From Lama guanicoe (Eukaryota), in contig MU053933.1 in the NCBI GenBank assembly GCA_013239625.1, positions 1,118,001 to 1,182,000 of the forward strand: 64,000 bases of DNA. The letters are read 5' to 3'. The notes below the pieces were generated by a model that searched no databases, was not told where the DNA came from, and saw only the letters and a program-made list of their open reading frames with translations. Position numbers and translations under genes: made by a program. Positions 1-64,000 of this stretch are shown piece by piece (the stretch's first letter is position 1; the number at the start of each line of letters is the position of its first letter).

Positions 1-650
1 TTTATTCTGTTGAGGTGATACTGGTTTACAACATTACACACGTTTCCTGTGTACAACATTATATTTCTACTTCTGCATACACAACAGCGTGCTCACCACC
101 AGAAATTTAGTTTCCAGCCATCACTATACACTTGGCGCCCTTCAGCCACTTCACCCTCTCCCCACCCCTCCCCCTCTGGTAAATGCTACTCTGTTCTCTG
201 TATCTACGTGTGTTTTGTTGTTGTTGTTCACTTGTTTTGTTTCTGTTTGTTGGTTCTTTGTATTCCACACGTGACTGAGATAACAGGTATTTATCTTTTC
301 TGCCTGATTAATTTAACTAAGCACACACTCCTCAAGGTCCATCCATGCTGCCCCAAATGGCTTCATTTTATTTTCTGAATGGCTGAGTAGTAACCCACTG
401 TGTACATATGTACCACATTGTCTTTATCCAGGCATCTGCTGATGGACACTGAAGTTGTTTCCATAGCTTGGCTATTGTAAGTAGTGCTGCTATGAACAGA
501 TATCTTTTTGAATTAGTGTTTTTATATTCTTTGGACAAATATGCAGAAATGGAATAGCTAAATTATATCACAATTTTATTCTTCATTTTTTGGAAGACTC
601 TCCTTATTGTCTTCCATAGTGGCTGTACCAATTTCCATTCCCAAGAACTG
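1..650 (-). mobile_element. L1 LINE 3' end fragment
   Basis: Typical antisense L1 3' motifs, e.g. ggctgagtagta.cc, gttgtttccatagcttggctattgtaa, ggctgtaccaatttccattccca. Confidence 0.8.
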
Positions 651-654
651 TGTT

Positions 655-1230
655 TTTAATATTGTCCAGTGAAATATGTCAACATTTGGAATAACTGCAT
701 AACTCAGTGAATTAATATTTTCCAAATGACCAAATGGCCATGTTACTTAAATCATGTGTGTGTAACAGACCCATTCAAAGTGCCAGAGAGACCAGTGGGG
801 TTTTGTCTAATAGCGTGGGAGTTTCATTGCTGCGGTGCTGGAGTCCGCGCTGCAAGGAACCCTTAAGAAACGCCCCCACGTCAGTTTTGGTGGAGGGTCT
901 ATACAAATGCTCCTCTGTGTGCCGGCCACACATCTCCGTGAGGCCAAATTTTCTTCACCCACATCAGCTAAAACAGTATCTTACAGCAGACGGAACACAG
1001 AAGCAGACATGAGAAGCCAGCTGTCTTCTATTTGGCTAAACATCAAAAAGATTTGCAAAAATATGAAACAAGCCCACTGTTCTCCATGATCATTTTTTGA
1101 AAACAATGATTTTTCATAAAATGTTATTTAGGTCAACATTGATTAGCATGGAATAGGTTTCTTATTGTAAGTTTAAATGAATTATTAAAAATCCTTTAAG
1201 AACAATTTCTTAGGTTTAATGTCTAATATC
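655..1230 (+). mobile_element. hAT-Charlie (Charlie1-like) DNA transposon remnant
   Basis: gaagcagacatgagaagccagctgtcttctatt...aaagatttgcaaaaatatgaaaca resembles the Charlie1 consensus as I recall it. Confidence 0.65.
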
Positions 1231-1494
1231 GTATGCTTTCAGGAACCCAAAGCCAGCTGTGAGGTGTGACATGGAGTTTCCCGCCGGGAGTCTGTATAAA
1301 AGGACTCATTCTAACCTCTCTAAGAAATTAAAGTCTAAACTTCCCAATTTCTCATTTTTAGGAATTTATATTATACATTTAACCTCTTGAATTTTCAGAA
1401 GATAGGAGGGGAGAGAAAGTCAGCTAAAGTAATTTGGAACCAAAGGAGTCTTAAAAACCATTGCTACCACCTCACCCTCTACCCTCTACCCTCA

Positions 1495-1880
1495 TTGCTA
1501 CCCTCTAGGATGGCTACTATCAAAAAACGGGAAGTAGCAAGTGTTGGCAAGGATGTGGAGAAATTGGAATTCTTGTGCATTGCCGGTGAGAATGTAAAAT
1601 CGTGTGGCCACTGTGGAAAATGGTATTGCAGTTGCTTAAAAAATTAAAAATATAATTACCATATGATCCAGCAAATCCACTTCTGGGTACAGACCCCAAA
1701 GAATTGAAAGCAGGGACTCAGACAGGTGTGTGCACACCTGTGTTCACAGCAGCATCACTCACAATAGCCCAGGGGTGGAAACAACCCGGGTGCCCACTGG
1801 CAGATGAATGGACAAACAAGATGTGGGCCATCCGGACTATGGAATATTACTCAGCCTTAAATAAAGAAGGAAATCCTGGC
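1495..1880 (+). mobile_element. L1 (L1M-type) 3' ORF2/UTR fragment
   Basis: aagtgttggcaaggatgtggagaaattggaa...ccatatgatccagcaaatccacttctgggt...ggaatattactcagcc. Confidence 0.85.
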
Positions 1881-2193
1881 AAGGGTTACAGCACGGAGGA
1901 ACTCAGTGGAAGAAGCCAGGGGCCTTTGAGGAACGTTTGAATCAGATCACTCTTCATAGCAAACAACAAAGAGAGGTCGATTCTGCTCATGGGCTCTGTT
2001 TCTCAGGCCGGACGTCGGGGCGCAGCTTCGGGCCAAGGTGGGCTCATCTCCCCACCTCCCTGGACCCCCAACACTGGTGGCAGCCTTTAGAATAAAGTGA
2101 GGTTGGCCCTGCAAAATCGTCTGCTCTTGTTACTTTTGTAACTTCAACGAGAAACAGACTTTTACAAAAATGACATCACAGACAATGCCTCTT

Positions 2194-2325
2194 TTCTGGG
2201 GGGAGTAATTAGATTTATTTATTTGTTTGTTTATTTTTTAATGGAGGTACTGGGAGTTGAACCCAGGATCCCCCTGCACGCTAGGCATGCGCTCTACCAC
2301 TGAGCTGTATACCCTCCTCCCAAGG
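2194..2325 (-). mobile_element. tRNA-derived camelid SINE (Vic-1-like)
   Basis: Reverse complement reads ggagggtatacagctcagtggtagagcgcatgcctagcgtgcag...ctgggttcaactcccagtacctcc (A/B boxes) followed by an AT-rich tail. TSD caatgcctctt at 2183-2193 and 2326-2336. Confidence 0.85.
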
Positions 2326-2368
2326 CAATGCCTCTTGACTGTGAGCCTAATCAGAAACTGCCCCCCCG

Positions 2369-2428
2369 AAAAAAAGAAAAGAAAAGAAAAGAAAAAGGAA
2401 AAAAAAAGAAGAAAAAGAAAAAAGAAAC
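2369..2428. repeat. (GAAAA)n A-rich simple repeat
   Basis: Seen directly. Confidence 0.9.
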
Positions 2429-3180
2429 TGGCCCGATCACAAAGAAAACTGAAGCAGCAACTTATTCTGGAAAGTCGCTGGTTACAAGCCAGCGGCCAGG
2501 TCACTCTGGCCCTTGCAGCCACGGGGCCTGAGGAGGCCTGTTCTAGTCTTGCTCAGAAAGTCAGTGGCCGGCTTTCCTTGGAGCAGCCAGCTCCAGAGCG
2601 CATTGTCCATCAATGGGCTGAGCAGCCGTTGTGGTGTCACCTGTGACCGAGACTGGGGAAGGTGACAGCTGCAACACAGGAGACGTGGAGCCAAGCTTCG
2701 TGCCATCGAAGCAGCTGTTCCGGGGCAGGTGGTGGGGACAAAGCTTTTTCACTGGGAAGCTTGTCCACAAGCTGTGCGGTCGGGGTAGAGCCGGGAGCCG
2801 TGGTCCTCCACCGCGGGGGGGTTCGGACTCCTGACTTCACCTCAGGCAAGCCCGGGAGGCGAGGGCCACCGCAGCATCCTCCCAGAGTGCGTCCTCAGTA
2901 AGCATGCTCCTGAGCAGTACGTTTCCAGTCATTGACTCAGAGTCGCCCCAAGGAAGCCGGATCATTCTGGGACCAGGGTTGGAGCCCACTGGCCAGGAGA
3001 GGCCCTGGTGTGGACAGGTGGTCACTCACCACAAAACGGCCACAGGGCCGTGCTGACCTGGGGGAGGGACCCCTCCAGCCAGGACCTGGTGCGATTCGAT
3101 CCCGCGACCAGAGCCCAGGCCCTCAGCTCCTCCTCACAGCTCTGTTTGGCCAGCTGCGTTTCCAGGTTAGGACGTTGTGG

Positions 3181-3619
3181 TGTTAGGCTGGATTCTGCCC
3201 CCACCCTCAAAGTTCGTATGTTGAGTTCTAGCCCCCAGGACCTCTGGATGTGACTGCTTTGGGAAATACAGAGTCTTTCCCAAGTTACAAAGAGGGTATT
3301 GGGGGTAGGCCCTAATCTAATAGGACTGATGTCCTTATAAAAGGGGGAAATCTGGCACACAGAGGGAACACCGCGAAGGCAGACACCAGGGTGATGTTTC
3401 TGCAAGTCCAGGAATGCCAGAAACCGCATCAGACCTCCAGAAACTAGGGGAGAGCCTGGGACAGAGGCTCCCTCCCAGTCCTCAGAAGCCACCAAGGTGC
3501 TGACACCTTGGTCTTGGTTGGACTTCCTTCCCGCCTCCAGACCTGAGAGAATGACCCCCTGTTGTTTCACCCACTCAGTCTGCAGCGCTTTGTTACGGAG
3601 GCCCCAGAAAAGTAACACA
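3181..3619 (+). mobile_element. MLT1 (ERVL-MaLR) solo LTR
   Basis: Starts tgttaggctggatt, internal ggccctaatctaataggactgatgtccttataaaa, ends tttgttacggaggccccagaaaagtaacaca. Confidence 0.8.
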
Positions 3620-3961
3620 CCCGGTGTAAGGAGCCCTGGGACAGGCAAGAACATTTGCTGGGCGTCTCCAGTGGGAAACGACGTGTTCCTTGGCGCGCGC
3701 CCATCTGGGCTGCTGATTCCAGCCCTTCATTGCCTTTGAGCTGCTTCACAGGCTGAGCCGCAGACAGTGGGTGATGATGGTGTCCATCTGTGTCTATGCG
3801 ATGGAGGGACAGCTCGCACCCCACGGCCCCCAAATCCTCCTACCAAAGCCAGTTCTGAACAGTTTCCAAGTTCACCCTGATATTTCTGCCTAGATATGTG
3901 TCTGTTCTTGGCGTTTTCCTTTGAACTGGCTGTAACTTCTTCCAAGTTCCCTCATTCTATT

Positions 3962-4622
3962 TTTTTTGAAATGTCACTCACTTTATTCATCTTACTTGGT
4001 TGAACCTTTATTCCCAAAGAGTCATTTATTAACCTCAGGTCAGTTTTAATAAAATAGTTTGCATTTCTATAGTATTTATTTCTAGGATTGCATTTTAAAT
4101 TCCTTTTTTTTAAATTGAAGCGTAGTTGATTTACAATGTTAGTTTCAGGTATAGAGCAAAGTGATTCAGTTATACATATAGATATAATTTTTCAGATTCT
4201 TTTCCACTACAGAACATTACAAAAAATTGAATAGAGTTCCCTGTGCTGTATGGTAAGTCCTTGTTGTTTATCTATTTTATATACAGTAGAGTGTATCTGT
4301 TAATCCCAAACTCCTATCCCTTCCCCCTTCTTTCTCCATTGGTAACCACAGTTTTTTTTCTGTCTGTGAGTCTATTTCTTGTTTGTAAATAAAATTTTCA
4401 TTTTTTAGATTCCACGTATAAGCAGCATCTTATGATATTTGTCTTTCTCTGTTTGACTTACTCAGTATGATCATCTCTAGGTCTATCCATGTTGCTGCAA
4501 ATAGCATTATTTCATTGTTTTTAACGGCTGAGTAGTATTCCACCATGCATGTTACCACATCTTCTTCATCTTGACGGACATTTACATTGCTTCCATGTCT
4601 TGGCTGTTGTAAATAGTGCTCC
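3962..4622 (-). mobile_element. 5'-truncated young L1 carrying a 3' transduction, flanked by a 15-bp TSD
   Basis: L1 3' end at 4104-4622, extra unique sequence at 3968-4103, second T-run at 3959-3967. TSD ttccctcattctatt at 3947-3961 and 4623-4637. Confidence 0.8.
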
Positions 4623-4715
4623 TTCCCTCATTCTATTAATGTACTCAGGAAGACATTTGCCACCTGTTGATTGTATGTCTGCCTGAGAGTCATGATTCTT
4701 TCTTTGGCCAACATT

Positions 4716-5142
4716 ATTATTATTTTTTTAATTGAAGTATAGTTGATTTACAGTGTGTTTATTTCTGGTGTACAACATAGTGTTCAGTTATATATATATA
4801 TATATTTTTCCTTTTCATATTCTTTTTCATTATAGGCTATTAAAAGCTATTGACTATATTTCCCTTGCTATACAGTAGGACCTTGTTATTTATCTATTTT
4901 ATATATAGTAATTAGTATTTGCAAATCCTGAACTCCCAATTTATCCCTCCCCAACCCCCTCCCCCTGGTAACCATAAGTTTGTTTTCTATGTCTGTGAGT
5001 CTGTCTCTGTTTTGTAAATAAGTTCATTTGTATCCTTTTTTAAGATTTCCCATAAAAGTGCTATCATATGGTATTGTTCTTTCTATTTCTGGCCAATTTT
5101 ACTCAGAATGATGATCTCCAGGTCCATCCATGTTGCACAAAC
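4716..5142 (-). mobile_element. Second 5'-truncated young L1 3' end
   Basis: Same 3' end as the 4104 copy (aattgaagtatagttgatttaca). Imperfect flanking repeat tggccaacatt / tggctaacaat. Confidence 0.8.
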
Positions 5143-5369
5143 TGGCTAACAATATGTTTCAACATTGGCTGCCATTTCCCTGCTGCATTTTGCTGGGATC
5201 CTTGAGGGGGAAATGCCACTGATGGGGTGTGTCTTCTACCCTGATCTTTTAGGGACTTCATTGTTGGAATTTTCTTCTTGAGAAAACCAAGGCTCCAGCA
5301 TGAAGAACTGTGGGTCCTCCTCATCTTGGCCTCAGGGACCCTCTGTGTTGGGGGGGCTCTTCCTAGCAG

Positions 5370-5708
5370 ATGCTAGTCCTTGCTGGCTTTGATGAAGCAA
5401 GCTACTGTATCATGAGTTCCTCTAACGAGAGGTCCACATGGCAAGAACTGAAGGGACCTTCAGGCAACAGCCAGCAAAGAGCTGAGGCCCTCAGTCCATC
5501 TGCCCGCAACCATGTGAGCTGGGAAAGGGACCCTTCCCTGGTCAAGCCTTCAAATGAGACCCCAGCCCTGACCATTAGTCGTGAGAGGCCCTGATGTAGA
5601 GGACTCGGTCAAGTTACACCTGGATTTACAACCCACAAAACTGAGATAATGTGTTTTTAGCCACCGAGTTTGTGATAATTGGTTCTGAAGCAACAGATAA
5701 CAAACATA
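5370..5708 (+). mobile_element. MLT1-type LTR fragment
   Basis: tgctggctttgatgaagcaagc...gccttcaaatgagaccccagccctg...agcaacagataacaaaca. Confidence 0.65.
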
Positions 5709-5726
5709 CCTTGTCTTAGAAACACT

Positions 5727-6330
5727 CGTTCATGCATTCAACAAATATTTACTTGCCAGGCACTAGGACAGGTGCTCCACATACATCAGTGAACAGAGTA
5801 AAGTTCTTGCTCTCCTGGTGGGCAAACTCTAGTGTTCATGTGTGTGTGAGTGTTGGACAGTAGACATAATAAATATGTTACATGGTTATACAGTTACATC
5901 GTATGTTACACGTATCTACACAAGTACCATGGGGGAGGAAGCAGGGTGAAGAGGATGGGAAGGGGTTGGGAGTTTGCAATTTTAAAGCTCTCTTGAGAAA
6001 GTGATGCTGAGAAACACTTCAGGGTGTAAAGGTGAGAGCCATGAAGTTATCTTTGGGAAGAGTGCTCCAAGCATAGGGACTAGGCAGTGCAAAGGCCCTG
6101 AGGCTGAATCACTCCTGGACTGAGCTAGGAGCAGCAAGGGGGCAAACTGGAACAGAGTGGGCGAGGGGAAGGGTGGTGGGAGCTGAGGTCAGAGGCACAG
6201 GGCCGGGGCAGGGAGACCACGGAGACCCTCACGGGCGCTGCGCGAACTTTGCTTTTACTCTGAATGAGATGGGGACTCTCGGAGAGGTTGAGCGCAGCAG
6301 TGATGTGGTCTGCCTCAGATTTTTTAGAGA
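5727..6330 (-). mobile_element. L2 LINE 3' end
   Basis: ttcatgcattcaacaaatatttac...ccaggcactag...gcagtgcaaaggccctgagg. Confidence 0.75.
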
Positions 6331-7261
6331 ATCTTCCCCTACTAATCGCTGGCGACACCCAGTCCCTGCTTATCTGTGCAAATCGAAGCAGCGCATGCAT
6401 CTGGCTACCCTAAGCCAAGAGACTTGCCCTTATTTTTAGGTGGTTTTCTCACTCATTTTCCTTAGCAAAGCCTCAGCTCCCAGCCATTCTGACAGCCCAG
6501 CTCTGCCTCCCCCACCTCCTCCAGTCTTCACCTCGTGATCTCCTCCACACAGTGCAGTGCCCTGCACCCCGTCCTGGGTACCACAGGCTTTGTGCACTGG
6601 ATCATAAGCTCTGCCGGGCGGGGTCCAAGGCTTTTCTTTCTTCCACATCCTCCCCCACCTCCTCTAGCTTGAGACAGGGCTGCACAAGCAGGGCTCCGTC
6701 AGGCTGGCTCCTGTGCCCCACCAACTCGCCTCCTGGTCTCACAGCCCCTGCTGTCCTCCCAGAAGTTCTATGAACAGTTGTACGTGGCTTTTAATTTCAC
6801 ACACCCAAATGAGGTTCTTGGGGCAATAGTAGCAAATCTTTAAATAAGAAATTGGAAAGAAAATAACCAGAATTACTAATTGTGTATGAATGTTTCTTTT
6901 TTGTTAGTAAGCCACCCTGGCGCCAACAGGAGTTGAGAGGCCGTGGGTGGAGGCCAAGGAAAGCAAAGGAGGTTTTGCCCTCCATGACCCGACTTCTACC
7001 TAATTTTGAATGTTTCCTACAAAGGGTTTCCAAATATGAGTGGCTCAGGGCCACAAGCCTGGAGGTGATCCCTGTTGATGCCTCCAGCCCTCTCTCTTTT
7101 CAGAGACCACATGTGGGGTGCAGGGCCTGGGCCTCACCTGCCTTGACTTGTACCTGGCTCTCAGGTGACTGTACACCCCCAGGTCTTCCTGGTCCCAGGC
7201 CCCTGATGCCCCACACACTTGATGGGAACCAGGTGACAGCTTCAGCCCAAGGTGGGGACTA

Positions 7262-7411
7262 GGGTGAGGCCAGTGAGGCCAGGGCAGGTGCTTGGGGCCC
7301 ATGTTCAATTTAATGTTCTGCTGTCCCTGTCTTAAAATTCTTAACAACTTCTGAACAAGGGAACTTGCATTTCCGCTTTGCCCAGGCCCTGCATGTATAT
7401 GTAGCTGGTCT
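7262..7411 (+). mobile_element. MER45A-like hAT-Tip100 MITE
   Basis: tttaatgttctgctgtccctgtcttaaaattcttaacaacttctgaacaaggg...tatgtagctggtctg. Confidence 0.65.
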
Positions 7412-7913
7412 GCATCACTGAGGTTTTGGCGTCCCCTCTAACTTTCCACTCGTCAGTGGCTCACTGGCCTCCTCCAAGCCTGGGCGCTGCTACAACCTTC
7501 TCTCCAGAAAACACAGTTCTGCAGGGCCACACAGGCCGCCTGTGGCTTCATGGTGTTTGTGGAGTCCTGAAGACTTACCAGGGATGTCCTCCTGGGCTGC
7601 TCAAGACTGAACCTCCCCCAGGCAGCCTCCAGCCCTACTTCCTGTCCTGTGTCTGCTTCACACCAGGGCAGCGCGGTGGGGCAGCCCTTCTCCCAGCTGT
7701 GTACGGGCTCCACGCAGCCATCCTCCCATGCAGGAGGAATGTTTCTGCAAAGATGAACAGCCAGTCGGCCAAGCCCAGGGCCTCTGCACTAGGGAAGGCT
7801 CTGCCCGTCCCTTAAGGTCTTGGAGGGCAAGGCCACCAGAGGGACCCGAGGGGATACTGCAACACAGTCTTTGAAAGTTCACCTTTAAATACAGACCACA
7901 CTTTACGTGTCTC

Positions 7914-8367
7914 TGTGAATGAAAAATAAAGCAACCCATATCAGTAAACAGAGAACGCTGAAGCCATCAAATCATCAGCCGCTGCCGCCACCCCCCCAGT
8001 GAAGACAAGCCTGCAACCTGGCCTCTGCAGCCTGAGGGGATCAGAATGTGAAAGGACAAGATACTGGCTAGGTGCTTGTCAGAAGATTTAAATGAGCCCA
8101 AACGTTTGCTCCTTCCCATACACAGAAGAGCACTAAATTCTTTGAGATGTCTGGTTTTCTTTAACAGTAATTTTTAATGTTCTGACTACAGGGTCTTTGT
8201 TGTAAAACTCCTATAATAGCCTGGCTCCTCCCGTACCTCTTTGGAGCAATCCTTCAGAGCGATCTGGGAGGCTGTCATCCTGGGCTCCAGGGATTCAAGT
8301 CTCAGAAATGTCTGCAGAATAAAACATAAATCTCAGCTTCTAGGCTGCACATTTATTTCAGTCTACA
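7914..8367 (+). mobile_element. ERV1-type solo LTR
   Basis: TG...CA termini (tgtgaatgaaaa ... ttcagtctaca), TATA-like ctataata near 8211, AATAAA at 8318-8323. Subfamily not identified. Confidence 0.6.
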
Positions 8368-9149
8368 CTCCCTAAAGGAGGCTACTCCACCTGCATACGG
8401 GGCTTCTGTGGGTCACCTGGAGACAGGCATACTGAGGGCAGGGCACCGGACCAGAGGCCAGCCTGCAGTGGTGACAAGAGCTCACACCCGGGGCCCAAGC
8501 ACCTGGGGTCAGGCAGGTGCTGGGCACCTGTGCCATGCTTGGGGTGCACGTGCGCACTCTCCGCGACCCCGGCCTGCGCCCCAGGGAAGAAGGCAAGGGG
8601 CGGCCGCGGGCTTGTGTACAAAGGGGCGCCGCGCCCGGCAGGGGCCTGGGCCCCGGATACCCGCGCAGCCCGGCCTCCCAGGGCCGCCTCCGGCTGGCCA
8701 GGCCCGGCTGTGCGGGGGCGCACGAAGAGGGGCCGGCGGCTCCTCGCGCGGATGGTACAGCTCAGCTCCCCCCGCCGGACCGTGGCGGATGGTTTCGCCC
8801 ACCCGCGCCTGCTCCAAACCCCTCTGCCGCCGCTGAGGAGCGAGCGGAGGAGGCGTGACCTGAGCGCGCCACGCCCCCAGCTGCCAAGTCCTGAGGCGCG
8901 ATCGCGCCCCGGCGCGGCGGCTGAGGGCGGGGCCTGACTCTGGCGCAAGGCGGGGGCGGGGCCGGGCCGGCCCCAGCCCTCCCCCGGCTCACTCTCCGCC
9001 CTCGGCGTGCAGGCCCCGCCCCCAGCCGCCGCGGCGCAGGGACGGGGCGGGGCCCGGGCCCGGCAGGCCCCGCCCCCTCCGTGAATATTGATGCGGCGCG
9101 CGTCGGCGTCGCCCTCCTCCCATTGAGCGAGGCTGTGTCGCGTGGCCCA

Positions 9150-9237
9150 GCGTCGGCGTGACGGTTGGACGCGGGCGCGGCACTGCGGGTCCCGATTGCT
9201 GCAGCCGCTTGTCAGTGTGATGAAGATTGGCACCCAG
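9150..9237 (+). other. PKNOX1: PKNOX1 non-coding exon 1 (5' boundary approximate)
   Basis: Consensus donor CAG|GTAAGC at 9237/9238 inside the CpG island upstream of coding exon 2. The TSS cannot be determined from sequence. Confidence 0.75.
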
Positions 9238-9299
9238 GTAAGCTGTCACTCAACCGCTCCGCCGCCGCCGCCGCTCCGCCGCCCCGTCCCTATCAATCA
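9226..9299 (-). promoter_or_regulatory. PREP-PBX decamer TGAGTGACAG (9243-9252), CCAAT box (9226-9230) and TGATTGAT octamer (9292-9299)
   Basis: Exact motif matches on the - strand. Confidence 0.65.
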
Positions 9300-12200
9300 C
9301 GCCGGCCCGCAGGCGCCGCGGCCACCGCCCCGCCGCCGCCGCCCGGGTCTCCGCGGGCCGCCGCCGCCTGGGAGGGCCGCGCCGGACCCGCCGCCCAGGG
9401 CAGGTGAGCTGGTGAATTCTTCTGGAGCATAAGGTCTCTCATACTGCAGTACAAGGGTCTGCTGGTTGCAGACAAGAGCCACCAGCATGTTTCAAAGCCA
9501 ATTCTGTCCCCCACCTCACTCAAGAATGGCACTGCTGTGGCACTGACATGTTCCAAGCGAAGGGTGGCCGAGGCCCTGGACGCGGGGCGGGCGGCGGGGC
9601 GACCATGCGCCTCTCAGTCTGCGAGGGTCCCGCTTTCCCGGTGCGGCCAGTGGGGTCGGGGGTCCGGGAGGGGCCGGGGTGTGCTTGCCTTCTGCCCGAG
9701 GGCCGGGGTGCCGGGTTTCTGGAATTCGTTACGAATGCGCCGCGGATAATAAACGGCTAATTTGAACTCGATGACTGGACGTGTTGGGCACGGGCCGGCC
9801 GCTCTCTGGAATTCACATTCCTTTAGAAAGAAATCGTGACTCACTTCAGAAAAATCAGGAAGAGTTGAGTCTGCTTTATTTCAGCGCAGTGGCTGTTGAA
9901 ATGTCCTGTTTTATTGGTGGCTCTGAGGCTCAGCCAGTTAGGTTCTCCTTTGTGCTGTGTGACTCCCCACCTGCGTCTGACCTGTGCTGCGGGAACCAGG
10001 GTCCGAGGGGCTGGGAGCAGAATTAAGATGCTTGGTTGAGGCAGGCGGAGGATACCTGTGCGCAGGAAAATGTGCGTTTGGTAAATTTGATCGCGTGCTG
10101 GCAACCATCCAGGATATAATTGCCGTATGAAACGGGCTATAATTAATGACTTAGAGCCTAAGACTCAGCTTCACTGGTTTTTTCTTAGGAATGAGTACTT
10201 GCCACTTCAGGGTAAACGAAACCTTCAACTTTCGTTGGGTATAACTGATTTTTTTCCTGACATATTGAAAAATGACATATTTATATAACACATAGCATTT
10301 TATATAACACATTGTAAGTGTCATGTGAAACAGTGGAGGTGAGATGTGGCCATTCTGCTAGTACAGGTATTGGTGATGCTCCCAATCCAATTGTACGTTG
10401 ATTTGGAAGATGGCATACTGATGCAGATCTGCCTTTCACATTTTTTTTTCTTTTAGTTTACAGAGAGTGGATCCTTCTGTTATAATATTTGGTTGAATCT
10501 ACGATGTACCATTGTGTAATACTGACTGACACGGTGCTTTCTGAACGCACCAGTGGAAGGACTTACTACTTCAGAGATTTACAAGTGGGAATTAGAATGG
10601 ATGAAATATAGTTGGTGAAATATGACTTGAAAGATTAACATTCTGTGCTGATGATTTCAGTTTCAGCCGGTTGCATGGTTAATGGTAGTGGATTCCAACG
10701 CATTTGTTGGGTTCCTGTCCCCAAGGGCACATACATTTACACTCTTGTATCTCTGTTGTAACTTCAGAAAAGTACTACTTAAGAATAGTGAAAGGAACTG
10801 TGTAAATAGTAACGGTCTAGTTATAACTGTCACTTTTGTTGCAGACTAATTGAAAGTGTTTAAAAGAAAACCTTGAAACCACTAGAGTGAAGCAAAGCGT
10901 CTGCCCCTGGGCGTTTCCCTGTGCTCTCCTGGCCTCCAGACTCTTCACTGCAGCTGTTTTAGAAAAAGTAAAATGGGATCAAGAAGAGAACCTGTTATAC
11001 TCAACTTTCGTTATCAAAATATTGAACCAAATTGGTGATAAATTTCCTTAAATGCCACCTTATTGGCTCCCTTAGTAACAGACTGAACACAGGCTCAGCC
11101 ATCTCTTTCTGGGTGCTGATGGGTGTCACTGACAGTGTGCGATTGCTGTGGTAGTGCTGTGAAGACACCTGTGGGTTCTGTTGGTGAAGAAGTCACAGCT
11201 ACTATTAACACTCCGGGATTTTGTGTCTGCCTTCATAATTGAATGAGTGCTGAATGTCAGCCAGCTGTTATTGCAAATAAAGACGTGATTTTTCTTTCTT
11301 ATTCAGGTTCACAGAGAGCAAGTTAAGAACCTCTGCACTCAGTTTACTCTCAGCCCATCCCTTAGTAGGAATATGTATGTGCCTCTTTTTTCCTTCCTCA
11401 AATAGTTGTACTGATAGCAAAGGTGATGAGGAAATAAAAACAGTGCAGAGAAGGGAGCTCAGAGCTTGCAGTCTGGCGTATAGTGGGGTGAGGCCGTGTG
11501 GGGATGCTGTTGACCCCAGTGTGACGACTCGCGGCTGTGATGGCCCTGTCTTGTACATGCTGTTTAGGAAGACATGGGAAGGGAAATACAGTATAGAAGA
11601 GGTTCCATTTGGAAATTGTTAGAATCTACATTCAAGGGCCTAGAGGCATGGTTACTTGGTTGGAGAGGCCTGGCTGCACGGGCTTCAGGGAGGCCACACC
11701 AGCCAAGCTGCCCTGCAAGCAGCGTGGAGGGGGTACCTCGGCCTGAGCCGCTCCTGGGGTCAAGATGGCAGTCCCACCCGCCAAGTCACTTTCTGGCAGG
11801 TTCGCTCACAGAGGGCCGAGTGCTGATGCGGCAAACATGCTGTCCAATGGGGGCTTCAGCCCCCTCTGAGGAAGCATCATGGTTCTGAGGATGCCCCCCG
11901 GGGACCCGGAAGGGGACAGAGCAGCTGCCCGACTCCATCTAGGATTCCTTGGGGAAAAGGTCCTCAGGATTTGTCAAAATTCTGAAAAGTCCTGCTCTCT
12001 CAGGTTGCGAGACTGAGGGCCTGTGTGTTAGTAAAACTGTTGGAGCCACTTTATTGCCTTGAGTCTTTCTTGAAGTGACAGGAGGTGCTCGCCCTGCAGG
12101 TCCAGACACCAGGCCTTGCCCTCCCTCCCCAGCTGCTCCATATGGACTCGTGGGGAGATTATTTCTGCTCAGGGTGACGCCCCACCCCCGTCTCCCAAAA

Positions 12201-12906
12201 GGTGCACGTTACTTGGTGCAGCCTCTGGCCCCGCAGAGCCTCATGGTGTGAGGCCGGGGCGCCTTGTAGGAAATTCAGCTTTCACTGTTTGCGTCGTCAG
12301 GCCCCAGGGTGGCAGGGAGCAGGCTGACTCCAGGGCCAGGGGTTTGGGGTCACACCGGAAGAAGGAAAAAAGGAATCACATGGGATGCAGGGGCCACCCC
12401 AGTGCAGGGCCCTGGGTGGATGGACCCACGGCGTGGGCCCCGCCAGGATCCACTGCCCTCCTGCTCTGCCCACCGCATCCTTGGCCTGTTTTCCCAGTGC
12501 ACCCCGGGGAGAGAGGGACAAAGCTCTTTCCTTTCGTGTCTCCTGGGGGCTGACCTGTGGGCCAGGGGCTCCAGGTCCCCCTTTCAGCAGGGTCTGCAGT
12601 GCGGTGGGGTCACTCAGAGGGGCCAGAGATTGGGAGGAACTGTGATTGCAGTTTCCTGAACAGTCTGATCAGACTTGAAAAAACCCTGCCTTAATGAGAG
12701 CTTGGTAAGCCCTCAGTACATGTCATACGTCGTCTGAGACGTTTTATCAGGGCTTGTATTTTTATTGAATTAAAGTCAGGAGTTTAACTGTGCATTATTC
12801 TAAATTCAGTTATGTGTTTATGTATACTTTTTTGGGAAAAATAAAAACCCAAACATTTATTTCAGCAGAGTTTATTGCAGCGTAAAACACCCTGTGGTCC
12901 CCTGGG

Positions 12907-13117
12907 CAGGGTCCAGAGCTGTGGCCCCGCTGGCATTTGGGGCTGGGCGCCTCGTGCTGTGGAGACTGTCCTGTGCGCTGTAGGATTCAGCAACGTTCCT
13001 GGTCCCTCCCTGCTAGGTGCCAGTGGGACCCCACCCCCAGTTGTAACAACCGAACTGTGTTCAGATGTTGCCAAAAGTTCCCCAGGGGACAGAAATCCCC
13101 CAGGTTGCGAAGTACTG
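12907..13117 (-). mobile_element. MER20 (hAT-Charlie)
   Basis: Near full length. Matches the reverse of CAGTGGTTCTCAACC...GGTTGTCACAACTGGGGG...CCTACAATGCACAGGACAG. Confidence 0.75.
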
Positions 13118-13305
13118 ATCCAGGACAGCGTTTCCCACAACGCGTCACGTGGAGCCGACCTTAGTGGGAAATGCATGCATTTTGACATAAAAGTCAATTA
13201 AGCTGTTTGGTGTCAGTGTTACCACATATGTTTCATGTATTTACATAATCCACGTTTCTCATTTTAAACACTTACCTCAGGTCTCACGCGGTTTGGTGGT
13301 TCTGG

Positions 13306-13408
13306 GGTGTGTGTGTATCTGCGTATGTACGTGCGTGTGTGCATGTATGTGTGAATGTGTTTGTGTGCGTGTGCGTGTGTGTATGTGTGTGCACACACGC
13401 GTGCGTGC
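13306..13408. repeat. Degenerate (TG)n/(TGCG)n microsatellite
   Basis: Seen directly. Confidence 0.9.
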
Positions 13409-15386
13409 TTTACAGCCCGACCTGATGTTGCAGACCCCTTGGAGCACTTAGGCGCTGATATTTCCCGTGTTTATTTGATCATCTCGGGCCTCCCAAGCTT
13501 AGTGCCGGCCAGGGCAGGTCGGGGTAGTGCTGCCAGGCCCGTTTCTGCGGGGCTCCCTCCTTCCCCGGGGAAAGGCTGCCCCGGGAGGGTCCTTACACTG
13601 AAGGACTGTGCTCCTGCTTTTCCTAAGACGTGTCCACTGCCCTTTAGCAGCAAGTATGATGGAAGTTTTGAATGTCAGTGTTTAATGTTGCCAATGATAG
13701 TCATGGTCTTAAAATCAAAGCTGTGATGTGAATTTTAAATTCTGCCAGCTGTGATAGACCAGCCCATTACTAAAATGGATTCTGAGACCATTAAACAACT
13801 TTGTTGTTAGAATTTTGCTGTGTCTCTGGTGGACACGTATGGACCTTTGGCTCAGAAATACGTTTTGGGGATAGATTTTGTTTACCAGGATTTAACGTCT
13901 GTGATTTTATTTGAACATTAAACTTCAAGTGGTACTTCCCCAAACCTTATTTGAAAAGTAAAGTGATTTCTGGACAGATGTATTCCTCAGAATGAGTTAC
14001 TGACCGAGCACCTCCCCTGGATGGGACAGGAAGCCAGGAGATGGGACAGGCAGGCAGGTGGCTGGTGTTTCCAGGCTGCAGTCATCTAAGCCTTCCTACA
14101 CACAGAACGACAATTTACTGAGCCTTAGTGCTGAACAGTTAGTGTCCTGCAAGGTGTCTTGGAAAAGATCTCTTTTTTTGAATATAGAATTTTGACAGTT
14201 GGATTCCTTGACAGCTTTCTTAGTTTTATTAACATTCAGGTTTAGTTTAGAAAAGGATCATCAATTAAATGTTCTGGGAAAGATTAGTAATTCTGCTCAA
14301 AAATCTAGAGAGAGAGTTTGCCCTGTCTCGTGACTTGCTGTTGTCCTGAGTCCTCTTCTGGCTTCATAGCTGCCTCTCACAGCCACTAAAACTGACATTG
14401 CCTGAGTTTCCTGCATTTCTCTGCTCGTGGACTTGGGCTCAGTAGCTACAGCACCTTTGAGAGTGGCTGGGGAGCCGCTTTGGCTGGGGCGCGGGGCGGC
14501 CCGAGATGGAGGGGCTGCCGGGGCTCGGCACGTGCGCGGGGACTGAAAGCTGAGCTGGAGGGCGCCTGTCAGTGGGGTTGTGTCTTCCAAGTGCAACAGG
14601 TCTCCTTGGACAGCTGGCCATCAGGCCCGGGGTTGGCAAGCGACAGGCCAGGGGCCCGGGTCCCACTGTGGCCAGTTTTCCTCCAGCCTGGGAGCCTTAC
14701 ACGATAGCTTTCAAAGGAGAAGGCAGATGTCGGAGAGACGGTGCAGCTGCGAAGCCACACACGTTTCCCAGCGGGCCCTTTACAGACCTGCTGCCCCCAG
14801 CTCTCAACTTGAAACTCTGTCGGTCTGGATCCAAATGGAGTCAGATGGCATAACTGCTGGGGGACCGTGAATGATAAGAGGGGAGAGATGGGACATTTTC
14901 CCTCTCCGGACTCTTAACGTCATGATGACTAGTATGTAGTGTCCTCTGTGTAAAAACTGAGCCTGGGAAAGTAGCTCTTAGGTTGTAATCAGGATCTTAA
15001 AGGAACCCATGTGAATAAATGCTAGAAACATAAGCCTAGGAATTTCCGCCTCAGTGAGTAGTTCCCATTGCCTCCGAGCCCTTTTGTTTTTCTCTGTTGT
15101 TGGCATCTGAGCACTGGGAACCCCTGCCTCCCTGACTGAGCCGTGTGTCGTGTTGAATTCTTTTCTGTGGGTGCCCCTGCCTTGCCCAGCAGCCCCTGTT
15201 CAGAGACCCCAGATGCCAGTGGGACAGCAGGAGGGCCCAGCATCTCCGGGCTGTGGGGCTCCGGGGTCAGGAGCTGGGGAGCAGGCCTGGCCGGGCTAGT
15301 CAGTGCCCAGGCTGGGGGCCGGGGTGGGGGCAGGGCTCTGGTCAGACCAGACCAGGCCACCCTCACTGGTCTTTGCTCATCAGGGC

Positions 15387-15522
15387 TTCTTTTTTTTTCT
15401 TTCTAGAATCCCTGCTTTTTCTTTTTTTTTTCTTTTTCTCTTTCTCTCTCTTTCTTTCTTTCTTTCCTTCTTTCCTTCTTTCTCTCTTTCTCTCTTTCTT
15501 TCTTCTTTCTTTCTTTCTCTTC
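15387..15522. repeat. (TTTC)n/(TC)n pyrimidine-rich repeat
   Basis: Seen directly. Confidence 0.9.
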
Positions 15523-16699
15523 AGGTCTCTCAGCATTTATTGTGTAAAAGGCATCAGAACAGGAGATGGAATAATCCTCAACTCTTTCTGAGTACTTTTC
15601 TGGGACTTGTTTCTTGTGGACCTTTCGACTGGACTGGATCGTGTTTAGTTAACTAGCCTGAGGGTGTACTTTACCTGCTATTTATTTAAATGTTGATTTT
15701 CCAGTTTCAATTTTAATGTCAGTTCAGTATTCCCTAAGTCTATAACCTATGACTGTTTTAAACTTTAAAAATCTCTCCATCTTTATGTATGTTGTTTTTC
15801 TTGTTTTTTAAAAAAATTGTTCTATGCAAATTGTGTTCCAAGTGGAGAATTCAGTTATTGAGTTTGTTTGCATGAGTGGAGTACATATTATGGAATATTC
15901 CTAGTATTTCTGCCTTCAAAGCTTAAAGAAATGCTTTTCTATGGTATTTTTTTTCATATAATAGATACTGAAAGTAGCGATTATAGTACGGACAAAACAT
16001 TTAAGGATTTTTCTCTTTATAGCTGTATTCTTGATAGAATGGCATTAAAATAATCTGAATTCTTCTCTAGACTAGTCAAAATAATCGGATGTTCAAAACC
16101 AGTTACTACAAGACGCTTTGCTCAGTTTGGTGTGGCCCCCATTAAAGGGGGCATCGTTTCTAGTTCGGTGCTGATGCACACGTGTGTGTGGGTGTGTGTT
16201 CGGTGTCATCCAGGTTACACGACACCCCCTGGGAATGGAGCATTACGGCCAGGTGAACCCCCTAGACAATAAGTTTAACCTTTAAATGCCCCGAAATTCA
16301 TCTGGAAGGTTTAATAAAATGTCCTAAAACGATCCTAGATGTGTTTGCCCTCCCAGATTGTTGTGCGCTCTCTGCCAGCACTGCGCGTGTAAAGGCAGGT
16401 CAGTCGCAGTGCCTGCTGCGAGAGAACCCAGTTCACATTTCATCGGTAGAACAAGGATTGTTCTGGAAGTGGATTGGGCTGTAGGTGTCCGCGTTGACTG
16501 TAGGCCATGCGAAGGTAACCAGTAGGAGACTGAGGGAAGGACACGTGACTCCTGGGTGCCCGGGGGGAAGCAGAGCAACGACGGACTTCGTCATTTCAAC
16601 CAAAGGGAGCTCAGGAGAAAGAAGGAAACAAGGACGCCTGATTGGTGTGTTTAAGAACCGATGACTAACGTCAGATGGTGTGAGTGAGCCCAGAGCTGA

Positions 16700-17900
16700 G
16701 AACTAGACTCAAGGTGAGAAGTGTCTGAGGAGCACATCCTCCTGCTCAAAGGTGTAGTTAGTAACCATAAGCTAATGCGTCTGTAACGTGGAGAAATATG
16801 GAGACTGATCAAAACAGAAGCTGACAGTTCTACACAGATGGGAGACTCTAATGTGAATCTTAGCAAGCCGCAAACCAAGTAGATCAAAAAGAAGAAAGGA
16901 TGTGGAACGGGTTCTCACCTGGCCCTGCTGGCATTCGGGGCCAGATGGTTCTTTGTCAGGGGGCATCCTGTGCACTGTAAGATGTCTAGCAGTGTCCCTG
17001 GCCTCTGCTCACTACATGCCAGTATCACAGAACCCCCTCCCTCACTGTGACAACCAGAAATGTGTCTGGACATTGTCAAATGTACCCTGGGGGCCAAAAT
17101 CATTTCTGGTTGAGAACCACTGACATAGAGGTTTCAAATAATATCGCTAATGGATATGTACAGAAATGCGTGCACAACAAACGACACATAGCTTCTCTTC
17201 AATTACATGGAGTGTTGAACAAAACTGGCCACATACTAGGCCACAAAGAAAGTAAGGTTTCAAAAAGTAGATACTATAGACCAGATTCTCAGACCACAGG
17301 GCAGCCTGGCTAGAGCCTCAGAGAGAAAGGAGAGCTAGAAGTACCTGCCTGAGCGTGTTAAAACCCCCTTCTTTGTATCTCTTGGGTTAGAGAGGAGATC
17401 GTTAACTACTTTGAGGCTCTCTGTTAATGAGTGACAGGACTACACAGCACAACCTACAGGGTGGGGCAAAAGCAGCTCTCACGAGAAAGGAGGTGTGTGG
17501 CCTTAAATGCATTTATTAGAGAACAAGAATAATAAGTGAATTAAGTTTTCAACTCAAGAAATGAGGAAAATAAAATTAAGGCAAATCTGTTTTTGCTTCC
17601 TGCAAATCTGATTAAGAAGAAACGAGAACACAGTATTTAAAAGGGGAGGTGACTACAGATGTGAAATTTGGCAAATGAGAACATACCAGGTACAGCTTGA
17701 CGGCAGTACATTTGAAGCGCTGCGGATGGCTTATGAAGAAGACTTAAATGACCAGAACTGACCCTGCAGGTAGGAAACTTGTACAGAGCAGCAACTTTAG
17801 ATGAAGTGGAGAAGGTAGTCAAGGTTCACCTTTTTGAAAAGGCACTGGGGCGAGTTAGATAAGCTTTCATGGAAGAGCTCATTCCTGTGTTGTACAGATT
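16700..17900 (+). mobile_element. Old L1 ORF2 remnant, interrupted by MER20
   Basis: ggccacatactaggccacaaagaaagt and ggccttaaatgcatttattaga...ttttcaactcaagaa resemble degraded L1 endonuclease-region sequence. Confidence 0.6.
16907..17122 (-). mobile_element. MER20 (hAT-Charlie)
   Basis: Ends ctggttgagaaccactg. Internal gtgacaaccagaaatgtgtctggacattgtcaaatgt. Confidence 0.8.
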
Positions 17901-17904
17901 GTAG

Positions 17905-18460
17905 CAGCCATTCATGAAGCAGTCATTGTGCTCCTGCTGTGTCCAGGCACAGGGAGGGTGCCAGGAATATGATGGTGAACGAACACAGAGCCAGCTCCTG
18001 CCTTCCTGGAAGTAGTAACAGCACAAGCTAATCGAAGGCCTGTCCCCATAAATGTAAAGTGACAACTGCAGTGAGGACTGTGGGAAGGAGGTGTGTTTTG
18101 CTCTGAGATGTGGGTCAGAGGTCAGGGCAGCCCTTCTAAGGTGGAGCTGCCCGATGGGAACCATCCAGGGGGACAGGAGTGGACAAGGGTAGGAAGAGCA
18201 TTCCAGACAGGTGGGGACGGTGTGCTCACGGGCCTTGAGGGGTTGAGGGTGCTGAAGAGCCTGGAAGGGCCCAGTGTGACTGCAGTGCAGACAGGGGTGA
18301 CCTGGGGTGGGGAGGGAGGAGAACAGGTAAGGATGCAATGGTGCTGAGCAGTCACACTGTGTTAAGATTTATGATCTGTATCTTGTAGGCAGTTGGAATC
18401 CTCTGGAGGGTTTTAAGTGGGTTTGTCACGATCAGACCTAGGTTTCCAGAAAAAACACGC
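17905..18460 (-). mobile_element. L2 fragment
   Basis: ccattcatgaagc...ccaggcacag...ggaagagcattccagacag...ggagggttttaagtgg. Confidence 0.6.
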
Positions 18461-19136
18461 CCATTTCCACAGAGGAACTGGTGGAATAAACTACGCTGAG
18501 CCCACAGTGTATGGTTCTCAGTCCACAGCTGTGGACAGGGGTGAGGGGACTACTGACCTGCTCTGCGGCATCTTTAGAACGTGGTGAGTGAGAAGAGTAA
18601 GGCTCAGAACTGTGAACAGAGAGGCGTGTGAACATCTGCTTGTGATAAAAAAGCTTAAACCCAGACTAGTTACAATGGGTTCCTTGTAGGAGAGGAGAGG
18701 AGAGACGAGGGTTATAAATTAGGTTTCTGGACCTACCTTCTATAGTTTTGATTCATGGAACTGTGTAACCGATGGATGTTTTATATAGTTTTAAATTAAA
18801 TTAAATCAAATGGTGGGGGGCAGGTGGGAGTACTACCTAAAAATTAAAAGCAAAGGGAATCAGAAGAACCTAACTGGGCATTGAGTTGGTGGCTTAACTG
18901 CACAGAGAAGAATTATTTCAAGTGACTTCAAAGCAAATTGGATTGCACATCTATTCTAGTGGGATAAATCCTAAGGAGACAGGAATTACAAAGAAATCTT
19001 AAGGTTTCTAGTCTTCATATTGTTAGTAGCAATACTCATTTTGAAACTATGTATATACATATGTATAAAATATGACAAGTTGTCATTTTACTGTTATTAG
19101 GAACAAGATTTTCAGGGTAAAAAAAAGGTATATAGT

Positions 19137-19275
19137 GGGGAGGGTGCAGCTCAGTGGTAGAGTGTGTGCTTAGCTTGCACGAGGTCCTGGGTTCAATCCC
19201 CAGTACCTCCGTTAAATAAATAAATAATTAAATAAATCTAAATTACCCCTCCTGCAAAAAAAGAAAAAAAGAGAA
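19137..19275 (+). mobile_element. tRNA-derived camelid SINE (Vic-1-like)
   Basis: ggggagggtgcagctcagtggtagagtgtgtgcttagcttgcacgaggtcctgggttcaatccccagtacctcc, then (taaa)n and an A tail. Sits within older L1-like sequence. Confidence 0.9.
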
Positions 19276-19434
19276 ACGTTATACAAATACTAATTCAAAG
19301 TAGTTAAGTAAATACCCTGTAATCCCAAATTTGAATTGGAAGTATCAGTGTTTACTTGTTTTGAAAAAGAATTTTTTGGGAAAGTATTTCCAGTCACTGT
19401 CCATTGAAAAGGCCTAGCCAGAAAGAGAAAGAAA

Positions 19435-19780
19435 AATATCATATGATAGAATCTTAAAGAACAAAACAAAACAAAAAAGAACACTATGAACTCATCTGCA
19501 AAACAGAAACAGACTCGCAGACACAGTAAACAACTGTATGGTTACTGGGGAAAGGCGGTGGGAAGGGATACATCTGGGAGTTTGAGATTTACATATGTTA
19601 GCCAGTACATATAAAATGGATTTTAAAAAAGTTTCTTCTGTGTAGCACATGGAACTGTGTTCAGTATCTTGCAAAAACCTTGAATAAAAAAGAATATGGA
19701 AACGAGTACGCGTGACTGGCACATTGTGCTGCACACCAGAAATTGACGCGTTGTAACTGACTACACTTCAATTAAAAAAA
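19435..19780 (+). mobile_element. Young L1 3' end
   Basis: gaactcatctgcaaaacagaaacagactcgcagac...actacacttcaattaaaaaaa. Possible TSD agagaaagaaa. Confidence 0.8.
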
Positions 19781-21276
19781 GAAACAGAGAAAGAAAGCGC
19801 CTGGAGACAGTGACCAGCCAGTGGCAGGAGCACACATAGCACTCAGATTGTGGCCTCTACCTATCATTTTCCATGGTCAGGAATCAACCCCCCCCCCTTG
19901 GATGAATGGCACAGACTGAGTTTGGCACAGAAAATGAACAAGGTGAGCCTGGAGTATCTCGTTTTACCTGAAAGCAAGGAAGCTTTCCAGACTTCCAGGG
20001 TGCGTCAGAAGCTGTAGGAGGTGACTGCAGGGTCTTGCATTGGAGAAAGATAGGATAACTTGGAACATCAGAACATGTATAAGTATATAAAAATGACTTA
20101 ATTTTTAAATGTTCAGACCCATGAGATCATGGTATACTAAAACCGCCTCCCTGGTCACTATCGGAGAATGCTAGGGAACGGGCATATTGCCCTGAAAATG
20201 GGTAACCAGAGGGAAGGAAGCAAGCCTTAAGAACGCCCGTCATTTGGGACTAGCAGATACTACTGTGTACAGAACGGTACACTTGCAACTGAGCGTCTCA
20301 TCTGTTCTCCGACAGCGGGCGAGCACAGGGGACGGAGTCCACCGGGTCAGCGCCGACTCCCTGCCCGGGCAGGAGAGGAGCCCCTTGGTGCAGATGTGAG
20401 CAGGTCTAGGGGACAGGGTGGGTGTTCTGGGGTATTTACTTGGTCTGGGGAGGGCAGTCCCTCCCGGGTAAGAGCAGGGCGCCCACTCTGCCTCCCCATC
20501 CTTCTCTGCCAGGTTTGCTCAGAGAGCCCGGCTGGTGAGAACCACCTCACAGCTGAGAGATGGGCGTGACTGGGGCTCTGTCCTCTTTGTCTGGGCCCCT
20601 GCAGGGCCTCTGCTGTGGGTTTTGTTGAGTTCAGCTGTTGGGGATGTGGCAGTACTGCCTGGTCGCAGTTTGACACCATAGGTGAGCAGCTGCGGCTCCT
20701 CCCGACCCTGCGTTTCAGGCCTGGTGGACTCTGAGCAGAGCCGGCAACGGCGGGCCTAGCATCAGGCCTCGTCCCAGAGGATGTGCGTCCATCAGTGCGT
20801 GGGCAGCAGTGACTCTCCAGCTTGGCCAGGAAGGGACTTGTCCACAGAGGGGAGGGTCATATCTTTTCCTTTAGTTCGGCTTTTTTTTTTTTAATGAAAG
20901 TAGTATAAAGTGTTTTCTTTTCCGTCTTGAGTGGCGGCAGACCTTCAGAGATGCACACAGTGGCTGATGGGGAGAAGCCCCCATCTCCCGTTGTGCAGCT
21001 CTGGGAAAGAAGCCTTGAGACTCAGGAGCCCTGTGCCCCCCTCATTTCCCAGGGAGATCTCGCGGCCCTGCTTGCCTTCCCTGCAAGCTGGAGCTCACAG
21101 CTCCACTGGCCGCAGGGGTGTGGCGTTACCTCTGCCCTCACCAGACACGCTCTGCTTTCTGCAGGCCCTTATCCCGTGTCTCCGCGGCCAGAAGGTATAG
21201 CTGTGAAGTCAGGGAGTCACTTTCAAAGTCTGCCTGTTGCAGAGACGTTCACTGAGAGAAGTTGGCTTTTTCGGGG

Positions 21277-21352
21277 TTTGTGTGTGTGTACGTGTGTGTG
21301 TGCACGCGTGCATGTATATGTGTATTATGTGCATGTGCGTGCGTGTGCACGT
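21277..21352. repeat. Degenerate (TG)n microsatellite
   Basis: Seen directly. Confidence 0.85.
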
Positions 21353-22320
21353 GGACTGCGGCCTGGACCTCCCCAGCAAGCCTCTTCTGCTGTTCAGTGA
21401 CTGTCCATAGGGCGGTGCTGTGGGCCGGCGGCTCCCTTCTCTACAGGCAGAGATGAGTTCAGACACGGAGCCCAGCCGTGAGCTCTCATCCCAGCAGCCA
21501 CGTGGTGGTGTCTGGGGGAGAAATGGAAAATGACCAAGGTCCCCAAGGAGAGGCAGGGGCCAAGGTGCAGAGTGAGTCCTGTGTCCAGAAAGTGCCGTGT
21601 GCACAGTGAGCCCAGGTATGAGTCTCTCCTTTAGACTCTTGGTGCTTAGACTTCACGTTGGCTGGTACTGGTCGTTGGGGATGCGGCAGGACCGGCCCTC
21701 AGCCCTGAAGGACCATGCACAGGGTGGAAGTGAACTGCTGAAGTGCTACGGGCCTGTAGGGAGCCTGTGAGGGCCCCGGGGAGATGCCTGGCCTGGGTGA
21801 GGATGCAGTTCCCAAGCTCCTAGCTCAGAGGCCAGCTTTGGGGAGGGCACCGGGGGGTGTCCCTTTGGCCATCTGCACACCCGCAGTGGGGTCAGGCTGC
21901 CGGGAAGGTGGAGGACGGAGTGGGAGGGTGAGCCTGGAGCTCACGTGGTTCCTCCCGAGATCAGGGTGCAGCGATGATGCTGGGTGGGGCTGGCGGTCAG
22001 TCAAGGCAGAGCCCATTAGGAGGGGCTCAGCGACAGGTCTGTGGACGTGTGGGGCCTCTGTCTCAAGAATGGAGTCCCAGGGGGCCGGGAGGGCAACTCT
22101 GGTGGTGACTCCACGTGACTCATCTCCCGGCCTGGCGCCCCCTGCCGCGCCCACGCCTCCCTCTCCCTCTCCCTCGACCCTCAGCTGCATCACCACAGCT
22201 CTGTTCCCAGCATCAGGGGCGCTACCTAGCTCTGCCCTCGTCCCGTGGGCCGTGCCGGGTCCTCGATCTTCCTCCCTCCGGGAGGCCTCCCGCAGCCTTG
22301 TGGCTTTACCTGACTGCCCC

Positions 22321-22715
22321 ATGTCCTGGGGCTGCTGTGACTAAGTCCTAAAAGCAGCGGCTGGATGGAAACCACACAAATGTGTCTCTCACCGCTCTGG
22401 TGGCCAGACCTGAAGTCAGGGTGCCACAGGGCCACACTGCCTCTGAAGGCTCCAGCGAAGGGTCCTTCCTGCCGCTTCCGGCTTCTGGGGCTCCGGCTGT
22501 CCCTGGCGTGTGGCACCCCTCCCGTCTCTGCCTCTGGTTCACACAGAATCACATGGCCGTCCCCTCGGTGCCCACTGAGAGCTGCTTCTCCCACCCCCAC
22601 CCCGGTTTTAAGGGCATCCCTCTCGAGAGCCTTAACGTGGTTGTGTCTGTGGAGACCCTGTTTCTCAGTAAGGTCCTGTTTGCGAGGACGGGGATGCCTT
22701 GGAGGGCACAGTTGG
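22321..22715 (-). mobile_element. MLT1 LTR
   Basis: tcctggggctgctgtgactaag...tctctcaccgctctggtggccagacctgaagtcagggtg...gaagggtccttcctgcc. Confidence 0.7.
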
Positions 22716-22779
22716 ACCTCTGCACATGCCAGCCACGCACTGATGATTACTGGGTTTGTACCTATGGGCCAAACTCACT

Positions 22780-23513
22780 TGTTCGCAATTTCCTCGTGGA
22801 TACTTGAGAAGCATCTCAAACCTAAAATGTCCCATCTCTTGCTTTCTCCTCCCAGTCTGCAGAAACTGCTCCTCACGGTCTGCTCTGCTTCGGGACATGC
22901 GGCTCTGCTCTGCCAGTTGCTCAGGTGGGACCCGTAGACCCTGCCCTGGCCCATGAGAGTGTGACCTGCTCCCGCGTCTCCCTCTCCTCCCCTCCCCTCC
23001 CCCTCCCTCCTGCTGTCCCACTGCTGGGCCTCCCCTCTGCAGGTGGCACAGGTGGTCCCCTCTTCCCCAGGTACCCTCACTGCCCTCTCCACCCCCTAGT
23101 CATTCTCTGTCCCTGCCTGATTCCCTACTCTCATCACCTCTGGACATTTCCCCGTGTGCGTGGTGACAGGCAAATGACAGCATCCTGTCTTTGCATTACA
23201 CACAGATGTTAGCTGAGTGCCAGGTGCAGGCACCTTGAGCACACCTTTGTCACTCCTGCCTGAGACTCAGCCTCCCTGGGCTCAGTGTCAGCACATGTGC
23301 CCGACTGCACAGCCGTGAGCTGCTCGCTCCCCTGTCCTGTCACCTTGCCACCCTGTGTCCCCCCCGCCCCGTGTGCTGCCTGGCATTCCTCTTGTTTATG
23401 GTCCCGGGAAAGCAGGGCCTTGCCTGTTGTTTGCTGCTGCACCCCAGGGCCCAGGGCACAGGCCTGCATGCACAGACATTACTAGATGTTTGTTGGGGGT
23501 GTGAACGAATGAA
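22780..23513 (+). mobile_element. L2 remnant
   Basis: gcatctcaaacctaaaatgtcc at the 5' side and tgtttgttg...gaatgaat at the 3' end. Confidence 0.55.
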
Positions 23514-23773
23514 TCCTAACGTCTCGGAGCGTGGTGACACGCCAGGGCCCTGGGCAGCAGGGCGGGTGCTGAGTGGGATTTGGCTGATGACGGGGTGTCG
23601 AGGGCGGTTTTTACTCCCGTGTGAAAATACGTGTGTTAAGAAGTCCGGTGCCATGTAATCGGGACAGCAGTGCTCTGCAGTGATTCACTGATGCTTCTCT
23701 GCTTTTGTTTTCCCAGACACCACTTGCTTTTGACTCAAGATGATTTGATGTTTTGTAATAAAGCTCATTAACC

Positions 23774-23824
23774 ATGATGGCTACACAGACGTTAAGTATA
23801 GACAGCTATCAAGACGGCCAACAA
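23774..23824 (+). CDS. PKNOX1: PKNOX1 exon 2 coding part (exon starts 23717): MMATQTLSIDSYQDGQQ
   Basis: Matches the known PKNOX1 N-terminus. Acceptor tttcccag, Kozak accATG, donor gtgagc. Confidence 0.97.
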
Positions 23825-23887
23825 GTGAGCGCTCGCGCCAGTCCCCTCTGAGCCCGGCCGCTGGCCGGGCGCCGTCGCTCAGCAGTG

Positions 23888-23938
23888 CCCCGTGCGTGCC
23901 TGCTCCAGTCCCCCGTGCGTGCCTGCTCCAGTCCCCGT
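23888..23938. repeat. Tandem duplication of a 23-bp unit ccccgtgcgtgcctgctccagtc
   Basis: Two perfect copies plus a partial third. Confidence 0.9.
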
Positions 23939-26502
23939 GAGGCTGCGGGTTCAGCGTGAAGTGTTTATGCGTTTATTATGTGTCAGTGCTCAGAAGATGA
24001 GCTGTAGAATTGTTCGAGTTATTTCCTAACTGATACTGAGATTGCTGGTAGTTCTGACTCCCCTAAGTCACAGTTTCTCGGGCATTTACCTTTTTCAGGT
24101 CAGTGTTAGTGAGTATTGTTGCTTTTAAAGAAAAGCTGGTTTTTGTGGATAATGACAGATGCCCGCGTGGCCTGGCTGCGGATGTGAGCAGGACCCATGT
24201 GGTCGCATGTCCCCAGCACAGCACAGCCTATCCAGTGATGTGCAGGGCGCCAGGGCAGTGCTGTCTGCACCTTTCCTGCTCGCCCCTGGGGATGGCGTCT
24301 ACACAGCTTTCTTCGATAATGCGGTGGCTTCTTAAGTGCCCTCCCACTGCCCCTGAGGCTTGATTTCCCTTGAAGCTGCAGCTGAAGCCCAGGTGTTTTG
24401 TGTTCTGTGGCCCAAAGGAGCTGGGGGCCAGGGAGGCACGTGCCGCCTTTCTGGGGACCTGAGGACATGGGAAGGCTGTGCGCTGGAAGGCTGTGTGCTG
24501 GGAAAGGACGGGGCTCAGCTCAGGCCCCTCTGGCTCAGGCCTGGGGCTCGTTTCCATCGCGGACACTCACCTGCCTTTGCAGGAGGTGGTCACGATGCCC
24601 AGCTCCCTGCTCCAGGGTTTAGGGATCAGGGCACCTCCCCCAGCCATCACTGCCCGCTTGGTGAGGTCCCGGGGGCATGCATGACCCGAGGCTGTGCCCT
24701 CTCCTCCCAGCATGTCTCTTCGTGGTGGACAGTGTTGCACTATTCCTGGTATGTTTCCCGCTGCAGCGATTTTGTTTGTTTTTGTTGGCTTTTTAGAAAT
24801 TCTCGGTGTGTTTTGCTCCCTGGCGGTTGGGAGCTCAGTTGGAGCTACTTTCCTCACCGAGAGGTCCTTTGCTGTTCCCAAATGATTTTGTTTCTAAAAT
24901 GCAAATCCAGCGGTGTCCCCTCCTGTCCCTGGGCCCTGCCCTGGCTCTGCCTGCCCCACCCAGTGTCCCTCTGCCCTGTGGCCCCAGGCCCCCCCTTCGC
25001 TCTGCTTCCTGTCCTGCAGGTCTTTGCCGTCTGCCAGGACTCACCCCGCCTGGTCACCACTGCAGCCCACTCCCCGTTTGCCAGCTGCACCCCCATCTCT
25101 GTTCTTCGTAGCAGAGCCCACCTTCCCACAAACTTCTGTGTCCGCCCTCCTCCGGCCGGTGCAGCCCCGATGCGGTGGGCGTCCGGTGCGGGGCTGGGCA
25201 CAGTGGGGAAGAGGCCTTGTTTTCAGGAGCTAAGCCTTTCCCGTGACGTGGAAGCCTCTTTGTGAGCATGATTTTAAGTAAGCATTTAATACTCTGCGGT
25301 GTAGACAGGCCACACTGACTTAGCATCCTCTGAGCCTGAACATTTAGGTTTCTCTTTTTTCACAATCATTTTTTTAAAACCCTGAAGTAAATCTTTTAAG
25401 GCGTTTTTTTATAATGCTGTCAGATTTCCCTCCAGAAAGACTGTGTTCGACTTGGCTTTAGTTAGTTGCTTTAGGTTTGTTTTTTTAAGAGAGAAACAAC
25501 TCCCACGTAGGCCGTCCCACCCCACGGCAGGCAGCGGAGTGGCAGTGGCCGCCCGCCCTAGGGGCCCTCGGGGCCCTCGGGGCCCTCGGGGCCCAGGGTT
25601 TGGCCGGAGCCTGGGCCTGCAGGGCTGTTCCCTTGGCCCCTCCCCCAAGCGTCAGGCGGGATTCCTGGCAGGGGTGCAGGCTCTCCCAGCATCCAAGGAT
25701 GAGCCCCGCCACCTCACCCCCAAGTTCCCCCAGCAGGCTGCTTCCCTGAGGGGCAGGTGGATCCCAGACACCCCCGTCCGGGAGGAAGCTGAGCTTGGGG
25801 GCAGTAACCCGCTCAGGGATCATTAGACGTTTACTGCAGCAATTTTGTTTCATTTGTAAACTGAATTCTTTACGTTTAAGGATTTAAATACTCTCCTCTT
25901 AAGCTACAAACAACACAGTTAGTTTAAAGCAATTTAAATGATAATATCTTTAAGGCTTCCTCTTATGTTTAGACACAGCTGGTCTTTGCTTTCTGGATGT
26001 AGTGACTTTTCTTAACATTTATATGGCTTGTGTATTCCTGAGGTGTAAGGATCGGTAAGGGAGGAGGATTTCAGCCCTGTCACGAGCACGTGGCATGCTG
26101 GATTTGAGTTGTTTTGTGACAGGATGAGAAGAGCGTGGACTGTTGGCTTGCCCTGCTCTTGCTGTGGTGGCGCTTAGCGTGAGGACGCACCGCAGGTGGG
26201 GAGAGTGAGACAGCATGGGTCCCATTGCCGCAGGGCTGTGCGATCACTATGGTTTTGAAAACCATAAGCATTTCACAGATTTTGATCCTCTCAGTGCTTA
26301 AATGGTTTGGGAATTTGACCTTCGTTTTGGCCATTTAAAAGCATATTAAATTCGCAGGAGATTTGGTGGTGGTGTTCTGTACGTATTATTGCCACTGGTA
26401 ACTGGCAGTTTACTGTTTTACTGCCTTCCTATTTGAGAATAGAATACTTAGTGACAGCTCATTTTGTGTTTAGTAACAAAAATTCCCTTCCTCCTTTCAC
26501 AG

Positions 26503-26630
26503 ATGCAAGTAGTAACAGAGTTAAAAACCGAGCAAGACCCCAATTGCTCTGAACCAGATGTGGAAGGAGTGAGCCCTCCCCCCGTGGGGTCCCAGACACC
26601 GATGGACGCAGACAAGCAGGCCATTTACAG
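26503..26630 (+). CDS. PKNOX1: PKNOX1 exon 3: MQVVTELKTEQDPNCSEPDVEG...DKQAIY
   Basis: 128 nt, ag/gt boundaries, phase consistent with neighbouring exons. Confidence 0.97.
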
Positions 26631-26839
26631 GTAACGATGAGACGTGGGGCATATGGGTGTGCAGAGGAGCAGTGAGAACAGAAAACCTTGTTAAATGGGA
26701 CGTGAGCTATTACAGGCAGAGTAGTAAGGCATAATGTGCTAATTACTGGGTGAAAGCTTTCTCACATTATGACGTTTTTCCTAATATCTTAAAAAAAAAA
26801 GTTTGGGAATGTAAATCTACATTTTAGTCAGCCTTGCAG

Positions 26840-28565
26840 AAAGAAATCTTGAGGCCCAGATGGTTGTGCTGGCGAATTCTACAGAAATACAGAGAAGAAA
26901 GAAACAGCGAGTCTACGCAGTCTCGTCCAGAGGAGAGAAGACGAGAGAACACCCTGAACTCCTTTTATGAATTCTGGATCTTACTGATACTGAAGCCTGA
27001 CAAAGACAATACAAAAAATAAGAATGAAGACCAGTATGCCTCATGAACTTAGACATTAAAGTCATCAATAAAATAGTAACAAATAAAATCTGGCAACATG
27101 TAAAAAGAACATTTAGTGACCAAGTGGACTTTATCCCAGGATTGCAGGACTGGTTCACCATGCAGAGATCAACCAATGAGAAACACAATGTCATCATACC
27201 AAGCAATGCAGAGAAGCATTTGACAGAGGTCAATAGCCAGTTACCATTAAAAACCCTCAACAAAGCCGTAATAGAGGGGACTTTCTTAACCTGAGGAAGG
27301 GCAACTGAAAAAAACCTACAGCTCACCTCGTGCTTACTGGTGAAAGAGAGAATGTTTCCTCTTGAGATTGGGAATCAGGCAGAGGTGTCCACTCTGACTT
27401 CCTGTTCAGCACAGTAGTGGATGTTTCACCAGTTCAGTGAGGCAAAGAAAAAAGAAAAGGCTTATCAGATTAGAAAGGAAGAAATGAAACTGGCTTTATG
27501 CCTAAGTAATATGATTATCTATATATAGAAAATCACAAAGAGTGTACCAAAAGCTACCAGAACTAATTAAGTGAGTTAATAAGGCCACAGGTTGTAAGAG
27601 GAATGCAGAGAAACCATTCCTGTTTCTGTACCAGTAATGTACAACTGGAAACTGAAATTAAAAAGATAATAGCATTTACAAGAGTGCCAAAAAAATTTAG
27701 ATATAAAGCTACCAAAACACATACAGAACCTTTATGCTGAAAACTATAAAATGCCACTGTAAGCCATCAAAGAACACCTACATAAAGGACATACCATGTT
27801 CATGGATTGGAAGACTCAACATGGTAAAGATGTCATTTCTCCTAAAATTGATCTATGGCTCTATAGCAATCCCAGTTAAAGTCTTTGCAGGATATTTTTG
27901 TACATGTAGACAAGTTAATTCTAAATTTTACATGAAAGTCAAGAGAACTAGACCAGCTAAAACAATTTGGAAAAAGAGGAATGAAGTTGGGCAAATCCAT
28001 CTCCCTGATTTTCTCAGTGGAGAAAAAGTAGACTTTTCAACAAATGGTGTTGGAACAACTGGACATCCATGTGCAAAGAAAAGATCCTTGACCTAATCTT
28101 ATATACTATTAAAAAATCTACTCAAATGGAATGTGGCTCCAAGGTAAATTTTAAAACTGTACAAGTGGTATTAACCAAACAATGGAATGCTACATGGCCA
28201 CAGAAAGGAACGGAGTACTGACTGGTGTCACAACGTGGATGAGCCTTGAAAACATCACACTAAGTGAAAGAAGCCAGACGTGAAAGGTCACATGGTGTAT
28301 GACTCCATTTATGGGAAATGTCTAGAATTGGCAGATCTGTAGAGACAGGAGGTAGGTTAGCGGTGGCCTGGGGCTGGGGTTTGGGGGGAAATGGAGAGTG
28401 ACTGCTAATAGCTGCTGGATTTCTTTTGGGGAAAATGAAAATGTTATAAAATTGACCGTGGTGAGGGTTGCACATCTCTGTGAGTATACTGAGGCCACTG
28501 ATGTGTAAGCCGTAGTGAGGAAACTGTGTGACATGTGAGTTACATCGCAGCAGAGCTGTTATGTA
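26840..28565 (+). mobile_element. L1 ORF2 (RT region) remnants plus L1MB-like 3' end
   Basis: Translations DQVDFIPGLQDWF and KDIPCSWIGRLNMVKMS are L1 ORF2 motifs. Multiple stops and frameshifts. Confidence 0.9.
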
Positions 28566-28633
28566 AAATGGTGCATATGTACATACATTCTCAGGGAAAT
28601 GTACAACATATATTTTTAAAATTTTTCCCCCAG

Positions 28634-28805
28634 GCATCCACTATTTCCATTATTAGCTTTGTTGTTTGAAAAATGTGAGCAGTCTACACAGGGCTCGGAA
28701 GGCAGCACATCTGCCAGCTTTGACGTGGACATTGAGAATTTTGTAAGGAAGCAAGAGAAGGAAGGAAAACCCTTCTTTTGTGAAGATCCAGAAACTGACA
28801 ATTTA
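28634..28805 (+). CDS. PKNOX1: PKNOX1 exon 4 (MEINOX HR1): HPLFPLLALLFEKCEQ...EDPETDNL
   Basis: 172 nt, cag/gtaagt. Confidence 0.98.
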
Positions 28806-30087
28806 GTAAGTAAAAGAAGTGTTTTCATTTTTTATTTCTTCTAAATTTAAAATGTGTTCAGTAATTTTAAATTTCTAATTAGAACTCTGGGTCGTTTGAA
28901 GCTCTGCTGAGGCGGAGGACCGTACAGTTCATGAGTAGCTTACTGTGTGCGGCTGGAGTGTCCCCAGGTCTCCAGCCTTCTCCCTTCAGAGCCTGCGGGC
29001 TCTCAGACCAAAACCTTAGGCCCTGACCAGCAGGGAAAGGTCTTTGGAAAACTTTTCCCTGAAGAAGTTGCCCTGGTCTCAGGTGGCGGTGTTGTCGTGG
29101 TTGCTTTTAATTTCTCGTTACATATTCGACCCTTACAGCCAAGTGAATTTTACAGGTGGGTTGTCAGTCGGTCTCCTCACCTTTGAAATGGGACTAACAG
29201 CACCTTCCTTTCCGGGGTGAGGACCTGAGGCTGTCTCTGCCTCTGAATCTGTGATGCAGCCGCCAGCGAGCAGGAAGCAGGCGTGGCCAGCGTGGGCCCG
29301 GGCTGCCAGGGGCCGGGCTCTCCTGCCCTGTTCCGTAGCACAGGGCCCGGCAGGCTTGATGCCTGGTACTCACTCTCGTTATTGACCGGCTGACTGGTTC
29401 ATTCCCCGACGGTGAGAGCCCACCAACAAGGTCACGGGGAAGGAGCTGAGTTTTAGGCTGAGGGTTCACCGCAAGTGGTGTTCATGGTAACAGGTCTTCG
29501 TTAGTGTCAGTTGTCTACTGCTGGGGGCAGATTACTCCCAATGTAGTGACTGCATATAAAATCATAGAACTTATAGGGGATTTGTAAGAGAAAATCTTTA
29601 GAACCAGGGCTAATCGAGGGCTAGGCAAAGAGTTCTTTGCATGGACACCAAAAGCAGAAAACCATGAAAGGTGGAGTTGGTAAGTTGAACTTCTTCAAAA
29701 TTAAGAACCACCTAGGAGGTGGGTCTGGATTCATCCCCATTTAGAGATGAAGAAACAGGAGCAGAGCGAGGGTAAGCCTGTAGCGAGCCTGTGGTGGGGC
29801 TGGGCGGGGGCCCGGCCATCTCCTGGTGCCGTGACTCTCTGGGGTGGCTCAGGGATGGTCCGTCTTCCCTGCACACCAGGAGGATCCCAAACCCCGAGCC
29901 GCAGGCTGATGGGGCTGGAACGATTTGTTGTTCTGCATAATCTCTGGTGTTTTCCCTCTGTTACTGGCAGTGTGGATGGCCATGCTGCACAGTGTTCATG
30001 CCAGTGGCCAGCTGTGTGCTGGTACTTGTAACTTACCACCGCACCACCTTTTTCTTGCCTGAAAGTCTTGATTTTCTCTGCTTCTAG

Positions 30088-30258
30088 ATGGTGAAAGCAA
30101 TCCAGGTTTTGCGTATTCATCTCCTTGAGCTGGAGAAGGTTAATGAACTCTGCAAAGATTTCTGCAGTCGATATATTGCTTGTCTAAAAACGAAAATGAA
30201 CAGTGAAACCCTCCTGAGCGGAGAACCCGGAAGCCCGTACTCCCCCGTCCAGTCCCAG
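30088..30258 (+). CDS. PKNOX1: PKNOX1 exon 5 (MEINOX HR2): MVKAIQVLRIHLLELEKVNELCKDFC...SPVQSQ
   Basis: 171 nt, tag/gtacta. Confidence 0.98.
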
Positions 30259-30544
30259 GTACTACATCCCGGTCACGAGCGTCTGCAGGGCTGGCGCGTG
30301 TTGAGACACCAGCCCGTCAGAGTTGTGGGCTGTCTGTGTGGCTGTGCTGCACCAAGGACCCCCGGGGCTGGGGACCTGGCCTGCTCTGACAGTGAATTCC
30401 CTCGGGCTGGGAGAGGCCCCAGCTGCTTCTGCAGTGAGTGAAGCGAGGCCTCAGTCTGTGGCCTGGAGCCTGGAGCCTGGAGCCCACGTTTCTGGAGACC
30501 AGAGTACCATTCATCTCTTTCTTTCTCGTTTTTCAGATGTATTT

Positions 30545-32860
30545 TCTAAATAGTGGCAGAATACACCCAGCATAAAGTTTACAAGCTAACCATTTTAAAG
30601 TGCTCAGCTAGGTGACATTAAGCGCACTGACAGTGTTGTGCAGTCATCACCTCCATCCGCTTCCAGATTGGTCCATCTTCCCAAACTGAGACCCTGTCCC
30701 CAGGAAACACCGACTGCTCTTCCCCCTCCCGCAGCCGCAGCCCCCGCCACTCCGCTCTGTCTCTGTGAATGTCACTAACCTGGGTCCCTTGTGAGAGGCA
30801 GTCGTACCATGTGTGTTCTTCTGTGTCTGGCCTGTTGTATGCAGCATGGTGCCCTCAAGCTCGTTGCTGTCAGTTAGCGCTCTGCAGGCACGTGGTGACA
30901 TTTCCTGGTGGTTGTGCCGTGTGCGTCCCCGATGGCTATTGGCGTTGCCGTCTGTCACGTGCTCACTGTCCATCTGCGCCCTCTTTGGGAGACTGTCCGC
31001 TCTTGTCTTCTGCCTGTTTTCTAACTGGATATTTAAAACCTGTTAGCCCCTGAGAGTGTGCTACACACTAGTCCTTTACTGGGCACGTGGTTTATGAATA
31101 TTTTCTCCAAGTCTGTACTTTGTCTTTTCATTCTCCTTTTTGGGGGAGGTGCTGGGGATTGACCCGGGCCTCATGCATGCCAAGCACATGCTCTACCACT
31201 GAGCCACACCCTTCCCCGTCTTTTCAGCCTCTTAACAAGGTCGTTTGCAGAGCAAACATTTTTAATTTTGATAAAATCCCAGTTATCAACTTTTCCTTTT
31301 ATGAGTCATACTTTCACTGTAAAGTCTAAGAACTCTTTGCCGGGCCCTAGATCCCAAAGATTTTCTCTCTCTCTCTCTTTTTTTTTAACCTAAAGTTTTA
31401 TATTTTACGTTTAAATCTGTGGCCCATTTTGAGGTTTGTGCCTTTGCCTCTGGGCGTCCAGTTGCTCCAGCACCATTTGTCGACAAGGCAGCTCTTCCTG
31501 CACTGAGCTGCTTTGCACCTGTGTCCAAAATCAGTTGGGCGTGTTTGCAGGGCCTGTTTCTGTGTTACCTGCTCTGCACGTGTGCCGTGCAGTCTGGATT
31601 CTGTGGCTGTGTAAGTCTCAACACTGGGTTCACCGATTCCTCTTGCTTTATTCATCTTTTTCAAAATTATTTTAGCTATTCTAGTTCCTTTGCCTTTCCA
31701 TGTAAATTTTAGAATAATTTTGTGTGTATCTACCAAAAATGTTACTGAGATTTTGATGGGAATTGCATTAAACCTGTGCATCATTTTGGGGAGAACTGAC
31801 ATCATTACTTTCTTGACTCTTCCAGTCCACAAACGTGATGTTCTTTCCATTTATTTATGCTTCTAGGATTTCTTTCATCAGTGTTTTGTAGTGTTTGACA
31901 TATAAGTCCTGCACGTGTGTTTGTAGAATCACACCTAAGTGTTCCTTTTTTTGACCAGTGTAAATGATACTTTGTTTTTAACTTCAGAGTCCTTGCTAAC
32001 ATGTAGAAATCCAGTTGATTTTTGCACGTTTACCTTGTATCCTATGACCGCAATGAACTCAATAGTCCTAGAAGGTCCTTTTTGTAGTTTCTTTGGGCTA
32101 TCTACCTGCTTAGTTTTGTCGTCTGCAAACAGGGCGGTTCCGTCTCTTCCTTTCGGATCTGTATGCTTTCTATTTCCTCTTCTTGCCTTGTCGCACGGGA
32201 CGGAGCGTCCCTTGCTGCCTGAATGGTTGGGGAGAGCGGGCGTCTCCCCAGCTGCAGAGGGAACGCGTTCGGCCCTTCCTTGTTGGTTACAGTTTTAGTG
32301 GTAGCTTTTTTTCCTAAATATCCTGTGTCAAGTTGAAGAAGCACCCCTCTGTTCCTGTTTTTCCGGGAGTTTTTATTACATTAAATTTTGTCAGACGCTT
32401 TCCCACGTGAGTTGATATGATTCTGTGATGTTTCCCCTTTCACCTGCCAGCATGACAGGTGACATTACTTGATTTTTTCAATATCGAGCGAGCCTTGCGT
32501 TCGTGAAATGAACTCCACTTGGTCACAGCACATAATTCTTTTATACAGATGCCTTATTCTGTTTGCTAATATTTTTAAGGCATTTTTGTGTGTACATTAA
32601 GGGGTAGTCATCTGTAATTAATCTTTCATGGTACAGTCCTTGGCTAGGTTTGGTTATCAGGATAATACAAATTTCATAAAATGAGTTGGAGAATGTTTTC
32701 TCCTTTTCTGTTTTCTGGAGGAGACTGTGTGGAGCTGGCATTAATTCTTCTTTAAATGGTAGACTTCTCCAGTGACACTACCTAGACCTGAAGATTTCTT
32801 TTTGAAAGTTCTAGAAGTGCTAATTCAGTTTCCTTAATAGTTACAGGGCCACTCAGAGTA
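30545..32860 (-). mobile_element. L1 3' end and ORF2 remnants
   Basis: Minus-strand translation HRFNAIPIKI...ILKFTWKGKGTRIAK...KWCWSNW is L1 ORF2-like. Confidence 0.9.
31137..31217 (-). mobile_element. Camelid SINE nested in L1
   Basis: ggaggtgctggggattgacccgggcctcatgcatgccaagcacatgctctaccactgagccacaccc, flanked by gtcttttca repeats. Confidence 0.8.
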
Positions 32861-33765
32861 TCTGTCCCTTCCTTTTGTGTTGCTTTCATTTCTTTCCTCT
32901 CTTTCTAGGGTTCTTGATATGGGGCTTAAATCACTGATTTGGGTGGCTTAATTTTGATTCTGACAAGGGTAATGTGGCAGACTTTCTATATACCTACCAA
33001 AGCTTCTGCTTTCAAATTGATGTAGTAGCCCACAGAGTAATTGTCTTTGAAGGATATCCACTGTTTAGCTGTTCAAGCTCCTGGGTGTCTGCTGCATGCC
33101 AGACCCTGTGCTGGATGCCAGGGGCAGAGATCCCTTCCCTCACCAGTCCCCACCTCACCCTGACTGCAAATGGATACATTAGCCCTTTAGGATCTGCCTT
33201 CACATGAGTGGAAGCTCCGACGTGGTGTTTATAGACATGCGCATGGAGCTTACTGTAGGCCAGACCCAGGCCCCACACCCCACAAACGTGAGGGCTTCGA
33301 CATGGGGAGGGCAGGTACCGAGCGTGCAGGCGCCGGGGTTGACTCCCCAGCCTGCGGCGTAATCGTTTGGAGAATAGCTCATCCTGTCCGGGAGACTTTG
33401 GTTCCTGGAAAAGAGTCTGAGCCAAATTGAATGGAAAAGCTGTGTGATGAGATTAGGTAATTTTGGTCTTCTAGGGCCGTAGGGTGTGTTTAGTATGCTG
33501 ATGAGATGAAAGGTCATCTTTTGGAAGCTCAGTTGAAACTAGTATCTCAGTATTGATCATCATACTTAATGTTCAGTCAGTTTTGCATCCAGGTTTCCAG
33601 GTGTGTATGTAATGCATGCGTTCCGGACGGCTTGTCGTCTGCTACGCTCTGTGCCTCAAGCATCTTTCCTTCATTAGTGATACTGTTATGCCACTTGTTC
33701 TGAAGTTGTAAACGTGGGTCTCCTGTTTTCTACTCATCCCTTCACTGTGTATCTGTGACTTACAG

Positions 33766-33865
33766 CAGATTCAAAGTGCCATCACGGGCACTCTCAGCCC
33801 CCAAGGAATCGTGGTGCCGGCGTCCGCGCTGCAACAGGGGAACGTAACCATGGCAACAGTGGCAG
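33766..33865 (+). CDS. PKNOX1: PKNOX1 exon 6: QIQSAITGTLSPQGIVVPASALQQGNVTMATVA
   Basis: 100 nt, CAGCAG acceptor, donor gtatga. Confidence 0.97.
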
Positions 33866-34780
33866 GTATGAAGACAGGAATAGGGACACTTTCCTTGAGC
33901 TTTTGCAGAAAAAAAGCCTTTATAGTAGAATGAAGAAGTTCAAAAATACAGTTTTTAATTAATGCCAGTTCCCGATAGAGGAGTGCCAAGATCTGGAGCT
34001 CTTTGAATGCCTGATTCTTGTTAATTCTCAATAACAAATGTTTTATGCAAATTGTGTTTTCCTATCAAAAAGTATTGGGAAGAAAGGTTTTATAGGAGTT
34101 AAAAATATATAGCAAAAAACAGTTATAATTTTCAAATAACATAGCTTTCAATTGTGCTCCAGCAGCACTGGAAGATCTTAAGCAGAGCTATTACTTAATG
34201 ACACACAGATGAAAATGCAGCCTGGAGGTCAGGATTACTTGTTCTAGGCACACCACGGGCCTCTAGAATCTGTCCCCTTCCTGTAATGGTTTTTGTTGTA
34301 CGTTGCATACAAAGAACCATCATGAAAGTGGAGTGGGGCTTGGGAGGAGCGGAGACCTTTACACTAAAACCCCCCACATAATTGCTCAAAGGGAAGCCTC
34401 CATAGGAAGTTGAAAGCACGTTGAATCAAAAAAATAAATAGAATAAAAGTATTTGTTGTCAGACACCTTGGCCAAGTCCTTCCCTACACACTGACTGTGG
34501 GGAAAGGAGGAAATAGAGGTGAGCCACGGAAGAGAGGCACAGACCCTGCCCCTCCCAGCCCTCCCCCATCCCCTGCCCTGGGTGGTGAGGGGCCACGGCC
34601 GCCCGCCTGGCACCTGCTCTCCCGCCGGGTGGCAGGTCACCTGGCAGAACACCGTGGACCGTTTGACATGATTTTCAAAGCTCGTACGCCACAGGCTGTG
34701 TCCCTTCCTTGAGCACATTGAGAAGATGCTTTCATCGCTGAGTCGGGAGAGGGATTTAACTTTCCCTGTTCCTTTTCCAG

Positions 34781-34878
34781 GTGGCACAGTCTACCAGCCT
34801 GTCACAGTCGTCACTCCCCAAGGCCAGGTGGTGACCCAGGCGTTGTCGCCTGGCACGATCAGGATCCAGAACTCCCAG
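34781..34878 (+). CDS. PKNOX1: PKNOX1 exon 7: GTVYQPVTVVTPQGQVVTQALSPGTIRIQNSQ
   Basis: 98 nt, ttttccag/gtgcgg. Confidence 0.97.
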
Positions 34879-37800
34879 GTGCGGGCGCGGTTCCTGGGAA
34901 GGGTGTGGGGCGGGCGGCACAGGTGTGGGGACGCAGGTGGAACGTGGCCCCAGCTGTTCCCTCCGCGTGAGATCCTTTGTCTCAGACTTGCTTTCCCACG
35001 GCGTCTCCAGCTCATCTGAACGTCAGCGTTCTGTTCCCTTTTCACTCTCCATCTCCCCATTGTCGCACAGTTCAGGGGACTCTGAGGAAGGAGAAGTCCT
35101 GTGTTGTCCCTCCCTGCGGGCGACCGAGGTTGTCCAGTCCAACGCTGGGTGTGGTGTCGCCTCTGCTACAGGGGACAGGAGGCGGCGTAGACGCACCCTC
35201 CAGGCCTGTGGAAGTTCACGGCGGAACCTCCAGGCAGGACTTTCAGGCCACGGGGCAGGGGTGGGTGACAGAGCTGGAGGTGCCGGGATGTGCTGGCCGG
35301 ACCTTGGCCATCCAGCCATCTCTGAGCGTCTGTGCTGGAATGAGACCGCTCCCCTTCACATTCTGCAGATACACGCATGCTTTTCTTTCTTTCACACTTA
35401 GGTTTAAAGCAGAAGCAGTATTTTGTTACTAGTTCTTACTTAAGAACACGGACTCACTCTTTGTATTCGTTCTCTGTGCTTGGGCTGCATGGGTACATTC
35501 TACATCCTCATTCACAACTTGGAGGCCTGGCCTCAGGGAGGTCAGGGTTTTCCTAAACCAGGTCGCAGGTACGGGGGGGGCCTGGGGCGGCGTGGGCAGA
35601 GGCCATCCCGGCACACACCGGCCCAGGATGTGAGGTGACTTCTGAGGCCCAGACGGGTCTCACCCCCGACCAGCCCCCTCGCCCTGAAGTTGCCCATTTA
35701 CAGTAGCTGTGGACGTAACGCTGGTTTGCGGAGCGTTTCCTCATACCGCGGTGAACTGTCTTCAGGAGAAAACGTCCTGAAGTGAAAACGCCTTACTGGT
35801 GTGGTAGAGGTTCATTCGTTCTGTTGTTTAAGAGAGAATCAAACTGGACTCGTCTGCAGGTGGAGGTTCCTAGCCAACGTGGCCCACGTGCGGGTTCGGG
35901 TGATTTCAGCTGAGCCCCTTCCCGCGGGGAGCCTGTGTGGGCGTCTGGCTCCCTTGGGCGAGCAGACCTCCTCCGCCCTGGCCCTCCGCAGCCCTGGCAG
36001 CCCCCCCCCCACACCCTTGTCCCCTCTCCTCACACCTGCCTTGTCTGTCAGTCCTGGAGCCGCAGGGCTGGGAGCCCGAGGGACAGGCCCCTCGGGGTTT
36101 CTCACAGGAAGAAGAGGAAACAGCCTCTTTGAGGAAAACCTGTACATTTATATGCACGATCCTGTCGCAGCTCTTTGGGCCGCTCTGGGCTTTTTCCCCT
36201 TCTCATTGGGCCAAAGTCTGAGTTTTTGCTGTGCTTCAGATCACTCGGGGTTTGTGTTAGAAACTGGCAGGATTGCTCGGCTCAGAGAACAGGCGGCCCT
36301 CGGCGATGACGCCGCAGTGGCCGGGCGCCCTGGGAGCGTCTGCTGTGCTGCCGCCCGGCCTGCCCCGCAGGTGGCTCCCCCGGCGCCCGGGGTGATTTTA
36401 GCACAGCGTCCCCACGCTTCCCCCAGAGAATGCCCTGCCATGGGGCACTTCCTGGCCTGGGGCCGGTCAGACGTTGCAGTTGGACGCTCTTCCTGGGCCA
36501 CCTTGACTGAAAAGCCCTTAATTACGCTTGTAGTACTTCCTGCCTGAAAGCACTTCCCTCCGAGGCACTAAGGGGCACCAGGGGAGGGAGATGTCACCGG
36601 TCTCCTGTCCCTCTGCCCTCTCCCCTATGGTCTTATTTGCACAACTATTATTCATATATTTTAGGGTTTTGCCTCCTTTTTACCCCTCACAGTTATTTTG
36701 AATTCTCTCCTTAATAATCAAGTCGCTCCGCGTCCAGGGTGCTGAGAGGCCAGCGGCTCCCGGCTCTCCCTCGCCGCCCCGTCTGCTCCCCTCAGGCACC
36801 CACTCTCAGACCTTTTAGCCTTTTCTTTTGCTGTTTTCCTCCATGATTTTAAGTAAAACCCACCTCTTGTCTCACCCTGTAAAACCTACAGTTTGGGCTT
36901 TTCATTGTGCTGTGGGTGCCCTGTCCCCACCCCAGCCGGTGCCCGTTCCCTTAGGCACCGCGAGGCTGATCGTTTCCACTGTGAACATCCTCGTGAACAT
37001 GTAAGTGCTGGTTTCTGCTGAGCTGAGGGAGTAACCACCAGCACAGTGCTTTTCTGGTTCAAACATTCGTTTCTTCCCGAGTTAGAAGCTGTTTATTTTT
37101 CCCCTTCTCTCCGTGGCATCGGTGGCTGAATCCTCACGGATTCCTCAGCACCCTCTCGGTGGTCCCTGCCACGTGGCTCCTCAGGGCATGCATCCTCCTG
37201 TCTCCACCTCGGCCAGGCACTACACACGTTATGCACGTTCCCGAACCTTCCCTCCACATCAGCCTGAGGAGTCCCTTCTCTGCGAGCCCATGCCTTCTCC
37301 TTTTCTACTTTCTTGGCTTTACTCCGCCTGTGAAAACTTCCCATGATCAGTGCGTGGGGAGTGCACTGCACTGGGACGCAGCAAACCTAGAAGTGACTTT
37401 GCTGGGGTCCCGTCCTTGACCTGCTGGCGGCGTCCGTGTGCGGGGCCAGGTCGGGAGGGCCCTGCGGGCACCATGTGTCCCTGTTTTGCTTTGAGAAGGT
37501 CGGCGTGGGCTCCGTTGTCCGGTTTTCTGTGTTTTCTCCTCTCTCGCACGCTTCCCTCTCCTCTGAGTTTCAGGCGCGGGTCTTTCTCGTTGGCCGTGCT
37601 GAGCACGACCTCGTGCCTCGTGCCCTTGAGTCTGGGAGTCTCCTGAGCTCCCTGTGACAGCCCTGCCCCCCTCCCCGGCCTGCATCGCCTCCCTTCCCAG
37701 GGCCCTATGAACGGGTGCTGGGCCTTCTAAACCGAGTCTTGGTTTTTGTGTATTTTTGTATTTATTTTCCCATTGTCTACTTTCTGAGAAATTTCCTTTT

Positions 37801-39916
37801 ATCTTCCAACCCATCTATTACGTTTTAAATTTTAAGTGTAGTTTTAATTTCTAAGACTCTTCTTTGTCTTCTGTGCCTTTTGTTTTTTTGGAAGTAGCGC
37901 CCTGTTTTGGGTTCATGGACAACTGCCGTTTTCTGTGGCTTCTGCACTCCACTGTTCCCTCTGCATCACACTGTTCACTCCCTCCAGTGTTTGCTTTTTG
38001 TGTTGGAGGCTTTCAAGTTGGGGACAGCCGGCTGTCCTTCCAAATGTAAGCACGAGCTACTGGAAAGCTGCTTGGTGCTTGTCGGGCGCTGGGCTGTGGC
38101 CAGCTGGCTCTTCTGCTGACTGACCATCAAGTTCAGCCAGCCCTCGGCCTTTTCTTACTTCACTTTCTCCCGAGAAGGACTGATTTCTTGCTTGGGGCAG
38201 GAGCAGGGTTGCAGGGGCAGAAGTGGGTGGTCTCCCGCTGTATGCAGATTTTCCCCACCCCCCCCTTCCTAGCCTTGCCCCCTCCCACTCTCCAGCTGGG
38301 CTCAGTCTGCAGCCCCTGGTCTGTTTCTCTGGGGAAGAAACCCCGAGTGTCTGCAGGGCTGCGGGCGCCTAGACCGGTCATCTGCAGAGAGTGATGGGGG
38401 TGCACTGGGGGTCCCACGACTTCTTGAATGGATTTTCACCCCATTTCCTAGGTTTTTAAATCCCCTACCACCACATGCAGGCCCAGGCTTTGCGGGAGAG
38501 CCTTGGGGGCAGGTGGCCCGTCCCCTCCCAGGCCCTCTGGGCAGCGTCTGTGACGCTGAGCCCTGCAGCTGGCGGTCAGGTCCATGTTCATGAGCCCACA
38601 TGGGCTTTAACCCTGCACAGAAAAAGCAGCTGAAACTGATGCACGTGGCAGATTCCACAAGGAAGGTCATGTGTTAAGTTGAGGCAGATACAGCAGACAA
38701 GCTCCATTTTGGCCCTAGTGCTTTGGAACTAGTTTAAAAGTTCATTTTCCACTCCTTTTCCTGTGCACACGAATGTGAGCATATAGGCAGCGCTTAATAC
38801 CGTTTGCTTTCAGTCCTTTATCAAACAAACACATAGATTCCAAAAAAGTTATGCCCCTATCTTGAGTTTTTAGAAATTTTAGATACAGTTAGTGGTCTTA
38901 ATGTCTCTTTTAAGTCATGAATTCTGTCTGTTTAGTGTTGGTGTTCAGGCTCTTAACGAATTATTCAAAATGATGGAAACTCAGAGGAAGTACAAATAAT
39001 AATAGTGAAAACCTCTCCAAAATAAACCGCCACATCCTGTAAACTGTTTATGACTGTTACATGGACACTGACCTACGGAAGTTGATGCTGGTGTGTTTAT
39101 AAGGTTAGGTTCCTGTGTAAGCTCTCAGTTAAAGCACGAATGACAGCAGAGAGGCCCCCACTGCCTCTGTGCCGAGGCCCGAGCGAGGGGCCCTGCTTGT
39201 CCTCTGCTCTGCGCAGTGACCGCCGGGGGCACCGACTCCGCAGCGTGTTGGGAGCGAGACGCTGGGCTGGGCAGGCCTGGCGGGCATCAGCTCTCTTCTC
39301 CCATATGTGGTCAGGACACTCATCTAGAAGAGGTCATGCACATGTCCTTCCCTCCTGAAATGGAACGAGCAGAACGCGTCTGGTGCGCTCCCCAGGGTGA
39401 GGGGAGCTGCTGGGCCGTCCGGGCAGAGCTGCTGGCTTGGCCCCTCTGCGCTGGGACCCCTCTATCTGCCCTTTGTGTGTTTCTGGTTCTTTCCCATCTA
39501 TCCCACCGCGTGGCTCCTCTAGCCAGTGCACTTTCTGCGTCCCTGTCCACCCTCCTTGGTTGCTGGAAATCTCTTTTAGGCCAGGAAGCGGGCTGGTATC
39601 ACGTCTGCTGGTGGAGGAGGGACAATGAGAACAGGTGTGAATGAGGGCACCTAGGACCCCCGTCTCCTGGGGTGACCCAGAGGCCTCCTCAGTGTCTGTC
39701 CTTGCGGCCTCGCCACACGAGGTGTAAGTAGTTACAATCAGAGGGAACTATGTCCTCAAAAAACTCGCCTGTCCAGGCCTCCAGTGTACAAGCCATGACG
39801 GGGACTAAATCATTCACCCGTGCGACCCCAGCTGACTCTCCACCTGCAGTCGTAAGCTACTTGGGTATGTCCTAATCTTCTGTGCTTTCTAACATTATTT
39901 TCCAATTGTTTAAAAG

Positions 39917-40045
39917 CTTCAGTTACAGTTAAACCAAGATCTAAGCATCTTGCATCAAGATGATGGCTCATCTAAGAACAAAAGGGGAGTCCTGCCGAAG
40001 CACGCCACAAACGTGATGCGGTCTTGGCTGTTCCAGCACATCGGG
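39917..40045 (+). CDS. PKNOX1: PKNOX1 exon 8 (homeodomain start): LQLQLNQDLSILHQDDGSSKNKRGVLPKHATNVMRSWLFQHIG
   Basis: 129 nt, aag/gtaaga. Confidence 0.97.
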
Positions 40046-41566
40046 GTAAGAACAAAGTGATTTCACAGCCTTATTTTAAGAACCGATATTTTGGTGACTG
40101 TCTGTAATGGCTTGAGCACAAGACAGGAAGGAGGGTCACCAAATAAATGGAGGACACTGCTTTCACAGAATGAGAGTAAACGAGGGTCCCACTGTGCAGG
40201 GCATAAATTCAGCTCCTGTTGGTGTGTTTGTGCACGTGGAGAAACCACCCTTGGAGGTGCCTGGGTGAGGTGAGGTTAGCTGGAGAAATGCGCAGAGAAA
40301 AGGTGCTTTGGGGTAAAACCTCGGGAAATAGCAACATTTTGTGTATTGGGTTTGAAAGCGATAGGAGGGGAGGGGTCAGCAGATGGGTGGATTGAACTTG
40401 AAGGGGCTTTGGCCGCAGCTCCACTCCTCTTCCGCCTCGTCTGCGCCTCCTCCCCGCATCTGGGAGTCCTGTCTGGGGGGGCGCACAGCTGCCCATTGGC
40501 CTCGCGGGACGACTGGCTCATTACCCTGTGTGGCCCTTTGGTCCTCACACCACTGACCTCAGGAGGTGTGACCCTGAGGAGCTTTCGGAGTGATACCCTG
40601 TCTGGCTGCTGGGGTCAGAAGGGCCAGCCTGGCTCTCAGGGAGCACAAGGTGGGGTGTGGGGGGCATGCAGAGGCGATCCTGTGGTCCAGGGGCCGGGTC
40701 AGGAGGGCCAGCAGGAAGCCGCTCTCCTTCCGTCATCCACGCTTCCATCCGCGGGGCTGTCCCTGAGAGCTGAGTCTGTTGGCCCCTGTTTGCCCCTTGA
40801 CGTCACTGCCATTGCCACCCACTGTGGCTGCATCCTCACTGCCTGGGGCGTTGTTGTGCCTGTGGGCACCTCGCCCTCCACTCTCCACAGGCACCTGTCG
40901 CCCCAGTTTGTTCCTGGGTCCTGTTTCTGTCCCCGCCAGCAGGAGGCTGTTAGGCTTCCCTGGTGTGTGGATGATTCCTGAGGCAGCCGGGCTGACGGTG
41001 CAGTTAGACGCCGCTCCTCCTGGAGGCATTGCTGGGTCTTCCTGCCCGTGTGCATTGGAGGCCCCCCCCCTCCCCCGTCCTTCCCGCGCCCTCCAGGCAG
41101 CGGCTGCTGCTGCTTGTCCTGTCTTGTTTTGTTCCTGGTCTGTGTGCTCGTTCCTGCCTCCTTTTTATTTTATGAGCTTTTTAAAGGGCAGAACAGTATT
41201 TATATTTGCATGAGCTCTGACTTGGGGCCATGTGCTCATCTATAGAATCAAAGTGGATCATTGTCACTTAGTTTGAGGAGTCAGGCTGCTGCAGAGATCA
41301 GCCTGATGCTGCTCCATTATCACCGGGACGTGCGGTGGCTCTTCCAACGCCCGTGTCACTGAGGAGCCAGAACAGACCCAGCCTCACCTGTTGTTGCCTT
41401 CCCTCTTGGGGTCCTGATCGGTGCAGAATAAGGGACTTTGGTGCGGATAGGTCTTAGAGTAAATGTCTTACTAGTTTCTACATGTGAACGGTCATCAACT
41501 TTGAAGAAAGCGTTTATTACTATAGGTAGAAATTATTTTCCTTTGGTACTTCTGTGAATTTTGATC

Positions 41567-42219
41567 CAGGCAGACCTCACTTTATTGCATGTCTCAGATA
41601 CTGTTTTTTTTTTTTTTTTTTTTTTTACAAATTGAAGGTTTGTGGCAACCCCACATCAAGCAGATCTGTTAGCGCTGTTATTTCCAACAACTTTTGCTCA
41701 TTTCATTTCTCTGTGTCACATTTTGGTAATTCTCTCAATGTTTCAAACTTCCGTCATTATTGTATTTGTTAGGATTATCTGTCGTCAGTGATCTTTTAAA
41801 CTTTTAAAAAAATTTTGGGGTTGGGATAGGTAATTAGGTTCATTTATTTATTTTAGAGGAGGTGCTGGGGATTGATTGAACTCAGGACCTCCTGCATGCT
41901 AAGCACACGCTCCACCACTGAGCTGTACCCTCCCCACCCCCATCAGTGCTCTTCAGTGTGCCTATTGCAAAAAGATTACGGCTCGCTAAAGGCTCAGATG
42001 ATGGCTAGCATTTTTTAGCAATCAGGTATTTATTAATTAAGTCATGGACGTTGTTTTAGATATAGTACCGTTGTGCACTTAACAGACCGCAGTACCGTGC
42101 AGGCCGAACTTTCATGTAACTTTTTTTGGAAGCGAACAGATCCGTGACTCGCTTCCTTGAAGCACTTGCTTCACTGAGGTGGTCTGGAACTGAACCCACA
42201 GTATCTCCCGGTATGTCTG
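41567..42219 (+). mobile_element. Tigger1 internal-deletion derivative (TcMar)
   Basis: Both termini present (caggcagacctc... and ...ccggtatgtctg followed by TA). Contains tacaaattgaaggtttgtggcaacc. No transposase. Confidence 0.85.
41797..41941 (-). mobile_element. Camelid SINE nested in Tigger1
   Basis: ggaggtgctgggga...gcatgctaagcacacgctccaccactgagctgtaccctcccc. Approximate TSD tcagtgatctt / tcagtgctctt. Confidence 0.85.
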
Positions 42220-43053
42220 TACTCACTTCTGATTTAGTTCTGGTGTTTTTCAAGCGAAATACTTCGTCAAACCTAAAAGAAAGAGGAACGTAACAGACCC
42301 TCCTACCCCGTCCTTGGGGCAGCTCTTCCCCCACAGCACGGGTCAGCCTGGCAGAGGTTGGTTCTAGGGACCTAGATGGCATCACTGCTCCGGTGCTGGC
42401 CAGTTCTCACACGACCTGTGGTGGCACATGTCACCTGAATGTGACGGGCCTGGAGGTCAGCTTCCTGCCTCCTCCTCCCGTTTAGCGGCCCAGGTTGGAG
42501 GGCGTGCACACCCTGCTCAGCTTGCTTGTGGTAGAAGACGACACTGTCTCCAAAGGTGACTGTGAGGAATCGGAGACTTGCTGTGGCACGGGCAGGTGAC
42601 GGATGCACCGTGTCTTGCTGCAGGTCCAAACGCAGCCATCCATCTGCTTCAAACGGATGCAGTTTATGGTTCTTAGATGACACCTGTGAGGTTGACACAA
42701 AGCCCGCAGATCTTATCAGGCGTCAGGACAGTGCCTGGCGGGGCTGCAGCAGCCCCCCTGCTCCCCAAGGCGCCGTCCTCCTGGTCCCTGAGCCTTCAGA
42801 CTCCCGTCTGCCCACTCCTCCACCCGAGCGCTCACCAGCTGCTGCAGCTCCGTGCACCCTTGGGTGGCTGGGAGAAAGGCTTCATCCTGTTTAGGCATTT
42901 ATGGAAAAGGTCACGAGTCTAAAGTTCGGTTTTAGCTGAAAGCACCGTCGACACCACTTTTACTAGTGAGTATTTGTGTGCTGCTTTCCCTGGATGCCCG
43001 CAAGTTCCTTTTTAAAAGCTGAAGTACACGGTGACCCTTCTTTTTATTTTCAG

Positions 43054-43130
43054 CATCCCTACCCGACAGAAGATGAGAAAAAACAGATTGCTGCTCAGAC
43101 AAATTTGACACTACTCCAAGTTAACAACTG
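43054..43130 (+). CDS. PKNOX1: PKNOX1 exon 9 (TALE loop PYP): [26 protein letters not shown]
   Basis: 77 nt, ttttcag/gtaaga. Confidence 0.98.
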
Positions 43131-45188
43131 GTAAGATGCACCCTCTTTCTGAAACTGTGCCGTCAACAGAACACCTGGAAATGCTGGCACTAATCAGTAG
43201 TGGAGTTTGCTTGAAAACATCCCAGCTAGCGTTCCTCTGTTGTCAGAGTGCCAGGATCGGTGGCCGGATACTTAAGCACAAACCAGCACACACTTTCACC
43301 TTCAGTTTTCAGCAGCCAGCACCCGCTGTGGACTTCTTGCCTTCACCCTTTGGCTCCATCAGAAATGTGTTTCTCCAGTGCGTGACCGGCCCTACTCCTG
43401 CAGTCACTCAAAGACACGATGTTTCCTCTGGGCAGTGGACGGCCGAGGTGCTGTCTCCTGACCTCTGGTGGCCCCTCTGCACCTGGCCCCCCTTTAGAAC
43501 CCTCGTGTCACCTGTTCAGCAGTGGCTGGGGGAGAGAGTCCCTCAGCTGACCAGCCGTGTGGTGGTCCTGTCCCACGGCACGACTTGGGGCCCCGTTCTG
43601 GTTCTGGTGTCACATGTCACTGTGGACGCTTGGACCTGACCACGTGTCTTCCCTTAAGTAAGAGGTGTTCACATGGTGCTAAGGTCTGGGGTGCACCTAC
43701 ATTTCGCTTGTTAGTCATCTGTCTCATTTTTTATTTACTTATTCAGACGTAGGAGACGATTTCAGCATAAAATTGACATGCATGAAAGAGGAGAAACCAC
43801 AAATTCTACCACTTATGCACTTTGTTATCTTGTCATTTTAACTGTTAAATTTAACCTTGCAGGTCAAGTAGGTTCTGACAGAAATTAAAAAAATCTTCCA
43901 ATAGGCAGTTACATATGCGGAAGGCAGGCTTTGGTGTTGGGTGAAATATTTCTATCATCTTGCCTTTGGACCATTTTTTTATTTCGGTAGCAATAACAGA
44001 CCATACTATTTGAATTATTTCCTGTTGGATCTTTTAAATAGAGCGTTAACAAGAATTCAGAGATGTCAAGCACTTTGTAACCATGAGTTCTGTAATGCCA
44101 CAGCATGGTTCTGTTCTTTTCGTGTAGTCTCAGGTAGAAACTGTTTTGATTCAGTCGTGACAGTGACTGATAGAGAAGCTGGGGTGAGAGACACAGGGTT
44201 CCCTCCCTCTTTGGAGACTCTGCTCTGTCCCTGTCCAGCCTTCTGACCTCCTTCATCTGTGGGCGTCCGTGCTGTCCCTGACTTGCTCATATTATCTAGA
44301 AGGTTTGACTTCAACTTTTAATTTTAAAATTTATGACAGTTTAATACACAACTTTTATAAATTCTAAAATTTCTGAAGTCTTAGTAGCTGCATTTACCTT
44401 TTGTGAGTTGTTTACAAAAACTACATCTTGGACTCAGACTGGCCACACCCACCGTCCGCTTGCGCCGCTGCCTCCAGCCGCGCTCACAGAGGGTGAGGGG
44501 CAGGCGGAAAGCAGCGGCGGCTCCGCGGCACCCGGGTGCCGGGGCGGGGGCGCTGGCGTGGCTCCCCCAGCCTTGCGCAGGCTGCGCTGCGGCGAACGGA
44601 GACGGACTCTAAGTGAAGCTCTGCGGCACGAGCCTGTTCGTTCGTACTATGAGAACATGTCCTAGTGCAGCCCGAGATGGTTTTGAATCCTAGGACTTCA
44701 CAGTTAAGCAGCCTCGGAGCTGGACATGTGTCCACACTCAGTGCCCGGCTGGGTGCGACTCTCGGGTAGAGACGCAGCCCGCAGAGCCTCGGGCGTCATG
44801 AGGCTGCAGGCTCTGTGGTTTTGCAGTAGTTTACCTTTTCTCTTCCTTCGAGAAAATCGTGCCAAATCCACAACTTTGACAGAATCGTCAGTGTCATTAT
44901 GAGTATCAAGGCCACGGACGTGGGCTCCATCAGTTAAGGTGGAAAAGGGCACGGGGTAGAGCTGGGCTTTCTTCGGATGAGCTGCCTTGAACCAGCCCTG
45001 TCTCTGTGGCCCTTTAGAGAGTGTGCCTGGCATCCCTCTGAGTTGCTTCTTGCTCCGGAGCCGCGCCCCTGCTCCAGGGCCTGGGAGCGCCGTGCGTGCC
45101 GGGCGCGGGGCGCGGGGTGCGGGCGCGGGCACGGGGCGCGGGCGCGGGAGCGCGGTGACGCTCTTCCTCTGCCGCTTTCCTCACGTAG

Positions 45189-45272
45189 GTTCATCAACGC
45201 GCGGAGACGCATCCTGCAGCCCATGCTGGATTCTAGTTGTTCAGAAACTCCGAAAACAAAGAAAAAAACCGC
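45189..45272 (+). CDS. PKNOX1: PKNOX1 exon 10, visible 5' part (helix 3): FINARRRILQPMLDSSCSETPKTKKKT; remainder in gap
   Basis: Acceptor cacgtag. For a 436-aa protein the exon would be 173 nt and end near 45361, inside the Ns. Confidence 0.95.
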
Positions 45273-45410
45273 NNNNNNNNNNNNNNNNNNNNNNNNNNNN
45301 NNNNNNNNNNNNNNNNNNNNNNNNNNNNNNNNNNNNNNNNNNNNNNNNNNNNNNNNNNNNNNNNNNNNNNNNNNNNNNNNNNNNNNNNNNNNNNNNNNNN
45401 NNNNNNNNNN
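45273..45410. other. Assembly gap (138 N)
   Basis: Seen directly. Confidence 1.
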
Positions 45411-45529
45411 CGCCGCCGTGAGCGCGCTGCGTGCACGAGCGCCCGCCCCGGGCGCGGCCGGGCGCGGCCTCAGGCGCCCCTGAGCCGCGCTAGCGTCGTG
45501 TTCTCACCTTCTCATTCTCCTCAGACTTT

Positions 45530-46200
45530 TTTCGCTCAGCAGTTAAGCGTCAAGTCAGAAAGTTTCGGGGCCATTATTTCTTCAGATGTATTTTCCGACC
45601 CCTTCTCCGCCAGGGGCTCCAGGTGCCCATGTAACCGTCACGGAAACTCACACAGGCTCTGCTGTTCCCAGGTTGTTGGAGTCTTTTTGTGTCTCATTCT
45701 GGCGAGCTTGTTTCTGTTTCGGACCTTCCGCTTCCTGGGTCTTGTCTTCGTGGTGCTTGATCCTGCGCTGGTCACACCCCGTCGGGCCTTGTCTAGAGGT
45801 TCCGCGTGGGTCTGTGTATCCTTCACGAGTCGGCTTCAGGTCTGAGCAAACAGTGCAGTTGGCAGTGACTGGGTGACGTTCTCTGCTAATTCTAACGTCT
45901 GCCAGTGCCGGGCTGGTTTCTGTGGACTGAGTTCTCATTGTGGGTGCTTCTCCTGGCTGTTTGTGTGCCTGGTGATCTTCGGAGGCCAGACACTGTGGAT
46001 TTCACCTTGCTGGGCTGGGTGTTTTTGTCTTGCTGCAAGTCTTCCTGAGCTCTGTTCTAGCAGTTAAGTTACTTGTCTGATACTCTTGTGCTTTGTTTTC
46101 ACAACTGGTTCTCATCTGGTGGTCCCAGCAGTGCTCAGTCCGGGCTACTTTTCCCCCAGAACAGAGGCACAACCTTGGGGTGCTCCACTCGGTGCCTGTG
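45530..46200 (-). mobile_element. Old L1 (ORF1/5' region) remnant
   Basis: gaaagtttcggggccattatttcttcagat resembles antisense L1 ORF1-end sequence. Highly diverged. Confidence 0.5.
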
Positions 46201-47343
46201 CAGGACAGTGTTTCCAGCCCAGCTCCGCGAGCCCCGGACACTGTGCTCGGTAATCTTTTGGCCCGACTCTTTCCCCAGCCTCTGTGGTTTCCTGTACTCA
46301 GGGGCTAATTGGTCCTTTGCCAAACGCTCGAGTTACCCCAGAGCCACGCGGGCCCTGGGCCTGGGGGCTCCTCACTGGGCAGCGAATCAGCTGACCTTGT
46401 GTCCATCTAACCTCGAGTCATGCTCTCTGCACTGCAAGCTCCATCTTCATCATTTGGGTTTTGACATGCAGTGGTCTTACATTCACATTTAAATGATTTG
46501 TATTTTCAGTTTGTGTTTTCTCTTCTAATCCAAGAATTAGCTGGAGAGGTACTAGTTCTCTCTCCCCTCCTCCTTTGCCCCACTCTTGGAAAAGGCAGTG
46601 CCTGTCTACTGGGCAAGACGTGCAGACAAGAAAGTCCAGTGAACAGTACATCTTTCCTCCGTCCTGGCTTCTAACCCTCTCCAGGGATGGTCCTTCTTAC
46701 CAGTCTCCTGTGGACGCTCCCAGAGCATGTGGGGTGCAGTGGTCTGTGCACAGACAGAGGAATGGATGAGTAAATCTCCTTTAGAACTTTCCTCAACACG
46801 TGTGTTATGTTACCACACATACATATGAACATACATACATGTGTGTACACATAAGACATCCTCTTGCTGTCACCCTTTGTTAGTTCTGTGGAGGTTGTTA
46901 CGATCAGCACGTGGGACACCCCAAGCTGGGCTTCCTGGCCTCAGGGTAGTCCTGGGCCAGCATCTTGAATCTGTGCCCCACTCGCAGGTACTTGGTGGCT
47001 TCCCCTCCACTTTTTTCCCTTTCAGACGGGCCTTCCTTCCTCTGTCCCCGTCTCCCTGGCTGTGTCTTGTGGCCTCTCCCTGTGTCCTTGGGTCTTTTGT
47101 TCTCCACATGGCACTTGGTTTCCACCTGGGCCTCTGCCCTTCCTGCCCTGAGCCCCTTGGACCCTCTGTGGACCCAGAGCTTAGCTACCCAGGGTCAGGG
47201 GCCAATTCCCCGGACAGTCTCGAGTGCCCTGGCAGCGTGCATGGGGGCTGGTAGGGGTCCCACTGTACGGCCCGCGCGGTCGGGGGGTGGAATGTGCTCA
47301 AGCCAAGTGTCGAGCTGCTGGTGACGGGCGCCTTGTGCTGCAG

Positions 47344-47555
47344 GAGCCGTTGTGACGATCACCACACCTGTGAGCATGAACGTGGACAGCCTGCAGTCCC
47401 TGTCCTCAGACGGGGCCACACTGGCGGTGCAGCAGGTGATGATGGCCGAGCAGAGCGAGGACGAGTCGGTGGATAGCACGGGGGACGGCACAGCTGCTCT
47501 GGCGCCCGGCCACATCGGCGGGCTGGTCCTGGAGAACAGCGACTCCCTGCAGTAG
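47344..47555 (+). CDS. PKNOX1: PKNOX1 last exon coding part: AVVTITTPVSMNVDSLQSLSSDGATLAVQQVMM...LVLENSDSLQ*
   Basis: Acceptor ctgcag, TAG at 47553-47555, matches the known C-terminus. Confidence 0.97.
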
Positions 47556-50515
47556 GGCCGTGGCCGCCCGTGCATGGCCTGACTTTTTATAGTTTGCACA
47601 GCAAACATTTTACACAGTTTTATTGCTAACATGTTTTATATGTAGGTCTAGAAGAGTGCACTTTTGTACTTCATAGTGAGCTCGGCCGGTGCAGCGACTT
47701 CTTTCAAGGTGTGTGTGTGCTTGTGTGTGCGTATGTGTGTTTTTAAGGAAATTCTTTAAAGGTTTAACTCTAAAAATGTGATGAATGACAACTCCCCCCA
47801 CGAACCCCCAGTTAGATTGAGGACTAGTGCTGCCATGTTCTAAAAAATCATGCAGTTTTAATTTAGTTCTGTGGTTCAAGCCGGTCTCAGCGGGCTAATT
47901 TCTTTGCGAAGCCCATGGATTTGAAAGAAGCTTCTGCACCTTAAACGGCCAATGCGAGGTGTCGGCGACACAGTAAGCGGAGTGTGGCCTGGTGGTGAGC
48001 GTACAGCAACTGAAACACGGCTGCGCGCGTCCCTAACCCTGTGTCGTTTGCTACGTGTGAAAAGAAACGCCTATTTTTACCTTGCTGGAATTATTGGATA
48101 AAAAGCTATTTTTATAAATTCGTTATGAATTGGATTATGACTATGTCGAGGATACAGTTTCTAGGGAGGAAACAGTACATGCGTACTGTCTCAATTTGGA
48201 ATGCTCTGAGTTGTCCAAATTTAATGATCCTGCCCAAAGTTAGCTAACACTCCATGGTTCTCTGCTATCCCAGGGTGGTAATTTACACTTACTACTATAA
48301 AAGAAACAACTATTTAATGAAATTTTGATATCTTCAAATTTTAGTTTATATGTAAATGCTCAGATTGCATTTTACACTGATCTAAACGTATATCTAAAGG
48401 TATTTGCTAAGTAGGACTTAGGGAAGTGAAATGGTAGCTGGTAATCAATTAAAAGCTCTTACCAACATATTTCAGTCTAAGTTAAATTTGGCTACAGTTA
48501 AGTGGTCAGTACACCATATTAGCTAAGTATCGTTTTAGAATTTTTTTAGCCAGCCATATGTTATGCATAGAACGTTCATTATAAACTGAAACGCCCTCTG
48601 TCCCATCGGCTCAGAGCTGGGCTAGGTACGGACACTTGGCTTTGTGGCGTAATTCCAGATACCTGCTGAGGGGCGGGGACGGGCGGGAGCTCCTGCCACT
48701 GGAGCCACGCCGGCCGCTGGGCCCGTGTCGGTGTTTTCTCCCCTACGCTGCTGCTCCGGGCCTTCCAGAGCCTTCTTGTCTGACTCGATCACATCAGATC
48801 TGGAATCATTTTAGGGCTTCTGATTCCTGGTGACAAGACAAACCAAAAGAATGAACTGGGTTTTGCTTACTTGGATTTTGCTTTGTTTTCTTTGGTTTAC
48901 TTTCAAGTGGGGCTTTCAGAGAGAAAACAGGCCACCTGCTTCACGGAGGATGCCTTTACATAACAGCTAACGGGGGGGGGGGGGGGTGGCGAAGCTCAGT
49001 GCGCCTGCAGCCGGGTCTCCCGCGGGAAGGGAGTCGGGTCCTGCAGTGCCGCCGTGGTGGCGGTTAGGGACGGCGGCTGCACTGGAGGATAGTTTAAGCT
49101 AGGGCAGATTTTTTTTTCTGGAACTGACTTTTCCCCTCAAAAGTATTAATAATTAAAGTTAGTCATGGAGAATACTTCCTGGATAACTTAGACGGAAGCA
49201 AGAACCACAAAGAAATTTCTTTTAAAATATTTCAGGAGCTTTAAAAGAAAAACTTGACTATTGACTCTTTTGGGGAGAAAATAATTTTTAAGCAGCTATT
49301 ACATTCCTTATTTATAAACTTTTTTTGATATTTTAAGTCAAGTCTGCACAAGTATAAAAGATCCTCTTAACTTAAATTCTGTCATCATTGGACTTCTTAG
49401 GACTAGGACCCGTGGAAGGTGGCCAGCCCCTCCCTGCCTCCCTCCCTCCCTCCGCTCTTTAGTTCAGGCAGTGAATGCACTCGCAGAACGTGGACTCACA
49501 CAGGTCAGTGTTTCTGCCCCACCAGAAATCGTGTCCCTGAGTGTGGACCGTGGATGAGGGCTGCACAAGCCGAGTCCGTGTGGAGATGGGGCTGCGTCTG
49601 GGACCCCTGTTGGCACCCAGTGCCGTGGCCTGTGTCTCTCCAGCTGAAGTCGGTTTTCTTAAGCCCTAAATTCTTACTATGTTCAGAGGAACAGCAAGAA
49701 GATCTTTAGAGAGGGCACCTGTGGACATAGCCTGAGGGCCCTTCACCTCTGCCCGTGAGTAACTACGGGGATTTTAAACAACCCGGCAGGCAGAGTGCTT
49801 TGGTCCTTAAACCACTGCCCAGCCAGTTGGTTGGCGGTTTGCGCCTCAGAAGCACCCGTTTCCCAGCGCGAGCGGACTGCGAGAGTGTGAGGTCGCAACC
49901 CCACTGAGCTTGCATTGTAAATGAACAGATTTGATCCTGACTTCGCTCTTGTTAACTTTTCCCCCGTGAAGGATGCTTTTGAGTGCATTTTGAGACCCCA
50001 GTGAAACACGTTGCGTGGTCCCCGGCTCGGTGTCGAGTGGGCCGCAGGCCGGGTGGGCTCCAGCTGACGTGCTGACCCGGCGCTCCGTTGTTTGATTCCA
50101 GATGTAAAACAGGTTAAGAGTGTATCCGGTGTGCAAAGTAAGGTGGGCCGCGTCCCCAGCTGGCTCTTGGGCCACAGGGCCAGGCTGCTGGAAGCTCACA
50201 CCTGAGGGCTCCAGGAGTCCCTCCCAGTGACCCGCCGATGGCCTGATGCTCCCTGGGCGCCAGGGCCGGGGAGCACTTTTTCTTTGAGACGAACTCAGAC
50301 ACACCCGGAGGGTGCCAGGGCCCACCTCTGGCAGTCAGTGAGAGACAACCCCGCGGCCTTGCTTTGTTTAGGTGTGTTTGGTCCATGAACTGACAATCTT
50401 TAAATGTGAATACTGTAACAATGTTTTCTTGGATTGTTGTCTTTGAAGGGGATTTTTGTGAAGCAACTGATTTATCAAAGCAAAAAAATTAAAGACAGAA
50501 ACATGTTTCATGGAT
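47556..50515 (+). other. PKNOX1: PKNOX1 3'UTR (end approximate)
   Basis: Repeat-free, with AT-rich blocks and miRNA seed sites, leading to a poly(A) signal. Confidence 0.7.
50488..50493 (+). terminator. PKNOX1: Likely PKNOX1 poly(A) signal ATTAAA
   Basis: ATTAAA followed ~20 nt later by the GT/T-rich ggatgttttgttttct. Confidence 0.65.
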
Positions 50516-53500
50516 GTTTTGTTTTCTAAAGCTCATGGCACCACAGCTGCTTGTCCGTTTTAAGAACAACATTCCAATGTTGACATGTTCGCCGGTGACA
50601 CTTGGGGTTCAGAGTGACCCCCGCACATTTTAGAAATTGGCTGCACTGCACCGGAGCATTCAGAGCCGTTTACGCTTTCAAGACTCTTAAGTTTCTTCAG
50701 TTAGTCATTGGTTTTCTAGGAAAAAAATGGAAAGTTTTTATCTGTTCTTTTTGATTGTAGTTTATTATAAATTAATTATTTTGCTAGTTAATGAGAAGAA
50801 AATGATTCATCGGTAAGGTGCTGCCTGTCATAGTTCAGGCCGTCAGATGACACGCCAGAGCTGGTCCCGGCGTCCGGGAGATGGAGAGCCCTAACCCCCT
50901 GCACAGTGTGCACTTGGAGGCCGAAGTCAGTCAGCAGGCATAAGTGTTTTTAAAAGTGCATCTAAAATCGTGGGCTTTGCGGGAGCTGAGGAGCGGCAGC
51001 TGAGAAGTGGTTGCTCCAACAAAGTGGGGTCACCAGCCCTCCCTCCAGGCCCTCCAGGTCGGAGCTGGGAGGGTGGGCGTGGGGTTCAGCCAGGAGAGAC
51101 CAAGGCCAGCCCTCCACCCTCCGGCTCCAAGCACTTCATCTGCAAGCGGGAAGCCGTTCGTTGATAAAAGGAAGGAATTGGTTCATGAGGTTTAGTCTAG
51201 CTCAGGGTAGTACGTGCCTAATAAAATTCCATCTGGAGAGGGACAAGTAAGTGAGTGATGCAAATCCTGGAAGTGAGAGCTGTTGTGGAGACGTTCAGCG
51301 CTGGGTTTCGGGGTGTCAGGCGGGGGCCCTCAGTAACGTGTACTGCGTTCCTCCCACGTGCTGTGCTGTGTGTGCTCCAGGAAGACGTTCTTGGCACAAG
51401 TTACCGGTGCCGTTTTACAGTTGATCCTCTCGTCTGAAGCCCTGAGATCTCCGTACCACTTTTAAATTAAAATTTGCAAAACTCTGTAGAGCAGTAGCAC
51501 CTGAGCGCGTGCGCCCTGACGGAGTGGGTGCTGGTCCGCCCCGTCTCTCTCGGCTCCGCCCTGGCCCGGCTGTAAAGGGCTGCTTGCTGTTGCTCAGTCA
51601 CTAGCTTGGGGGGTGCTTTGCGTGCACACGGTGCTCAGAGGGCACTGTCCTACACAGAAGCTTTCGTTTATTTATATCTCTGTTTAAACGAGCCCGAGAC
51701 TGCAGCCCGTGAAGGCCAGTAGCGGCCCTGGTGCAGAGGGCGAAGCGGGGGCCCCGCGTCCCAGCGCGTGTGAGGAGGAACGTTTTGACGCAGTTGTTGG
51801 CTTCAGCTGCCTGGACCTTTTTGGAAAATGGTTGGTAGAAAAAATCGGGTATTTTTTTTTAACATTTTGCTTTATGTTAACTCGGGTTTTTTTCCGTTAT
51901 TAACACCATGTCAACCCCTGTCAGAAATAAGCTGAAGTCCTTAGCGGTGTGTGCTCTCAGCGCGCAGACCTGAGCGCTCCAGCCAGAGCGTTCGGCTGGA
52001 GGGCAGCAGCCGCTCAGCCTGGGGCCCTGGGGCGGGGCTTTGGGGGGCCCTGCTCAGAGCAGTCTGGGAGAGGTGGGGCCTCGGGGTGATGACCACAAAG
52101 CCAGCAGAAGATGACATGGGAGCCCCTCTTCGTGACCTCCGGGTGAGGAAGACCTGAGAGCCCGAACGTAAGTCGCAGGACACAGCAGTGGCGGGTTTGG
52201 CCGGGTCGGGAGGACGCTTGTTCCATGAGGGGCAGTGCAGACCGTCAGCCGGCGGCCATCTGACGGAAGTGTCTTCCTCTGCTTCTGTTTTACCTTCACA
52301 GCTGACGAGGAGTTCACGTTTAGGATTAAAGGAGAATTCCTGGAAATCAAGAGAAAATGACAGGGTCTTAACAGTCAGTCCACTGAAGGGGAAACCCCAC
52401 GGCCAACAAGCACGGGAGGAAGCCCCAGGCCGGAACCGGAGCTCCGTCACCTTGGGCAGTGAGGCTGCCCTCCGTCAGGCAGAGGTTGGAGAGGTGGCGT
52501 GAGTGTCACCGGACGCCGCTGTGGTGCTCGCGGGCCCTGAGGAGTGAGGCGTGCTGTGCCCTGCGGGGAGCCGTTGGCAGGTTCCCACGAGGACCCGTGC
52601 AGAGGTGGTCCTGGCAGTGCTGTCGTCTGTGGGGGCAGAGTCACAGAGGCACCCTGGGTGTCCGTGTGAGTGGCGTGCGGCCGCTGGCCGCAGGGATGGT
52701 GGCACGCGGACACGCCCGGGTCTGGCTCCTGGCCGCACGGTTTTCTCTGTGGTGTCTCCCGACACAGGATCCAGTGCCGGGGGTGCTTGTGAGCAGTGGG
52801 GACCAGAACCGATGGTCCCCCGCAGCCCACGGTGGGGGGGTTGAGTCGTCCTTCGAGCTGAGTCCTGGGCTTCGGTTTAGGTCTTGTCGTTTCTGCCATT
52901 GCCTCGATTCCTCCGGTTTCCAGCAGACCCTGGGGGGCTCTCTGCTTTGTCCCCTGCCCCGGGTGGAGGCAGGGGGCCCTCCTGCTGTGGCCTCAGTGGC
53001 AGGCAGGGCCTGTGTCCCGGGGTGCAGGCGTCAGCTGTGTCCCCCGCTCCTGCCTCTCCCTGCGTCTGGGCGGGGGCCTGGGGCCTGGCTCAGGGGCTCT
53101 CTCCTGGTCCCCAGAAGCAGGAGTCTACACCCAGGGTGGGGGCTTGTTCCTCCCCTGCTGGATTAAGGCTTTTGCTTCAAATGAGAGAAGGGTCGGGCTG
53201 GTGGGCAGGGGTCTCTCCAGTCCTGCTCCCCACGGTGGCCGGGCCCTGAGCGCCTGGGCCACCTCGTCCTGCGTTTGCCCAGCGGGGGCCGTGCTGCGTC
53301 CCCTCCTGCACTGGAGGGGCTCGTCCCTCTCTGGAAGTCAGTCACTTGGTGGCCGGGCAGCCCTGGCTCCCTGAGCTGGAGGAGAGGTAAGAGTTTGTGG
53401 ACTGCCCACACCTTGCGGTTAGGGTGTGAGCGGCTTTCCCGCTGCAGCCCACGGGGAAGTGGGGCCGCAAAATGACTGAAAACAGGGCTAAGACAGGCCT

Positions 53501-56227
53501 GCTTCTGCTGCTGCTTCCCCGTACAGACCTATCCCACCGTCCCGTTCAGGTAAACGAGGAAGGTGCAGGATGTGGTTTCTCAGGGATTTGCTCCTTTCCA
53601 AAGGCACGCGCCCTAGGGGCCCGGCGGGGGGGGGGGCGGCGGTTGACGGGAGTGGGTCCTGAGGATGGCCCAGCGGAGGTGAGGGGCCCCGTCCAGAGCG
53701 GGGGTGCAGTGCCCGACAAGCTCTCTGCACTGAAGGGCCAAGAGTGGAACAAAGACGGGAGTCAGGAGGGGAAAGCTGTGCCTAGAAGTCATTTTGATTC
53801 AGGATTTAAGGGGTCTCTCACCTTACCATGGAGTGACTAAAGCTGCTCTGCCCCAACTTCCACTGGGGAGCGTTTATTCTCTACCGCGCCAGGGTCCCCT
53901 GGCAGGTCATGTTTTCCCACAAGGGCCGCAGCAGTGTGCCCAGTCCCATTTATTCTGCTAGAACTTTGTCCGTCAGGCACGTCCCCATCCCTGAAACTGG
54001 GAGAGGCTTTTTACCGCCTTGATGTCAGGACTGGATGCAGGGGCCATGGCACCGGCTGACTGAGCTTAAACCAAACGCGATAGCTTCCGCCTGGCGCTGT
54101 ACGGAGGCTGCCCTGGGCCCCCGCCGCCGTGCGGCATGGGCAGAGGTTGTGGCATCCACTCGCAGCCACAGAGCGGGGCCCAGACGAACCGTCCCTCCAC
54201 TGCCTCTGCTTGAGAAGAGGCGTGTGAGCAGGTGGATGTCGTCCCTGCTGACGCCACTCAGGGGGACTGTCCCCCGCACTCTGCAGTGCTGTGCATGGCC
54301 TTTGCGTGGCCTCTACTCCTGCACCGTGTTGGACCCACGGACCCACGAGAAGACACCGGTGAGCCAGGTGGTTCTTGATGCTGATTCGGGATCATCACTA
54401 ACCTACCCCCACTTTGACGTGGGGCCCAAGAAAGGGCATGAAAGGGGCCTGGGTGGGAGTTGCCTATGGCTTTGCAGGGACCTCGCCGCTCTAGCCAGAT
54501 GCCTGCGTCGTCCAAGGCACAACTCTGCGGGGCCACCTTCAGCATGAAGGACCAGCAGGGATGTGCAGCCCGCGGCCCCGCCTTCCAGCCCATTTCACCC
54601 CCGACTTAATGTGCTTATTACTCAGCCCCTGCTGCTGGGGCCCCGGCCACCGCTGAGGCTCAGGACAGCCCACCCAGGTGCTCCAGATCTGACGGGGGAG
54701 GCAGGCGGGAGGTTTCCAGGGCCCGCCCTGCAGTGATGGAGAAGCCTGCCCAGTGCCGGGGAGGAAGAGGTTATTTTGGACTAAATTACAGAAGCCAGAT
54801 GGAATTAACGAAGAGACAGAATCAGAAACCATGGTGGTAGACTAGTCCTGTAGTTTAAGTGCTCGACAGATGAATCAATTGCAAAACAAGTGTCCCCAAG
54901 ATGAAGCCTTTAGGAGCCTGATTTACATAGTGGCCCACTGGGAACAGCAACGTCTGTGTCCTGACGACTCAGGTGCTGCTGCGTCTCTGAAGCGGCTCCC
55001 GCGCGCCCGTCCTTGCTGGATGCCGGCCCAGACTCGGGTGCCGCCGCCCCCACCCAGCCCGAGGTCCTGGCTGCGGGGAGGGGCTGGAGGGCGGGAGAGC
55101 CGACGGACAGCACCCAGGACCCTGGCTTCGTCCTCCTGCCCTGCTGGGAGGGAGCGGGGGGCCCACAGAATCCCAGCAGGGCCCCGGGAGACACTCCTTG
55201 GGTGGCGGGGCCCCCGTGGGGACTGCGCCATCACTTCTGCCAGCAGCAGCGCCCCTGCCTGCGCGGAGCCGGCGGCAGGCCCACCCGGTCCTCCCGTCCT
55301 CAGCCTTCTCGGCCTTGACAGTTGATAGTTTTCAAGGCTACACGCAGCTTGTCCTCCTCTCCCTTTGACATTGTGCGCCTTTAGCTCCGTCAGTGCGTGC
55401 TCCACATCCTGCAACCTTCAGTCTTACAGTGAAAGCAGCTGACATATGTTATTATTACATGGTACAGAAATTTTAACTTAAATTTTAAGGAATTTGGAGA
55501 ACTTAAAAAATTCGGAGGAAGTCTGCTCACACAGGCACACTGTCTGCCACCTGCCTGTGGGGCTGGTCTTCTTATGTCAGCGGGTGGGGTTCCTGCTCCT
55601 GGACACCGGGGAGCATGTCCACTGCCCGGGGAGCCTGGGGGCCGCGCCGAGCTGTCGGAGCAAGGCTCCCACTCCAAAGCCAGCTTCCCAGACCCCAGTG
55701 CGGACCAGGCTGTGTGGCAGGGCCAGCCTTCACACAGAAGCGGCCCCTTCACGCCGGCTGTCTCTCCCAGCGCCCAGAGCCGTGCTGCCCCCACTCCCCA
55801 CCTGGTCTACCTGATGGCCCGGCCTGGCTTTGGTGGAGTTCATGTCAGCTGTTTGGTTTGGCGAGGGGAAGCTGCAGGTGGCACATGTGTGCCGGCGCTC
55901 TGGCAGGTGTCCTCCCTGGCCCGGGAGTCCAGGACCAGGCACACTCGCTCCTCCAGGAGACAGCACCCTGAGCCGAGAATGATGGCCTTCCTCCACCAAG
56001 GGGCCGCCCTTGGACTCAGCTCTGAATGTTCTCCCGCTGCTCATTCTGGTCCCTCAGCCTGTCCGCTGATGGCAAGAGCTGCTCCTGCCCCAGGGCCTTT
56101 GCGCCAGTTGTGCCTTCAGGCTGCCGGGCTCTTGCCCTGCTGTCCGCCAGGCAGCCCAGTGGGAAATGCAGCCTCAAACGTGGCCCCTGTGCCTCCTGGA
56201 GCTCTCCAACCCTTTCCTGCTGTTCCT

Positions 56228-56560
56228 TTCTTTTTAAAATTGTGGCAAACTATACATACAAAATTTACCATCTTAACTATTTTTAGGTGCAAAGTTTATT
56301 TTATCTTCCCAAACAGAAACTCTGTCCCCATTAAACACTCACTCCCCATCGCTCCCACCGTCCTCACTTTCTGTCCCTACGGACCTGGCTCCCCTAGGGC
56401 CCTCTGTGAGTGGAACCAGACACTGTCCTTCTGTGACCGGCTTATCCACTCGTCATAATGTTCTCCAGGTTCACCCACATTGGGGCACATGTCAGAATAT
56501 CCCCTTTGAGGCTGAGTACTGTCCCACCGTGTCTGCAGACCATGCTTTTTACCCAGCATC
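56228..56560 (-). mobile_element. L1MB-like 3' end
   Basis: ttttaaaattgtggcaaactatacatacaaaatttaccatcttaac...ttctccaggttcacccac. Confidence 0.75.
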
Positions 56561-58334
56561 CATCGCTCTCCAGCTTTGCCCTGGTAGCGCTGACCACCAG
56601 TGCACTTATTTCTTGTTTGACTCCTCCCACCAGCAGGGAAGTGGCGCTTGTAACTCTGGGCCTGGAATGGTGCCTGATCTGTGGTGGGGGCTCAGTGAGT
56701 TTCTGGTGAGTGAGTGAATGAATGAGCATCTCAGGTCCCTGCTGTCAACCCCAGGGGTCGTCCTGATTTCCCCTCTGGTGTCAGGAGCTGGCTGGCGGAG
56801 GCCCTCTCCCTGGGCAGGTGAGATGCCCAGCCGTCCCCACTGCTTCCTCCCTCTCGATACTGACCCAGGTGGCAGATGGAAAAGACCCTTGCTGTCAGCC
56901 CACGTGTCTCCGTGTCCATGGGGAGGCATGTTATCAAGCCGGTCTCCTAAGGAATGGAGTGCTGCGGACAGCATTTAAAGCCAAGAAGACAAGATGAGGA
57001 AGAGCTGTAGGGGCTGGAGGCTTCCCGACACTTCCCAGACCTCGCAGAGGGCAGCTGGCTCCCTCTCCAGCTGGTCTGGCCTCTGGTCTTAAGCTGAGCC
57101 TGTGGCACCGGAGAAAAGGTCCCATTGCCCAGCCTCCCTTGCAGGTGGGCCATGTTCCCAAGCAGGCCAGTGGGCCGGCAGCCTCCTGTGCCCAGAGTGA
57201 GAGTGTGCAGCAGAGAGGGTGGGCCCAGCTGAGTCCAGGCTGACCTCTGCTCACCCTTAGAGGGTCCCCGGCACAGGGCTGTGTCCCAGGTCTGCCTGGA
57301 GAAAGGGCAGTGATGGGCTAATTCACTGCTTTTCCAGTTTCCACAGAGGCTCTGTCAGCTTGCCAGGCTGTGTGTCCTCAGGGCTGCATCTGGCCAGGGG
57401 TGGGGGGTGGGGGTGCGGTGGGGTTTGCCTTTTTCAGGTTCACCCAAGTACGCTGTGTGCTGACAGTAGGATCAGCCAGTGGGATCCAAGTGCAAGTGTG
57501 GTGTATGACTTCAGAGGTGTTGACAAAGAGAAGAGGACACTCTCCATTATCCCTTCCTCCTCCCTGCTCACTGGCACGTGTACATAATGGCTGGCACTCA
57601 AGCGGCTGTCTGGGATCACGAGGTAGAAGCCATGTGTTGAGGATAGAGGGAGCAGCAAGGTAGAGAGCCCTTGGGTTTCTGCTGGTGATGGGACTGCTGG
57701 CCTCTGCCCTGTGATTCAGTGAGAGACGTAAACTCCTCTAACCTGAAGGCATCCATTGTCATGTGGGGCTTGCTATCATTTGCAGGAGAACTGAATTATA
57801 ACTGATACAGAGAATCTTGATGCTCATTAGCATACTGAAGGCTCTGAGAAGTCCCGCAGAAAGGAACATAACTGTTTCACCCGTGCTTGCCAGTCAAGCA
57901 TGGAACGTTCTCGCCACCCAGCTCTTCACCCCTTAGGGAACAGCGCCTGGGGTGACAGCTCCACTCAAATGGAAGTGAGTCCTCTCGGTACTTACCGCGA
58001 GTCGGGCGTACTTTCTGAGGAACTTAGTCTGTGTTCCTGGGACCCCATTTCTCAGTAGTGGGTGGGAGAAGGGGCGAGCCGGCTGTCTCAGGAACAGACC
58101 CGGGGCGGATCCAGGCCCCCAGCAACACTGGCGCAAGCCCAGTGCCGTCAGGGCCCCACGGGGCTCCCACTGCCTCGGCGAGGTTTCCTTCTCAAGTTGG
58201 GGGCTGGGGGGGTGGCTATCGTTTGCAGCTCTTTCTGTGTCTGAAATACTGCATTAAGCTCAGCAGTGTATTGTGCAGAGTGAACGAAGTCCACTGTCAG
58301 GGGACAGTTTGATGGTTCCACAATACAAACTCAC

Positions 58335-58765
58335 GCGCGTCTCCGGGGCTGTGGATACGGGACCACACTCGGGGGGCTTAAAGCAACAGACCTGTCCCCT
58401 CACAGCCAGGCAGCCAGGCAGCCAGGAGTCTGAGGTCACGGCTCGGGGGGCGTGCCCCCTGGGAAGGCTCTGGCAGGCGCCTTCCCGCCTCCTTCATTTC
58501 TGGGGATCCAGGCGCCCGTTGGCCAGCCTCGCCCTCCAGTCCCTGGGCCGTGGCCACCTCCTCCCCTTATCTGTGGGTCTCACATCTCCCTCTGCCTCCC
58601 CTGAGATGGACATTTTTACCGCGTTTGTGAGGGCGTCTTGGCCTCGTCTCAAGAACTTCACCTCATCTTCAACCTGCAGAGACTTCCAGACAAGGGAACG
58701 GTCTCAGGGTCCTGGGGTTAGACCTGATGCCTGGGGGGGCCTGTTATTCCTCCTACCACAGTTCT
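58335..58765 (-). mobile_element. MLT1 LTR
   Basis: ggggctgtgg...ggcttaaagcaacaga...ggagtctgaggtcacgg...ggtcctggggttaga...ttcctcctaccaca. Confidence 0.65.
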
Positions 58766-59979
58766 AGTGAAAAATAGATCTTTTAAAAACTTCTCCATCC
58801 TCAGGCCAATCACCCGATGCGTCACTCCGAGATGTCGAGATGTCGTAGCACGTGTCCTGCTGGCTTCGCGCAGCCCTAGCCCCTCCCAGACCTGGTTTGG
58901 GAGAGAGGCCTCCGCCTGCCCAGTTGTCTCTGGGGGTGCAGTGGCTCTTTGACCAGGGGTCCGGGACGGCTTCCCGTACAGCCCGGCAGAGCCAGGAGCC
59001 CCCGCGTTGCCTCCCATCCACCCCCCACCCGTGGATGGCGGCGTGGCCTGCTTGTGAGCCTCAGCTGCCCCCCAGGGGGTCCTGACAGAGGAGCGAGGCC
59101 TGGGCCGCAACAGGAGGCTTTTCCCAGGGGCCTGCTCCCCGGGAAGCAGGGATGGAGGGAGGCGACCAGGACAGCGGGGCAGCTGTGAGCCCCACAGCCC
59201 AGCACAGAGCCCCCAAGGGACCATGGCACGGTCCCTGCTGGCAACTCCCCACACAGGCCGGAGCGCCTGCAGGAGAAAGGGCGAGGCCCCAGGCTGTGGC
59301 TTCAGCGTGTCCCAAAGCCCTGGGTCCCATCGCAGTCTGCAGCTGCCCAGCCCTGCCGTCCTGGGACCCCTACTCCGTCGTCCTGGGGGTGCCTGTTGTG
59401 ATCTCGCCTGGTGGCGCCCTTGTTTTCCTCCTTCGTCTTGGTGGGTGCATCTTCCCACTTCGCCAGACCACGGAGGCCCCTGCCTCGGTGGGAATGTCGG
59501 CGCCCCCCCCCCCGCCCAGGGCTAAGGCCGGTGTGCTTGTGCCTGGGACCCTGGCCGCCTTTCATCCTTGCAGATGATCCCAGGCTGCGCTGCCTGGCCT
59601 CGCAGCCTCCATGGCTGGACGGAGAGGTCGGAGGCTCTTCCCGTTCCCTGGACTCCCTGTGAGCTGCGTCTCCCCAACGCGCCTGAGAGCTTTTCCGGAT
59701 CTTCTGCTCCCCAGTGACCTGATGCCTCACGGCCGTGCTCCACATCAGGTCCTTCCCCGCCGTTGCTCTGGGTGCTGGGTGGACCCTTCCAGTCTGCAGG
59801 CCGGGTCCTCCAGTCGGGGCGGCTTCTTGCGTTACTGCACAGGTGGTTTCCTTCCCTGTCTCTTTTTTTGTTTCTGGAATTCTTACCAATCCGATGTCAG
59901 AACCTGAGAAACTCTGAGGATACTGACCACAAGAAACACGAGGAAAGATCCGTCAAGACACATCATGATTCCCAAGCCA

Positions 59980-61345
59980 CTGAAAACAAGGAAACCGGAG
60001 GACTCACACTTCCCGACGGCAAAACTTACCACAAAGCCACAGCCATCAGAACGGCGCAGCGCTGGCACAGGCCAGGCACGCACACCAGCTGAACAGGACC
60101 GAGTCCAGAAAGAAACCCGCACGTTTCTGCGGCCAGCTGGCCTCCCACGAGAGCGCCAAGGCCATTCAGTGGGGGAAAGAGCGTCTCTTCACCCAATGGA
60201 CAGCCACATACAAAAGGATTAGGTTGGGCCCTCGCCTCACACCACGTACCAAAATCGACTCAAAATGGGTCAGTGAACGAAATGTAAGCGCTAGAATTTT
60301 CAGACCGTTAGAAGAACATGGCCTTAGCTTTGGCAATGGGTTCTTAGATGTATGCCAAAAGCAAAACAAAAGAAAAAAACAGATAAACTGGACTTCATCA
60401 CAAACAAAACACTTGTGCACCAAAGGTCAGTATCAAGAAAGGCAAAAGACACCCCAAGGAATGGGAGAGAATATTTCCAAATCACGTACCTGATAAAGGT
60501 CTAGTGTCCAGAATATTTAAAGATCTTCTGCAGCCGAACAACAAAAGACAACCCAACTTAAAAATGGGCAAAGGACTTGAACAGACATTTCTCCAAAGAA
60601 GATACACAAGTGGCCAAAAAAGCACATGAAAAGATGTTCAACATCATTCGTCAGCAGGGACATGCAGCTCAGAACCACAGTGAGATGCGGCTTTCCACCC
60701 ACTAGCATGGCTATAAAGAACAAAAACCAGAAAATAAAAGTGTTGGCAAGGGCTTGGAGCAACCGGAACCTTCGTGCACTGCTAGTGGGGATGAAAAATG
60801 CTGCAGCTGTGGAACAGTTGCTGTGGTTCCTCAAAAACATTAAACAGAATTATCACGTGGCCCAGCAATTCCAGCCTGGGGTATATAACCAAAGGCACTG
60901 AAAACAGGTGTTCAGACAAATACTTGTGCACAAACGTTCATAGCAGTACTGGACACAGTAGCCTGAGAGTGGAAGCGACCCAGATGTCCATCAGCTGGTG
61001 ACTGGTGAACAAAACGGGGTCCATCCAAGTAATGGAGTATTATCCAGCCACAACGAGGAAGTACTGATTCATGCTGCAGTATGAATGCACCTCAGAAATA
61101 TCGTGCTAAGGGAAATAAGCCAGACACAAAAGGTCACAGATTGTATGATTCCTTTTATATGAACTATCCAAGGCAAGTAAGCCCGTGGGGACAGGGGCAG
61201 ATGAGCGGCAGCCGGGGGTGAGGAGGGGAGGGAGTGACTGCTTACCACGGGGGATGTTTTGGAACCCGACAAAGCTGTGCAATACTGGGAGTGTCATAAA
61301 CGCTACCAAAGTATACATTTTAAATTGATTATTTTAGGTTATGTG
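59980..61345 (+). mobile_element. L1MB-like ORF2 3' part and 3'UTR
   Basis: GGLTLPDGKTYHKATAI and PRLTPRTKIDSKWV are L1 ORF2-like. Also gggcaaaggacttgaacagacatttctccaaagaagat. Confidence 0.9.
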
Positions 61346-61802
61346 AATGTCATCTCAATTTAAAAACCTCCAAACACTCAAGCCAGTCCACCCGACCCAG
61401 CACCGAGGGGACAGCGCTGAGAAGGGCCGCTGAGCCGACCCAGCATTCCTCAGCCCCTTTCTGCGGCTCCCGTCCTGGGCTCTTGGAAAAGGCACTTTCC
61501 TCTGCCTTTCCTCCCCCGCCCTAGTCCTGCTGTGGGTCCACCGCCCACCTGCCTGGCTGAGTTCTCTTTGAATAGACTTGCTTGTGGGAACATTTTTAGG
61601 AGAAAGTTAAAGAAAAACACTTCTGATGGAAAAAACCATAAATAGATTCTCTCAGGCAGCCGAGCGTTGGCAGGGAAAGCCTAACCTTTCTGCCGGCCCC
61701 GGGCTACGCGCTAAGCGTCCTGCACCTGCTTTCTGCTACCGGTCGCGACAGAGCCGTGCCCGGCAGCAGGCGGTTAGCAGTCACGGGGCGGGCTGGGGGG
61801 GT

Positions 61803-61960
61803 TCAGGGCTGGGCCCCGGCCCCCACGCCTCTGGGCTCTGAGGTGCTTCCTGACTTTGTCTTCTGGTTCCGCTCACGGGTGGCCACGAAGTTCAGCAGGT
61901 CAATGGCACTGACGACCCCGAACACCATCTGCCTCTTACTGGCCTCCCAGTGGCTGTGGT
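61803..61960 (-). CDS. CBS: CBS last exon: (Y)[51 protein letters not shown]
   Basis: Acceptor ccctcctcag. [17 protein letters not shown] matches the CBS C-terminal Bateman (CBS2) domain. Confidence 0.95.
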
Positions 61961-62374
61961 CTGAGGAGGGACAAGGCCACCGGTTTAGGGGGAACTCCGC
62001 CCGGGCAGGTCTGAGGCAGCCGCGCCCACCCCCAGGCACCGTCAGGGACCAACCCCACCTGCTGCCCTGAGCCCAAGTGTCCCAGGGCGGCACCCAAGGC
62101 AGCCCAGTGACAAGGCCCATCTCCCCCGACGCGAGCCAAGCGGGCTGAGCCGCGGAGAGCAGAGTGCTGACTCCTCCGAGCCGTGCCCCCGGGGCTGCCT
62201 GAGCGGTGCGTGGTCTCCCTCGGTGCCCCGGGCTCGAGTCCCAGCACTGCTCACACCCACCGCCAGCAGCTGGCGTCTCTGCCCACAGTACCGTCTGCAA
62301 ACCCACGCCTTTCCCTCAGACTTAGAATGAATGCCCCTGGTCTCCCCCCGCCAGCCACCAAGGGCAGAGAGGGT

Positions 62375-62746
62375 GGTTGAGATGGTTAATTTTCCATTTC
62401 AACTTGACTGGACCCCGAGTGCCCTGAGAGGCGGTCAGACACCATCCTGGGTGTCTCCAGATGGTATCAGTGCCTGGTTGGAGGGACCGAGTAACACAGA
62501 TGCCCTCCTCAGGGGAGGGCCGTCCAATCCGTCGAAGGCTGGAACAGAACAAAAAGGCACAGCCTCCAAGAGTAAGAAGGGACCGGTCCTGCCTTCGGGC
62601 TCGGGAGGGAACGCCGACTCCTGCCTGGGCTCGAGCCCGCCCAGTCGCGTACAGATCTTGGGACTTCCCAGCCTATCAGCCAGTTAAGCAAATCTCTCTC
62701 CACACATCCTGTTGGTTCTGTTTCCTGAGGGAATCTGGACTGAGAC
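62375..62746 (+). mobile_element. MLT2 (ERVL) LTR
   Basis: gatggttaattttccatttcaacttgactgg...catcctgttggttctgtttc...ggactgagaca. Confidence 0.75.
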
Positions 62747-63031
62747 AGTGTCATGGAGCACACAGAGGGCCGGCAGAGCTGAGCACGGGTGGGAGACGCC
62801 CAGGTCCCATCCCATTCACCAGCCCCACATCCCTGTCTGTCCCCCATGCCTTTGAGGCAGAGGTCGCACAGGGTTGGGGTGGGGGAGGCACAGAGGGGCC
62901 TGGCATCCCACTGGCCTGCTTGGAGCACCTCAGGAACTTTTGGGCAAAGGGGAACTTTGGAGAAGCTGTGCGCCCCCCAGGAGGGGGCGATCTGAGGGGC
63001 CTCCAGGCCCCCCAGGGGACACCATCCAGAG

Positions 63032-63170
63032 CAGGGTTGGCAAACTTTCTGTAAAGGGCTGTGTGCTCTGTAACGACCACTCAGCTCTGCCCACACAGCA
63101 CAGAAGCAGCTGTGGACCTGTTTTCAGGCATGGCTGTGTCCAAGGAAACCTCAGTTACAGACCTGACTCT
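63032..63170 (+). mobile_element. MER58A-like MITE fragment
   Basis: cagggttggcaaactttctgtaaagggc...accactcagctctgcc...catggctgtgtcca. Confidence 0.7.
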
Positions 63171-63323
63171 GGAACCCAGATCGGGGTGTGTGGATGTTGA
63201 GACATGAGCTGACGTGACATTAAGGGGAGGGAGCTCCCAGCCCGGCTCGGGACCCAGGGCCTGGACACCCTCCTTTGCGGTCGGGGGCTGCGATGCTGAG
63301 CACAGCCAAGCGGGGGTACGTAC

Positions 63324-63365
63324 CTGCTGGCCCCCCCACCACTCCTGACAAGGCCAGGTCCTGCA
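63324..63365 (-). CDS. CBS: CBS 42-nt alternative cassette exon: LQDLALSGVVGGPA(D)
   Basis: ctccacag / gtacgt boundaries, phase 1-1. Resembles the 14-aa insert of human isoform 2 and rodent CBS (S(Q/R)DQAW(A/S)GVVGGP), from recall. Confidence 0.85.
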
Positions 63366-63680
63366 CTGTGGAGCCAAGGACGGGAGAGGGGTTAGACGGG
63401 GCACCTGGGCCCCAGGACCAGCCTTGGCAGCAGAGCGGTCAGGCTCCAAGGCCCTCCCAATTCTTGTGATTTCTACAGCCCTTGTCCTCGCCCAGAACCA
63501 GGACACCCCCGGCCTCTGGAGACACAGCGAGGAGGCCCGGGAAGGGCCCTGGGAGCAGGTTATCAGCCCCACGAGCTTGTTGGGGGCAGGCACCCAGGTG
63601 GACCCCTCTGGGATCTGCACCCAAGGCTGGGGGTGGCTGACGATCAGCACCTCGGACTCCCCAGACTCCCTGTGAGCTCA

Positions 63681-63869
<189 letters not shown>

Positions 63870-64000
63870 TCAGCACTCACCAGCCAGCCCAGCCCGGCCC
63901 AGCCCGGCCGGAGCCTGAGGCCTGCTGTCCCTGTGGTCCCCGCCTGCCAGCCCTCCGAGGAACGGAGCACCAGGCAACAGGAGAGGCTGCCTCCCTCCAG

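Follow-up and report, generated by a model that had tools for sequence, protein, structure and literature searches.

The window, as we call the whole 64,000-nucleotide stretch of Lama guanicoe DNA analysed here, carries PKNOX1 (PREP1) on the forward strand, with the exon 1 donor cut at 9237/9238 (Table 1). A profile scan of four exon translations returned Meis_PKNOX_N for two of them (E values of 2.7e-20 and 5.8e-18), Homeobox_KN for one and no match for the remaining one, and the homeodomain exon was identical to the PKNOX1 chain 1x2n_A at 25 of 25 residues, MEIS chains matching far more weakly. A 138-base assembly gap (45273-45410) breaks the coding exon after homeodomain helix 3. The promoter, exon 1 and the start of intron 1 lie in a CpG island, in which 500-bp intervals starting at 8251 to 9501 had CpG observed/expected ratios of 0.58-0.99 and GC contents of 59-77%; six GC-box matches fall within 8800-9100, and the published human start (PMC3008670), placed on the window by its primers, corresponds to about 8880. 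Also present in this GC-rich island are a short A/T-rich box (9084-9089) and, on the reverse strand, one-mismatch CCAAT-like words at 9126 and 9091, which may belong to a core promoter serving a start further downstream.

Table 1. Features at the 5' end of PKNOX1 in the window
Feature	Position	Strand	Basis or remark
CpG island with PKNOX1 promoter, exon 1 and intron 1 start	8250..9800	.	CpG obs/exp, GC, GC boxes
Zebrafish-to-mammal conserved block (exon 1 3' part and first 16 intron bases)	9184..9253	+	by-eye primer comparison
Degenerate TALE site and degenerate CCAAT, one mismatch each, exactly 11 bp; candidate cryptic composite	9195..9217	-	pattern search
Upstream ATG; 14-codon uORF when spliced to exon 2	9220..9222	+	in silico splice
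Exon 1 CCAAT box, 14 bp 3' of decamer core	9226..9230	-	motif match
Exon 1 splice donor	9235..9243	+	8/9 consensus positions
PREP1-PBX decamer (DECA, TGAnTGACAG), exact match	9243..9252	-	intron +6 to +15
PBX octamer (TGATNNAT class)	9290..9299	-	motif match
PKNOX1 exon 2	23717..23824	+	acceptor 23717, main ATG 23774

A preliminary description of this region had placed three motifs on the reverse strand around the exon 1 donor, and all three were confirmed: the decamer, the CCAAT box and a 10-mer containing the octamer. The gap between the end of the decamer and the CCAAT box is, as described, 12 nt and includes the donor cut; the nearly pure G/C surroundings ascribed to the motifs exist on the intron side (flanks of 93% and 92% GC), whereas 9181-9260 has 59% GC. 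The 9290-9299 10-mer also matches the DECA form TGATTGACAG at nine of ten positions, and no CCAAT lies at the canonical distance from its octamer. The donor and the decamer share one base, the +6 position of the donor, with which the decamer ends and which is the sole departure from the donor consensus. Both the human and the zebrafish intron 1 primers printed in PMC3008670 start at donor base 9238, and the zebrafish cDNA primer given there departs from the genomic sequence at the exon 1 donor. Within 8700-10000, only one other site, at 9401-9409 on the forward strand (cut 9403/9404), reaches the same donor score of 8/9. If that second site were used, the decamer and the octamer would lie inside the 5' UTR, and the uORF starting at 9220 would grow to 66 codons, its stop still preceding the main ATG.

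Conservation was judged by eye from a comparison of the window with the primers printed in PMC3008670, and thus covers human and zebrafish only. We found that the zebrafish exon 1 primers agree with the window at 14 of 15 bases in 9184-9198 and 24 of 25 in 9199-9223; the printed primers also agree at all seven bases of 9231-9237. The first 16 bases of the 23-base zebrafish intron primer are identical from 9238 to 9253, followed by agreement at three of the last seven, so that identity stops one base past the decamer. The human intron primer is identical to the window over its whole length of 23 bases, starting at 9238; the reverse primer for the human intron agrees with 9294-9313 in 18 of 20 bases, a segment that spans six of the eight octamer bases. 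Of the 16 intron bases that are invariant, donor and decamer together account for 15. The segment 9225-9230, which holds the CCAAT box, falls outside all sequence printed in the text of that paper. Among its tabulated sites, the zebrafish Pbx-Prep1 entry corresponds to window 9241-9250, and the mouse entries gave no clean alignment. The decamer is supported as a genuine conserved PREP1-PBX site: it matches the consensus exactly, and the intron primers of human and zebrafish carry it unchanged. Exon 1 holds another candidate TALE site (9159-9174, forward strand), which agrees at 15 of 16 bases with the 'Pbx-Hox' site that Table 2 of PMC3008670 gives for human.

An upstream ORF had also been proposed to begin beside the donor. 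An ATG is present at 9220, and the 14-codon frame obtained by in silico splicing, which is in frame with the main ORF, stops at 23741, 5' of the main ATG; the zebrafish primer and the corresponding Table 2 entry of PMC3008670 have C at the middle base of this triplet and hence no ATG. The 9220 uORF is therefore no explanation for the deep conservation, and a conserved uORF as its driver is unsupported. A literature search returned no relevant paper on a PKNOX1 uORF. Other upstream ATGs on the forward strand open frames of 11 codons (9091), two codons (23740) and seven codons (23748), the last with its stop at 23769, directly before the main ATG.

Over the 64 kb of the window neither motif is enriched: two decamers were seen against 0.76 expected (at least two were reached in 20 of 100 shuffles) and one octamer against 1.36 expected. 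The second perfect decamer (17428-17437, forward strand) lies deep in intron 1 in sequence of 45% GC, is within window chance and has no CCAAT within 60 bp. When the CpG island (8250-9800) was dinucleotide-shuffled 20,000 times, the decamer arose in 70 of the shuffles, the octamer in 156 and the two jointly in none; CCAAT by itself arose in 17,661, and a decamer with a CCAAT at most 25 bp away in one. For promoter sequence such shuffling is a weak null model, given that ES cells have 1,271 TSS-proximal Prep1 peaks (PMC4395233); Prep1 peaks at CpG promoters are accordingly common. The case for the decamer is carried by position and conservation, and conservation is a stronger argument than rarity among shuffles.

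The known composite element has the form GAnnGAC-11 bp-CCAAT and is bound by PBX1-PREP1, NF-Y and Sp2; AlphaFold 3 models, which are predictions, accommodate spacings of 10-12 bp, show Sp2 detached from NF-Y once the spacing reaches 13 and imply independent binding beyond 12 bp (bioRxiv 10.64898/2026.02.16.706105). We took the spacing convention from the numbering of that model, in which GAC occupies nucleotides 15-17 and CCAA nucleotides 29-32. By this convention the 12-nt gap between decamer and CCAAT box is a spacing of 14 bp. The order and orientation are those of the composite, with DECA 5' of CCAAT on the same strand; the pair was rejected as a canonical composite, its 14 bp standing against 11 (±1). 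The pair does not have the stereo-alignment of the canonical element, and the window contains no strict DECA-CCAAT composite at 10-12 bp. The flanks of the CCAAT box are poor by the NF-Y consensus, and since the box also overlaps an 8 of 10 match to a Prep1-bound site at Fgf4, it could be a TALE variant. That match covers 9224-9233 on the forward strand, the Fgf4 site being the one reported in PMC4395233. On the reverse strand, the degenerate pair at 9217-9195 has exactly the 11-bp spacing; it is the sole match to its pattern in the window, and a match arose in 287 of 10,000 island shuffles, a frequency to be read with the pattern having been defined post hoc. Its TALE half is listed as a human site in Table 2 of PMC3008670, and the pair would appear to be kept intact in zebrafish, on the assumption that primers F1 and F2 adjoin each other.

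Published peak tables were consulted for occupancy of the orthologous mouse 5' end. In ES cells, a Prep1 peak lies at Pknox1 (chr17:31701164-31702425, FDR 0, fold 218.6; Laurent et al. 2015, PMC4395233), with its centre some 78 bp beyond the start that table S2 lists for the gene. It is fourth by fold among the 151 rows examined of table S1, and its score of 3100 is a capped value common to top peaks, with 18 of the 151 scoring at least that much; its width of 1.26 kb is not base-resolved. In wild-type MEFs, NF-YA, NF-YB and NF-YC peaks lie at +44, +22 and +29 from a Pknox1 transcript start, with weak-to-middling ranks of 975 of 1,203, 1,672 of 4,155 and 1,584 of 1,789, respectively (Volkel et al. 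2015, PMC4368557). Because the two sets of peak tables use different assemblies, the mouse NF-Y summits fit either exon 1 box. The same source gives a similarly graded Flag-Sp2NT (Sp2 N-terminus) peak at +21 (rank 479 of 716), which the degenerate 9217-9195 pair could account for; by nearest-gene name, Pknox1 was absent there from the 760 full-length Sp2 peaks and from both Sp3 sheets. In Sp2-null MEFs, the same name search found Pknox1 in neither the 1,669 NF-YA nor the 1,266 NF-YC peaks, and the NF-YB peak was kept (2.46 vs 3.04 per million; PMC4368557). No human PREP1 peaks were found in the supplements of PMC9098460 that were searched. As for zebrafish ChIP, pknox1/prep1.1 is named in none of seven supplementary files of PMC6023610, nor does the bioRxiv 720102 text mention pknox; the tables being possibly coordinate-based, this speaks neither for nor against binding. 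Prep1 and all three NF-Y subunits thus have ChIP peaks at the mouse Pknox1 5' end, in support of the preliminary description. At peak resolution and in different cell types, PREP1 occupancy is strong and NF-Y occupancy weak; the decamer element is real, conserved and, in mouse at that resolution, bound, and we infer that the decamer itself is the base set contacted by PREP1.

The functional data all come from species other than Lama guanicoe. A 563-bp zebrafish intron fragment, assayed without site mutation, raised the activity of a minimal promoter about 10-fold in HeLa cells and also activated human promoter constructs; it narrowed the expression of a 5-kb fish construct, for which the authors allow silencing properties, and its effects were tissue-specific (PMC3008670). 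Pknox1 RNA in Prep1-null and wild-type ES cells was 5.78 and 7.85 RPKM (ratio 0.74, adjusted p 5.8e-5; PMC4395233), a ratio that derives from the targeted allele itself and falls short of that paper's own 0.7 cut-off. PREP1 therefore appears unnecessary for most of its own expression in these cells. After NF-YB siRNA in HeLa cells, PKNOX1 appears in the list of 1,622 upregulated genes, which the authors read as indirect (PMC7793273; the portion of the list examined gives one accession per gene and so does not distinguish isoforms), so that an activating role of NF-Y at PKNOX1 is unsupported. Among DECA/NF-Y elements in a HEK293 reporter, one of seven was active (PMC6023610). No site-mutation experiment on the PKNOX1 TALE sites was found in the open-access literature searched.

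These observations may be best explained by a promoter-proximal, self-sensing element, in which a conserved cluster of TALE sites just 3' of the PKNOX1 start would allow modest positive tuning through PREP1-PBX, a reading that we hold with moderate confidence. Specifically, PREP1-PBX dimers would bind the perfect decamer, to judge from the mouse peak, and the octamer, 47 bp further into the intron, would probably assist them. NF-Y, weakly bound in exon 1 according to the mouse peaks, would, to judge from the spacing, not partner the decamer through a canonical Sp2 bridge. The net result would be that the PKNOX1 product tunes the transcription of its own gene modestly, and most likely upwards, above a GC-box/EGR1-driven promoter that would operate independently of the TALE element. 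We infer both the sign and the size of this feedback. The effect looks modulatory at most, because 74% of Pknox1 RNA is left in Prep1-null ES cells and PKNOX1 goes up on NF-YB knockdown. Of the autoregulation by PREP1/PBX with NF-Y originally suggested, the conserved decamer and the Prep1 and NF-Y peaks are supported; a canonical composite spacing and activation by NF-Y are not, the uORF ATG is missing from the zebrafish primer, and the idea had been published before.

The opposite sign of feedback, in which TALE factors and NF-Y, bound within transcribed sequence, hold back initiation or early elongation and so buffer PKNOX1 dose, is an unlikely reading that nevertheless accounts for several observations. 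Every site lies 3' of the published human start, the mouse NF-Y summits lie 3' of the transcript start, PKNOX1 rises after NF-YB siRNA, and the intron fragment restricted the 5-kb fish construct, with silencing properties allowed by its authors; however, the list of upregulated genes is long and was deemed indirect, the fragment is an activator in HeLa cells, and Pknox1 RNA goes down, not up, in Prep1-null cells. A version of this reading may involve an Sp2-bridged complex on the degenerate 11-bp pair, for which the Flag-Sp2NT peak and the absence of NF-YA and NF-YC rows in Sp2-null MEFs would speak, but full-length Sp2 has no Pknox1 row, NF-YB is retained in the Sp2-null cells, and the pair is mismatched inside CCAAT and was matched by chance at the post hoc frequency given above. 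Its most elaborate form, in which the cryptic composite at the Sp2-bridging distance and the donor-fused decamer together make an intragenic damper, with PREP1-PBX, NF-Y and Sp2 limiting transcription of their own subunit or splicing of its first intron, strikes us as improbable; if true, it would buffer the dose of a haploinsufficient gene of chromosome 21.

The element might also serve cross-regulation, with MEIS-PBX or PBX-HOX as the functional occupants in development and PREP1 a passive one in cultured cells. Control by Pbx or Meis is the alternative given by Bernardi et al., the second site fits a PBX-HOX octamer, and the fish fragment had tissue-specific effects; we nevertheless consider this quite unlikely, a promoter DECA being the signature of PREP1-PBX and MEIS favouring distal sites (bioRxiv 10.64898/2026.02.16.706105, PMC4395233, PMC6411007), and the Prep1 peak at Pknox1 being among the strongest of the S1 rows examined. 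Equally, the site could be bound but inconsequential, its conservation stemming from constraint at the RNA level (5' UTR, first-exon definition, U1 pairing), of which the TALE match would be a tolerated by-product, as the length of the conserved block (about 70 bp, far exceeding the motifs) and the survival of most expression after Prep1 loss would allow. This, too, we consider quite unlikely, since the zebrafish primer stops matching a single base beyond the decamer (16/16, then 3/7), and the donor consensus needs only +1 to +6, with the +6 base obeying the decamer and not the splice consensus. A self-sensing element with modest, most likely positive tuning remains our preferred reading.

PREP1 is dose-sensitive, being a haploinsufficient tumour suppressor in mouse (PMC3008670) and lying in the Down syndrome critical region (PMC2887940), which makes a possible feedback element relevant to the setting of that dose. 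The self-binding site and the hypothesis of autoregulation are already published (Bernardi et al. 2010, PMC3008670): the Prep/Pbx sites reported there, where intron 1 of PREP1/prep1.1 begins, are at the same locus and on the same bases, with primers that contain the decamer, and the paper lists the site, reports the enhancer activity of the zebrafish fragment and says in its Discussion that prep1.1 may be 'auto-regulated' or under the control of Pbx or Meis. The text examined of that paper is without CCAAT/NF-Y, uORF, ChIP or TALE-site mutation, and the window represents another mammal. Searches of the open-access literature gave no paper that connects NF-Y or Sp2 with the PKNOX1 promoter or puts the loop to the test. 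What is added here are the Prep1, NF-Y and Sp2NT peaks that published tables place at the mouse element, and the recognition that the obvious motif pair departs from the canonical spacing, which a degenerate pair nearby does have. Because edits at +7 to +15 would alter the decamer and leave the donor intact, the 2010 hypothesis is open to a direct test.

Compared with the DECA-CCAAT composites described elsewhere (bioRxiv 10.64898/2026.02.16.706105; PMC7793273; PMC6023610; and, as cited by others, Volkel 2018), the PKNOX1 element is similar in having DECA 5' of CCAAT on the same strand in a CpG promoter and, in mouse, Prep1, NF-Y and Sp2NT peaks, but differs in its spacing of 14 rather than 11, in sites that are transcribed and span a splice donor, and in that PKNOX1 rises, rather than falls, on loss of NF-YB. 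A further parallel is the Sp2 promoter, a self-target of TALE/NF-Y/Sp2 at which the complex likewise binds the gene of one of its own subunits (bioRxiv 10.64898/2026.02.16.706105). That promoter has five CCAAT boxes in -150/+1, of which two lie 11 bp and one lies 10 bp away from a DECA motif, whereas PKNOX1 has one perfect box off the spacing and one degenerate pair on it.
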